A DNA stretch of 62,917 nt, the filler included, from Perkinsus chesapeaki ATCC PRA-425 (Eukaryota > Protista > Perkinsozoa): assembly GCA_013115145.1 (NCBI GenBank). It is 11 parts of 11 records of this genome, joined end to end, with 100 filler letters (N's around TTAATTAATTAA, not from the genome) between each part and the next. Parts side by side here need not be neighbours in the genome. Positions count along the whole stretch, not along the records: positions 28,516 to 33,265 come from JAAPAO010001228.1; positions 33,366 to 41,159 come from JAAPAO010001010.1; positions 41,260 to 46,803 come from JAAPAO010001150.1; 8 more parts are not named here. One strand, written 5' to 3'. The notes under the pieces were generated by a model. That model was not told the DNA's origin and did not search any database. It was given only the letters and a program-made list of their open reading frames with translations. Shown in pieces: positions 1-62,917 of this stretch. Within the stretch, counting starts at the first letter, position 1, and each line of letters opens with the position of its first letter. The position numbers and the translations under genes were made by a program.

Positions 1-451
1 GTCGGGCCGTTTCTCCTAGAGGGGCGGAGCGATGTAAAATATACAGTGACATTATCTTCATATGCCCTACAATGGATTGAGGTGGGTATTGTTTGGCTAT
101 TTTTCCGTGGCGATATCATTATTCTATTATTGAGTGTACTTATATCGTTATAACGTCCATTAATATTACTAAAAGGTTCCGAGTTCCAAGCAGAATTTTC
201 AATGAAGGAAAATTCTTCAGATGTTAGGCGATTCGCGGCGAGAGCGGTATGGAATGTTGTGCACGCGGAAAATGCTTCCTCCGTCCACGTTCGACCCTCG
301 GGTCGGGCACTTCTCTATCATTTTTCCTGAGCAATTTAAGTTTGAGCAACCCTTTGGCACTCGCCAATCTGGATGACCCATCCATTTATAATAATCTCTG
401 TTGAATTCTATTATCTCATTTTTACGGTTTTCCTATCAGTTTTTTCCGGCG

Positions 452-2357
452 ATGCTATCCACTTGCTCCTCTTCCATCATAACCCGCCTCTTTGCATCAG
501 CTGCCCCTAAGGCCGCGGCTTCGACTCTGCCCTTTGCCAACTTGGCCAAGGCTGAGGCGGCCCTTGGAAAGCACGAGGATCGGTTGAAGCAAGCTCAACA
601 TGATTTATTATTGAAATATGCATCGATGGAAAATAACAGAAGGGAAAGGGAAGAGAAGGTTAAAGAGGCGGAGAAAAGGTAATAAAAGTATAGTAATTTG
701 ATATGAAATATTTTATGTATTAAATACCGCATAATAGGATATTATTGACTTATATAAACAATATATATTATCATATAATAATTATTTTTTAATCTATCGC
801 ATGGAAATACCAGTATTAATGAATAACCGCAAATGAACGGCCTTTATTGACATAACCCCGCATCTCCTTGTTGAAAATATTCACTTATTATAATTCGCTT
901 TTTTACTATCCTTATAATAATATCACTCACATAACGGTTGGAGAACATAGGGGCTAAATACTTCACAAGCTTATGGTTTGGTTTGCTATACTTCCGAACC
1001 CTCAAACATTTGACTTCATCTTGTTAGTAGACTGTATTATAATTTACTCTTGATGTTAAGGCTAAGCCATAACTGAGCTTCCTGTCTGTAAACATTCGAA
1101 ATACTGGGCTCTTGGAGTTGAACTACTCGGAAATATCCAACAATCTTAAAATGGCGCAACTCATCAGAGTGTTGTTATGGTAGGGAACTTGTATATTTTC
1201 GGAGAAGTATCTATTTGCAATATTACTTATTATATGATTATATTAAGGATCGTATTTCTATAATATATATTACACTTTATGTAGTCTAGTTGTTATTAAT
1301 TACTACTACCAGAATGTTATATAACCATGACACCGAAAGTGTATCATTGATTATGTCGTATTTAATATCACTTCACCACGATGAATTCGGCTATGCTGGT
1401 GATAGTATTATGGAATGATCAATACCTCCTTCATTCAAATGAGTTTTCGCTAGTTTACGATAAAATAATAGAACAGTAATCTTAGTCGAAATCAAGTCAA
1501 TTGTTACTTACAAATTTTAGGTTAGTTGAAAGTGTGAAAAATAGAATGCTCGAGCAAATGTCGAGCAAAAGATCATATGGTGATTTTATAACTCGTTTCG
1601 AATAGCTATTCTTAATATCTTTCCTTTACGTTGATGGGCATCATCTTCATATATACTACGGGGTTCTCGCTTTTGGCAGTTAATGTTTTCCTAAAGATCG
1701 GCGATACCCTGCGACATGATCGATATTAAACTGCTTGTTAGAAGCGTACTGAATGCAACTGTGTCGGGACTTTGGGAAGGACAAACCTATGAGTAATTTT
1801 ATAAAGCATCATTATGTGAGATTCGTATATTAAGAATCAATAGTTTCTATTATAAACTAAGCTTTGTTGCCAGCCGCAGCCATAACTCCTATAGCCGCAC
1901 CGGTCTGCCTGGTCAAAGGAGACTATAAAAGATATATTATAATTATTATATAGAACTGATACTCATCGTCGTTTGTGGTTACTTTTGATAATTCAGGCAC
2001 GTGAAGACCTTTGCAGCGAGCATTGTGGACGTGGCTGAAAAGATGAACGAGGCAGGTGATCTTGCTGATAAATTATCGAGCCAGGAAAACTCCTCGGACA
2101 AGGTTAAGAGTGTGGCCGAAGGGGTCTCGATCGCGAGGGATTTCCTTATAAGAAGTGTACTGTTGCAGAAGTACCAAATAGAGCCATTTACTGTGGAAAA
2201 CGGTGGAAAATACGACGTCACGCGCCAGGAAATTGGGGCTGGGAGCAAGGTGAAGCAGGTTAAGAAGGGCGAGAGTGCTACAGTTGATGGAGTTGAAAAA
2301 GAGGGTTGGAAAATGGGAGAAGATATTTTGAGGAAAGCTCAAGTTGATCTCAAGTGA
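452..2357 (+). CDS. grpE: Mitochondrial GrpE-type nucleotide exchange factor (Hsp70 co-chaperone), 2 exons, about 195 aa
   Basis: Exons 452-678 and 1997-2357 are joined by a phase-2 GT-AG intron, giving ...LLKYASMENNRREREEKVKEAEKR|HVKTFAASIVDV...AEGVSIARDFL...VDGVEKEGWKMGEDILRKAQVDLK*. This matches the GrpE pattern (ADxENxRKR; GV..L; GYxLxxRVLRxAxV). The Ser/Ala/Arg-rich N-terminus resembles a mitochondrial presequence. Confidence 0.85.
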
Positions 2358-2822
2358 GGTTGAAAGATACTCTCGACAAAGCGGCGTGTTTCGGTACTTT
2401 TGTTATCATTAATGTGCGGTTGAGTTTGTCACTTTGGGCTGGATAGGAACCTCGTATTGGAAAGGCAAGAAGCGTTGGGGGATTTCCGAAGCCTATTTTC
2501 CTCTGGATTCTCTCGATTAATGGAAGTGCTGGCTGAGCTAGCGGCTCAAGCTACAACGGATTAGCGGTCGCCGAGTTTATAGGATGATGGTAGTGGCATT
2601 TCGAAATGGAAAAATTGGGGAAATTTATCGAGGAATGTGTTGTTGAAATACAGCAAGTGATTTCATTACCGGAGTGCTTAGTTGAGATTTCCTCAATAAA
2701 ACAGGGGCGGCAATAGAAGGTTCATCATTTAGATCTGACTTATGTGTGATGCTAAATCTATTGAGCTACAATGAAGGTTTATTATAAGGTTGATATTATC
2801 AGCATTTGTCTATTTGTCAATA

Positions 2823-5800
2823 ATGTCAAAGTCATCACTATCGAGCTCGCCTCCGACGGGAGCCTTGCCGGGCATGGCATCACAGGGAGCGCATCAAAGC
2901 TCAGCTGCCTCGAAGAGGGCGTATAAGAAGGCACTGGAGCTGGCAAAGGGAGCAAATACAATACTCAAGAGGTGAAAAGGGGACAGCCGTCACAAATTAT
3001 GTAACTTATGGTTTGAGTTCGGTAGAGAATATGGTATTTATTCGTCGAAGTCCTTTTGATGGAGCTTTTTGCCAGCTCGTGAGCTGGGACTGTTGGCATC
3101 CTGAGCGAGGCGAAATCTCGCGGAGTAGGTTTTTAAGCACTGTCATGCAGACGTTAATATACCATAGCTCAAATCTATATAACTTTGTGGATGAGTAAAT
3201 CTATTGGGGGGAATCGGATTGAGCAAACGGTCTGTGGGTTTCGGCCTATTTATTTCGAAGATTCAGAAATGAAACACTTGGGAGAGTGCCTTGCAGGTCG
3301 AACTCATCAGCAGATTTCGAGCACTGCATTGGGGTCCTCAGCGAGGCGATCGCCTTGTGTCCGGATAAAGCAGCCTTCTACTCGATTAGAGGAAAGGCAT
3401 TCGCATTGAGCGAGATGTACCAAAGGTGATACAATCGATCATCTGGGCGAGCGAGATTTACATCGTGTCGATGTTAGGGCGTTATTTGACTATTCAATGG
3501 CAATACGATTGGAGCCGCATGTTGCAAAGCATTATGGCTATAGAGCTGTATGCTTTAAGAAGTGAGTTGAGGGAGGGAAAATTTGGGAAAAATAGAAGAG
3601 AATCAAGAAAGTGAGGCGAATTGAGGGAAAGGTATATATTTATAAATTATAAATATATACCTTTCCCTAAAAGACTCCCTTATAAATAATAATATATCAG
3701 AAGATTAATCGACTTAGCTGGGAAAATATGTCAGGAAAATAGAAAGATGCTTAATGTTAATTTAACATTTGAAATTCTTCCGGAAAACTTAGAGGTGCGC
3801 GTTCAACCGACTTGTTGATGTATTCAGGCTTGAAAGAGTGTCGGACTGTCTTAAAGATCTCACACAGGCAGTAAAATATGAAAAAGAAGGCTCACAGTAC
3901 ATTGTAGAGAAGGCGATGGTGAGAGGGCGTTAACTGTGATTCGTGAATTGCTAAAATGTACGCATTTATGTAATCGAAAGATGAAAGCTTGTCGTTTACG
4001 GATGTATTTTGGGGGTATATTAATATTTGTCATTTGGTCGACAAATTATGAGTCATGATGTATTATCAATATTGAGTAATATTGATGTCAGTATGATAGA
4101 TACAGTAGAGGTTGAGTATTGAATCGTTGTTAATGAGCAATGAGAGCATTTGGGCAATAGCGCATCTTTATGCGCAGCAATATCAGATATAAAGCTATTA
4201 TACATCACTCATAATGATGATGATGATCATCATCATTTAAAATATAACATACATGTTGTGATTTATACAGACTGGTCCAAAAAATTGTCCGGCGCCGATC
4301 TGATTGTGAGGTCGATCGAGTCTGAGGATGAAATTGGAAGCACTGGATCAGAAATTTGTGGCCCTATGTATGTAAATGTGTGTGTTTTATTGTGATGGTA
4401 AATATTGTAAATGGTGATAGTATAGAATAGCTTTAGGATTATGATGATCAAAGTGACAGTAGGTGAAGTACTTTAATAAATAATGATATAAATGTTATTT
4501 ACTGTCAATAAATGACGGCTTATTCGTTACGAGCAAAACAGTAAGCCGTAATACAGCATCTTGATATTACTTCTCCGGCTTCGCTACCAGAAATGACGCT
4601 CTGCCTTTACGAGCACTTACCCTTCTTCCTGATAAAACATTGTAATGTAACACAACAGTAAACACTAGCCGATAATAATAATGATCATATGATGTTGAAT
4701 AACCTTGTATAAATCAACTATAATCAATCACTATGGCGAGCGAGATGTATTGTGTAGAATGTCCCATGTTGCGTGCGTGCGCACAGCGACACAAACATTT
4801 CGGTACTGGCTCCCAAAAATAACTTTCGAATGCTTCCTAGTAACTACTGGTAGTAGCCTACTGCATATCCCTTTTCAGGTTAATTTTGATATTGAGGATT
4901 ACGTTTCAGCTTGTGATGACTTTACCGCAGCGATTGGGAAGGGATGCTCTAATCTGTATAATGTCTATTTGCATCGAGGAATATGTCACCGGCAGAAGAA
5001 GGTAAGAAAGAGAAGACCTTCTTGGTGTTCTATGACAGAAATAGCGTGCTTCATAATTAAGCTTTCACCAGGTATCATTTCCAGAGCAAGTGCTCCTAGA
5101 AGGGACTCATTTCGGATTCATTTTTTTAATTAGGAACCTATTCTTTCCAAACCTTTATTATATCTCTGCATTGGGAAATTTTATCATTTTCAAGGAACAT
5201 CGCGCCAGGGCGATCCCTTTTGCCCGCGGCCCCTTTTGCCAGGGACTCCCTGGCAGGAAGTCATGGAATATTATGCGACCAGTCAGAAAGAATGCATTTG
5301 GCTTCTACTTTTGCCCTATAAACGTATTGCACTTGTATCTCCTTTGCAATATATTTCCGCGAGGTTGGACGATCCCCCATTTCTCGGCCTTTTTGAGATT
5401 TTGGGTGGAGATATGGTATTATTTATATATGTCAATTTTATATTAATTATGATACTTCTCCAACTCAGTTGTTAAAAGAGAGTATTGAGGATTTGAAGAA
5501 GGCTGTTGAGTTGAATGCAGCAGATGGAGAGTGTCATGATCAGCTTGGATTATCATTGGTAAGATGACGAGAAAATAATTTAATAATCATAGTGAATTTC
5601 GCTATCACTATAATAGCGAATGCGATAGGTAGTCTACCTGAAGTAGACGGTTCGTACGATACGAACCTTTTTTGTACGAGTCGTACCATACAAAAAATCA
5701 CGGCGAGGTGTCGACGTGCAAACTGCACGCAATGCGGAAGTTGGTTACACTTCGTTGGTGTGGCTGAGTGATCAAGCTTCTTCTACATTCTAAAAGTCCA

Positions 5801-8800
5801 GATGAAAATGTCTCGATCGGAAGTGCAATTCTTTCTTCTCCCAGCGCCGTCACCACAGCCTTCTCGTGGTCTACATGCCATCCGGTTTGTGTATATGTGC
5901 ATGTGAAGGCCATGTTTTAATCAGTATTACCATTATTGAGAGTTCATCTCATGATCGGAGAAAACTCCGCCTGGCAGTGACAGTTTAAAAAACTTCGAAC
6001 ACCAAAACAGTGAACGAGTTCGGAGAAAATAACGGGAAAATCAGGTCGAGACATTCGGGGTTTGTCAGTTACTATTGCGAGAATATTATGGCGCGCGGGA
6101 AGCATTTACTAAAGCGATCGCTGGTTGCTCGACAGTTGAGGAAAATGGGAGGAAAGCTAGGTGAGGCGTTACCTTGTTTAACCTGGGAAAGATTAGCAGT
6201 CTCTGGTAAAATATGGATTGGATACTGGAAGTCGATATTAATTAATATGAAATATAATAATATCTATTTAGATCATTTAATACTTATTATTATTTTATCA
6301 TGGTGCAACTTATTTCCATGAATTATGTCGGATTAATAAATTTTAAGTATATTATTAACTGATAATATTGCTTTATATATTCCCGAAATAATATGGGCCT
6401 TACCTATCAGTAGCGCTCGGAGAGCTGCAAGTGTCTCGCTGAAATGCTCGAAATGGGAAATACTACTCAATGCTGTCAACTCAAGTAGCACGGCGTTTTG
6501 GGTTGGTGGACAGAGAGAGATAGTGCACTTCTCTGCTCTGTCGCATGCGAACTAGCTCCACTGGTGTTAGGACACATGACCTCCGTGCTACTCACCAAAA
6601 AAAATAATAATGAATCATGGCTCACGTAGGGAGCGCGAGTGACTTTCACGTTCCCTACGTTTTCAGGAATAACCACTGAGGGCTATTCCTGTACTTGTTG
6701 ATTAAATCTATGCGGCCCTTAACTTGCTCCATGACTGTTCCTATATGTAAATCTGCCTAAAGAAACGTCATACTGCGACCGAATTGTCGTATTCCAGATT
6801 CACAGTCATTTAGTGGTTGTGAAACATGCTCGCGAACATAACTAGCATTTCTGTGAAAATTTCCGGAAAATTCGTCAACAATGATGAGATCGCGGAAGGG
6901 CCGTTTGCTCTTGTTTAACCCGATGAGTTTTCCATGAAACAGCATTGATGGTGGTGATTATGCGAGTTTCTCCACGATTGAAAATCGAACAGCTGATCGA
7001 TTTGAGCTAGATCTCGTCTTGGTAAGATATCTGAATCATCGGGGATTGGCCCACTTCCAGTTGAGAGATTTCGAGAAGTCTTTGGAGGACCTCAACGAAA
7101 GTCTGGAGTTGAACCCGAATGACAGCAATGCGCATTTCAACAGGTGAGTCACTGCGCCACGAAATGTATCATCGCCGTATCTTTGACGATTAGAGGAAAT
7201 ACGTATTCCCGCCTTGGAGAACATGGACAGGCGTTGGAAGACTATAGGAGAGCGATGACAATCGATCCGAAAAATGCAGAGTAAGTTTCGTAAAATTTCC
7301 GATATTTACATATTTTCCCGCTGGATAATAAATACAGTCGGTTCAAATTTAGACAGTTCGTGACGTAAAACGTTTTGTAATTTCGTCAATAAAGCAGCTG
7401 AGAACCTAAAGCTTCGAGGATGGGAAATCAAAGATTGAGCTATGAAAATCTAACATACGTTTTACGTTTTAATGTATGGTATGAATTACATTAATAATCA
7501 TTGTATATAATGTATTTATTATTTCTAATAACTTATGGTATGAATTATATTAATAATCATTATGTATAATGTATTTATTATTTCTAATAACTTAATAAAA
7601 ATGAGTAAAGCAAGTTGAGGATTGTAGGTCAGCATGAGTTATCCAGTATCAATAATTCAAATATATTATTAACTGGGAATTCGGGGAATCAGCTTGAGGT
7701 CCCCAGACTTCCTGGTTACAGTGGACAGCCGTTGTCGGAAATTCGGCCTAGCAAAAGAGTCAGAAAAAATTTGATGAAATTTCCTTAAAAATGTATCTTT
7801 GGCAACCATGGGTTGAGTCATTCCACACCTACTCATTGGAGTGTTTGAAATCCTCGCTTCAAGCTCGGGAAGTATCTTTTAGGTACGACCATTACGAAGG
7901 TTTGGCTCATCAAAAGGCTGGCCGAATCGGCGAGGCAATCGAAAGTTTCACAAGAGCGTTTGAGAAAGACCCAAATTATTTTGCCGCCGAGCTCCACCTT
8001 GGACTGATGTAAGGGATTGGGAAAATATTGGACAGGAAATATTTCCGTACAAGTGAAAATTCTTCGTTCTTTTACCGTCGAAAATGGGGAGTCGTCTTTG
8101 GGTCGTTCGCTGAAATAAATGCCGCATAATGATTTATGATCTGAAATGTAGATGCTAATGAGCAAAAAGGGATCGACAAGATTCCACTGGTTGAGGAAAA
8201 TGCAAGGGGGCCATGGCTGAATTTTCTGCCATAATGGAAATTTCAAATCATAAAATAGAAGATGGACGAGTTGTCAATAATAGAACAGTCAGATCACCAC
8301 CTTACCATTCCGGGCTCTGGCTCCTTACGGTAACTTTGGTGAAGTCATGTAGTGTTTTATCATTGATCTGCAATGTGGGGTTTATCCCCGCTAAGTCCAT
8401 TGACTGAACTTTTTATAAAATTTTGTATTTGTTGTTTTTTCTCGATACTTTATTCGCTTTGTCCTTTTTCGAGACTCGTCCTGGAACAGAACTTTAGTTT
8501 GAACAGAGCTAAAACAGTTGAAATTGAAAACTAGAAAGTAGAGAATAGTTCTTTCCTTTGCTTTTTGTTAAGAATCTCCCGACATTCCGCTACTTTATTG
8601 TTCAGTGTCAACTGTTTGGCGTCGGACTGTAGCTTGAATTGTGAGTTCCTCAGTTCGTCAATATTATAACCGCCGCGGATGGATTTTACATCTAAGGCGA
8701 CTTGTCGCTGCGTGACGCTGCCCTGAATAAAGCTGCACACGGGAGTTAATAAACTGAGGCGCGCGCGGATAACGGCGGCTTTTGCCTGAAGTATCGTTGT

Positions 8801-11800
8801 TTGATTCTCCACCGTTTCAATCGCGAAAATGAAGAGCTACAAAGTAGATGTGAAAATGAACATTTTCATTTATTTTAAGTGTTTTTCAAATCACTAATAC
8901 GGCCCGTTCTAGTAATTTGAAAAATACTAAAGTAAATGAGAAAAATAGTAATGGATGCACATTTCTGAAGCTCAGATTTGGAGGTCCAATTGTCATTTGA
9001 TTAGTTACCGAGAATGTGGTAGACTTGAAGATTCCCTGGCTCGGTTGATGGATGATAAACTGGAAACGGTTGAAGATAGGCGAATGCTAGGTCAGGTGTA
9101 CGAAGCCAGGGGATTGATATGTGCGGATTTACTGAGGTAAGAGAATGCTTACATTTCGTGGCGCGCAAGAAATGGAAAAGACGCACTGAGAGTTCACTAA
9201 CACGAAGTTTGTCGGAAAATTTTATGTCGGTTTTCCGGTAGCGGCGCAGTGGCGTGATTCGATTAATAAAATGATTTGATCGAATGACCATCACTTTTAA
9301 TATCTTTCGACTTTATTTATATATTATAAATATTTTATATCAATGCCATGCTCTCACTTAAACTAAATTTTTCGGTCAACTTTCAGCTTTTTCCTGATCA
9401 GCGGAATGAGTTTCGCGAGTGCAGCGGCTGTGAAATCCCATAAGAGTTTTGGGAGTTGCGCAAGGACGATTGATAACACAAAATCTGTACAAGTGGAGAC
9501 AAGAATTGTCTAACGCTGAAGCACTCAAACTTAGCGTATACTAACACACCTGGAGTGTTTAAAAAAATTACCGATAGGTACGGCTCGTAACCGGGCTGAG
9601 CCTTAGGAAATTAGTCACAAATGGTGACATAGGTATCATATATATTTTAACCCTCCCACATCCTTCCTAGTCTCTAGTCTTGCACTGTTTTGACATGGAT
9701 ACCCAAACCGAAACCCGAAATACTCCTCAACCTTTGGGGTGTTCGGGCTTCAGGTTTGTGGTTTCCTCCCGCACTTCGTTGGGATTTTATAACAATTAGA
9801 ATGGATTTTTGAATTGATAGGAAGAACCTAATCCTTTAAAACTCAAATCAAGTGTTGGGTTGTTTTCTAGTCATTTGTAGAAACTAAAAATTGACCGCAT
9901 CGAGCAAGTTCGGGTGAAAAATTCCGGTAGGTATGATGAGGCGATAGCATATCTCAATAAAGCGGTTGAAACTACCGGAGAGCATTTACAAGTTATTCGG
10001 GCGCAGCTGGAGGAACGCCAAAGTTTGGAGGAGGAAAGAAATTGCGAAGGGAAGGACGAAAAAAGCGAAGAAAAATCAGAAGTTGCCGAAGAGGAAATGG
10101 TGGGGAAGTGACACTGGGACAGTGATGAGAATCTTTAGGAGTGTGACGCTGTGACGCCAGCGCACCGTGAAGATTTGGAGCTTAAAGAGGCATTGAAGTT
10201 GGCGTTTGCTGAGCATCTCCATCATAGAGGGGCGGTGAAGTCGAAAATGAGAAGATACGAGGAGGCACTGGAAGATTTCAACGAGTAGGGTCAGCGTTGG
10301 AAAATCTATCGATTGCGTCCCTGAGTTCAGCTCCAAGATCTCCTTAGCTCTAAGATTTGTTAGGTCCTCGGTAATTGTTTAGGTCCTTGAAGTCGCTGCC
10401 TTTGGATTCCGCGGCAGTTCTAAATCAGCGTGCCTTATGCTGGAAGTATGTTGGTAACCTTCCCGAAGCTATAAAGGATTTAACAGTCGCTGTGGATAAA
10501 TCAGGTGAATCGGTTGGAGTTTGTATGAAGCTCTACGAGTTATCGTTTACTCCCACGCGGAAAAGCGGCCGGAGTCGATGAAATGATTTTATTTCCGCCT
10601 TCGATCCTCATATCGATTGAGAAATAAAAAACGAGACCCATTCCGATTTGTTATATTGTGTTCAAGGTTCATAAAATATTATTTTTACAGGGACGCAAGC
10701 TGTCCAATACTGCCAACATGGCATCAGTGTAGGAGGCGATAAGTCAAATCGCTAGCGTTGTGGGAAATCTTCCGTGTCGGTTCCAGCTTGAACTTTGACA
10801 CTTGGTCGAGAATACGACTCTTCGACCGTGCATGTGGATTCGAACAATTGCAGTTGTCTTGGTCTCCTCAGGTGGAGTAGTGCTGGAGTATCTCTGCAAT
10901 CGTGCCCAATGCTTTCTCGAGTTCGGGATATATGGACGTGCTGATGATGATCTATCCAGAGCGATATCTTTGGCAAAATCGAGTGATCGAGGAAATCATT
11001 TATTCTATCGCCGAGGTGAGCAATAGTAAAATACGAGAATGTCCCACAGAGGTTCAGTCGTACTTGTTGATACTGTTGGGTAGCCTGTCAAAAGAACCGC
11101 CGAAAATCTATCCCTTTTCTCGTCCGTCATCAACATACCTTTATTCTAGTTCTGGTAGAAAAATGTCCGAGAAAATTCAAACGCACAGCGACGTGGTACG
11201 CGTTGGTCTCCAAGTGATGGAACCTAGAAAGTGTCCCTGGCGATGTGATAGATAGTTTGCAATGTCATGTGATGATCGCTATCTTCGTGTTTGTAGGCGT
11301 GGCTAGATTTGTCCAACAAAGATACAATGAAGCTATCCAAGATCTTCGTCTTGCACTTGTATCGGATCCTCCTGGAGAAGCCTGCATGCCCGATCTGTAT
11401 TATCATCTTGGTCTGTCTGAGGTAAGGGTTGGTTGTCTGATCGCTGAAGGTTACATCTACAGTTTGTTGATGGATGATATAATGAAGCTGGTAAATCTGA
11501 AATTCATCAGTTCTGTATAGGGCTAAGATCTTGGGTAAGTCTTGTCACGAAAACCAACCGGAAAGTGGTCCAAAAATGCGGTCATTTTCAAATTCCATTT
11601 ACTCCAAAATTCAGTTTTTACAAAAAAAGAATTTGAGTGTCCGAGTATGGCCAGGTTTTTAAACTTGTATTTGAAAAACTTGAATTTGGCCGCCAAATTC
11701 TTTTCGCCCGTTTTGTGATGGTATTCGTGACGAGGATGTGTCAGGCGAATCTGGGAGTGAACCCTCAACGAGCGGTCCAGGCATTCACGGAAGCAATCGA

Positions 11801-12769
11801 CCGACTGCCGAGTTCTAGACAAACGAAACCGCATTACCTGCATGAGAAGGCGAAAGCACTTCAAGCGTGCGGGGAACATGAAAAGGCTTTGAGGGCGTTC
11901 AGCGCGGTGAGATTTTGTATAGGGGAGCCGTGGCTCGGCTAAATCTGGGGTTAGGAAGTAGAGCGCTTTCTGGAAGTAATTTCCCAGTAGCGGAGCGGTG
12001 TGGTATGGGATTTTACGGCACGGGTGGGTAAGAGGACAGTAGATGCGTTCATCATTGACAGTGAACATGGACGGCAGAAGTACTATGCTTTGTGACTATG
12101 TGAACTGGAGTGCGACTTGTGAGGCATATTGCAGTATGCAGATTAAACGGCGGCTCTGTTGGGTGACGTATCTTTTTTGCTTGAAATTGCACGCTCAACC
12201 TGAGGGCGAGAGACTCCTCAATTGCAGGTTCTGGACTTGCAGCCTTTGAACGCACGGGCGATGTTCCGGCGAGCCTTCAGTTTCAAAGCGTTGAAAATGT
12301 TCGAGGAAGCTGCAGAGGATTATGAGGCAGCCAGAGAGCTCGAACCGGATGATGTGAGGTTCGTAATAGACTATAGGAAGATTGCCGAAGTTGAAGCTGT
12401 TACGTTGGGGCCGGCTGGGCATGAGGTAAGGGTGAGGTTGCGATGGTGAATCACACTGGCGATGAGAAGTCAGAAAATTTGGGAAATAAATATAAAACGT
12501 TGTATGATGATCGTCGTGGGCACCTCTTGGGATGGTCTTTATCGGTCGAGTTGGGCAGCAGACATTCGATTAACCTTATTATTGGTATCATCACGTATTA
12601 CGCGCCCGTTTTGAATTGGTCATTCCTGAGAATGTGAGCATCTTTATAGGATCCCATAGTCTACCGAGATCCTCAGCGCCCGGCTGTGAATGGAGGCGAA
12701 GTCGACGAGGGTGTTGAAAAGTTTGAGAAGTTAGTGGCTGGAATTGATCGCCAGTCTGTTGCTACGTGA
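2823..12769 (+). CDS. Large multi-exon tetratricopeptide-repeat (TPR) protein
   Basis: Phase-compatible GT-AG exons read by hand: 2823-2971, 3297-3425, 3478-3561, 3828-3918, 4879-5001, 5469-5558, [one unresolved exon], 7027-7143, 7194-7280, 7883-8008, 9005-9136, 9931-10099, 10139-10284, 10383-10504, 10872-11015, 11297-11421, 11745-11906, 12228-12425, 12650-12769. They encode repeated TPR helices, e.g. YLNHRGLAHFQLRDFEKSLEDLNESLELNP and ARAMFRRAFSFKALKMFEEAAEDYEAARELEP. Confidence 0.85.
5908..6436. repeat. Dispersed repeat of about 530 bp, copy 1 (in a TPR-gene intron)
   Basis: Near-identical to 17393-17935, from GGCC(A/T)TGTTTTAATCAGT to GAGAGCTGCAAGTGTCT. The same spurious ORF (MARGKHLLKRS...) appears in both copies. 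Confidence 0.9.
7475..7593. repeat. AT-rich tandem duplication, 2 x 59 bp (intronic)
   Basis: TATGGTATGAATTA(C/T)ATTAATAATCATT...TTTCTAATAACT occurs at 7475 and 7534. Confidence 0.85.
9688..9790. repeat. Dispersed repeat (MITE/TE-end-like), copy 1
   Basis: TTTGACATGGATACCCAAACCGAAACC...TTCCTCCCGCAC...GGGATTTTAT recurs in inverted orientation at 26627-26735 on another contig. Confidence 0.75.
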
Positions 12770-13310
12770 ACCATTGTCATCTGACGGTGTACCTGATGTT
12801 CCGAAATGTTGAGGTTTGGTTTAGTCTCAATTAAAAGGAAGGTTGCCAGTGACTCTCTCTGCTGAGCGGGGAGGATGTTAGATTCGATATTTTGTTTGAA
12901 CCGACTCTGTAAGGTTTGTTTGATTGAAGTTTTGGGAGATCATTCGAGGGATCCACGAAATCGGGAGCTGCTGATCAATACAAAAAAATCTGGTAAAAAA
13001 TTGCCCAGCGACGATGCGAACGACTTAACGATCGAATATGAGAACAAGACTGGTAGCATTCGTATGCCTTCCCGGGGGGGTGTATGACTCATCTGACCAT
13101 GGCCTATCACTTGTGAGAAATTCAAGTTTTTGAGATTTTGGCGGTCCAACGGTAATTTTCAAACTGTGATCTCGGGTTTCTCCTCAACCCTATCGAATCT
13201 GACATCATCCAAGGCACCGCTGTAAACAGAATGGCACTGCTCCCACCTTTGTTTTAGTTTAACCCTGGTATTCCTTTAGCGTACATTACTTCAACACTTC
13301 CTCGAATTGC

Positions 13311-14822
13311 ATGGCCACCGTAGCGGGTTCAAAGGTGGGAGCCTTGTCATCGAGGCGTGCACCTTTATTTCAGGCGGCTCGAGATCGTCGACGGCAATCT
13401 CTTCGGGAGAGCCTTGAGCGAGCGAATCAATTGCGAGAGTCGGTCGAGAAGAAATATGGAGTTCGGCGGCGAGGCGACTCGCATGACGTTAAATTGGCGA
13501 TTCGCGGCGAAGGTCTGGTGGGCGGTCGAGTGAGGAGCCGAACTCCACCGGGGAGGGCAGCCAAGTCCCCGAGGTTCCAGAAGGAGACTGAGATACCCGC
13601 AAAGGAGCCAGCTGAGCGGTTTTGGAGTGCTCTGAGGGGGAGCATGATAGAACATCGAGTTCAACATATATTGCCAGAGGAGCATGCGGAGCAGGCTTTT
13701 ATAGACAGAAGCGTCTCGCCGGCGAGGGAAGTGGATGGGAAAAATAAGGTTTCCGAGATAAATAAGATCGCCGAGAGCGTCGAGGTGTCAGAAAATAATA
13801 CCCGCAGCTACGTTAGCAGTGACGTATCCTCGTTAATAAGGCAGCTGAGAGCGGCTGACGATCGTATCGAAGAGCCTCGAGCAGAGCATGATGAGGAAAG
13901 TATGGACGGCGATGATGACATTCTGGAGCGATGGCGAGCCCGGAGGAAAGGCTTAGGGATAATCTTTGAATCGGTTGATACAGTGGCTGATGAGGATGAT
14001 GAGGGGGGCGCGGAATTGGTCCTGGAACGCATTAGGAAGAGGCTTGGTGGAGTTGAGGAACGTACTTGCTCACCGTTGAGGGCATCTCCGAGCCGGTTTG
14101 TTAGGCAGTTATTGAGGAGACATGATCGGATGCAGGATTCACTCATGCTTACATCATCCTCGTCATCGACATTCACCTCGTCACTTCCGACTCGGAGTAG
14201 CTCTGACGCATTATCGGTCATGCCGGAGGTTTCCACCGCAAAACCATCGCCAGTGGTTGAGAGTGTCGTGCCAAGTGTTGTTGATCTTCTGGGAAGTCCC
14301 CCAATGGAGGTGCTACAACCTTGTCGGGCTCATGACAGAGAGTCGGCTGCGACTGGTGCGAGTATCAGCTTCGATCTGACGCCTCGAGAAGATCGCCGCA
14401 ACCGTGGGGTGCGACCAGAATCGATGGACTCGCTGGCATTGAGCGTCGATGAGGAGGAGACAGCGCCGCCTGTGACGGAGCTGATCCAGTTCGAGGATAT
14501 CCCTAATAACACTGAAGTTAGCCGGACACGTGATGAGTCTGTGATGGCAGAGGTGCCGGGAGTTGAAGTTGTGGAAATTGGCGTGCAGGTTACCCCAGAG
14601 ATGATCGATTGTGCAACTCAAGCCGATTTAGAGATTCGACAGCCCACAGGCCGACGACGGTCTTTTTCCGGTCCGATATTCAGGACATCTCCGCGATCAG
14701 CAACCTCTCTTGCGCCGCGCCGACCAGTCGAGCCTCCTCCAGTGCCGAGCTGCGAGGGAGAATACATTCACGCCAGGGAGGAGTTTAGATCATTAGTGGC
14801 TGAGTTCATCGATGACATATAG
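13311..14822 (+). CDS. Hypothetical low-complexity Arg/Ser/Glu/Pro-rich protein (503 aa ORF; may have a further 3' exon)
   Basis: A 1.5-kb uninterrupted, GC-elevated ORF with an ATG start. It contains DDDILERWRARRK. Confidence 0.7.
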   Translation: MATVAGSKVGALSSRRAPLFQAARDRRRQSLRESLERANQLRESVEKKYGVRRRGDSHDVKLAIRGEGLVGGRVRSRTPPGRAAKSPRFQKETEIPAKEPAERFWSALRGSMIEHRVQHILPEEHAEQAFIDRSVSPAREVDGKNKVSEINKIAESVEVSENNTRSYVSSDVSSLIRQLRAADDRIEEPRAEHDEESMDGDDDILERWRARRKGLGIIFESVDTVADEDDEGGAELVLERIRKRLGGVEERTCSPLRASPSRFVRQLLRRHDRMQDSLMLTSSSSSTFTSSLPTRSSSDALSVMPEVSTAKPSPVVESVVPSVVDLLGSPPMEVLQPCRAHDRESAATGASISFDLTPREDRRNRGVRPESMDSLALSVDEEETAPPVTELIQFEDIPNNTEVSRTRDESVMAEVPGVEVVEIGVQVTPEMIDCATQADLEIRQPTGRRRSFSGPIFRTSPRSATSLAPRRPVEPPPVPSCEGEYIHAREEFRSLVAEFIDDI

Positions 14823-15176
14823 TAATTCATTCATTGCCATATTTCTTATAACTCTGAGTCGCTGAGTTTCTACAAATTTTCGAGTAGACTTCTACTGGCT
14901 GCCTTTCACGTAGACCTATCAAAAACACCGACGATCTTCAGCGATATACCGTGCGATAAAAAATGTCGCCGAACTCTCTACAGAGAAGGGAATCAAAATG
15001 AACGCTTATCGGCTTCGTTCATTCACAACATGAGAGTATACACTCACATTATGGGGAGCGGTATGGGTCATGCCGCTGGTATCTATTAAATTTATCGTTC
15101 AATAGAGTTAGTCGTGATCGTCACACAGAAGGTTCTACGGTTATCCTCTGCCCTAGTGAGTTCTATTAGCCCCGAA

Positions 15177-16368
15177 ATGTTCCACTCGACCTCTGAGGTA
15201 TCTTTGCCTGGTGGTGGCTCGTCGATCTTTGATATCACTACTACGAGAGTCGCTGTAATCGATGAACTAATAGAAGACGCCAAACGAATCGTATGGTCTT
15301 ATCTACCGACTCTTGTACCGAATACGATGGAGTATGAGGAAGAGTTGAACTTACCGACGCGTAAAAAATATGTTGAGTCGGATACCTATGAGTCTCTATA
15401 TGGATTATTGGCTAACGGCACCAAGAAGATAGTGTGTGCTGTGAGAGAAGTGCCAGGCCGCCGTAAGCTTGAAACAGAAGGACTGTTTAAACTGGAGCGT
15501 GAGGTTGTTCTTTGCTTTGTATATCGTAATCATCTTTATTTTACTGCCAGGAAAGGCTCTGTGCGAGTATGGAAAGTATCTCTCGATAAAGGCGATGGTC
15601 GGTTGACAAGCATAGTCTGTCTTCCTGAAACTATAAGGCAAATTAAACTGGCTTGTGGCTGCTTGTTCTTACTTGGTGTGAAGAGCAATAATTTGTACAT
15701 GATCGACTCTGTCAGCGATGAACCCAAGAAAGTTGGCGAACTTCCGGCAGATGGTCCCTATCGTTCAAAGCTAGTATTTCAGGGCGCTGTTGTTCACTGA
15801 AGAAGGATCACTGACGGAACTCCTCTACATCGAGCCAGAAGAAGGAGTTGTTCATCACTGGACAAGAGGACAAGGCGTTATCGAGTCACCTTCAATTCAT
15901 GCGCATACGTGCAGATTGCTAATGATTCCAGGTCGCAGTATATGTTATGGTATCTTTGGTCCTGTTGAGGATAGACGCTTTCATGTGTATGATATTGGAG
16001 AGGATCGGGTCCTAACGCCGTGTGATGAGCCATTCTACAATGACGAAATAGTGTCTGTCGGTTTGCGTCACAATTGGACGGTTTATGTACTTTCCCTTTC
16101 TCCTTCAGATCGTTCACCCTCTTCGGGGTGTCATGCACAATTAGCTTCTATTGCACTGAGGCATAATATTATAAGCTCTGATTGTGATTATGAGTTCAAC
16201 TTTTTGTCTCTTGATGAAGATAGAAGCGACGAGCTCTCTGAGAGCTCTCATAATTCTGCAGCGGAGTATTATGCTCGTGGAAGTCGCTGGAGTTCATTTC
16301 CTTCGCGTGACTCCTATCGATGGGCTCCCAGCTATAGCAGTTACCATCCGCAGTTTGCCCTTTATTAG
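15177..16368 (+). CDS. Hypothetical protein with an N-terminal F-box-like motif and beta-rich repeats; a frame change near 15775-15797
   Basis: Two overlapping ORFs (15114-15800 and 15790-16368) are offset by +1. IDELIEDAKRIVWSYLP resembles a degenerate F-box start. The frames can be joined by a 1-nt indel or by a weak 43-bp intron at 15732-15774. Confidence 0.5.
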
Positions 16369-17331
16369 AGTACAGTATCCGTTTCCGGAGGTGACGTTTT
16401 CGACGTGATTTGTTGCTAGAAGAACTGATCTTTTTTGGCTTATATGACATAGATGATCGAACGAGCTCACAGCTTTGAGTGCGACTATTTCATCGATAGA
16501 TATTAAAAACTAATAATATTGCTCGGAATAGTTTTTATTTCCAAACCTCAGGTATAGCATGCGTTTCAGTCTGAAACTTTCAGGCATCGATGTTGTGTTT
16601 GTGATAAAAGTTTATCGATGTGCGGTTAGTTCTCTCATCAGTAATCAAGTTAAAACTACAATAATTACACGACGGACTACCACAGTAACATCACCACGAT
16701 CGAGTCCGATAGTATGAATTGGATTTTATATGTCGACCCAAGTTTACAAAAGAGGAATACGAACAAGTCGAATAATAATAATCGCTTGGATTTCTACCTC
16801 AAGTTTATCTATTGGTTACAATCTCAGTGGCAGATTGCTACTGAGATTGTTAAATGCTCATGCTTTACGAATCTTCCCGGTAGAAGCAGTGCGCCCCGCG
16901 CAACTCGCGCTCCCCAGTGTATTGGTCTGGTCACCAGAGTATAATACGTAACGTATTTAACATTGTTTCATAACTTAGATTGTTAGACGGTGAGACGGGT
17001 TAGATGACGACTAGATTGTTAGACGGTTTGCCGCACCTAGATGACATCTAGCAGGTGTGATCAGAGATTATGTGCTCTGGTACTAATCCCCGCTAATCCT
17101 GCCACGCCGAACAGCACGTATAGCTCGTCCTTCTCTCCGATCTGAAACCACAAAGCGTCGAAGCTTATATCTTGAAATGCTTGCCATGCCAATCAAACTG
17201 ACTTACTACGTTATAGCACCATAATAGATACAAAGCGTGCCGAAGAGATTCTGTTTACTGCATCTGAATTCTATCTATTATGATCTCAGCTGTTCCATAG
17301 ACAATGTTGCATTACAACAGCATGGTAAGCT

Positions 17332-17396
17332 GGCCATGTAGCTCAACGGTAGCGCATCTGACTCCAGATCAGAAGTGAGTCCGCTTGAATCGGGCC
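17332..17396 (+). pseudogene. tRNA-Trp(CCA) pseudogene: intact 5' half, degenerate 3' end
   Basis: GGCCATGTAGCTCAACGGTAGCGCA TCTGA CTCCAGA TCAGA gives an A box plus a perfect anticodon stem-loop with CCA. The T-loop reads CTTGAAT, and the 3' acceptor strand is absent, replaced by the start of the 530-bp repeat. Confidence 0.7.
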
Positions 17397-17935
17397 TTGT
17401 TTTAATCAGTATTGACATTATTGAGATTTCATCCTATGCTCGGAGACAACTCCGCCTGGCAGTGACAGTTTAAAAAACTTCGAACACCAAAACAGTGAAC
17501 GAGTAACTCGTTACGAGTTCGGAGAAAATAACGGGAAAATCAGGTCGAGACATTCGGGGTTCGTCAGTTACTATTGCGAGAATATCATGGCGCGCGGGAA
17601 GCATTTACTAAAGCGATCGCTGGTTGCTCGACAGTTGAGGAAAATGGGAGGAAAGCTAGGTGAGGCGTTACCTTGTTTAACCTGGGAAAGATTAGCAGAG
17701 TCTGGTAAAATATGGATTGGATACTGGAAGTCGATATTAATTAATATGAAATATAATAATATCTATTTAGATCATTTAATACTTATTATTATTTTATCAT
17801 GGTGCAACTTATTTCCAGGATTTAAGTCGGATTAATAAATTTTAAGTATATTATTAACTGATAATATTGCTTTATATATTCCGGAAATAATATGGGCCTT
17901 ACCTATCAGTAGCGCTCGGAGAGCTGCAAGTGTCT
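17393..17935. repeat. Dispersed repeat of about 530 bp, copy 2 (possible LTR or non-autonomous element)
   Basis: Near-identical to 5908-6436 apart from a small insertion (TAACTCGTTACGAG region near 17504). It directly abuts the integrase remnant. Confidence 0.9.
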
Positions 17936-17936
17936 G

Positions 17937-18760
17937 TTGGTCGATGCGAGAACGTACGCTGCTCAATGTTTCTGTCAAGAGAATAAGGTGGTAGATTTAT
18001 CAAGTCGCAACTTCGGCGACAATAGCTATGATATGGCGCGTTTTTCGGTTATATCTATGGATCATAAGTCGATTCCTGATACGTTCCGTCCCTACACTAA
18101 CTATACCACTGTACTTGCTATAAGTGATTTGGCGTCGGGATATTGTATATATGAGCCACAACGGGGCTATTCAGCTGCTGAAACCTATAGTGTTTTCTTT
18201 AGACGATGGTTGTCTCGACTTTCTACTCCTTCGACAATTATAACCGATATGTCTCCGTCGTTCATTAATGAAGTGTTTCTATATTGTAACAATTTACTTG
18301 GCATTAAGAGCCATCGTAAGGTGGCTACCCGAAATCCTCGGGGTAATGCTCATGTAGAGCGTCGTAATTCCTTTCTGAGTCATGTTTTCCGTTTGCCAAA
18401 CGGCGTTTGGCTATTGAAAGAGGCTCTGTAAGGTCTGATGAAGATTTTGTTAATCTCCTTGGATTTGCCGAGATTTTGGCTAATCAACTGGTGCGACAAG
18501 GCAGTGGTAGTGGTTCGACATGTGCCTTTGAACGAGTGTTTGGTGAGTCTCCACGGATTCCTGCAGTTCTTGCTGATTCTCCTATACCATCAGATTGTAA
18601 TTCTCAGGAATTCAATCGTAGATCGGAGATTTTTGATCATGATGGGTGGGCTCTTTATGATCGCATTCGTTCTACTGCTTCTGCGATAGGTGAAGAGTAT
18701 AAACTATGGAGAGAGTCTCAAACTCTTGACCAACAACGGCGACATAGAGCTCGTCTTTAG
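17937..18760 (+). mobile_element. Ty3/Gypsy-type integrase core remnant (frameshifted)
   Basis: SVISMDH...VLAISDLASGY...WLSRLSTPSTIITDMSPSF...NPRGNAHVERRNSFL is the rve D-D-E core. It continues in another frame with TCAFERVFGESPRIP (SPFELxFGRxPRxP-like). Confidence 0.75.
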
Positions 18761-18808
18761 GCCGGAGTTTGTATTACCCGATGGCCTATCGTTCTACGTG
18801 TTCCTCAG

Positions 18809-18891
18809 ATCTATCCTATCGCCTTGGTATCAACAAGTTCACCCATCTAACCAATGATGAGCTTAGAAGCATGATGTCTCTTAGAGGCCTT
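18809..18891 (+). pseudogene. Orphan exon encoding part of a papain-family (cathepsin L-like) I29 propeptide
   Basis: TTCCTCAG|...|GTAAG boundaries. The translation (D)LSYRLGINKFTHLTNDELRSMMSLRGL matches the propeptide consensus SYxLGxNxFxDLTxEEF. Confidence 0.6.
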
Positions 18892-19090
18892 GTAAGCCAT
18901 CGGGCTTCAGGACTCCGAGCAAGTACTCTAAACTGTTCACTTCTAACTTGTAGTAAAAAGCGCGCAGAATTTTGGGCGAGCGAAATTTATTGTAAAAAAA
19001 GTTTGAAACGGCGTGACATATATATTCTGAATCCCCGTAATTTTCTCTATCAGGTAGTATAGTTAGTTTTTTGTAAGAATTTTTCTCACT

Positions 19091-20921
19091 TCAGCCCCAC
19101 CAAAACATACCCGTGCCCAATGGGCAGGGGTATGCCCATCTCTGGGAGTCTCTCCATGGGTACTGCCCATGGAGAGACTCGATACTCTCTTCGGTGACGG
19201 ACCAGGCAGATATGCCTGCGATGTCTAACTGCCGAAGGCTATCCAGTAGATGATGCAGAGTTACATGCAGGCTTAGTGTCAGCGGCAGACAATCCTTCGA
19301 AACGACCTCCGACAACCTGTTCAGGTGAACTTCTACTTTATCAATCCACTTCGTGTCATCGTCTTCGTCTTCAGAGCTGTGATCAGCGTAAACCAGATGA
19401 CGTATATCTCCCCAAAGCCTAATGATTGTCGCAGTAGTTGCTCCCAAGCCAGCCGCTTCCCATCGATCCTCTGCATCAGGCTGCAGAAGTGCCTTCACAA
19501 GGTTCATACCTAAGTGTAGAACTGGGCAGGCAATAGCCAGGAATGGAGATCCTTCGAATTCATACAGGGGCTGGAACCTCTGGCCTTTAACGTGACCCTT
19601 CGCTTTCCCGTTATTGGCCAGTGCTAGCTTTCTTGACATAGCAGGACAGCTCGTAGTGGTAAGTCCAAGCATGACCTGTAGCCATTTGATGTCACCACTC
19701 AAGATGGTTCGATAGTGCTCGAAAACATCTCGCAGTTCATCGCATATTTTAGTCTCCTACGTATAAGAGATATGGCGTTGTGCTACCGGGCTTCCGATAA
19801 TGCGAAACATGTACATTTATGGGAGCTGCCAACAACTTGAATAAGACCACCACCACTATCACCAGAGAGACGAAGCACGCAGTCCTCTCCAAACCTGTCT
19901 CTCAAAGCACTAACAGGACACTTGATCATAGCCACAATTCTTCCTCCGATCTCCGTAGTCCTCCACTCGCTCTTCATTCTTGAACGATCCTCTTGTAAGT
20001 TGGCCCTCGATGGTAATGTTATTAAACAACAGAGTTCCTTCTGTAGCAGGCCTCGTATCCGTTCAAGAGCCTTGTTCGAAACGGTGGCAGTTGTCTGAAT
20101 GCGATTGAGGAAATCGATACCAATCGAGAGTTTCGGCTTAGCCTCCCGGGAGAAAACTTGCTGATAAGTCACTGGCTTTCCTTTGACCTTCGGCAGAATT
20201 AACTCCGTTCCTTTCGGATTGCCCAATTGCTTACGGAACGCGGAGGCACACCCAGTGCTTACTTGGCCAGCCAGGTTCTCCTTCTGAGAGGCGTCTACCA
20301 GAAGAGCATGTTTGGCTGAAACCGAGAGTTGCGAGAAACTTAGCACTCCGTCAGTCGAAGTGGGGCCACAAGAACCGAGAGCCTCTTTGTCAACAAGCAT
20401 TAGGACAGGCATAGTACTACTGCTACTACTGCTACCAGAACTGCCACCCGGTTGACATTCGTTGCTTCTCACAGCGGCAGACTCTTTCTTTGGTCTACCG
20501 GACCGTCCTTTGCGGCGGTTGGCATTGCAGTTTTTAGCAGTCATATTATCACAAAAGTAGCAGTCCGTCCCTTTTGCACCATCGCAGAAGGGCAGGGTAC
20601 GCCAATTCAGTGGGGGCGTATTCTTCATACCCAGCTTTGCTTTGCGTTCCCGAGACTGGCGAGTCTGTACACCTTCTCCGGCGGCCGGAGTCCGGCCCAC
20701 TTCTGTATATACTTCTTGGGATCTGTTCCGAGGGAAATATCACATGCTGAGCATATCTGGCATGGAGCGTTCTTCAGAGCTAGCATACCGGCTGTCTCAT
20801 CGCCCCATACCGTCTCGATCTAAGCACGAACCGATGGTCTACTGATGGGGACCCCCCTATTATTGCGCTGGAATCCACATGAGAAGCAGAATCTGTCTTT
20901 GCACGGGATGGCTGGCGTCAT
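19091..20921 (-). mobile_element. Decayed Chapaev/Transib (RAG1-related) DDE transposase
   Basis: N-terminal Cys clusters RFCFSCG, APCQICSAC and W...C...CYFC...GRPKK. D1 in LRLSGDSGGG (19858-19860), D2 in ILSGDIKWLQVMLGL (19691-19693), PVLHLGMNLVKAL, HVTLHH...GISAWSVTEESIESLH. It carries at least two in-frame stops and two frameshifts. Confidence 0.7.
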
Positions 20922-22079
20922 AGTGGTTATATCGATACCAACGATACAACTAACAACAGGGATGGTCTTTGAAACACTTCTCAATAGAAATGCTGGTATG
21001 CAATGTCATTGAGACACCCTATATTTGCCATCTTTCGTGCTGCGCATCGCGAACCTGCTAGCTATTAAGTAGACGGTATCCGTTCCCGAACGTAACTCCT
21101 CAACCCCTTCGAATATCAATGCGAGACATAGCTCATTTTGTTCCCCTCACGAGTTTTTTAAAATCAATTAATGTCAGACTCACCCCCCTGTGCGCTACTT
21201 CGCGTCTACTTCGAGACAGTTGTTTAAGCGGACTGTTGTGTCCACCCTGTCCTAGACCAATTCCACCGGCATACTCCCCCTGTTTTACGCACGTCGAATC
21301 TTACGACTCTGCGTTGAATCCTTCAACTCCGTAGTAGAATAATGCCTGTCGGACTGACAGTGACAAGTTGTCGCCATAATCACCGCTCCCCTTGTGTGAC
21401 CAAATAACGAGTTGCCACGCGTTTGAAAATGCCGAGAATAAATAAATTATATTGACCGAGAGAGTAGCCTCAATTTGCGTTCGACCTTTGTTAACACCGT
21501 GACTTCCTTAGCAAGTTTCTCAGCTATCCGCGAAGAATTCCGTAAATGCTTTCAAACGCGAGAGCTGACCGGCGAGCAGAATCGATCTGCCCCTACACAC
21601 GGACCATAGCTTCGCGAAATTGATTTCCTTATCCGCCCCTATCGCTGAATTGATGTTCCTATTCAAATGTTTTCCTGATTCGCTGGGTTGGTGGCCTCAA
21701 TTGCGGAGCAGAATCATGGTCGGCCTGGTCCTGCTCAGAGCTTTGGGGTGTTTGACTCAAACAGTTTGAGTCTGCCAAGGTTCATGGAGCTCGTGGCCCG
21801 GACGGTGGTCATGTGAATCACATGAAGTACGGACAGAGACTCAAAGTGTGTCCACCTCCAAGTCGTTTTCAGGAACGGGCGCCTAACATGATTTTATGCG
21901 CGGCTGCAAGAATTCTTTCAGGATGACCGTGTTTACCGGGAGTGGAGGGATGGGGCCCATCCGATGGGCCAAGAAAAATCTCGCGTAAAACGTGAGAAAG
22001 TTGCAATTATCTCACCGAATCGTCGATAGAATCGAGATTCCGACTGTACAACCATTTTCTAGATACGTTTGCGGAAGGG

Positions 22080-24180
22080 ATGCAGGCGGAACAATCTGGT
22101 TTCCGCCGGGGAATGAGTGTTGAGCAACAGGCTTGTGCCTTTACGCAGTATTTGGAAGATGAAGTACAACGGGATAGAGTGGTACTAACGGTTTTCCTGA
22201 CTGCAACATCTGCATATGATTACGTGAGGCATGACGTTCTCGTAGCACGTCTGGGAGCCCTTTTCATGCCTCCAAAACTGTGGTCATGGATTAGGAATTT
22301 CATCAGAAATCGCCTTATGCATACTGTATGGGGCATGTCTAAGTCTAGAACGAGAATAATCCGACGTGGAGTTTCTCAAGGTTGCTCAATTAGTCCTATG
22401 TTATGCTTGGCATATATGGCACCGCTCATATCATATTTATGGGAAGGTATTGTGGATGATGTTATTTTTCGTACCTTTTGCCTCGCGGATGACGTGTGCA
22501 TAACGATGTCGGTGAGTTCTAAAGATTTACCTTTGAAGATCCACTTACTACAAAAACAACTCGATAAAGCATCTGAGTTCTTCCGCTCATCTGTTATTAA
22601 ACTAAATCCCTCTAAATCGGCCCTTGCGGTCTTTTCCACAAGGGCCAATATTCGTAAGAAGACCTTCAAACTATCTATCTCTGGTAGCGAGATCCCCAGG
22701 GAAGAGATTCTCTTCAAGAGAATCAAAGAATGTTGGGTATCAATGTTGATCAAGGGCTTACGTACTCTAAGCATTGCGAAATATGGAGACAGCGAGTATT
22801 TGCTCGCATTCGCATACTAAGTCAGATATGTACTAGATCTTGGGGTTCGAGCTTCAGAAGCGCACGACAATTGGCAGAACAATTCATCCTATCGAGTGCA
22901 CTTAATGGTAGTGCTGGGTTTTATGGAGGTATTACAGCTAAGAAGAACTCTAGAGAATTGGATACAGCATATAATTCTATAATGAGACTTGTATCACGAT
23001 GTTTACGTGTGACTGATTTTGAAAAACTGCCGCCTATAGTCGGATGGGACAGCTTAGAAGATTGGGTACAGCGTCGTGCAGCACATCTTGCTCATATGGT
23101 GTTAAGACAGAAGCAGATCACTCCAGCTCGGTCTTTATTTTCACAAGATGTTGTGAATAAGAGGAAGAGGAAGAAGTTACGCGGTTGGAGAGATTTGTCG
23201 ATTCGGTTTCTGCCACCATCACTTTATCCCTATATCGATCAAGTACCACGAAGACTAGAGCCATGGTTATTCCCTCGAGTGGTTTTCCGCGCCTCTTCGT
23301 GTAAGAAGAATGATACGTATATTGAAAAACGTATGGCGGCTCTTGAAACTCTGGCCTCAGTTTGCCAAGACTCTAAAGATGGATACAGGATGGTCTGGGA
23401 AATTTGGTCTGATGGTTCTGTTGAGTCTACCACTGGGCATGGAGGATCAGGTGGTGCTATTTGGTCTAGTGATAGGATTGAACCTTTCTGGTCATTATCT
23501 GCTCCTGCTGGAAGCATTGTGCCATCATACAATGCTGAGATAAGCGCACTGGTATGTTGTATGGATGCTTTTCTGGAGATTGTGATTCCTAAATACATTA
23601 GCGCGAAGGATGCAGTTTATATTGTATGTGATTCATTGTCGGTCTTCTGTTTTTGCAATCTGATCCTTATAATTTGCATCCTGATATGATCAAGTTATGG
23701 CGGCTCTTGTATGATATCTCTCTAAATATAAGTAGGTGTGAATTTGTTTGGATAAGTTCCCACTTTGGGGTGGAGCGTAGTGATTTTGTTGATCGCTTGG
23801 CATGTTCGGGGGCTAGCTTGGATCAATCTAATTGCAAGCTGCAGGTATCAGCTGTGAAAATGTTCATCAATAGAGACAGAGTTTCAAAGCCGGCTTTGGA
23901 TGTATCGCAATCTTCCTTGGAAGATCAGCATGGCTTTAAGGTTATTATGAGATACATATCTTCTCATTTGAATCAGATTTGGTCTGGTAAATGGTGCCTA
24001 TGTAATGATTATTTAATCAAGATTGGTAAGGCTCCTAGGCTAGGAGTCCTAGCCCTCTATGCTGTAGTTGTTTTGATCTTGGTATCGAAGTAGTTGATGA
24101 TATCTACCATAAGCTTTTCATTTGCCCAAAATTTGAGAAGGTCAGATTAGTTTGTTTTGGCTCATCTCCCTTTGAGGCAG
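22080..24180 (+). mobile_element. 5'-truncated, decayed non-LTR retrotransposon (RT + RNase H + C-terminal Cys/His knuckle)
   Basis: RT motifs QSGFRRGMS, GVSQGCSISPML and LADDVCI. RNase H motifs IWSDGS, SYNAEISAL, VCDSLS and WISSHFGVERSDFVDRLA. Then CSCFDLG...HKLFICP. Several frameshifts. Confidence 0.9.
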
Positions 24181-24340
24181 AAATATGCGACTACGTAGGT
24201 AGAAATACCATTAGAGTTGCGCGGTTTATTGCTTTGGCGAGAGATAGGTAGTTTGTTTTATTATCTACCTCTCCATCATCTCATTCCGTTGACTGGTCAA
24301 GGAGCGTAAAACAAGATTCCGACAATCCCAATGTTCATTA

Positions 24341-24430
24341 AACCAATTCCGAGATTCAGAATCGATTCCAGCATCGCATTTTACGTGTAAAAAGCAGTTC
24401 TGGAATCGATTCTGAATTTCAAAATCGGTT
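24341..24430. repeat. Short inverted repeat (21-bp arms), MITE-like
   Basis: GAGATTCAGAATCGATTCCAG (24351-24371) and CTGGAATCGATTCTGAATTTC (24400-24420) are reverse complements with 1 mismatch. Confidence 0.8.
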
Positions 24431-25112
24431 TATTGAACGATCCTAATATGAAAGATATGTGGCGCGCGGGATATGCTACTCTGCGCAGCCGTAATATACC
24501 GCGCGCGTCCACTGCCACAGTGGCACTGCGCCGCCGTCATGATTTTGACCGGCCAATCCTTGATCGCCCAGGCCACGCTTGTCCCGCGCAATCTCCGATT
24601 GACCTCGCATTTATTTCTGAAATGCATAGACACTGAAATCTACAGTAGTAGTAATGTGACAGAAGTACTTTTGTACTGGAATAAATAACCATGATGACTC
24701 AATAACGTAACACCGGATCTATAACGAAATAGTTGATGCTTATATTAGGGTAGCTGGACCAGTACAGTTAATGTCGAGCCACAGATACGCAGAGTATATG
24801 ATGGAGAGACCTCGAGGATGGATCGTTAGGGAGATTGGAAAGTATTGGGCAAATTACTGCAAATGTGTGCGCCAAATGTGTCGCACAGTGTGCGTGTGCT
24901 ATGACAGTCATGGCATGACTGGTGCTCAACAAGGGATAAGTTGTGGATAGGGTGTACACAACACGTGATTCCATGGACATTCCATGCTCGTGCGAGTCGC
25001 ACGGTGCGACATTAGGGAATCATGCAAGAGAGTAAGTGACCTAGCAGCCGATCGTCCTGAGGCCGCTAGACGAAAAATCGGAGTGGTTGGTCAGCATGTG
25101 CGCCCACTGCAG

Positions 25113-25212
25113 NNNNNNNNNNNNNNNNNNNNNNNNNNNNNNNNNNNNNNNNNNNNTTAATTAATTAANNNNNNNNNNNNNNNNNNNNNNNNNNNNNNNN
25201 NNNNNNNNNNNN
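25113..25212. other. Artificial contig spacer (N-run + TTAATTAATTAA six-frame stop + N-run); first of ten
   Basis: The same 100-bp linker occurs at 25113, 28416, 33266, 41160, 46804, 49922, 53743, 57376, 60359 and 61562. Confidence 0.98.
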
Positions 25213-26626
25213 TAGCAATCTTTGATGTCATAAGAACAGTAACTATCAACGAACACGACAGAATTATTAATAAACGCTAATTGTGTCACCGCTGTCCCCA
25301 TGATAGCTGCGATCATCGGAACGCACACAATCCGTGCAAATGATTGGGGATTTTAGTAAAGCAAACTTCACGAATGTGACAACCGACACCTCAAGCAGGA
25401 GCTATATTATACAGTATGAAGGCCACACAGCACTTGGTACTCACTTCTGAGCATTACGAAACAATCGAGAGGCGCAACATAACACGCCCTTTAGTGACTT
25501 GAGAAACGTGTACTTGGAACCGAATTTCTGGTAGACTCTCCTTGAGGCTTCTTGGGCCCATAGAAATCCACACATCCCTCAAATGCTTATATTCGTCAGC
25601 GGCATACACACAATTATCTAATCGACACTGTACTTAACACGAATCGCTCATGGAAACCATTTGCACTAAATAACGTGGGAGGAGCAGCAGTTAATACCCT
25701 AAGGCTCATCAATGCTGCTGTTGTTGTGTCATAAATTTAAGATAGCTAGAGTATGCACCATCAGCTGGTGTCAGCACATGCACTGTACAATAGTAATCAT
25801 CGGCAAACTTTGCCAGATATCCGCCACAAACACCCACATCTGCTACGGCTAGAGTTGTAGACGAATGATGATGACTGGTAATTAGGCGACACCCGAAGAC
25901 ACCGGGGAGAGACCGAATCGCCGTGAGAAAACGTATACCTGACAAGGGGGGCTTAGCGGTTGCATTTCGGGTAGAATTTTTGCCATGTCGCCGTGGGGAG
26001 TCTGACTAGAGTATTTGAAAAAGCAAAAGTAATAATGCCAGACGACTACGACCATCATGTGCCATAGACAACAAGGTGACGTCGTGGAGTGGAGAAATGG
26101 ACGACCGGATCTGCGGGACATCATATATCCGAGTCATCGCGAAATAGTTTAATGAACAATTCAAACGGATCAAGTGAAAGGTCTACAGTGTAGACTCTAC
26201 ACAGAGAATGACCGAAGATACTTCGGGCTGATCAATTCAACACTTGGAACAGGTACCCAAATAAGGACGTACAGCCTAGTCCAAATTGATAGAATAATTC
26301 CTACTTGTTATTTCCCACTCAATATTAAGCGTTGCAGCTTGAAATTATAAACATGAGTCCTGCAGGATTCCTCACATTCATCAGTCACTAGCCTGTCCGA
26401 GTTCAGCAATGCCCCCAAATCCTCAGCCGTGCATGCTCGTTGCATCGACACCAATTGATTTACTCTGTTGGCTTCCAATATCACACCTGAACTCAAATGC
26501 TTCACTCCAAAACATTGTTGGCTCGATAAATCTTAGACTCCTGAAGTGAACGCAAGTTCTACTCAGGAGAACATGCAGGAGAATCTCCCAACATATTCAC
26601 CGCAGTAACGACTGTAGCGGGGACCC

Positions 26627-26735
26627 ATAAAATCCCATCGAACACGGGAGTGCGGGAGGAATACTCAAACCCGAAACCCGAACACACTCCAAAAGTTGAG
26701 CGGGAAGAGGTTTCGGTTTGGGTATCCATGTCAAA
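26627..26735. repeat. Dispersed repeat, copy 2 (inverted relative to 9688-9790)
   Basis: The reverse complement aligns with 9688-9790, with internal AACCCGAAACCCGAA motifs. Confidence 0.75.
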
Positions 26736-28011
26736 GCAGCAAGTGACCCAAGGCAAATCTAGGGGCCGTTCGTGCCCCAAGTGCCTATATCGGGCACAAA
26801 TGATGTGTGTGGAGTTTTTGGAAAGCCATTCTATTGAATGTCGCCATGACATTGTCATCGCCAAGTATGTCGTTTGGCAACGGTTGCGATGACAGTCTTG
26901 AACGCCCACAGTTATTGCTATAACTGGGCCTGAATAGTCTATCAGTGATAAACTCTACAGGGTGGGCGTTGCGACTTTCCAAGAGCCTTTAGGTCAGTGA
27001 TGCCTTGACATCGCCGTATTCAGGATGAGCCACCGATGATGCCGAAAGAGGTTAAAAATTTACAACAGCTACCTGTCACTATTTGGTGACCTTATGGTCG
27101 AACCAGGCTCAGCTCGACTACAAGCCGTGCCCGACAAACACATCGTATTTGTTATGAATCTTCAGTTAGAAGATGCCCCTATGGAGGTTGCTTCAATGTA
27201 GTGCAAATCCAATATCTTTGTTTCGTGCATTGTGTCTGAATTATTTGGGGCGTGCGTGCGGTACTCCCTTAATCTCAGGAGATTTCACAGCCGCTACATT
27301 CGCAAGCTCATTCCGCTTATCAGGAAATGCTCACACACTCTACGCATCAATCCTACAAACGTTACCCGGCAGACACCCGAACACTCAAGCTCAATTTAAA
27401 CTAAAGAGACCCCTTACCAATAACAGCCTTCCTGTGGCTGTCATCCAATACCGCCTTATCCACATCCTCCATTGTTATATCCCTCAGCGATGGTCTACCC
27501 ATCAATTGTGCTCCAGCTATGGCCAACTCATCATCAGTAGGACTGCCAGTATCCCAACGACTGGGAAGAATGAAAGGCTAGAATGGATCCTAGTAAATGT
27601 GATCCTAGTGGAGAGAAGAGAAGCAAGCGGATGGTCGGTTGCGGAGAGAACGGTATGAAGTCAAATATACGCATGTGAAGATACACAACTGAAGATACAC
27701 AACCGTGTGACCATATGAGGGTCAATCTACAGCAGGATAAGGCTAGTGGGGAAGGAAGGGCGGATTCTCAGCCCCACCCGGGCAGCCCGGGCCGGGCTGA
27801 GAATCCGCCCTTCCTTTCCCAGGCTAGGTATTGTGATAAGAAAGCGTTAACACCTATTGCGACATTAGACTTGACGACCACCCTAAACAGCGCTCAACGC
27901 GAAGTTGTCACGCAAGCATTTGAGGATCACTTTCATGTTTCGCGTGTTGAATCGGACATTACTGGGCTGTCCACATGCATTCAATTGCCTTTCAATTCAA
28001 GACCCGTTTCA

Positions 28012-28130
28012 CGAAATACCGGTCACTGAAACATTTCATGAAATTTCGGTGAAATTTCATCTGAAATTTGGACTCGCGAAATTTCATGAAATTTCACGAA
28101 ATTTCAACGGCACCGCTGAAATTTCAACGG
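28012..28130. repeat. Cluster of GAAATTTC(A) motifs, resembling a DNA-transposon subterminal region
   Basis: At least six (T/C)GAAATTT copies lie within about 120 bp. Confidence 0.6.
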
Positions 28131-28588
28131 TTGAGGAGATTTTATAGTACGATACACGCAGTGTGTCGAAGCGAAATCGGGGAGTATCCGGGCGGGCCCT
28201 AGGGGCCCGGTAGCTGTACGCCATAGCGATGTGACGCGATCGGAAGCTGTACGCAACCTACTCCAGGAGGCTTGCTAGCTAGGCTGCTCTGCTGGGTCGC
28301 TCCAAAGTCGCCTCGCGACAGTTTTTTCTTGGCCCTCCTCGGAGCTTTCTGCTTCTACCTCCATTAGCGATCCGTCGGTCCTCGCAACTCGCCCATTGTT
28401 TCTAGCGGTTCTGGCNNNNNNNNNNNNNNNNNNNNNNNNNNNNNNNNNNNNNNNNNNNNTTAATTAATTAANNNNNNNNNNNNNNNNNNNNNNNNNNNNN
28501 NNNNNNNNNNNNNNNCTATTCCAAAGTGTATAAAAGGAGAAGCTGCGGCCATCCTACTTTTAGTGCCTGCAGCTTGCGGGATTCCCTT

Positions 28589-31500
28589 CAGGGTTGGAAA
28601 ATATGCACATAGTCACCTACATATGTAGGTGAGGAAGGCACGGATTTTGAGGAAGGCCGGCAAATTGAGGAAAGGCCGACACAACCGAGGAAAATCGCTA
28701 AAAAAATCACCGAAAAATGAGTCGCAATAGTTTCTACAAGACGCCCTCTGAAAAGCTATTTATTTGATTCGCGGTTCTGCATCGCGGAGTCATCTCAACA
28801 TCACCATGAGATTTACAATGTATACTATACATGGAATCTATGTCATGGATCGTTCCCTCACCAGCACCAGCTTACGCCGTGTAAATGGCGCCGCGCAGTT
28901 TGCGCGCCGTCTCGTCTCGTGATACGATATGGTGGATACAGTCCCCATTATTGAGACACCGATTCGTTGTTTGCAAACAAGTTCCTGAGAAGTAATAGGT
29001 GACCTAATTTCGGTCAAGGCGCTTGAGCTTTCTTAATTAGTAGTTAATGTTATCAATACAGTGCTTTATTCTCGTGCAGTGCACTTCATAGTAAAGTCCC
29101 ATAGTCCTCCCATGTCTACTGCTGCCTCCAAGGAGATGTGGAAATGCGCGTACTGCCCAATAAGCGAGCCCGCTATGCGCTATGACAATTTGGTTCGCCA
29201 CACCCATAAGGTGCGCATAGGGAACATAACTCTCATATCTCGCGTATTTAAGGTGCACCCAGGACGTCCAGTGAAACCCCGTCCGCCAGCGGGGACCAGA
29301 GATATCATGTCAGCATTCGGCGCTAAGCGGGTATTGTCAGACGACCCCAGTGGTCCAGAGCCGAAAGCTCACCGGCGTCAGGGAGATGCAAGTCGAAGTG
29401 GAGAAGGGGAAGGACCGCATAGGTATCTTGATGACCCTCATCATGTTCCAGCTTTCGGAGGGTCATCCTCTTCGTCGTCATCCACTTCATCTACCTTAAG
29501 ACCAATTGTTGCTGCGACAGGGCAGACGCCCTCTTCATCTTCGTCATCTCAGCCGGCTCGCCCGTGGAGTGGGGCTCCGTCCGACAGGCCCGATGCTTCG
29601 GGCTTACCTGTCCATGATCCTTTAACGGAGGCCTCGGGGAGCGCTGTTGCTCCGGCCGGCCGTGCATTCGGGAGGCGCGAGGGGGCTACTCTGGCCAATC
29701 AAGAGCATATCATTCGCGAGCTTGCTAGTCTCAAGTCTTCTCTAGATAAGGTTCTTGAAGTCGAAGCAAGCAAACATGCTCGCAGTGATTTTGTAACCGC
29801 TGTTAAATCCGTCTCGCCGGAATTCCGCGTCGATTGGACCTCAGGACTCGTGATATGCAGTGTATGCGAGAAGCATAAGTATAAGCTATCTAGATCGGAC
29901 TTGCCCGTTCAAGCTGAGCGCACTGGCAAGTTTGACATTGGTGGACCAGCTCTGACCGCAGCGAAGAAAAGGACACTGCTGGAGTCACTGAAGACTCACG
30001 GTGGCACCGCCACACATAAGCGATGCGCAGAGCTGGGCCAGAAAGCTGCTGATGATGTCGCCCATAAGGTGAGGATGAACGTAGCACGAGTGGCTTACCT
30101 AACGGTCATCGAGGGTGACAGCTTCTCAAGATTTGAGCGTTCCGTTGCCGCTCTCGCACTTGCCGGTTCCTCTGTGGGGGACCAGAACCACTCCCGGAGG
30201 TTCATGGACAATTTTCTCGTGGCTATGCGCCTAGAACTGCTAGCGCGTATGACTTACGTCATCACTGCGCCTCGCGCGTCTTTAGGGAACAGATGCTGTC
30301 CTTTTGGTATTGCCACGGATAAAGTGACACTTTCTAAAAGAACATTACAACCGCTATCTGTGACTACCATTTCCAATGGCCTGATAACATCTTACTTGGT
30401 TGGGTCTCCCGTAGCCTCTGATAAGTCAGGGCTGGGATTGGCATCCTTGGCACTAGATACAATCCTTGGCATGGGGCTGTCGAAGGAGTTTGTCTCGAAG
30501 AACTGTGTGAGTTTGTCCACCGATGGGGAGTACTTGAACTTGAGAGCAGGCGAGAGGCTAAGCGAACTTCTTGGCGTCGACGATGACGCTCAGCTCTATC
30601 ACGGGTGGGATATAGCCCATAGGTTAGAGCTGTGCCATGACGATGCCCATAAGACAGTCGATCTAAGGGGAATGTTGCACTCTGAGGTAAAAAGTCAGAT
30701 AGGCTCGAGTTATGAGAGAACTCGTATGGCTGCAGAAAGTATTGGGGTAAAGTTCTACTCTCCCCTTTCGTATTGCAAAACGAGGTGGGCCAGCTCTGAA
30801 CGACGGGTATTGGTGAATTTCGGTCGGAACCTGCGCGCTATCTACCATGCTGATGGGTGTCCCGACCGTCCCAAGTATCTTGAAGCGGGCTGGGTATGCA
30901 CGTATGTGGTGGTCTTGAATAGTATGGTTTCTGCTTCTTTGATTTCCCAGAAGGTTACATTACGGCCCTGGCAAGTATGGAAGGCCGTCTGTGATCACAG
31001 GGACCGCCTCATATTGGCGGAAGTCGAGCTTCAGCTTTTTATCGAATCTGCGAAAGCCGACACTCTGTCGCAATCCGACTTCAAGCTTGAATCTTTCCCC
31101 TCTTTCGCGAAGTTTAACATTGAGGAAGAAACATGGTGCGGGTTACCGTTGTGGTGGTCTTCAAAGTACAAGCTGCATCAGGTCATTGTTTACTATTGCG
31201 AACAAGCTTCGTCATGGCTCCATCTTTTGATACATGCTTTAGGGTCCAGAATACTACACGATATTCCTGAGTGGCTCAGGCTCTCAGAGTATTCTTTGGG
31301 AGCAGAAGCTCTACTCGGACAGGAAAGGCTTGAGCTGTTGAAGCATTCCTACGATATGCCGGTAGCACCCGGTGATGGATCTTTTCAAGCAGCAGATGAG
31401 CTAGTACGTTCGAGGAATGAAGCTTTCAGGGAACTGTCCGCTTGGGTTGCAAACTATGCGAGTTACGATTTCGACCTTGACAAGTTGGACTCGCAGTATG

Positions 31501-32416
31501 AGCTACTTGTGCAGAGAGTACGTGATCTCACAAAGGATGCCGAGGCTGGCACGATTGACATCTGTGAATTATGGCAGCGAGTCCACTGCATGCCTTCCGT
31601 CTTCACAGGGATTGAGGATGCCTTGTATATCTGTGCACATGCATCCCTGAAGGCATCCACCGAAAGCATTGTTGAGTCCCAATGCTCTTCACTAGGGGCA
31701 ATTGATGATCGACGTCATATCTCAAGCCAGGGTCGAGCAGACACTGCCCTTCTGACGTGGAATCGCATAGGTCTGGATCACCAGGAGCAGTTTCTTGAGG
31801 GATCGTTGCGGCGTATGCCACCATCTTTTCGTGGGTTTACGCGGTCTGGCCGTCAGTTCTTCCGAGACAAGAAATATCGAGTATCGCAAGTTGTCGACAG
31901 ACACCTGAGCGATACCAGCAGAACAGAAATAGCTAACGTGCCGATGGGCGCCATTAATAGGAACCGCTTGGATATTCCTGATGATAACAATGGCGATAGC
32001 TCTGATACAGAAGCAAAGCATTCTGATTCATCAAACGATGAGTGATCTTCAGCCATTGATACGGACTAGGTTAGTTGGCTCAAAAGAGACAACTTCTAAA
32101 TTCATTATCTTTACGCAAAGACTTTGCCAATTTGAAATAGCGTTGTGCTTATCCATATATATGTGCTTACTCGATGCCGTTGTGAAATGTAGTCAAAGTT
32201 GAGTTTAAGTTTTCAATTTTCTTGTGGCAGTTTATCAACTGGTTCAGATCCCATATGCTATTAACAATAGCCATAGAAGATTTCTCGATTCCCTTTAATT
32301 CTCTTTTCCATTACTTTTCGTGAGGCACTGCCCGAAAATTAATGTGTACAGCGCAGAAACTCAGTGAGGAAGCTCTTTCTCTCAACTGAGGAGGCTGTGC
32401 AGATTTTCCAACCCTG
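28589..32416 (+). mobile_element. Complete hAT DNA transposon, 3828 bp, with 20-bp TIRs and an 8-bp TSD
   Basis: Left end CAGGGTTGGAAAATATGCAC (28589-28608). Right end GTGCAGATTTTCCAACCCTG (32397-32416), 19/20 inverted match. ATTCCCTT flanks both ends (28581-28588 and 32417-32424). Confidence 0.95.
29112..32045 (+). CDS. Intact hAT transposase (ZNF862/TTF-zinc-finger-like subgroup)
   Basis: Open frame with a probable in-frame 42-bp intron (29211-29252) that restores C..C...RHTHKVH. A second finger ICSVC...HGGTATH follows. D in IATDKVT, D in LSTDGE, WDIAHRLEL, KTRWAS, E in STESIVES. Confidence 0.85.
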   Translation: MSTAASKEMWKCAYCPISEPAMRYDNLVRHTHKVRIGNITLISRVFKVHPGRPVKPRPPAGTRDIMSAFGAKRVLSDDPSGPEPKAHRRQGDASRSGEGEGPHRYLDDPHHVPAFGGSSSSSSSTSSTLRPIVAATGQTPSSSSSSQPARPWSGAPSDRPDASGLPVHDPLTEASGSAVAPAGRAFGRREGATLANQEHIIRELASLKSSLDKVLEVEASKHARSDFVTAVKSVSPEFRVDWTSGLVICSVCEKHKYKLSRSDLPVQAERTGKFDIGGPALTAAKKRTLLESLKTHGGTATHKRCAELGQKAADDVAHKVRMNVARVAYLTVIEGDSFSRFERSVAALALAGSSVGDQNHSRRFMDNFLVAMRLELLARMTYVITAPRASLGNRCCPFGIATDKVTLSKRTLQPLSVTTISNGLITSYLVGSPVASDKSGLGLASLALDTILGMGLSKEFVSKNCVSLSTDGEYLNLRAGERLSELLGVDDDAQLYHGWDIAHRLELCHDDAHKTVDLRGMLHSEVKSQIGSSYERTRMAAESIGVKFYSPLSYCKTRWASSERRVLVNFGRNLRAIYHADGCPDRPKYLEAGWVCTYVVVLNSMVSASLISQKVTLRPWQVWKAVCDHRDRLILAEVELQLFIESAKADTLSQSDFKLESFPSFAKFNIEEETWCGLPLWWSSKYKLHQVIVYYCEQASSWLHLLIHALGSRILHDIPEWLRLSEYSLGAEALLGQERLELLKHSYDMPVAPGDGSFQAADELVRSRNEAFRELSAWVANYASYDFDLDKLDSQYELLVQRVRDLTKDAEAGTIDICELWQRVHCMPSVFTGIEDALYICAHASLKASTESIVESQCSSLGAIDDRRHISSQGRADTALLTWNRIGLDHQEQFLEGSLRRMPPSFRGFTRSGRQFFRDKKYRVSQVVDRHLSDTSRTEIANVPMGAINRNRLDIPDDNNGDSSDTEAKHSDSSNDE

Positions 32417-33873
32417 ATTCCCTTTACGTGGCATAAGCTGCATTTGAATGGTATTGGCAACACCTTTGGTGGTTTTGGCATAACGGGCAACGGTTTGCAT
32501 GGTTTTACTATAACTATTCCGGATGATAAAAAAGAGAAAATTAGGAGTCAAATCAAACACATTCTGGATCGTGGAAAAGTTGACTATCATGGAATCGAAA
32601 AGCTGATTGGACGACTTGGTTTTGCGGTACAAATATGTCCTGTCTATCGTTCAGGGTTGGCAGTGATGTATAGCGTAAAGTCTGTGATGTACAAGAAGAA
32701 CTTGTGGTCTATTAAATGTACCGAAAAGTTGGAATCCTGTCTCAAACGATGGTTGGATATTATGGATGAAAAGTTCGAGAGATCCATAGATGCTGTCGAG
32801 AATGGGAGGCACGATCCAGGAAAATGTCTCGTTCTGGCAGATGCCTCGACTCGCGCTATAGGATCTATCATTTTAGAGAAGGACAAAGGCGGTTGTTACT
32901 GTCGGCTAAAGATGGAAGATTTATTGGAGCTGGAAGATTTTCATGTGCACAATAGTGGCCCTTCTTGTGCGAATATGGTGACCTATGAGCTGGCAGCTGT
33001 ATCAATGGGTGTTATAGAAGCGAGACGTAGAGGGTACAGCGGTGATGAAATCTGGGTACTCTCGGACTCCCTTTCTGGAGTATCATTGATGAGAAAGGGG
33101 TTTTCGTCCAAGATTGGTCCGGCAAATGTGGTGGCTGCAATTACCCGACTCATAACTGAAGGAGTGCATATATCAGACCGGACCCTCTATATCCACCATA
33201 TTGATGGGGAGCAGAATGAGATGGCTGATAGAATCTCTCGGGAGCTAAGTTATCGGCCTATTGGTNNNNNNNNNNNNNNNNNNNNNNNNNNNNNNNNNNN
33301 NNNNNNNNNTTAATTAATTAANNNNNNNNNNNNNNNNNNNNNNNNNNNNNNNNNNNNNNNNNNNNTTATTATAACTAGTATGCTTGACACGTGAGAGGTT
33401 CGATGGGTAACCCAACACCCACGGCAAAACCGTTTTGTCCGGCCTAGGAAAAACGTCCTTTGTTTCCCGGGAAGGGAAATTCCCGGGAATTTCCCGGGAA
33501 AATCCCGGGAAATTTCCCAATTTTTCTCTGTCGGCGGATGTTCCATCCACCGACATGAATCGTGGAGGTTATCCCCCAACGACTTGACATAACACGAATA
33601 TCAGACGTAAGGCTAAGCTAGACGTTTTACACCTGCCTTTCATGACGGATCTAACACAGGTAAATAGCCTATTAAATAGGTTTTTAGATAACCTACCCAA
33701 TACCAAGACCGATTGTCTTGTTGGTTTAACCAAATTGGTTAAGAGAGGATCGATTCTACGACACATTCATAGTTCTACTAATCGATTCTGCGCCGCAGAA
33801 TCTGCGGCACATTTTGTGCCCAGTGTTCTCGGTCATTTTGCTAGTTAGATTAGTTCTTATCTCACATACCTGA

Positions 33874-33930
33874 GGTATGATGCTTCCGTACATAACAATA
33901 GACTATTGTTATGTATGGAAGCATCATACC
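33874..33930. repeat. Near-perfect 57-bp palindrome/hairpin (28-bp arms, 1-nt loop)
   Basis: GGTATGATGCTTCCGTACATAACAATAG-A-CTATTGTTATGTATGGAAGCATCATACC, with one G:T mismatch. Confidence 0.9.
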
Positions 33931-34285
33931 AGTTCAAAATAGTAAATAGTTAGTTACAGGTACTATTCGTTACAATCTTGAGCACTTCACATTCCTTTAA
34001 ACTTTCTTCACTTGATCAGATCCAGGTCTTGCTACTTCTTGCGTGCTCTTGACAATCCTTTACTCATCTCTACCTCGAACATAACGCTTATCGTAACGTA
34101 TTGTTTTAAACGAATCGTTTACGTAACGCTCGAGTTAGCAGTCCTGACACAATGTGTGTCTCACAAATGGCTCGCCAACTTCCACTATATATGGTATATA
34201 ATATGATTTTGTGGCTATTAGTTAGGCAAGTAGCCTTTCGTTCGAGTCTCTAACTGCGAGATTTTCCCTTGATGACATAGAGTTG

Positions 34286-36958
34286 ATGCCTCGCACTACG
34301 CGGTGTGCCAATGTATGCCATGATACCTCCGAGGAATTCCACCGGTATCTGATAGCGGCAGCCACACGCAACGGGTGGTCAGACAACTCTCTAACCTCTG
34401 CCGATCTAACCGATGCTATAAAACTCTTGCGGCCCGGCTATACACCATTATCTAGACGGAGGATTCGAGAGGTGGGTTTCATCGCACGGCAATCATCAAA
34501 TGGCAATCTTCGCTTTTCGCTCGTTATGCTTCTTCCCCTAGGTAAAGGAGGAGCTTTTTCGCACTGCCATGAACTCGGTTGAAGATCGGCTCTCGAGAGC
34601 CGCTGTTTCCAAGGAACCGGGAATCTCTGTATCAATCGACAGCTGGACTCCAGATGGTCATCGGGTTCCAATGCTTGCAGTGGCAGTGACCTACATGATC
34701 GGTGATATCGCCGAGCCGCTATTCAAGACTTGCCCTCTTATACTGCGAGCCTTGGGAAAAACCGAGCGAGAAACGTCGGATACAATCGAAGAAGTACTAA
34801 GATTGGAAATTGACAAAATACGGTCATGTAATAATATGGTCACACATCAGTGCGACCACTCTTTAGGGGGGGTCAACAAAATATGCAGCATACTGAGTGA
34901 CAATGCCAGTAATGTTACTGCAGGGCGCCAAAGGATCGTTGATACTGAGAACCGTGATGAGTTTTGTACCCTCTCTATCGGGTGCATTTCTCATATGAAC
35001 AGCATTTTATGCAAGGAGCTGACTGGACTGGTCAAGAGGGATAATATAGTTACAAGAACCGGACAATTTTACCCCATTATAGAGGTGTGCGAACTCACTC
35101 ACCGTTTAACTACGAGCTCATTCCCATGCCGCCAGTACAAAGGAACTCGTATCTTGCTAGTAGCCGAGACTAGATGGGCAAGCGCCCTGAGAAGCATGGA
35201 ATCGCTGTGGGATAATTTTAATCAAGTTAAGTTGCTGCTCCAGGAGCTTCGGGAAGTCCATTGGGGAAGGTAATACCGGGATTATGACTCCCATCAATGA
35301 TGAGCCATCATAGTTGTGATCATGTTACGTAACGACGTTAACATTGATTAACCTATAGTATAGGTCCTATACTCGTGAGATAGCGCATCGCACTGTAAAT
35401 TACTTTCTGCAGTAGGCGGCCTATTATAGCCTATAATTTATAGGCCCTACATTAATCCGCCTAATGAGACACATAATGTGTCACACATCCGCTACTAATG
35501 GATGGTTATTGGTACTGAGCTTAATGGGTATAGTAGTCCGCTAATTAGCTTTAGTTAGCCATTAATAACAGCCGACTGCATTTAAAAGATAGTCCTTTTG
35601 CTCAGTCTTTCCACCGTTGTGAAGGATTTGTGGAGCGAAGTGAACACCAAGTTCAGCGACGATTCTCTATTTGGTCGCTTAACTACTGCCCTGGAAGCCC
35701 TGCGACCCCTTAGTATACTTAACACACTACTCCAAGACGACACAACTACGCTCTACCGTGCGATCGAAGAGGTCTCCCGAGTATATACCGCACTAAGAAA
35801 CTCAAAAGAGCTTTCGTATCAATCCAGAGCGATGGTCGCTCATAGGTGAGTTGGAGTCGGGCAACGTGACATGGGTAGCCACTGGCAACTTGCCAGACAT
35901 TGCTCGAAACCGCTCATACAAGTTACGGCGACCATACCACCTATTGTATGCGCTTCATCTCATTCAGGCTCGAACGGTGCCTCCGTGGACGCCAGTGGGT
36001 TTTACAGATGGACCCAAGAAGTATTCCCGATAGCTTGGCTACAAGGAAGGAAATGGCGCAGTCGACAATGCAGATCTTGAAAGATTTTTGCTATAACAGC
36101 AAAGAACTGGATTTCGAGGAATGTATCAACGATGTGCTGCATTTCTTTTTAAGAACAGGTGAGGAGATGATGCATAGCAGCTCGGCCAATCGGCCAGCAT
36201 TAGGCCCTCACCAGTCTTACACGCAGAGGGAAATAAAGCAGATGCATCCTGGATCATACTGGTCCATTTTCGAGAGGTCATCTCCCGTTGCGAAGTATAT
36301 ATGTCAGTGCTGTCGTGCGCCTGCTGGAACCAGCTCGTTGGAGAGAATATTCTCCGTAGCCAAATGGGCTACGAAAACAAGGTAAAATAGCGAATTGTAG
36401 TGGTCGTAATAAATAAAATTTAAGTTACTGAATGACTTTGATACCACGATTGCTCCGTTTTTAGAACAAATATATCATCCACGAGTATTTATCGCGATAC
36501 TTGTATCAAGTGGTACCAGATCCAGAAAAACCCTCCGAGGCCGAAAAAGGTAGACACTGCTGGTCATTGGTCCGCTCCCTTGGTCTCATTTTCAGGCCGA
36601 TAAAGCAAAACATGGAGCGAAGGATACCGTAAGTGAAATCATGAGCGATTCAGATGACATCTATGATGGTAGTAGCACTACCATAGCACTTAGGGGGGCG
36701 TCGGCTTTTAGTACAACGGTTCTACTGAGTGGCTTTATCTGTGAAAGACTCGATGTGTCACGTCCTTCGAAGGAGGCTCCTTCAAGGAGCTTTCTGCACG
36801 GAAAGCTGGTTCAGGGCATCGATCAGAGCATCGCTCTCAGAGCTCGAATCGACGTTCCATCGAGCAGCGACGAAGAGTCTATCTCAGAAGCTACCTACCC
36901 CGCATCCAAACAAAGAGGTGGTCGAGGAAAGCATCTTAGGAGTCACAGAAAGCGTTAA
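34286..36958 (+). CDS. hAT transposase, catalytic paralog A (8 exons, about 643 aa, no BED finger seen)
   Basis: Exons 34286-34471, 34542-34827, 34867-35269, 35606-35845, 35968-36158, 36204-36381, 36465-36549 and 36596-36958 are all phase-compatible and stop-free. Motifs LLRPGY, D in SIDSW (34638), D in LSDNASN (34899), CISH, ETRWAS, MDPR, E in SSLERIFS (36341). Confidence 0.85.
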
Positions 36959-37455
36959 TATTCTTGTTAGGGACTTAATTGAGTGCATGACTATACTTAA
37001 AGCTTCGGGTTTCCGAAGCTCCAGTCTTTCTCGTCCTACTTAGCTCTATTACTCTTATTATCCTTAATTAGTTCAACTACTGTAGTTGTGTTAGTCGCAG
37101 AAACTGGCCCGGATTACTCGAGTGCGAGGTCCTAAACATCAGAGGGTAGTAAGAGTACCCAAAGGACCCATTGCAGCCTTTGTTGGTCCGGTTACCGGGT
37201 CCCGGTGAAGCCAGAATACCACTAGGCGTCGAGCTGTGGGTGAGAAGATCCCTCTCAGGGGGGCCGTGCGCGCTTCCGAAACCTTTACATGGGACTCTAT
37301 AATCGTTAAGATACAGTCGAACTGTAACAGCTCTCGTGGGCAAAGCTATCAGACACAATAAGGCATGGACTGAGCGCAACAAATCTCGAATTTCATGGAA
37401 GCCTTTACCGAGTAGCTCCTACGTCAAACATGCAACTTGCAACATGCATGGGATA

Positions 37456-40328
37456 TTAGATCTGAGCATCCACAGGGCTACTAGGCTCATCCTTGCGTTC
37501 CTCGGCCGTCAACGCCTTAGCTCGGAGGTAAGTTCCCACGCTCTTGAACGTTAAAACACCTTTCTTAGCCATCAGCTTCACTTTATCTATACTGAACTTT
37601 TCCTGGCTGGCTTGGCCGTTCTCAAAAATGATTTCATAGCCCACAGGCTTCGCAGACTTTCTCCGATAAACTGCCTTCAGCCTCGCCTTGTAATCGCAAC
37701 CGTCGCTCTCTTCTCGGTAGACGCATTTGGCACCGAGAGGTCCGAAGTATGTGAGATAATCGTGAGTCACATATTTCCAATCTTCTACACTAGCGGACAG
37801 AACCTCCTCTGAACTCACTCGGCTGTCATCGTCACAACTTGGATCTGAACATTGGCTCAAGCAGTTCTCGTCTTCGGATACGCTCTCGTGGTCTATGTTG
37901 AAGTTGTAGTCACTGTCGTGGGTAGACTTAGTGTAGGCGGCGAAGCAACTTTCTTCAAACCTGGCTACAGCAGCAGTTAAAGCTGCAGTGTGATCGTGAA
38001 ACTCCAGGTCACCGAAAGCTTGCTGAAGGCACCACGTCGTTGACGGAGAAACGCAGAAAGTAGTTAGGTATGCTGCCAATGGGCAGGACTTTTCATAAAG
38101 ACACCAGAAGTCGGAAGGTCGGCAACTCGCCAGAAACGACTTCGGAAAGGATCTGTAAGGGTCTGAACAAAGAAGGGAGAAATGAAGAGCTGTAAATTAC
38201 AGCTGTAGTGGCTATGATACTCACCCCTCATGTTGAAATAATTCATGGCTCCTTGTACTAGCGGTTCCGTGTCCGTACACCCCTGTTGGTAGATCAACCG
38301 CTTGCTATGGCTAATAGCTGAGATGGTACATCGGGTCGATGTCGACTTCCACGCGAAATCCTCAGTCATATCAGCAGGATGAAATTCGGAGATCCAGGGT
38401 TCATTCTGCATACAGCGGTTAAGCCTAAAGCATGTCAAAATCAAGCTGAATTCGAGCTGCATTATTCAACGGTGGAGCTACACTCACCTCGAGCCTATAA
38501 GCCTTGCGGGAAGCAGGTTAGCACACTTTTCGTTCTTTATGGCACAAACTGTTCGACGTGTAGCACAAATAACGTCGAAAGCGGTGCTCGAGCTTGTCAT
38601 CTCTTCCATCAATTTGCCAATGCAATTAAGTATCTTCATCATACTCTCAGTCTCTTCTTTACACTCCTTGTCCTTGAGAGTAGTTGCGAAGTCATTTATA
38701 TTCTCCATCTCTTGAGTGCCGAAGCTGAAATACACCCAATTGTGTAACAGTTTGCAAATGAAAGGAACCCACTTCTCTTCATCAGCTTGCAACGAGTGAA
38801 CAGCCTTATGAATAAACTTCCAGTTATCGCACACGTCGCGTAAGGCGTTAATGATACTTCCGGGACAATCAGACTTAGTCTCCGCTATCGGAGATCCTCC
38901 GGTAGCTCGGTACTCTTCATGAGCCGGTCCACCTTTCCCTGTAAATTCTGCGGCACGTCTACATAAGACAGTGAACTCCTCCAAGTCACATTCAGCTTTG
39001 AAGAACAGTTCCCAAAGCAGACGGCTTATCTCGAACATAGTGCAGTTCAGTAAAATAGGGTTCTTGCGGCCAGGACTGCCAAATTCGGACGACTTCAGTG
39101 CGTCAATGCCGTCTGTTCCACCACGCCCGACGATATAGCTTATCTCGACGGCATCTAACAGGGAACAAACAATGGCTAGAGAGTTGAATCAACTCAGTTG
39201 ATGGATAAACTATCTAAGTTAAATACTTGTTAGCTACACAATGGAACTGTCTATTACATTATCTATAAAAGATTATCTCTTACAGATTATACGCCCCGAC
39301 TTACATGTATCAGCGAGTCGCTGCAGTTCTGCGTTAATAACGGAGGCTACCCCACCAGACTCGAGATGGTCAATAGGCACGATATTTAGAGGGAGGCAGA
39401 TAAAGCTGAAGTTTTTCAAGTAGCACGCGCCAAGACGGATGCACTTAGAGTTATCGGGAGTTATCTTAGAGTTACCATACTGCACGACGTCGAAAACCAA
39501 ACCAACTCGCCTTCCTTGGCTGTAAGCTGATACTATTTCAGCAATAATATTGGTGGTAGCCTTGTCGATGATTTCCTTTTGGTACATCTGAATTGCCTGC
39601 TGATCCAAGCCGTGGCTATCGTAGCCGGGGCGCAAAACTCTCAAGGTAAGGGTCATGCTTGCAGAGCTCAGCTTTTGGATTGGAATATTCAGCGAAAGTG
39701 CGGTTAAGCACAACCTCTTGTGGAAGGTTCGTAGCAGTTCCTTTGTCGGAGCCTCAGGAAAATATCGTTTAATGCTAGACGTCGACCGTCGTGAATCTTC
39801 TGCCTTCCCAGCCAAAGATGTGCGGCGCGAAGCCGCAATGACGTGAGACGCATGAGCAACCGAAGATGATTCACGGTTGTCCTCGTGGTAGGGATCATCC
39901 GGAGTACTAGTCATCACGGGATCCTCAGATGCAGGGCGCTGCGTTTTAGGAGATGAAAGGCGAGGACGCTTTGTCGAGCCATCAGTAATAGATGAATTGG
40001 GTGTCATGGGCAGCATCTCACCATGTGCTCGAGGTGTAGAGGGTTCTTGTAGTACAGGTTGGACTTGGGGTATCGGCGTCGCACCGTCTGGATCATAGCG
40101 TCCGGATTTATACCGATAATGCACACGGGAAGGTTCCATATTAGCCAGCACCTGTCTGGTGTGATACTTCTTGAGATGTTCTCGGGCTTTCCAGCTGTTC
40201 CATGACACCCGGAAATTTGTACAAGGGAATATGCACTGATAAACCCAGAGGCCAATGTCGTTTTTGAACACCGGGCGATAGTACCCATCGGGCCGCAAGC
40301 CGTCTAATGGGTGTCGAGTAGGACCCAT
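37456..40328 (-). CDS. hAT-derived paralog B (4 exons, about 865 aa): BED finger, degenerate catalytic motifs, acidic linker and extra C-terminal domain
   Basis: Exons 40328-39305, 39154-38488, 38424-38225 and 38162-37456 splice to 2598 nt without stops. BED-like WVYQCIFPC...EHLKKYH and VLRPGY are present. FDVVQ replaces IDSWT, IVGRGG replaces ILSDNA, CTMF replaces CISH, TRW is absent, and LQQAF replaces LERIF. Confidence 0.8.
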
Positions 40329-40635
40329 CTAGCAAACGTGAAAACCCTGCATACAGATAATAAAGATAAATATAGATATACACTAAATCGTGATGATTTA
40401 ATCATCCCGATCCAATCCCCTCCGAAACGGCTGGCGCGGCGAGCGAAACTTTTGCGAAGCATCTCTAAAGTTTAGAATGAGATTGTCGGTGATTCTGATT
40501 CCAAAAATCGTACTAAGATTGTGATTCTTGAGTATAGAGTTGGATTTTTACTCTTACTCAACAACTGATTTGTTTATTGAGTAAATAATCTGAATCACAC
40601 CCAAAATCAGTATCCGCATACGGCCCCAGTAAAGC

Positions 40636-40716
40636 AATTCCGAAATTCAGAATTATTTCTAGAATGAGTTTTGTGAAGAAAGTGTTCATTCGATAATCAA
40701 TTCCAGAATTAGAGTG
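40636..40716. repeat. AATTC(C/T)GAAATTCAGAAT...TTCCAGAAT repeat family member
   Basis: Aligns with 59608-59690 and shares its motif with the arms of the 24341-24430 palindrome. Confidence 0.65.
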
Positions 40717-41476
40717 TAATACACTCTGAAACTAATTCTTAATATTAAAAATTATAACTTATGGCCAGACTTTGGCCATATGGCACTTTTTGGACGCGAA
40801 AAAGTACTCGTTACCTTTCTGTATTCCGGTGAGCTCAAAAGAGTACAAAAACAGGCGATTTTTGGAATTTTCCCGGGAAATCGCCGTTGAATTTTCCCGG
40901 GAACATGTTCCCGGGAAATTTCCCGGGAACGGGAAAAAGTTTCCTAGGGCGGACAACTTGTCAACCAAGATACACCTGGTGTATCAGAACTCCGTTGACC
41001 CGAGGCCTTCAGCGGTCGCTCAGACGCTTTGGATCATCTAAATCCTTTCCTCGTATTTAAAGGGTGTGGCGCGTTGCGATCCCTCACCGAGCCACCCTCG
41101 TGACAACTTCGGGAAATATCAGTGTCAGTGCGAACTGTAAACGTGTATATACTGTGAAGNNNNNNNNNNNNNNNNNNNNNNNNNNNNNNNNNNNNNNNNN
41201 NNNTTAATTAATTAANNNNNNNNNNNNNNNNNNNNNNNNNNNNNNNNNNNNNNNNNNNNCACCGGCTCTGTGAACCCGGGCAGACTCAAACACCCCAAAG
41301 CTCCGAGCAGAACCGAGCCGTCCAAGATTTTGGTGCATGCGTGCAAGGCCCTGCCATGTGCGGACGGGGGTGGGCAGTTTTGGGAACAATCACGAATAGT
41401 TCAACGCAAACGGCATTGTGCTTCTATTTATAACATTAATAACTTCCTTGTGGTGAATTTTTATATTGATTCCTGG

Positions 41477-43570
41477 ATGACACAGTTCGAGCCTTTTGGA
41501 GACCAAACGAAGTTCTGTGAACCGGCGTGGTACCAAGGTGAGTCCCTCAATTATAATGGTGTGATTTATTGATGATAGGAGCCTTCACTCCTTATTATAC
41601 GGCTTCCCATGTTGAGTTCAGAGGGAAGGTTCGGAAGTTCATGGCTGAGGAAGTTGAACCATTCGCTGAGGAGTGGTTGGAAAAGGGCGAGTAGGTGGCG
41701 GCCGTGTGTACTTATCAATTTTACGATGTTAAAAGATACCCGTTGATGATCCATAAGAAGATGTATGATTTAGGTCTTCAACAAGCTGTCCTGAGGGCCC
41801 CACCGGCTCTCGGGGGTCCGCCTGAGGGTAGGGCTCTCTCCGAATTCGTACCCGCATCATGCGCCCTTGCCCGTGAACGCTCGTGCCGAATTAAGCCTTT
41901 CTTGCTAGGCGGGTCTGGATAGAGGGCTTTTGTAGCGTAAGCCTCAGTAGCTCAGTTGGTAGAGCGGGTAGCTTTTAAGCCCGTGGTCGTGGGTTCAAGC
42001 CTCGTCCGAGGTATCTTATATTTACTACAAGCGTACATTGCCCTCCCACAAAAAATTCTTTGGACTGCATTACGACCAAATGAGACGCGCAGTGCACACT
42101 CAATTCGGAATGAAATCTCGTCCACGCTTCGTCTCTCATCTATGATTAGGTCAATACGACGTGTTCCATGAGATCATACTTTTTAATGAGATGCATCGGC
42201 ATGAATGCTACCCGAGAATGGTATGGCAGGCGGTAATCGCGAGGAGCAATGGCTCTCATGATTAGATAAGCATTGACTCAATGGCTTTGCCTCCCCTCGT
42301 GAAATACGGTCCCGCTCATCTACGTGACAAGTGAGGGATTGACCTTCTTACCTATGTACGCTGCTGTTGTTCAACTATCTGGCCTCGATTTAGAATTGTC
42401 CCGCAAGTCATTCGTGGCGAGAAGCACATCGCTCTTGGAATAACAGAACCGACTGCTGGCAGTGACGTTGCGCGAATAAAAATGACCGCCGTCAAAAAAG
42501 GAGATAAATATATCGTCAATGGGTAAACTTCTGCAATGCCGTCGGTGTAGCTCGGTTCGATTCAGAGAGAAGAAATGGATCACCGGTGGACTCATCGCGG
42601 ACTACATAACCCTCGCCGTCCGTACAGGGTCGAGTGGCATGAATGGCTTGTCACTGTTGCTGGTGGACATGAAATCACCGGGAATCTCTGTGAGCTACTA
42701 TCGAATACCAGCTGACTTAACTGAAGGTCTGAAAGGTTCGCGCGCTGCCAACAATGGCTGACACAGATCTGAAGTCGACTTTCATTACATTTGATGACGT
42801 GTAAGCTGATTAAGCAATGTTCGTGGCGATGCCTGTTAGTGAGGTCCCAATATCTAACCTTATCGGGGTCGAGAACGGAGGTTTCATCCCCCTAGTGGAG
42901 AACTTCAATCACGAAAGGTGGGAAGAGTCTGATGGGCAAAGTGCATCCATTGCAGATTAGTGGTCTCGGTCGGGGCAGCTACGGGGGCTCGCCGCTGCTA
43001 CACCCTCGCTCTCAAGTAGCCTGTTTATATCCTCTGTATTCACTGAGAGCTCAAGCAGGCATGCCATGAAGCGCAAAACGTTCGGGAAGAGGCTGATAGA
43101 CCATCAGATTATCCGATACAAGCTAGCTGAGATGGCGAGAATGGTGGAAAAATGATCGGAAGTCTCATGGATTTGTTTAGTTCAGGTCGAGTCGCTTTGG
43201 GCAGAGACCGAGCACGTAGGCTTACAGTTTCAAAAAAGAGTACCTGATCGTCAGCTCGGGGAGGAATGTGCCATCCTTAAGGTTAACGCATCTAAAGTAA
43301 TCTTTGTTACTTCCTTGGCACATTCAATCTTGCTTGTAGGCATTCGAGTTCTGCGCTCGTGAAGCTGTTCAGATCTTTGGCGGTTTGGGGGTCACCAGAG
43401 AAGGGCAAGGACGTTACGTGGAGCGGTTGTATAGGTAGGAGACCTGCAATATTGATGTGGTCATCCGTGCCGGTTTCAGACATGTTCGTTTGTCTGCTAT
43501 CCCTGGTGGAAGCGAGGAAATCCTTCTTGATATGACTATGAGAATGGTCGCTGCGAAAGCTCGCCAATGA
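41477..43570 (+). CDS. Acyl-CoA dehydrogenase (multi-exon)
   Basis: The exons encode MTQFEPFGDQTKFCEPAWYQG|AFTPYYTASHVEFR..., IALGITEPTAGSDVA, EKKWITGG, LIGVENGGF..LVENFNHER, RKTFGKRLIDHQIIRYKLAEM, AREAVQIFGGLG and AIPGGSEEILLD. These are canonical ACAD motifs. One exon near 42170-42290 looks degenerate. Confidence 0.9.
41941..42013 (+). pseudogene. tRNA-Lys(TTT)-derived pseudogene inside an ACAD intron
   Basis: GCCTCAGTAGCTCAGTTGGTAGAGC (A box), loop CTTTTAA and GGTCGTGGGTTCAAGCC (B box). The anticodon stem is poorly paired. Confidence 0.7.
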
Positions 43571-43993
43571 ATGTCACACAGAGCTTTTCTTCACCTTCTG
43601 TTCTAAAAGCTTTCTATTCCAGTGGTTGTGTTCGCAAGTTTGCAATACTAACATTACATTACGATTGCTCTTGGCCAACACGGTTGATATTATACTCTCC
43701 GGAACAAAGCAACATGCCGTACCGAGAGCTGGATGTAGATAGACTGCATTCCTTCTATCTCCTTGAGTCCATCCCTATTACAACTGAACTCGAATACAGT
43801 GGAAATAAACGAAACCGGCTATGTTTAATCCTACACTGACCACTGAGATCAGCCCACATTATGATGTTGTTTACTAGAACTAAACTATCTAACAAGGTCG
43901 CACCGCCATCAAAGCGCTCACATTGTTGCTGATAACTACAACTGTAAATGATCAAAATATGTGATAAGGTATACGATATGCTGATAAGCTAAA

Positions 43994-44305
43994 TCAAACC
44001 TCTAGCACTCTACCGCGGAGTGTCGAAGTTATATTCGGCTCATGGCAGCTACACTTCTTTTCTACATGGTAGCCTTCAGTTCCATAACCGCAGAAGTGTA
44101 TACTGGTATCGCACCAACCATGTTCTCCAATCAAAACCCTGGTGTACCAATCACACCAAATATCATCTCGTCCACAGTCTTTGTCGTCCATTTCTTCGTG
44201 CGGGCAAACGGCCTTCTCGCATGGTACCAGAGGAGGTGTTGTACGATGACCACATTCTACACGAACCACGATACATAGGATTAGATACAAGATGAGTTGT
44301 GGCAT
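43994..44305 (-). CDS. Small secreted Cys-rich protein (about 103 aa)
   Basis: Hydrophobic N-terminus MPQLILYLILCIVVRVECG, followed by a mature region with seven further Cys (PCEKAVC...DCG...WCD...WCD...FCG...KCSC gives additional pairs). Single ORF. Confidence 0.5.
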   Translation of the reverse strand: MPQLILYLILCIVVRVECGHRTTPPLVPCEKAVCPHEEMDDKDCGRDDIWCDWYTRVLIGEHGWCDTSIHFCGYGTEGYHVEKKCSCHEPNITSTLRGRVLEV

Positions 44306-45707
44306 TGCGAACAAAATGTTCGGAACTATTGACTCAAAGAATTATTTCCCATCGGGATAGCCTGCGTGAATTGCCATTACCACTGACCCCGTGCTGAATG
44401 GACCTTATAGAAGCATGCCGGGGGATGGGGCGCGAAAAGGGTTACAAAAAGGCGACGGTGAACTAGAGAACTGTTGCATCAAAAGCCCCAGACAAGATGC
44501 ATAGCTCGTTCCTGGAATTCTGTAGCTAGCAATCGTACGTAACTGTGCCCGAATAACCTGACAAATGTTAATAATGCATGTTTCCATGATGATTTGATGT
44601 ATATGTCGAGTGGTAATGTTCTCCCGCGGTGGCCTATTGAATCTGACCCACTTTGATTCTACATCTACAGTGGAGAAATACTTTTGGTTTCCGAATATGC
44701 TCCATGAGGGCACTCCTCTCCACTCCAGCTCTCGCTGTTGACGCGCCCGTGCCCCACTGCTCGGGAGGAAGGGCAGAGAGTAACGGTGCGATAACCGACT
44801 AACATACATAATGTGAGGGAGGTGCGCAGCGCGAACAAAACCTATAGAAACGTTGATTTGACAACGTGATTACGTGAATCGACTTATTATGCAGATGAAT
44901 AGCTAACTGTTACCGGCACGTATAATGCCGATGGAGGGAGCGATCTGGGAAGGGGGAGCGAGGTGGGTCGCTCCGGCTGGGAGCACGGCAACGAGTCTTT
45001 GCCAACGACCCGGTGCAGGGTTTGCATTCGGGAATCTCGACTCGAGTGCGCAGCGTATGCGTGCAGGAGTATAGACCACATAAATAGTTGTGACTAGCCC
45101 CAGAAGACAGCGATATTGGATCCCTATACTTATACTAATTTTACATCCCACTAATCAGCTGCAGCATATCCACATCTAGAGGCCTCAGAGTTAGGTCGAA
45201 TGACACTGTCACTGTGACATCCATGGCTTCCGTACATTCTAACGAACAGTATCTCTGGCATTCGACACCATTGCACGAGAGCTCAAATACATTGCAGAGA
45301 ATCGCACTGAGTAGAAGTATTATCACACTAACTCCCCACTATTGCGGGTGATCCTCCGACTCGAGAACTTCTTGCTCGTATATGTGATGCCCCCGCCAGT
45401 ACGTGTCATATCTCACACTGCTAGCCAATTTGTCACGAATATGTTGGACCAAACGAAGATGTACATCACGTGCTATGTGTAGATCATGAAGCACAGTTGT
45501 ACGCACACGTTAGGGCTTTTTGCTGCTTTAATAAGCCTAGAGTTGGCACTTCCCTCTGGAAATTAACAGGGAAAGCATCAGTATCCCGGCCACGCACGCA
45601 TGAACGCGATGTTAAGCACATAATGGGCCGGCACGAGGAGTATCGCGTCCTTCCGAATCAAGTTGAAAGTGTGCTTCCACTTCATGTGCTCATCCATGTC
45701 CCACTTA

Positions 45708-46704
45708 ATGCATTTTGTTGCTCTATTTACGGCTGTGGTCTGCTTGATAGAGGAAAACCCAACTACCAGGAATAATGAGGAAGCAAGACATTGGGCTGTA
45801 AGTTTGCACCCCGTGGAAGCTTGGTATATTCTATCCTTCCATCTTGACGGATCGTCAATATACGCTTGTCAGGTCCTTATTGCCGGTTCGAACGGTTTCT
45901 ACAACTATCGCCATCAAGCAGATATATGCCACGCATATCAAGTTCTGAGGAGGAATGGTATCCCCGAGGAGCATATTATAACTTTATCGTAGGAGGCCTT
46001 TGTCTCCTAAAAGGATGTGGACGCAATCACTTTTGCAGGTACAACGATGTCATTAATGATCCAGAGAACCCCTACCCTGGAAAACTATTCAACAAGCCTA
46101 CAGGTTAGACTCGTGTTCAGTGAAGGTGACTCTTCACTGAATACTTCTCATAGGTGACAAACCCGGTGTCGATGTGTACAAGGGTTGCAAAATCGATTAT
46201 AGTGGTAAAGACGTTACGATCGGAAACTTCGGGGCGGTAAGTAGCCGTGAAGGTATTGTGTAAGCTAGAGCTCACCGTGGCTTGAAGCGTGACACATATT
46301 TAACCGCTTTTTCCAGAGCTCGTTTGCAGAGAATGCTTGTAGGTCCTCACAGGCAACGCTTCGACACAAAACGGCAAAGTTCTGCAGAGCACGGAGAACG
46401 ACTATGTTTTCGTTAACTTCGTCGACCATGGAGGGCGTAAGGAATGCACACGGTACGCCTAGTCGTATGTAACGTATGTTCATGATCAGCGGATATTCTG
46501 GCAATTATCGATGAGGAACTCAAGTCAGAACAACTGCATGGTTGGTTAACCACAATGCACGAAAAGAAGATGTAATCTGTATGTGATAAGGAAAACAGAA
46601 ACATTGAGACGACATTTTCTACTCAGGTATAAGAAATTGATATTCTATGTCGAAGCTTGTGAAGCTGGAAGCATGTTCGAAGGAAAGGCTACCATTCCCG
46701 GCCA
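45708..46704 (+). CDS. Legumain / asparaginyl endopeptidase (peptidase C13), 3'-truncated by a spacer
   Basis: HWAV|[45 protein letters not shown], catalytic His in [10 protein letters not shown], catalytic Cys in [13 protein letters not shown]. Signal-peptide-like N-terminus. Confidence 0.92.
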
Positions 46705-47075
46705 GTAAGGCTTCTATTTACTCGGTCAGTCCAGGGCCGGTATGCGGATCCTGATCCACGCGTGATCCTGAGAAAAAGATCACGAAAAAAGATCAACGCA
46801 ATGNNNNNNNNNNNNNNNNNNNNNNNNNNNNNNNNNNNNNNNNNNNNTTAATTAATTAANNNNNNNNNNNNNNNNNNNNNNNNNNNNNNNNNNNNNNNNN
46901 NNNAAACCAGCTAAAATGCTCAACGCGTCTTATGGCTTTGAGTTAACCGCAAGTGTGTGATGATGGGCGACGTCAGACAGATGTTACACGTGAGCAACTG
47001 TGACCAGATTCGACTGTAAAAAAACAGCCTGTTCAGACTTGGTATGATACTTAGGGTGCGAGGAGGTGTTCATGT

Positions 47076-47330
47076 CTCGTACACTGAAAACTCGTACATC
47101 TTCGACTCATGTCTCGAATACGCGTACACTAACAGCCCGTACACCGAAGAGCCGTATACTTTCAACTCGTATACTAAATACTCATACATCGAACACTCAT
47201 ACACATAGTACTCATGCATCGGATACTCGTAAACATAATACCAGTACACTTTCAACTAGTACACAGAATACTCGTGCACTCTCAAGTCGTACAGTGTACG
47301 ACGTACACCGAAAACCCGTACACTTTCACT
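47076..47330. repeat. Degenerate tandem array with a 15-bp period (about 14-16 units)
   Basis: A conserved core CTC(G/A)TACAC is followed by a variable 6 nt, e.g. CTCGTACACTGAAAA, CTCGTACATCTTCGA, CTCGTATACTAAATA, CTAGTACACAGAATA. Confidence 0.85.
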
Positions 47331-47401
47331 CCGTTCACACCCACGTTCGTTCGTTCACTTCGTCACCAGAAATCGATGTTCGAATTTAATGATTTAATTT
47401 A

Positions 47402-47474
47402 GTTTCCCTGAGGGTTGAACTCACGACCTTTCGGGAAGTAACACCACATTCTAACACCACCACCTTAACAGCCT
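47402..47474 (-). pseudogene. Degenerate tRNA-like sequence (3' half resembles tRNA-Val)
   Basis: The minus strand reads CCGAAAGGTCGTGAGTTCAACCCTCAGGGAAAC (B box, T-arm and a Val-like 3' end). The 5' half does not fold convincingly. Confidence 0.35.
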
Positions 47475-47954
47475 TAAAATCTTAGAATCTGTAAAAGCTA
47501 GGAAACCCAAGATCAGCGAAACTTGTAACCTACAAGTTGTAAGGTCCAAAAAAAATTTTTTTTGCTTCGTAATAAGGAAGGAAAAAAATATACTCCATTT
47601 CTCCGTGAAAAAAATGCTTATAATTGTCACCTAATTTATGTTGTACCATGTGATGACCTATCAGTAATGGGCAAATGCATACATCGTGTGCTGGTTTGCG
47701 GCATACGAGGCGGTTTAGAGGACCCAGACGGAAGTTCCGTCGCGGAACTACACAGGGGCCCTGTGACAGCCTGTCACTGACAGGGCGCAGACTATTTCAA
47801 AACCAACCGAGAGACTAGCAACAACAATTCATTGGATATGGTTGGAAAAGAGTTGTAAGTTGGTTGAAAGTGCTCGATGCAGCATCAATGATGCCCAAGC
47901 ACTAAACTGAATCCTCAGAGCCCGACGAATCCTAGCCAGCCTGAAAAAAATTCT

Positions 47955-49406
47955 TCATTTTCCTAGTAGCTTCGCTCGCCTCTGGGCTCTAAGAACTGGC
48001 TTATCTGCCGGAGCGGCTGCCTTCACGACGTCGTCGTCATCCTCTTCGTCGCAAGGAAGAGGCGCGATTTCCTTGCGAACACGCTTATTCGACGGCTCAG
48101 CTGACTTCCGTCGCAACCTTCTTCTCCTGGCTCCAGCCCAAGTACGAAGCACCTCACGCAAAAATCCCATGTCTGATACATCAGTAGTGGCCCCCATTGT
48201 CTTGGACATTGTTATTCGTACCAATGCAGGTAGATGCATATGTAATCGCATTCTGAAACGTGAGCGCAATCTAGAGAGAGCACTAAATACGCGCTCGGCG
48301 TCCGCAGAAGTTGGTGCAACAACCAAACAGACTCTACGGTAGAACCTCCATGCATTCGACACACCAGGAGCATCAAGGAGATGGACATCGATTTTAGCCG
48401 CGCCGGAGTCCTTCAGCCGCATATATGCTGCTCGGATAAGCTTGTAGTCGGTAACAAATTTAGACGCGTCCAAAGCCTGAGAATCTGCTCCCAATCTGTC
48501 AATGAGCTCGGAAAATTCCTTTTTCATAATAGTATCAGGGTAGTAGTGGCCCAAGTCAAGCAGCGACATCCACGCGGCCTCCTTAGCAGGGAAACGAGCG
48601 TGCATGTGCTCAATCAAACCGTCACGAAGCGCAGATATTTCTTCAGTTAGATTATCAACTGCCCTCAATTGAACAGCAGTTGAGTCCAACAGTGCCAACG
48701 CAGTCCAAAGGTCGAGCTTGCAATCTTGTAAGCGCTTTGTTAGTAGACCACACGGTCGAAGAAGACGAATAACAGAAAGCATCTCATTGGAATAGCTTTC
48801 AATAGTCTCAGGGAGGAACTCGTAGTCACCGTTGTCCCCTCACCAGGTTAGGCTTACTATTGAGGTACTCTGCTATAGCATCCTTTGAGGAATATAGAGT
48901 TTGAAGGCAGTTAAGTTTTGATAACCATCTCACGTCCTGCAGAGCCGTAAGTATGGTTATTCTGCCATAAGCCTCTTCCATCATTTTCAGTTCTTTCCTG
49001 CGCTGACCTGAGCGATTAAATATGTTGTAGGCAATGCGTAAACTTCTTTCCAAGTGGGAGCATATAGGATTGCCCTTCCAGCAATCAAGACAGCCAAGAC
49101 AGCCAAATCAAGTCTAGCGCAGTGGCATATCAGCCATCCACCATCATCCTCTGACTTAACTGCTTGAGCAGCAGACAACATGGCCGACACGCCATCCGAG
49201 GTCCACCCGTAGCACTTCGATAGCGAGACGTTGTCCCGTATATGCAAATTACGGATTTCCTCTGCGATGGTGGCGGCTTTCCCGTCTGGGACACAGATGA
49301 GGTCCCACAAGAGTGTCTCATCAGTGTCTGGGGAGCCATCGCTACCGGATTGTACACACCGTACCAGTACTGACATCCTGAAAATGCGGCATGTCTGGAA
49401 TTTCAA
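47955..49406 (-). mobile_element. Decayed, 5'-truncated hAT (ZNF862-like) transposase
   Basis: Three frames are joined by two frameshifts: VPDGKAATI...GWTSDGVSAM...HCARLDLAV; DVRWLSK; LLRPCGLLTKRLQ; VAPTSADAERVFSAL. A possible terminus CAGGGCGCAGAC lies at 47781. Confidence 0.8.
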
Positions 49407-49420
49407 GGTGCTAGGTCATA

Positions 49421-49490
49421 GTCGCTACCCGGATTTGAACAGGGTTGTCACGGCCACAACGTGACGTCCTAGCCACTAGACGATAGCGAC
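49421..49490 (-). tRNA. tRNA-His(GTG), with one T-stem defect (possibly a pseudogene)
   Basis: The minus strand reads GTCGCTA TC GTCTAGTGGCTAGGAC G TCACG TTGTGGC CGTGA CAACCCTG TTCAAAT CCGGG TAGCGAC. Acceptor and anticodon stems pair perfectly. Confidence 0.8.
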
Positions 49491-49611
49491 TCAAACCTCG
49501 ATCATCTAGTAGGTCGTTCCCGCGTAATAAGCCAAACTTTATGCCAAGAGGCTCGGCTAGTCGAGATTCGGTGACAGTTTGGCCAAGTGGTCAAATAAGC
49601 GCCAGGGTTTC

Positions 49612-49921
49612 GAAATAAGCAGCTGCACGGGAAAAACGAGACGTTTCCGACTTTTGTGACTGCACGCAACTTGCCCAACGCCAGTATGATCATTCATCGG
49701 CTGTGTCACCTGCAGCACTCACCGACAGTTTGGTCGAGTGGTCTAAGGCGCTGGCTTTAGGCGCCAGTCCGTAAGGGCCTGGGTTCGAACTCCACAGCTG
49801 TCACGGTTTCACCATGTGGGGTGATCTCTCTTTCGCGTTTTGCGGAAATAAGCAGCTGCGCGGGAAAAACGAGACGTTTCTGACTTTTGTGACTGCACGC
49901 AACTTGCCCAACGCCAGTGTG
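49612..49921. repeat. Tandem unit of about 233 bp carrying tRNA-Leu (array runs into the contig end)
   Basis: GAAATAAGCAGCTGC...GCCCAACGCCAGT occurs at 49612 and 49845. A collapsed tRNA 5' end GACAGTTTGGCCAAGTGGTC lies at 49573. Confidence 0.8.
49724..49803 (+). tRNA. tRNA-Leu(TAG)
   Basis: GACAGTT...AGCTGTCA acceptor stem, CTGGC-TTTAGGC-GCCAG anticodon arm, long variable arm TCCGTAAGGG and GGTTCGAAC T-loop. Confidence 0.85.
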
Positions 49922-52663
49922 NNNNNNNNNNNNNNNNNNNNNNNNNNNNNNNNNNNNNNNNNNNNTTAATTAATTAANNNNNNNNNNNNNNNNNNNNNNN
50001 NNNNNNNNNNNNNNNNNNNNNGACAAGTTCCACTAGAGACGCCCCGCGCTAAAGTGATGAGGAAGAGGCGCGCTCCATTGGTGGTGGTACACGTGCGGTG
50101 CGAACCCCAATCGGGTACTTATCCCTACTACTTGGTCTAATACATGATAAACCATAATAACGATATTAGCGGTGGCAGCCCACCGGGAGCTACTCAGAAG
50201 CTCTTGGAAAGTTACGACCCTCATTACAAATAAACGGGTTTAAAACGGTTTTAGTAATCTTGCTCTCTCAGTAAGCCTTGCATTTACTCAACTTACCCTC
50301 GTGCAACTTGCACGAAATTGACCACAACGGTCATGGCCTAACAGAGTAGCCCCACTAGAGACCTATTCCACGTAAGTCCATCTAGGGCCAGACCTCGGAT
50401 AAATAGCTCTGATATCCCGTGGAAAAAATCGGGCCGAACGTCGGCGTTTACCCCTCTTAACCAGCCTCCTAGGGGTTTGCCCACCTTCAGCCCAAAGTGC
50501 TCACGTTCAGGCCGGGTCGGTAGATAGCAGATTTTGGACGGGGTAATTACTTCGGTAGGATAATTCATTCACCATTTTGGGAATGCGATATTATGGCTGA
50601 TAGGGACTTGCATTATGGCTGCAGGGGTACCGTCAGTTATCTGTGACGATGCTGTCCATTATTACTCTAAATCGCTACCCGTTGCTGCACGAATTATCCG
50701 TTCTCGACTGTTTGTTGGTTAAGGTTGACTTCAATAACTTAGGTTTCATAGAGCGAATGTGAACTACTATTACCAAGTTCACCACCACTAGCAGTACCTT
50801 AGTGACTTTCCAGTCGGATGGTTTGTCGATGCTGTCTTTACCTTTTCATGCCTCAAATTCTCATCCTTCGTTCCTAGGGAATATCGTAGAAGATCTATGC
50901 TTCAAGCGGAAAAATTTTGAGAATTTTCATTTTTTTCACTTTAAACGAGTCGCGAGTAATAGCTCATTCAAATCAAATGGCATCCATTGCGAACCCTCAA
51001 GAGAGGTGGAATCTATGGGAGAAGTGTCGCCTATTAGATCGGTAAATTTCCAAATTGTGTAACTTGGTTCAGATTGCTGCTAATCTGGGTAATGCATGTA
51101 TATTTTAATCGTGTACTGAGTATTCGATTATTTACTGTGAAGAATTTCATGGTTTTGTAGTTTTTAAGAAGCTGTCACATTATAATGATCTATTCCACCG
51201 TGGTTTGGAAACATCTTGCGGGAATTTAAAATTATCGCAGTTTGATCATCATTTCCTAGCTTGGTATCTTAGAACGTGGATGCGCCTACATTCGGAGGAA
51301 ATAAGAAGAATCTACGAGGCGAAATTCTGATCGATCTTGGCGGCTTTTGTGATGCTATCAAAGGAGTTGATTGGAAGGATGAAGAAGACAACGAAATTTC
51401 ACAATACTGATTTTGCATTTGGACATGATAGTAAGAAGAGAAAGGTGAATATGTATAAGAGAAACCTGTTGCTGAGTATATATAATTATATATGTAATGT
51501 AAACATATTGCGTAGATAGTCACTAGCACTTACCTGTGTGCTTATCGATTGGTAAGAGCGATGAAATAACCGGTACTGCTAGCAGGCGAGCTCCAGTAGA
51601 TCCCTTATTACGTTACGTGGCTCGAAGCTCCCGATATGACCAGTGCCTTGGGACGAAATTGCGGATAGAAGACGCTTGTTGTTAACACGTTCTGTATCTG
51701 AAAGGTAACTCGGTGAATTTATTTGCGGCAAAATCTGAAATGGGTTACCAGGTTGTCACTACTAGTTCAATGTCAACATTTATTTCCTGATTTACAAACA
51801 TAATATATTCAGTCCCTATATCGCAAAGCTGACTGTAGAACTAGTAGGCTGTATTGATTGTCTATCTCCCTTCGGATATACCTCATCCTTGTGATGTTTA
51901 TGTTACTGCACTAGTGACTGCTCTATTAGGGTGTGGTCGAGGGCATTGTGAAGGGCTATTTCTGTATCATAGATTACCAAGGTGAAGTAAGAGAGAAAGA
52001 TACTAATTAGGTTACGTTTCCCGCATTCACATGGACCTTGGATATTCCAGCACCAGGATTTCCCTAGCTATTTTGTGCGGACATTTTTGTGCGTTATTTT
52101 CCGGAAAAAAATATTTTCGTGATTTTTCCATTCTTTCAGATTGTTAAGTTACCAATAGGAATTCTCGAATGTCTCCCTATGTGACTTTGAATCATCACAA
52201 AGACGATGCATGTTGAGTTTGGTGATAGGAATGCCAGAGAGATGGAAGGTGCCGAGATGGGAACGTTACCTCCACCGTTTTCGTGGATAGCTCCGTCGTT
52301 GCCGCACAGCTAGCGTTGTGCTGCAACGGAAAGCAAAGTTTTGCAATATTTAGAGATCGCCGGGAACTGCGTGGCATCTCAACGAAGTTTTCTCCGTCGC
52401 CCATCTTGGTGGATAGACAGCTCTGGATGAGGCAGCCGTATTGGGTTATGATTCTACTAGTAACATACTTTATGTCGTCTTCTTCTCCGCACCAGCAACA
52501 CTCGCCCAGGTTCCATTGGAATATGTAAATATAAAAAATCGATTGCGTGATCGATTGACTACTACTCATCAGATTCGTTATGAGAATCTTAGGTGGGTGA
52601 GGCGAAGATTCCCGAGAGGTTGATTGGATTGAGATTGTCTACATTTTTTAGTTTCTATTACTC

Positions 52664-53742
52664 ATGAAAGCGGATCGAACTCTCTCTATTTCCTCGGTGG
52701 CTACATCATCAACCTATGTCGAGCAGGTTATCGATACGATAGGCTACGGTCGCTTCCAGTACTGGTTGCTACTCCTCTGCTCAGTCGGCTACTTTGCTGT
52801 TTGCGCCGAACTCTTGGTGGTCGTCTTCATCCAGAGTGAGTTGATGAAAGAGTTCAACCTCACTCCAACAAGATACGCCATTTTTCCATTCCTCACTTCA
52901 TTGCTCAGCATGATATCCTCTACAGCGTTTGGTTATCTCAGTGATCGTTTTGGTCGTAAATGGCCATTTGTGATAACCCTTCTCATCTCCGCCGTGGCCG
53001 GGATAGCGTCAGCGTTTGCTTGGAGCTTCTGGTCAGTTGTTCTGTTTCGCTGTATTGTCGCCATTGGTCTTGGCGGCCTGTCTTCGCTAGATTATCTCAT
53101 ATATGTTGAATTCACCCCGGAATCTCGTCGAGGCCTCTACTCAACTGTTGTCTTTGTTGGTGGTTGTTTGGGCGTTCTCTACCTCGCTGGCGTCAACCTT
53201 TGCGATCTGTCCTTCTCGGGCATTCCTCAGTGGAGGGTACTACTCATACTGGCTGCGGCGCCTTTGCTGCCTGCTGGACTACTACGTTGGTATTTCCGGT
53301 GCGAGACCCCAAGATATCTTATGGCGAGACGGAAGGTGTCGGAAGCTCATACCGTTCTGTTGCATATGGCTGACGAGAATCAATGCGAGCGTGGCACCGT
53401 TCCAGATTTGGACGAATTTACTGCGAGAACCGAAGAGGAATTCAGCAATGGGAAGTCGGGAATATCCGACACCGACCAGCTTGGTTTCCTGGAAGCTCTA
53501 CGTGATATCTATAATGGAGAAGAGTTCCTCCGAGTAACTTTACCATTGTGTTTCATTTGGCTCTTGCAAGCTACTGCTTATTGGGGACTTACACTGTTCT
53601 TGCCCGGCTTCCTTGTCGAGTCGGGTTTGGATGCCAACTTCACTATATTCCTAATGGTTCTGTGTGAGCTGCCCGGCGCGGCGACCATCGCCTTTATGCT
53701 CAAGAAGTTGTCCATGAGCGTATCTTTGCGTATCTTTCTGGG
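52664..53742 (+). CDS. MFS transporter (SV2/SVOP/organic-cation-like), 3'-truncated by a spacer
   Basis: VEQVIDTIGYGRFQ, GYLSDRFGRK (MFS motif A), YVEFTPESRRG, ETPRYL and multiple hydrophobic helices. Confidence 0.92.
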
Positions 53743-54925
53743 NNNNNNNNNNNNNNNNNNNNNNNNNNNNNNNNNNNNNNNNNNNNTTAATTAATTAANN
53801 NNNNNNNNNNNNNNNNNNNNNNNNNNNNNNNNNNNNNNNNNNACCGGATGTGTTCGAGACAACTCTCGATCACGGCTCACATGTTTGGCTCTGTAGATAT
53901 ACCACTGTAATGCGAAGTGAAGCTCCGGACACTGTTTGCTCGTTTAAACATCATCACGGTTATGAGATTATAACACTAAAGGAGCGTTGACTTAATCCCT
54001 AGTCCGACTACGTCTGTCCTCGTGTGCCAGCAGACTAGTCCCACACAAAGATAAAACCAGTAACCGAGACAATATTGCACTTCTTGCTAAATTAGTTCGT
54101 AGTTGGTGACCTTAGTGAGCTTCTTTTTGTGGCTTCATTTAACAACCCAACGACATTTTGAATGAGTTAAAGGGTTCGAAGCTGCTCCCAAGAACATCTT
54201 CAATGAGTGATTATAATAATAGTGTTTGTGTTGTTCATTGCCGCTAGGTTGTAAATTTTGATCCTTCCTGCAGTGCCATCGAGGATCGAGATTAAATACA
54301 GCAGACAGTTTAGTACATAACAACCTGTCATGAACATAGTTAGTCAAAGCCTTCCATTGAAGAGTCTAATGAATCGTGTAAGCTGTCAAAATCACCGTGT
54401 TTATCAAATCCTTGAGCAGATGAACTATGAGCGAACTTCCTAGCAACACGACTCGCATAGAGAGGCATATGAGATAAACAAAAAGGCTCTTATTCTGGAG
54501 CGGGCCAGAAGCGCTCGGGGTTCTCGCGGAAATAGCACAGCTATCAGTCGAGATCACTCAGATACTGTCGTGGTGAAGCCAGATCACTTGAACTCAAATC
54601 CAGGGATTCTGAATATAGTGGATTGACCAAAGAGGCACTAACCTCAACCATTAGAAAGCGTTATGATAGGCCTAAGTGTGAAAAACGCCACTACTCCAAA
54701 CAAAGAGAAAACCCATCGATCGGTCTGATCAGCCCAGCGCAGCGATTACAGGCGTCGGATTCCACTAATACTTCCTGCCAGAACTACACCCGTCACGCAT
54801 GGGACCGTGAAGCGCGGCGCAAAAAAATAAGATTATAGTGAGACGAAGAGCGGGAATAGCATCCTTCCACGACTCGAGTTACAGAAAATAAATATTAAAT
54901 ACTAAGTATCGTGAACACTGTAGTG

Positions 54926-55813
54926 TTAGTGTAGTTCATTCTTGACGAAATCTCTCATCATTTGCAGCGCAGCCTCGGGTACGTCCTCCGCAACATAGTA
55001 TCCAGCGTTGAAAACCTGACAATTTTGCAAATACCCCAGATTCACGAATACAGCACGAGCACATGACGGGCATATTCTTACCAACGAGTTCATGTGTGTC
55101 CAGGCTACGCCAGGAACACCCAGGCTTTTTCTCACTTCACCATTGTAGGCCATTAGAGGATATAAGGGAAATCTAACACATTACATTGTTGGATATTCCT
55201 TTCCCATCATACTTACTGAGCTGTAGGTGAAAACCAACCATTTCCAATAATGACCCCTTTCAGGTTAATGTTACTTCTTGATATCGATAGAAATGTTATC
55301 AAAATATCTTAGATGTGACCTAAACTCTGTGACCCTGAGACTCAAAAGCTTGGAAAAGGAGCCGATCTCACCTGCGTACGACTGTCCGACAAGGAAAGCA
55401 TCAGTGTCATTGTAGCGATACGTTTTGAAGAATTCCTGTAAAGCGTGGAGACTGAGAGGGGTAATGAACATTGGAATTGTATTTGCAGTCATGGGTACTT
55501 ACAGCATGAATGGTACAGTTACGGCGTATTTATGGTCTATCTGTGTGTAACCAACGGTTCCAGGAGCATCAATGTAAAGCACATTGGCGAATGAGTTGTA
55601 GGAGTACCTAAAAGCTATAGCTGGTTAGTGATGAGCTACTTGTACTCACATGTTCAAAGTAGTGCTCATACCATCTTCGCCTAGTAAACATGGCCCACCA
55701 TTACCAGAGACAACAGAATACATAGTACTGGCACCAGGATCACCTTGAATATGAATCAAAGTTGGGGCCTTTTTAAGGAAAGAGCGGGCAACAAAGTACC
55801 AGAAGAATAGTCT
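54926..55813 (-). pseudogene. Serine carboxypeptidase (S10)-like gene, probably inactive or a pseudogene
   Basis: The exons read LFFWYFVARS...IQGDPGAS, YSYNSFANVLYIDAPGTVGY, FLVGQSYAG, INLKGVIIGNGW, EVRKSLGV and QVFNAGYYVAEDVPEAALQM. The catalytic His position reads Tyr, there is an in-frame TAA after GHI, and no catalytic-Asp segment was found. Confidence 0.75.
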
Positions 55814-57226
55814 GAGGAATGGATCATAATGACTTAGGCAGCGACCTACAACTACTTATGATGTGTTCTAAAATATCCCGATTCCTGATGAGCCTTTGAA
55901 TCACATAGAACCACCTTGTCCTCTATCAAACTGCGAGTATCTGAGCAGAATTGATCACTGGTGCACCAATCAAGATAACCGAGTCGTACTAAGGTTTGCT
56001 TTTCCTGAAGTTTCTGAGAGTTCAATTCCCTATACAAGCAGTGGATACACAGCAGCACGTAGTATGACGCAGTTGGCGACTCTGGCTATCTTCATGAGAG
56101 TTACCGACAATAATACCTACACTAAACTATCTTTGCCTTGGATGTACAAGAGGTTATGAAGGCTCTGGGAGTGCGCAGTACTTAGATCACATGTATGTAC
56201 ATGTTAAATACTGTATATCATCACGGTGCAGCATGCCTATGAGCTTGGCTATACCAAAGCTATACGTACATAAATATATTGGAAGCACCTAAGCTGGCTG
56301 ACCCAACACTTCGTTCTATTTCATATGGTCGATAGAGACCAAGAAGGCCATCGAGTTAGTAGCGGTACTTGAGCTCAGAACAGCGGTTCTGGCTCGATCC
56401 AATGAGAGAGGGGTGTACCCACGGTGTTTACAAAACTTCCGAGAGCCTTTGAGCAAGCCATTTTATCCCAATTTGCCCACTGGGCAACGGCGTGAGTTGA
56501 CTTGTCACTGTCCCAATTAGGGATATGGTGAAGCGGCGGCTGACGGCTCAAGTCGGTAGTTAGTGCGGACATCCTCACTTAATGGGGCCCCGCTAGAGAT
56601 CAGATTGGTATACGGGGATGGGAGGCCAGTGAATATAGAGTTTCACTAGAACGTGCGTGAGCCCAAATCCAATCATCAACACTGCAAGCATCAACGATGC
56701 TACACTGTACGGACAAGTTTCAAGTGTGACTGCAGAGAACCAGCAACCGAAATAATTATTCACTTCAGTGCGCAGTCACGAATTGTATGCGGCAAAATTC
56801 CGCTGTTATGATAGGTTGGAAAACTTACGCTGTTGCACGTATCTTAGCTCTGGCGCAAAACAAGTCTAACAAGTTTATAGTACGATCACTCGTTGTGAAT
56901 TGCCTACTGGTTATCTCGGGCTGAATTCTCGTTTCACAACTTCCTTGTACAACATCAATCACTGTGCAGGATATGAGGAGAGACTACCGGTGATTTACAA
57001 GTTCGACACGTCCTCATTTCAGCGGCTGATGGCTTCCTGCACGCACGTTGTGGAGGCTTGTGAGCTGTGTTACCGCTGTTCATCAAGGATCTGGTGGACA
57101 CGGTGATTGTGACACCTCACTTGCGCGCCGCCGCTCCACCTGGGCGGCGGAGCTTTCTTGCGAAGGCACGGGGAATCTAATAGATCGTTGCACTTTGTTT
57201 CTCACGCAGCTAGTCACCTTTACACT

Positions 57227-57375
57227 ATGGCAAGCTTCGTTAATACATTTGTGGCCCTCATCATTTGTGTTTCTATGTTGGCGTTGATAGGAGCAGACTC
57301 AGTGGCGGAGAATGCAACATGGACTGATGAGAAGGCTACACTCCTCCACCAAGGAAGAATGAGATCTTTTTGGAT
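57227..57375 (+). CDS. 5' end of a secreted protein (truncated by a spacer)
   Basis: MASFVNTFVALIICVSMLALIGADS... is a signal-peptide-like start. Confidence 0.4.
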
Positions 57376-57475
57376 NNNNNNNNNNNNNNNNNNNNNNNNN
57401 NNNNNNNNNNNNNNNNNNNTTAATTAATTAANNNNNNNNNNNNNNNNNNNNNNNNNNNNNNNNNNNNNNNNNNNN

Positions 57476-57554
57476 CCACTTCAATATACCCTGGGAGGTG
57501 GTAGTGGTGGTTTAGTATCGGCCACTTCAATATACCCTGGGAGGTGGTGGTTTA
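57476..57554. repeat. Tandem duplication, period 46 bp
   Basis: CCACTTCAATATACCCTGGGAGGTGGT occurs at 57476 and 57522. Confidence 0.85.
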
Positions 57555-57943
57555 AGAACTTCCAATTCGCCACCATCATCTAGTAATTACATTTTGGAAC
57601 TTTAATGAAAACAATTTCGAATAATTCAGAATTGTATATTATATAGAAAGATCAATTTCGACACGTACTTCCAAACTCGAGGTTGACTTAGGTACAGAGA
57701 AAACCAAAGACATGGCCATGATATTATCATGATGATAGCGTTTCCTAGACAGAGCAACTGGGTGACTGTCACCCTCCGACAGGCATGTCCGTCATGTTGG
57801 CGGCCCTATTGAGCATGCCCACAACGTGCCCACAGAATTCACCCGCCATCTGTACGGTTACAGCGTGACGGTGCCTCCTAGCCATATCCTCCATTCCTTG
57901 CATCCTGAACCCCTGAAGACCGCCCTACGACATCAGCGACCTT

Positions 57944-57988
57944 TGGAATACTAGAATGGAATGCTGGAATACTAGAATTGAATGCTGG
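57944..57988. repeat. 21-bp tandem repeat, about 2 copies
   Basis: TGGAATACTAGAAT(G/T)GAATGC x2. Confidence 0.8.
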
Positions 57989-59607
57989 TTACTCGCGTCA
58001 AGCTCGTGACTGAGGATTCATCTAGCCCACCGTCCGGGCCCCTGGACTCCGGGGACGCATTTCCGTGAGACACGGAAACGCATTCCTTTCGAAAACAGCT
58101 GATGTTTCTTTCTCCCCTGACTCCATGCTGATCACCCCCGAGAACTTGCGAGGCGATCTTGTCCGAATGACGCTACTTGATCGCAGAAGTAAATGAAGGG
58201 CCTCATTCTGGAATGCTCTTCGAGGTTTCCACGTCCATAAATAATTAAAAACTGTTAACTCGACAGGCGTACTCTAACACCTTATAAATTGACCTCTACA
58301 TGAGCCTAAAAGCTAGCATTCTCGCCGGAGACCGCTCGCGGTTTGCTTACCTCAGTTCGTTCAAAAGTTTCTCTTTTCGCTCCAAGATAGATACGAGTTC
58401 AATAAGGCGCGCAGCGCCGCGCTTCACTGAAATTATTAATTCCAACTTGAGATGCGCAATTTCACTACTCGCTGGACTTTGCGGCGATTTTCTGGACCCT
58501 CGATCATCGTAAGATTCCTCGAGACACCGGACTTTCTCCTCGAGCTGGATTTAAAAACATCTCCACTTTCCCCAATCCACACTTACCTGTGCGATTTCCC
58601 GTTCGAGCCTGCGTATGCGACTGGCAGGTTTTATACCATCACCGATGATGACTTCACTCAAATCGGGACCGACCGGTATCTACCGAGATGTCCTGTCCAT
58701 GCAGGTCGACGTGAAAAATTTCTAGCATTCCGTTAGGCTGTAATGACGCATAGTACAGGATACTTAGACAAAGCCAATTAAAAAGCTTGCGAGATCTAGT
58801 CGCAAAGGCATCATAAGGAAATACTACCAAGCAGCTCGCTAGAGTTGCACTATTCTTACCAAATAGTGTCGGCCAACGAGCATCATTTTGGGGACTGTCC
58901 CCCGAATCCCCCTATAAGCTTGAAGAGCTTGACTGATAGGAGCCCTTGGAGTTAACTCCGGCGTGGTATCTTCGCTTGATTCGGACATTTATCAAACTCA
59001 GCTGGTAAGATAAATAATAACGGGACGCCCAAGTGTGGCTTGGAGTGATATAGTGGTTGTCTTTAACAAGTAAAATGGCATGGCCTTTTGCAGCAGCCCT
59101 CGAGATATCCTTGTCATAGGGAATGCACCCTTTCGTAAATGCTGGAAAAATTGAGCTCCATGATCCACAGGCAACGTCACCTGTGAAATTTCTAAAAACG
59201 ATTTTCTTCTTCGCCGACGCTCGCAGGCCGGGGGATACAATTCACCGATGAAAAATGTGATTCTATATCAGACTAGTTTAAGACACAGCGAACTCAAGTT
59301 CAGTATTATCCCGTTGTTTTCGGAGCTCCGTAGGATTAAGCGTTGGAATCATTTTAGAGGAGAGATTATGAATGGACTGACGAAAAGACCACCAATTTTC
59401 TCTCTAGCAAAAAACGGAATAATGGAGTGCCTGGGATTTGAACTTCGAACCGACGGATCGAAATAATTTCAATAAAGGAAATGTAAGTTTTCCAAGGAGC
59501 GTTTCGCTCTCCCTGGCATAAGGCGCGCCGCGAAAATACCGTCACTCGCCTCTAAATTCCCGAGTTTGCGGCAAAAATTTGGAGCCAAACGGGCTGTTCA
59601 GCAAACG

Positions 59608-59690
59608 AATTCTGAAATTCAGAATTGATTCCAGAATGAGTTATGTCAAAAACGCGTTCAGAGAACTGATTCCAGAATTAATTCCAGAAT
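59608..59690. repeat. AATTCTGAAATTCAGAAT...TTCCAGAAT repeat family member
   Basis: Aligns with 40636-40716. Confidence 0.65.
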
Positions 59691-61661
59691 GTTGCCGCTA
59701 AAAGGTTTCGTGTAGTTTTTCAGCCCTTTTTCTCATATCCACAGAGTTGGGCGACCCTCGAACTTCCTTCCTCAGTTCACAGAACTGCAAACATATGATT
59801 TAATATGCTGTACATGAGGCATTGCGATGGGTCAATTTTTCAACTTGAGATGAACCAACGCAATTACCAATATTCTACCAGAGATTTCGGGTTCCGGAAC
59901 TGTAAACAGAGGAAAAGCTCAAAAATGATATTCCGAATGGTAACAGGCCTGGTTCACGTCGTAGCAATCATACGACCGGCTGTCGGTGACTGCTTTGGCG
60001 AGACGGGCATTGCAAATTTTGAATTCCAAATTAATTGGGCGGAGGTATTGCAACCCGGATGCCAAGTGACTTGGCCCTAGTCTCTGCAAGTTGTTCAACT
60101 GTTTGGATTCGGTCATGAGTGTTTCGACTTCCAACGAGCAGATATTATTCCTATATATCAATGATATAATATCATGGTCAATGAATCATAAGATATGATT
60201 AGTCTATCAAACCAGACGAATGCTAGATTCATAGTAAGAATCATGGTCGTAGCCTGATTATCATGTCATCTAGACACACCTACGTTTGTTGGTCCCCTCC
60301 CTTTCCAGACCCACTACTAGATGAAACACGACGCTGGGATGGCATGAGGTATACGAGTNNNNNNNNNNNNNNNNNNNNNNNNNNNNNNNNNNNNNNNNNN
60401 NNTTAATTAATTAANNNNNNNNNNNNNNNNNNNNNNNNNNNNNNNNNNNNNNNNNNNNCTCGAATACCGTGTAGGACAAATCGCGCTGCACAATTCACCA
60501 AATCTTCCGCTGCGTGAATAAAGGCCGATTGAGCGCTTGTTTCTCTACTAACCTTGGATACTTCGTAACCTTTCATTCCGTACAATTTATTCGAGACCGT
60601 CAGATATCTCGCATCACGCTACTGCGATTTCGATTCTTAAAATGACTCGATGAGAAAATCGACTCGACTTGAGTCCCCCTCTTGAAACCCCATCCAGAAA
60701 GACTCAATCACAAGTCCATGCTTGTCCGAATGGATCTAGGCCTAGTCGAACTACTCTGGCTAGAGCTGTTTTAGTAGAAGGCTTTTTACTGACGTCGAGT
60801 CACTCGATCGTCGAGGCTCCACCGTAGTGGTATATGCGTACACCATGACAAGAGAGCTACGGCAGAAATAGATCAATCGGGCGACCTGTATACTTGTAGC
60901 AACAGAAATGTACGCAATACAGAACGCAAGGGAATTGGCCACTGACAGACGCAATACTATCACAGCATAAAAGTGAAAAAAGCGGAATGATCTAGCTGGA
61001 TAGAAAATAAATGTTGCTTGAGCCAGGTTTGGTGGCTCTCGGATACTCGACAACGCATGGCTCGATGGACAGCTCAGCATCCGCCAACGACAAGACTCAA
61101 CAAAGGTATCAATACCAGGGTGACCCTAGCGGGGTCCAACAAACATAAATTGCAGTCCAATAAAGAGAGCTCATTCGACTTAGTTGTATAGCGGACCGAC
61201 CACCGACGACGAAAACGGGTAAGGTGTTGCTGCAACACTTCTGCAGCCATAACAAGGCCTTAGTAAAACCCAACATACGTCAATAATGTCACACACTACG
61301 CTAGGCGTGTCACGACATAAGACTCACCCGTGTAGCAGACTGACTATCAACACTGGGAGTGAGTACGGAGGACTTGGGTTAGTAGATTCGTTCTAGTGGG
61401 CATGGAAAACGTTGATAGAATCAGTAATCAGGAAAAACGTGTAGACAATGCCTCGTTATGTTATTCGACGCATGTTCCAGGCGTGAGGCCATCTCTGAAT
61501 ACTGGGTATAGGTCCGGACTCCTCATGATACCGCAAGGGCCTAATTGTAAGACTGTATCGANNNNNNNNNNNNNNNNNNNNNNNNNNNNNNNNNNNNNNN
61601 NNNNNTTAATTAATTAANNNNNNNNNNNNNNNNNNNNNNNNNNNNNNNNNNNNNNNNNNNN

Positions 61662-61939
61662 GGACGCTCTGGCGAGGCACCAACTTGCACTTGGCCATCC
61701 TTAGTAACAAAGGTATCATGATGAGTGGTCAAGGACTTGCCGTCATCCATACCGGGATAAACCAGGCCCTTGGTTTCCTCGGCTTTAGATCTATGGCATT
61801 CAACTGGCTTTTTGTCAGGGCCGATAAGGTTAGGATTGCAGTACCGAGTGGACTTGGTCTGCATGTGAACCGCACCCAACTTGAAAGCTGCAGCTGCTCC
61901 AACAATACAAAGGAGAGTATAGCGTGTGATGGTTACCAT
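61662..61939 (-). CDS. 5' part of a putative secreted protein (truncated by a spacer)
   Basis: MVTITRYTLLCIVGAAAAF is a signal-like start; the frame is open to the gap. Confidence 0.4.
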
Positions 61940-62254
61940 CGCAGAAGTTCGAAAGCCCTGAGATAAGAGCACATAGTCGTACTGAAACACACCATCAGCT
62001 CATGTGATGATTATCAGTTGGTTGGAGAATGCAATTGAAGTCCGTTTCGTACGCGTGCGACATAGTCCGACTAGGATAGTCGTAGTGAGCGCACAAGGCA
62101 CAATATGATGTCTAGGGAAGCCTCGGACGCGCGCAGTGATTTATTTTAGGACTCGAAAATCTAGCTGAATCGGCTGCCTATAGTGAAAGCCGAAGGCCTG
62201 AAGGTTTGAGGCCGGAGAACGGGATGCGCTATATCACCAGATCTGTAGCCCCTT

Positions 62255-62893
62255 TTGAGGATCGACAAGCGCCACCGAGCGCCTGTCCACAACGAGAGCA
62301 GTTCTCGGAGAACTCCTCGTCGGTATTCCGGACCACACGGTATTATGGAGCTGTATGAGTTTCCTCGTATCAAGAATACTACAGGTTTTAATAGAAAACT
62401 TTCAGGCCCAAGTGAGTATTTATGGAGGCGATCAAGGCGAGTAGTTCTACTATAGTGCGCCGCCAGCACAGACTTTGCCGCCGGCTGGTGGAGATGCGCC
62501 CTACAATTCCCATAGATTGGAATATGTTTCACTGAATGGAGTGACATTTATGCAAAAATGTAGGAGACTTGAATGGACATGGAAGCGGAACATGAACCAC
62601 CCCAGTGGGGTGGTCGCCATTATGTTACCAAGATACTGTCCCACTACATCCAGTATCCGGGCAATGATGCCGACACCTCCGAAGCATCGATGTTCCCCTT
62701 CACATCGGCCGATCTCGAAGTGATGCCTTTGATTTGGAGTGATGCCTGGAGTGCAGCACAAGCTTTACCCAGAGACGGTCCTCTGATGGTGAGCCGTATC
62801 TCTTCGACAGACTACTCCGAGTTGCATCTTCCAAGCCCGACGCCCATTGCTCTCCTCAAAAGCACAAGGAAGATATTCGCGGCATACGTTTAG
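62255..62893 (+). CDS. Possible multi-exon hypothetical protein (3' part)
   Basis: Three consecutive plus-strand ORFs with a GTGAGT donor near 62411 and protein-like composition. No family was recognised. Confidence 0.25.
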
Positions 62894-62917
62894 CCGCCAT
62901 CAGCGAGCACATGCAGT

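Follow-up and report, generated by a model that had tools for sequence, protein, structure and literature searches.

A unit of ~7.5 kb in the genome of the clam parasite Perkinsus chesapeaki is probably a hAT DNA transposon, either present in low copy number or very recently immobilised, in which two paralogous transposase genes have split the work of transposition between them and whose products, as we infer, act as a complex. The two-gene architecture is well supported and represents a new variant within hAT, and the mechanism suggested by it is heteromeric, with one protein, A, presumably working together with its paralog, B. The hAT superfamily (hobo, Ac, Tam3, and Hermes, for which the structure has been solved) is among the largest and best studied of all transposon superfamilies, and is the source of the gene-transfer tools Tol2, Ac/Ds, and Hermes; many host genes have also been domesticated from it. 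A hAT transposase is regarded as an assembly of identical subunits.

The sequence studied is the entire 7,794-nt contig JAAPAO010001010.1 (assembly GCA_013115145.1). Positions are those of the window, i.e., the whole 62,917-nt stretch of DNA that was analysed, in which this contig is one of 11 joined parts.

Termini, subterminal repeats, and flanks

The unit extends from 33435 to 40956 and holds two convergent predicted genes with GT-AG splicing between its termini. The elements outside the genes are as follows:

33435..33451, plus strand: left terminal inverted repeat, TTGTCCGGCCTAGGAAA, complementary to 40940-40956 at 16 of 17 positions
33464..33511, no strand: left subterminal array, four copies of TTCCCGGGAA, the last of which reads ATCCCGGGAA
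36959..37455, no strand: spacer of 497 bp between the two stop codons, the genes lying tail to tail
40870..40929, no strand: right subterminal array, four perfect copies of TTCCCGGGAA at 40870, 40894, 40908, and 40920
40940..40956, minus strand: right terminal inverted repeat, 17 nt, pairing with 33435-33451

The inverted termini had been noted in the initial annotation, and their complementarity was not equalled in any of 300 shuffles of the two ends. The four CCCGGG palindromes described inside each end were likewise recovered, each as the core of TTCCCGGGAA, a 10-bp palindrome found in the contig as seven perfect copies and one copy with a single mismatch, all of them in the end arrays (chance expectation 0.00). 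Start-to-start spacing in the left array is 16, 11, and 11 bp, and neither a terminal repeat nor TTCCCGGGAA occurs inside the 497-bp spacer. Short terminal inverted repeats combined with short subterminal repeats are a feature that the unit shares with hAT elements. Another contig from this DNA run carries a second terminus of the same type, with 55 of 64 positions matching 33435-33498; the match begins exactly at 33435, and the flank there is unrelated.

In other respects the ends differ from those of hAT elements, for which the usual terminus consensus is YARNG and the target-site duplication (TSD) is 8 bp, or 5-7 bp in some subgroups. Here, the terminus reads TTGTCC, which does not match the consensus, and the 8-bp duplication that had been expected did not materialise, as no direct repeat of 5-8 bp is present at the element ends at offsets of 0-3 nt. 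The left flank ends in AAACCGTT and the right flank starts with CTTGTCAA. Both flanks are themselves repeats, in a region that is repeat-rich, so that a TSD once present may since have disappeared. The P. chesapeaki DNA run has the entire element and both its flanks within one assembly-graph contig (unitig), and the genome therefore shows no further site of insertion.

The Dada superfamily resembles the unit in its host genus and in having a DDE transposase with distant similarity to hAT; Dada transposons of Perkinsus marinus have no terminal inverted repeats and insert into tRNA and snRNA genes (PMC3706591). Assignment to Dada was rejected, since termini are present here and the contig contains no tRNA gene and no small-RNA family at gathering level.

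A gene with an intact catalytic site and its degenerate paralog

Both genes could be assembled as GT-AG models without stops, as originally described, and NCBI also calls two genes in the unit. Their parts are:

34286..36958, plus strand: gene A, finger-less hAT transposase with intact D, D, and E; predicted splice model
34286-34471, 34542-35269, 35606-35845, 35968-36381, 36465-36549, 36596-36958, plus strand: gene A exons, all introns GT-AG
34638-34640, plus strand: gene A D1 (SIDSW), first catalytic Asp
34899-34901, plus strand: gene A D2 (SDNAS), second catalytic Asp
36341-36343, plus strand: gene A E (SLERIF), catalytic Glu
37456..40328, minus strand: gene B, 865 aa; predicted splice model, GT-AG introns, no stops
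40328-39305, 39154-38488, 38424-38225, 38162-37456, minus strand: gene B exons in the splice model
40161..40235, minus strand: gene B N-terminal C2H2 finger (CIFPC..x15..HLKKYH; Cx3C..Hx4H), BED-like by pattern and position
37489..37788, minus strand: gene B-specific C-terminal domain, a Tudor-like β-barrel followed by a helix

The predicted gene A protein is 569 aa long without the last intron and 671 aa long with it, and a further, in-frame intron of 45 nt is possible at 36159-36203, within exon 35968-36381. The NCBI model (KAF4651760.1), which also uses the last intron, has the same start and end as ours. The deposited model of gene A leaves out part of the active site. At the position of gene B, NCBI calls a gene of 854 aa.

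Gene A is a hAT-superfamily transposase, for which Hermes is the best match by both profile and fold. In a search of the PDB with a profile of A and its relatives, Hermes residues 91-268 gave the only match below E=0.01 (E=0.0045), and Foldseek with the gene A model placed Hermes entries at all of ranks 1-12 with E-values down to 4e-5, albeit with TM-scores of 0.30-0.35 on a model with a pLDDT of 59.6. The likeness lies in the RNase H-like DDE core and in the CxxH/W blocks, seen here as CISH and TRW. An alignment of ten relatives shows no variation at D2, C148, or H151 and very little at W212. One relative (P0007) carries Pfam DUF659, and the Atlas lead for gene A is to DUF659/ZBED1 RNase-like clusters. 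A YW...P.A...ER.FS pattern is conserved in the C-terminal hAT region of the A-like proteins, where Pfam PF05699 gives no match even at E<=10; unlike in known hAT elements, no Pfam model matches any piece of A or B. The description of A as a protein that keeps the D, D, E, CxxH, and TRW motifs without a finger proved accurate: no zinc-finger pattern was found between the left terminus and the ATG in any plus-strand frame. A zinc finger missing from the catalytic protein, and two paralogous genes in place of one, set the unit apart from other hAT elements.

A and B are distant paralogs, in agreement with the initial annotation. The spliced products align by BLASTP with E=2e-14 and 19% identity, collinearly over A18-540 and B202-707, and the genes have two intron positions in common, each in the same phase. 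The loss of the active site from B is, however, less complete than had been claimed. The catalytic Glu is replaced by Gln at 38023-38025 (LQQAF vs LERIF in A), the CxxH His is lost (CTMF where A has CISH), and TRW is absent, but both Asp residues are kept (GLVFDVV, GTDG), with only the residues around them lost. Gene B also retains the N-terminal finger, the helix/LRPGY block, and the C-terminal hAT block, which in Hermes makes the subunit contacts.

The finger of B, reported earlier as a BED finger, has the C2H2 pattern, the only one of its kind that a pattern scan detected in any coding frame, but matches neither zf-BED (PF02892) in Pfam nor any entry in a profile search of PDB sequences; the Atlas gives weak C2H2 leads. 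Its Cys, His, and Trp residues are conserved among B and the B-like genes of two of the related loci described below (L005 and L003). The C-terminal domain is modelled by AF2 with a local pLDDT of 86-93. Its best VIA match is the BAHCC1 Tudor domain (Z 6.5), with Spindlin at 5.5-5.9 and the Tudor/Spindlin matches as a whole spanning 5.2-6.5; Tudor domains are also the best Foldseek matches, with E about 0.1. By either method, scores of this size fall short of what a secure fold assignment requires. All four B-like genes encode this C-terminal domain.

Recurrence of the gene pair in divergent loci

Three more loci, all of them very divergent, have A-like and B-like genes side by side: L005, L008, and the P. 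olseni locus L003/L016. The arrangement is tail to tail only in L005, the genes in the other two being in tandem. In L005, A' (plus strand) and B' (minus strand) have 27-40% amino acid identity to P. chesapeaki A and B, and two copies of TTCCCGGGAA, 23 nt apart, lie beyond the 5' end of B' (chance expectation 0.01). Apart from TTCCCGGGAA, no nucleotide similarity was found between the loci. The A-like partner in P. olseni is truncated, which rules out an active pair at this locus at any rate. In three additional loci (L002, L004, and L017), an A-like gene is present without a visible B; these contigs are short or the copies decayed. The A-B loci lie among other repeats and transposons, and the lineage has so far been seen only in Perkinsus and one further sample.

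The division of features between the two proteins recurs along with the pairing. The A-like genes keep D, D, and E, and every readable A-like N-terminus is without a finger. None of the four B-like genes has Glu at the third catalytic position, which is occupied by Q, F/A, C, and D, and the D1 position holds D, D, C, and H. B reading frames are nevertheless intact across this divergence (e.g., an ORF of 470 aa in L005), which argues for purifying selection. In a tree of the shared N-terminal region, three of the four B-like genes group together (92/92), and the A-like genes do not resolve. A related single gene, L007, encodes a finger similar to that of B and an intact DDE triad in one protein, the pattern expected of an ancestral form preceding duplication and division of tasks. 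The proposal that a duplication was followed by such a split is hence supported in part, by the recurrent pairing, the missing Glu of the B-like genes, the missing finger of the readable A-like genes, and the ancestral-like make-up of L007.

A proposed division of labour and alternative readings

We tentatively propose, as a reading with a chance only slightly short of even, that a hAT transposase was split by duplication into an obligate hetero-oligomer, which would make this the first two-subunit hAT, with a catalytic, finger-less subunit and a dead subunit whose finger would read the TTCCCGGGAA arrays and whose Tudor-like domain would read chromatin. Gene A would supply catalysis. In gene B, the third catalytic residue is gone, as are the CxxH/W blocks, and the Tudor-like domain has been gained; its finger would bind the TTCCCGGGAA arrays, and it would join A through the retained hAT oligomerisation surfaces. 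In the resulting hetero-oligomer, presumably the active complex, A alone would cut and join DNA, and the Tudor-like domain may tie the assembly to chromatin. In the Hermes octamer, some subunits cut DNA and others hold it, and the two-gene element could represent the evolutionary fixation of this division of labour. The anatomy of the unit, the kinship of A and B, the condition of their catalytic residues, the repeated occurrence of the pair, and the conserved repeat motif are all demonstrated here, whereas the formation of the A-B complex, the binding of DNA by B, and the mobility of the element are presumed.

The unit could also be a single element in which B is a regulator that is not needed for transposition. 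B might, for example, inhibit in a dominant-negative manner, by competing for the ends or by poisoning A oligomers, or it might handle host chromatin by means of the Tudor-like domain. Judged by its sequence, B appears to keep the parts for DNA binding and oligomerisation and not those for catalysis, a composition that it shares with known transposase-derived inhibitors, P-element KP among them. Moreover, the form of Hermes solved on its terminal repeat is N-terminally truncated and BED-less (4d1q title), so A might need neither a finger nor a partner to act on the termini. For a pure inhibitor, however, linkage to A would hardly be expected to persist through two gene orders and across roughly 30% protein identity, and the finger-less N-termini of the readable A-like genes in paired loci fit dependence on a partner. 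We thus regard a dispensable B as unlikely. Slightly less likely again is an immobile unit, i.e., two host genes that arose by domestication, much like PiggyMac/PgmL of ciliates, with old termini surviving by chance. The occurrence at only one locus in the P. chesapeaki run, the missing TSD, the intactness of both genes, and the great divergence of the related loci from each other, which are not recent copies, would all agree with domestication. On the other hand, the termini and eight perfect or near-perfect repeats are intact, L005 has retained the motif, another terminus of this type is located elsewhere in the genome, and the loci sit among other repeats and transposons, with a gene order that varies by locus and with some copies decayed, as expected of transposons.

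That A and B are separate hAT elements, adjacent or nested by chance and with the termini belonging to only one of them, is strongly disfavoured and highly improbable. The repeat-rich region with its repeated flanks would permit such an event, but four independent, divergent loci show the same adjacency, the unit has a single pair of termini, with no internal copy of a terminus or of the repeat motif, and B alone could not be autonomous.

With two element-encoded proteins within one pair of termini, the proposed two-gene hAT element would belong with the two-component DNA transposons, a functional class comprising Harbinger, MuDR, CACTA, and ProtoRAG. Harbinger mobility needs both element proteins, a transposase and a Myb-like DNA-binding protein (PMC2836001). 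The unit resembles PIF/Harbinger in having one catalytic and one presumed DNA-binding protein inside one terminus pair, but the two Harbinger proteins are not related to each other, whereas here, in another superfamily, the partner is a degenerate paralog. In ciliates, PiggyMac is an active nuclease of a transposase family that is accompanied by inactive PgmL paralogs retaining the fold. An active nuclease alongside a catalytically inactive paralog is predicted here as well, but PiggyMac and the PgmL proteins are domesticated piggyBac-family host genes, dispersed and without termini, whereas A and B lie together in one hAT transposon-like unit. The initial annotation took hAT elements normally to encode a single protein; rust-fungus hAT7 elements, however, carry a TET/JBP dioxygenase gene inside their termini (PMC12730594), and therefore one gene per hAT is no strict rule. 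That second gene is an unrelated captured enzyme and not a transposase paralog, in contrast to the finger-bearing paralog described here.

If the proposed division is correct, the element would provide a natural experiment on which subunits of a hAT assembly must be active, and would illustrate the origin of inactive transposase paralogs ahead of their domestication, for which Pgm/PgmL of ciliates is a parallel. A further benefit would be a DNA-binding module that nature has already uncoupled from the nuclease and that could be retargeted on its own. Annotation is improved as well: the Perkinsus records list A and B alike as 'hypothetical protein'.

Element ends and insertion site

The element lies on a piece (33366-41159) that is the entire contig JAAPAO010001010.1 (7,794 nt; GCA_013115145.1) from Perkinsus chesapeaki; Perkinsus is an alveolate genus parasitic on bivalves. 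NCBI annotates two genes on it, one encoding 485 aa (+) and the other 854 aa (-), and lists no Pfam family for either. The initial annotation had described inverted termini, four palindromes inside each end, and two stop-free spliced genes, and all three are recovered here; the splice models of A and B are based on GT-AG sites, reading frames, and homology.

Features of the element
33435-33451 and 40940-40956: terminal inverted repeats, 17 nt, 16/17 complementary
33464-33511: left array inside the left end, four copies of TTCCCGGGAA (last copy ATCCCGGGAA)
34286-34471, 34542-35269, 35606-35845, 35968-36381, 36465-36549, 36596-36958 (+): gene A exons, all introns GT-AG, no stops
36341-36343 (+): catalytic Glu of gene A, in SLERIF
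40328-39305, 39154-38488, 38424-38225, 38162-37456 (-): gene B exons, 865 aa
40870-40929: right array inside the right end, four copies of TTCCCGGGAA, all perfect

A terminus match as good as 16/17 was reached in none of 300 shuffles of both end regions, and TTCCCGGGAA does not occur in the contig beyond the two end arrays (chance expectation 0.00). Among the Logan contigs of the one DNA run holding the element, a separate contig of 2,365 nt matches 33435-33498 (55/64), the match starting exactly at 33435 and the preceding sequence being unrelated; the genome thus carries another terminus of this type, and 33435 is a real boundary. The target-site duplication that had been expected did not materialize, as no direct repeat of 5-8 bp was found around the termini. 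The terminus sequence itself is unusual for a hAT element.

In the Logan assembly graph, the element lies within a single unitig of 7,599 nt (33409-41007; depth 231). The left flank (33366-33438; unitig depth 339) forks after 33438, and another path joins the right flank (40978-41159; unitig depth 497) at 40978, the alternative paths having depths of 113 and 328; both flanks are thus low-copy repeats. Neither of these paths represents a simple empty site, and the DNA run shows the full element at no second position in the P. chesapeaki genome. Long contigs elsewhere in this run have depths of 84-107. In view of these values, of the repeated flanks, and of the polyploidy reported for Perkinsus (PMC8062965, citing Bogema et al. 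2020), depth was dropped as a measure of copy number.

A near-perfect hairpin of 57 nt, with 28-nt arms (96% complementary) and a 1-nt loop, occupies 33874-33930 in the interval from the left end to gene A; miRNA-like Rfam matches at 33869-33935 were rejected, as they reflect the hairpin shape only and fall under the gathering score. Two 19-nt stretches, one located 5' of gene A (34145-34163) and the other in its second intron (35465-35483), are 89% complementary to each other and each palindromic (TGACACA..TGTGTCTCA). TATAGG-type palindromes are also abundant in the same intron.

Genes A and B

The deposited product of gene A is KAF4651760.1 ("hypothetical protein FOL47_000207 [Perkinsus chesapeaki]", 485 aa), which begins and ends where our six-exon model does and shares its last intron, but treats the block containing the second catalytic Asp (34703-34925) as intron and omits exon 3 (35606-35845). 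Single open reading frames of A relatives run through both missing blocks; the longer model is therefore the better one, and the deposited protein is probably over-spliced.

Exon 2 of A, used as query in an exhaustive HMMER search, matched only ten of 1.84 billion representative proteins: A itself, proteins of Perkinsus olseni, ORFs of the Logan run SRR12548988, and a few hAT-like proteins of generic type. Their alignment shows little or no variation at the second Asp, at the CxxH Cys and His, or at the TRW Trp, and a profile built from it reaches E<0.01 in PDB sequences with Hermes transposase alone (E=0.0045, over Hermes residues 91-268). In the AlphaFold model of exon 2 (pLDDT 59.6), strands and helices follow the order of an RNase H fold, and its best twelve Foldseek matches are all Hermes (E 4e-5 to 9e-4; TM-scores low, 0.30-0.35), followed by retroviral integrases. 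Together with the conserved residues, these Hermes matches identify gene A as a divergent hAT-type transposase with an intact catalytic site, in agreement with the initial view that D, D, E, CxxH, and TRW are all retained. The proposed lack of a finger also stands, since no zinc-finger pattern occurs in any plus-strand frame from the left terminus to the ATG of A.

A and B had been taken for paralogs on the basis of shared motifs, and this relationship is now well documented. Residues 18-540 of A align collinearly with residues 202-707 of B (19% identity, E=2e-14, BLASTP of the spliced proteins), and two introns agree in place and phase: A 35845/35968 with B 38488/38424 (phase 2), and an optional 45-nt intron of A, 36158/36204, with B 38225/38162 (phase 1). 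The homology appears with the spliced models only, unspliced ORF pieces giving no BLASTP match between A and B.

The active site of B is less thoroughly eroded than had been proposed. Counted from the common LRPGY block, the SW following the first Asp is lost, as are the SDNA motif, the CxxH His (CTMF at this site), TRW, and the Glu, which is replaced by Gln (LQQAF in B versus LERIF in A); however, the first Asp itself (GLVFDVV) and a TD where SDNA is expected remain. The BED finger assigned to B likewise stands in part: its N-terminus carries a C2H2 pattern (CIFPC..HLKKYH) that is BED-like by pattern and position, but neither Pfam nor a PDB profile search recognizes it. At the C-terminus of B, an acidic linker is followed by a domain of ~100 residues (AlphaFold pLDDT 86-93) that compares best in structure with barrels of the Tudor type (BAHCC1, Z 6.5; Spindlin, 5.5-5.9; RDM15, 5.2), with Foldseek E ~0.1; a Tudor-like barrel is a lead suggested by the model. 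Pfam scans of every exon piece of both genes, as well as of the relatives, gave no significant family except DUF659 in the distant relative P0007, and word-indexed protein searches with A exon 2, the B-core alignment, and the B C-terminal alignment returned nothing or self matches only.

Paired and unpaired relatives

The predicted linkage of A and B recurs, as A-like and B-like genes are also neighbors in L005, L008, and L003/L016, all contigs retrieved for carrying A relatives. The tail-to-tail order expected at every copy does not hold throughout: L005 is convergent, but the genes of the others are arranged in tandem.

Paired A/B loci (D1, first catalytic residue)
Element at 33435-40956, P. 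chesapeaki: convergent; A intact; B intact, D1 is D, Glu position Q
L005, SRR12548988, 6.9 kb: convergent; A-like 3-1935 (+), intact, 5' end off the contig edge; B-like 5913-2690 (-), BED-like CxxC..HxxxH finger, D1 is D, Glu position F/A
L005, 6291-6323: two perfect copies of TTCCCGGGAA, 23 nt apart, directly beyond the 5' end of the B gene
L008, SRR12548988: tandem, B then A; B-like ends at 2220, 5' end off the contig edge, D1 is C, Glu position C; A-like 2365 to ~4525, 145 nt past the B stop, complete, finger-less
L003/L016, two P. olseni isolates, 99.7% identical: tandem, B then A; B-like 868 aa, VWNY..C..C..HIRQEH finger, D1 is H, Glu position D; A-like finger-less, truncated, C-terminal block absent

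The L005 genes share 27-40% protein identity with A and B of the P. chesapeaki element, and the contig has no nucleotide similarity to that element besides TTCCCGGGAA, for which the chance expectation of the observed pair is 0.01. The A-like genes retain D, D, and E wherever the sequence is present, and iterative profile searching found the B-specific C-terminal domain in exactly the four B-like genes of paired loci. In a tree of the shared N-terminal block, three of the four B-like genes form a clade (92/92) and the remainder is without resolution; the tree is too weak to set clean A and B clades apart. In L016 (P. olseni JABANP010000321.1), the A-like gene at 4199-5825, beside the intact 868-aa B-like gene, is without the C-terminal hAT block bearing the Glu; further downstream lie an opposite-strand gene and then a reverse-transcriptase gene (10943-12592, RVT_1).

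A different arrangement is found at L007:1176-3441 (Logan SRR12548988 contig 728852), where a single gene related to A combines an N-terminal C2H2 finger (YTCCLCDG..HLYESH), the helix block, and D1, all three in one ORF, with intact SDNA, GCLSH, IRW, and SLERVFS; the 4.3-kb contig has no B-like gene next to it. This gene probably represents the undivided ancestral architecture. Two plus-strand ORFs 5' of this gene (35-1127) resemble a MULE/MuDR-type transposase (CYVH, NSIESINKSLK), indicating a transposon-rich neighborhood.

L002, L017, and L004 carry an A-like gene alone, on contigs that are short or in copies that are decayed. Two contigs of SRR12548988 share a 68-nt stretch at 76% identity (L004:2620-2684 and L005:6410-6474), which lies beyond the TTCCCGGGAA repeats in L005 and just ~1.2 kb after the A-like gene in L004; L004 could be a B-less derivative, or the stretch a common flanking repeat. 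Metagenome scans gave no match with the L005 B-like gene and, with the A profile, six short contigs holding generic hAT relatives and no B-like gene.

Proposed division of labor and known systems

Recurrence of the A/B pairing in two gene orders and at ~30% protein identity rules out chance adjacency. The intact reading frames of B, despite freely varying active-site residues, argue that selection keeps B in a non-catalytic role. Loss of the finger from the A-like genes of paired loci and its retention in the related unpaired gene fit a division of labor between A and B after duplication. That the same 10-bp palindrome, TTCCCGGGAA, persists close to the ends of two elements that cannot otherwise be aligned suggests a putative conserved protein-binding site, for which the B finger would be the obvious candidate reader. 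The Hermes structures among the Foldseek matches are assemblies bound to transposon ends. Hickman et al. 2014 reportedly found that only some active sites are used in the Hermes octamer, while the BED domains of other subunits grip subterminal repeats; an A-B heteromer would make such subunit asymmetry permanent.

Less probably, B is a regulator, or the A-B pair has been domesticated; the missing target-site duplication and the full element's lack of a second visible insertion would be in keeping with domestication. We favor a new two-gene variant of hAT, for which the architecture is well supported and the division of labor would be the mechanism.

By descent the element belongs to hAT. By function, as far as this can be deduced from sequence, it resembles PIF/Harbinger, in which a transposase and a separate DNA-binding protein are both required (PMC2836001), and the ciliate PiggyMac with its inactive PgmL paralogs follows the same evolutionary logic as A with B. 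Dada elements of Perkinsus lack termini and insert into tRNA genes (PMC3706591), whereas our element has termini; because of these termini and the absent tRNA target, Dada identity was ruled out. No description of a hAT with two genes or with an inactive paralogous partner was found in the publications searched. A second gene inside a hAT is known from the rust-fungus hAT7, which carries a TET/JBP gene (PMC12730594); that gene is no kin of the hAT7 transposase, whereas B is a transposase paralog.
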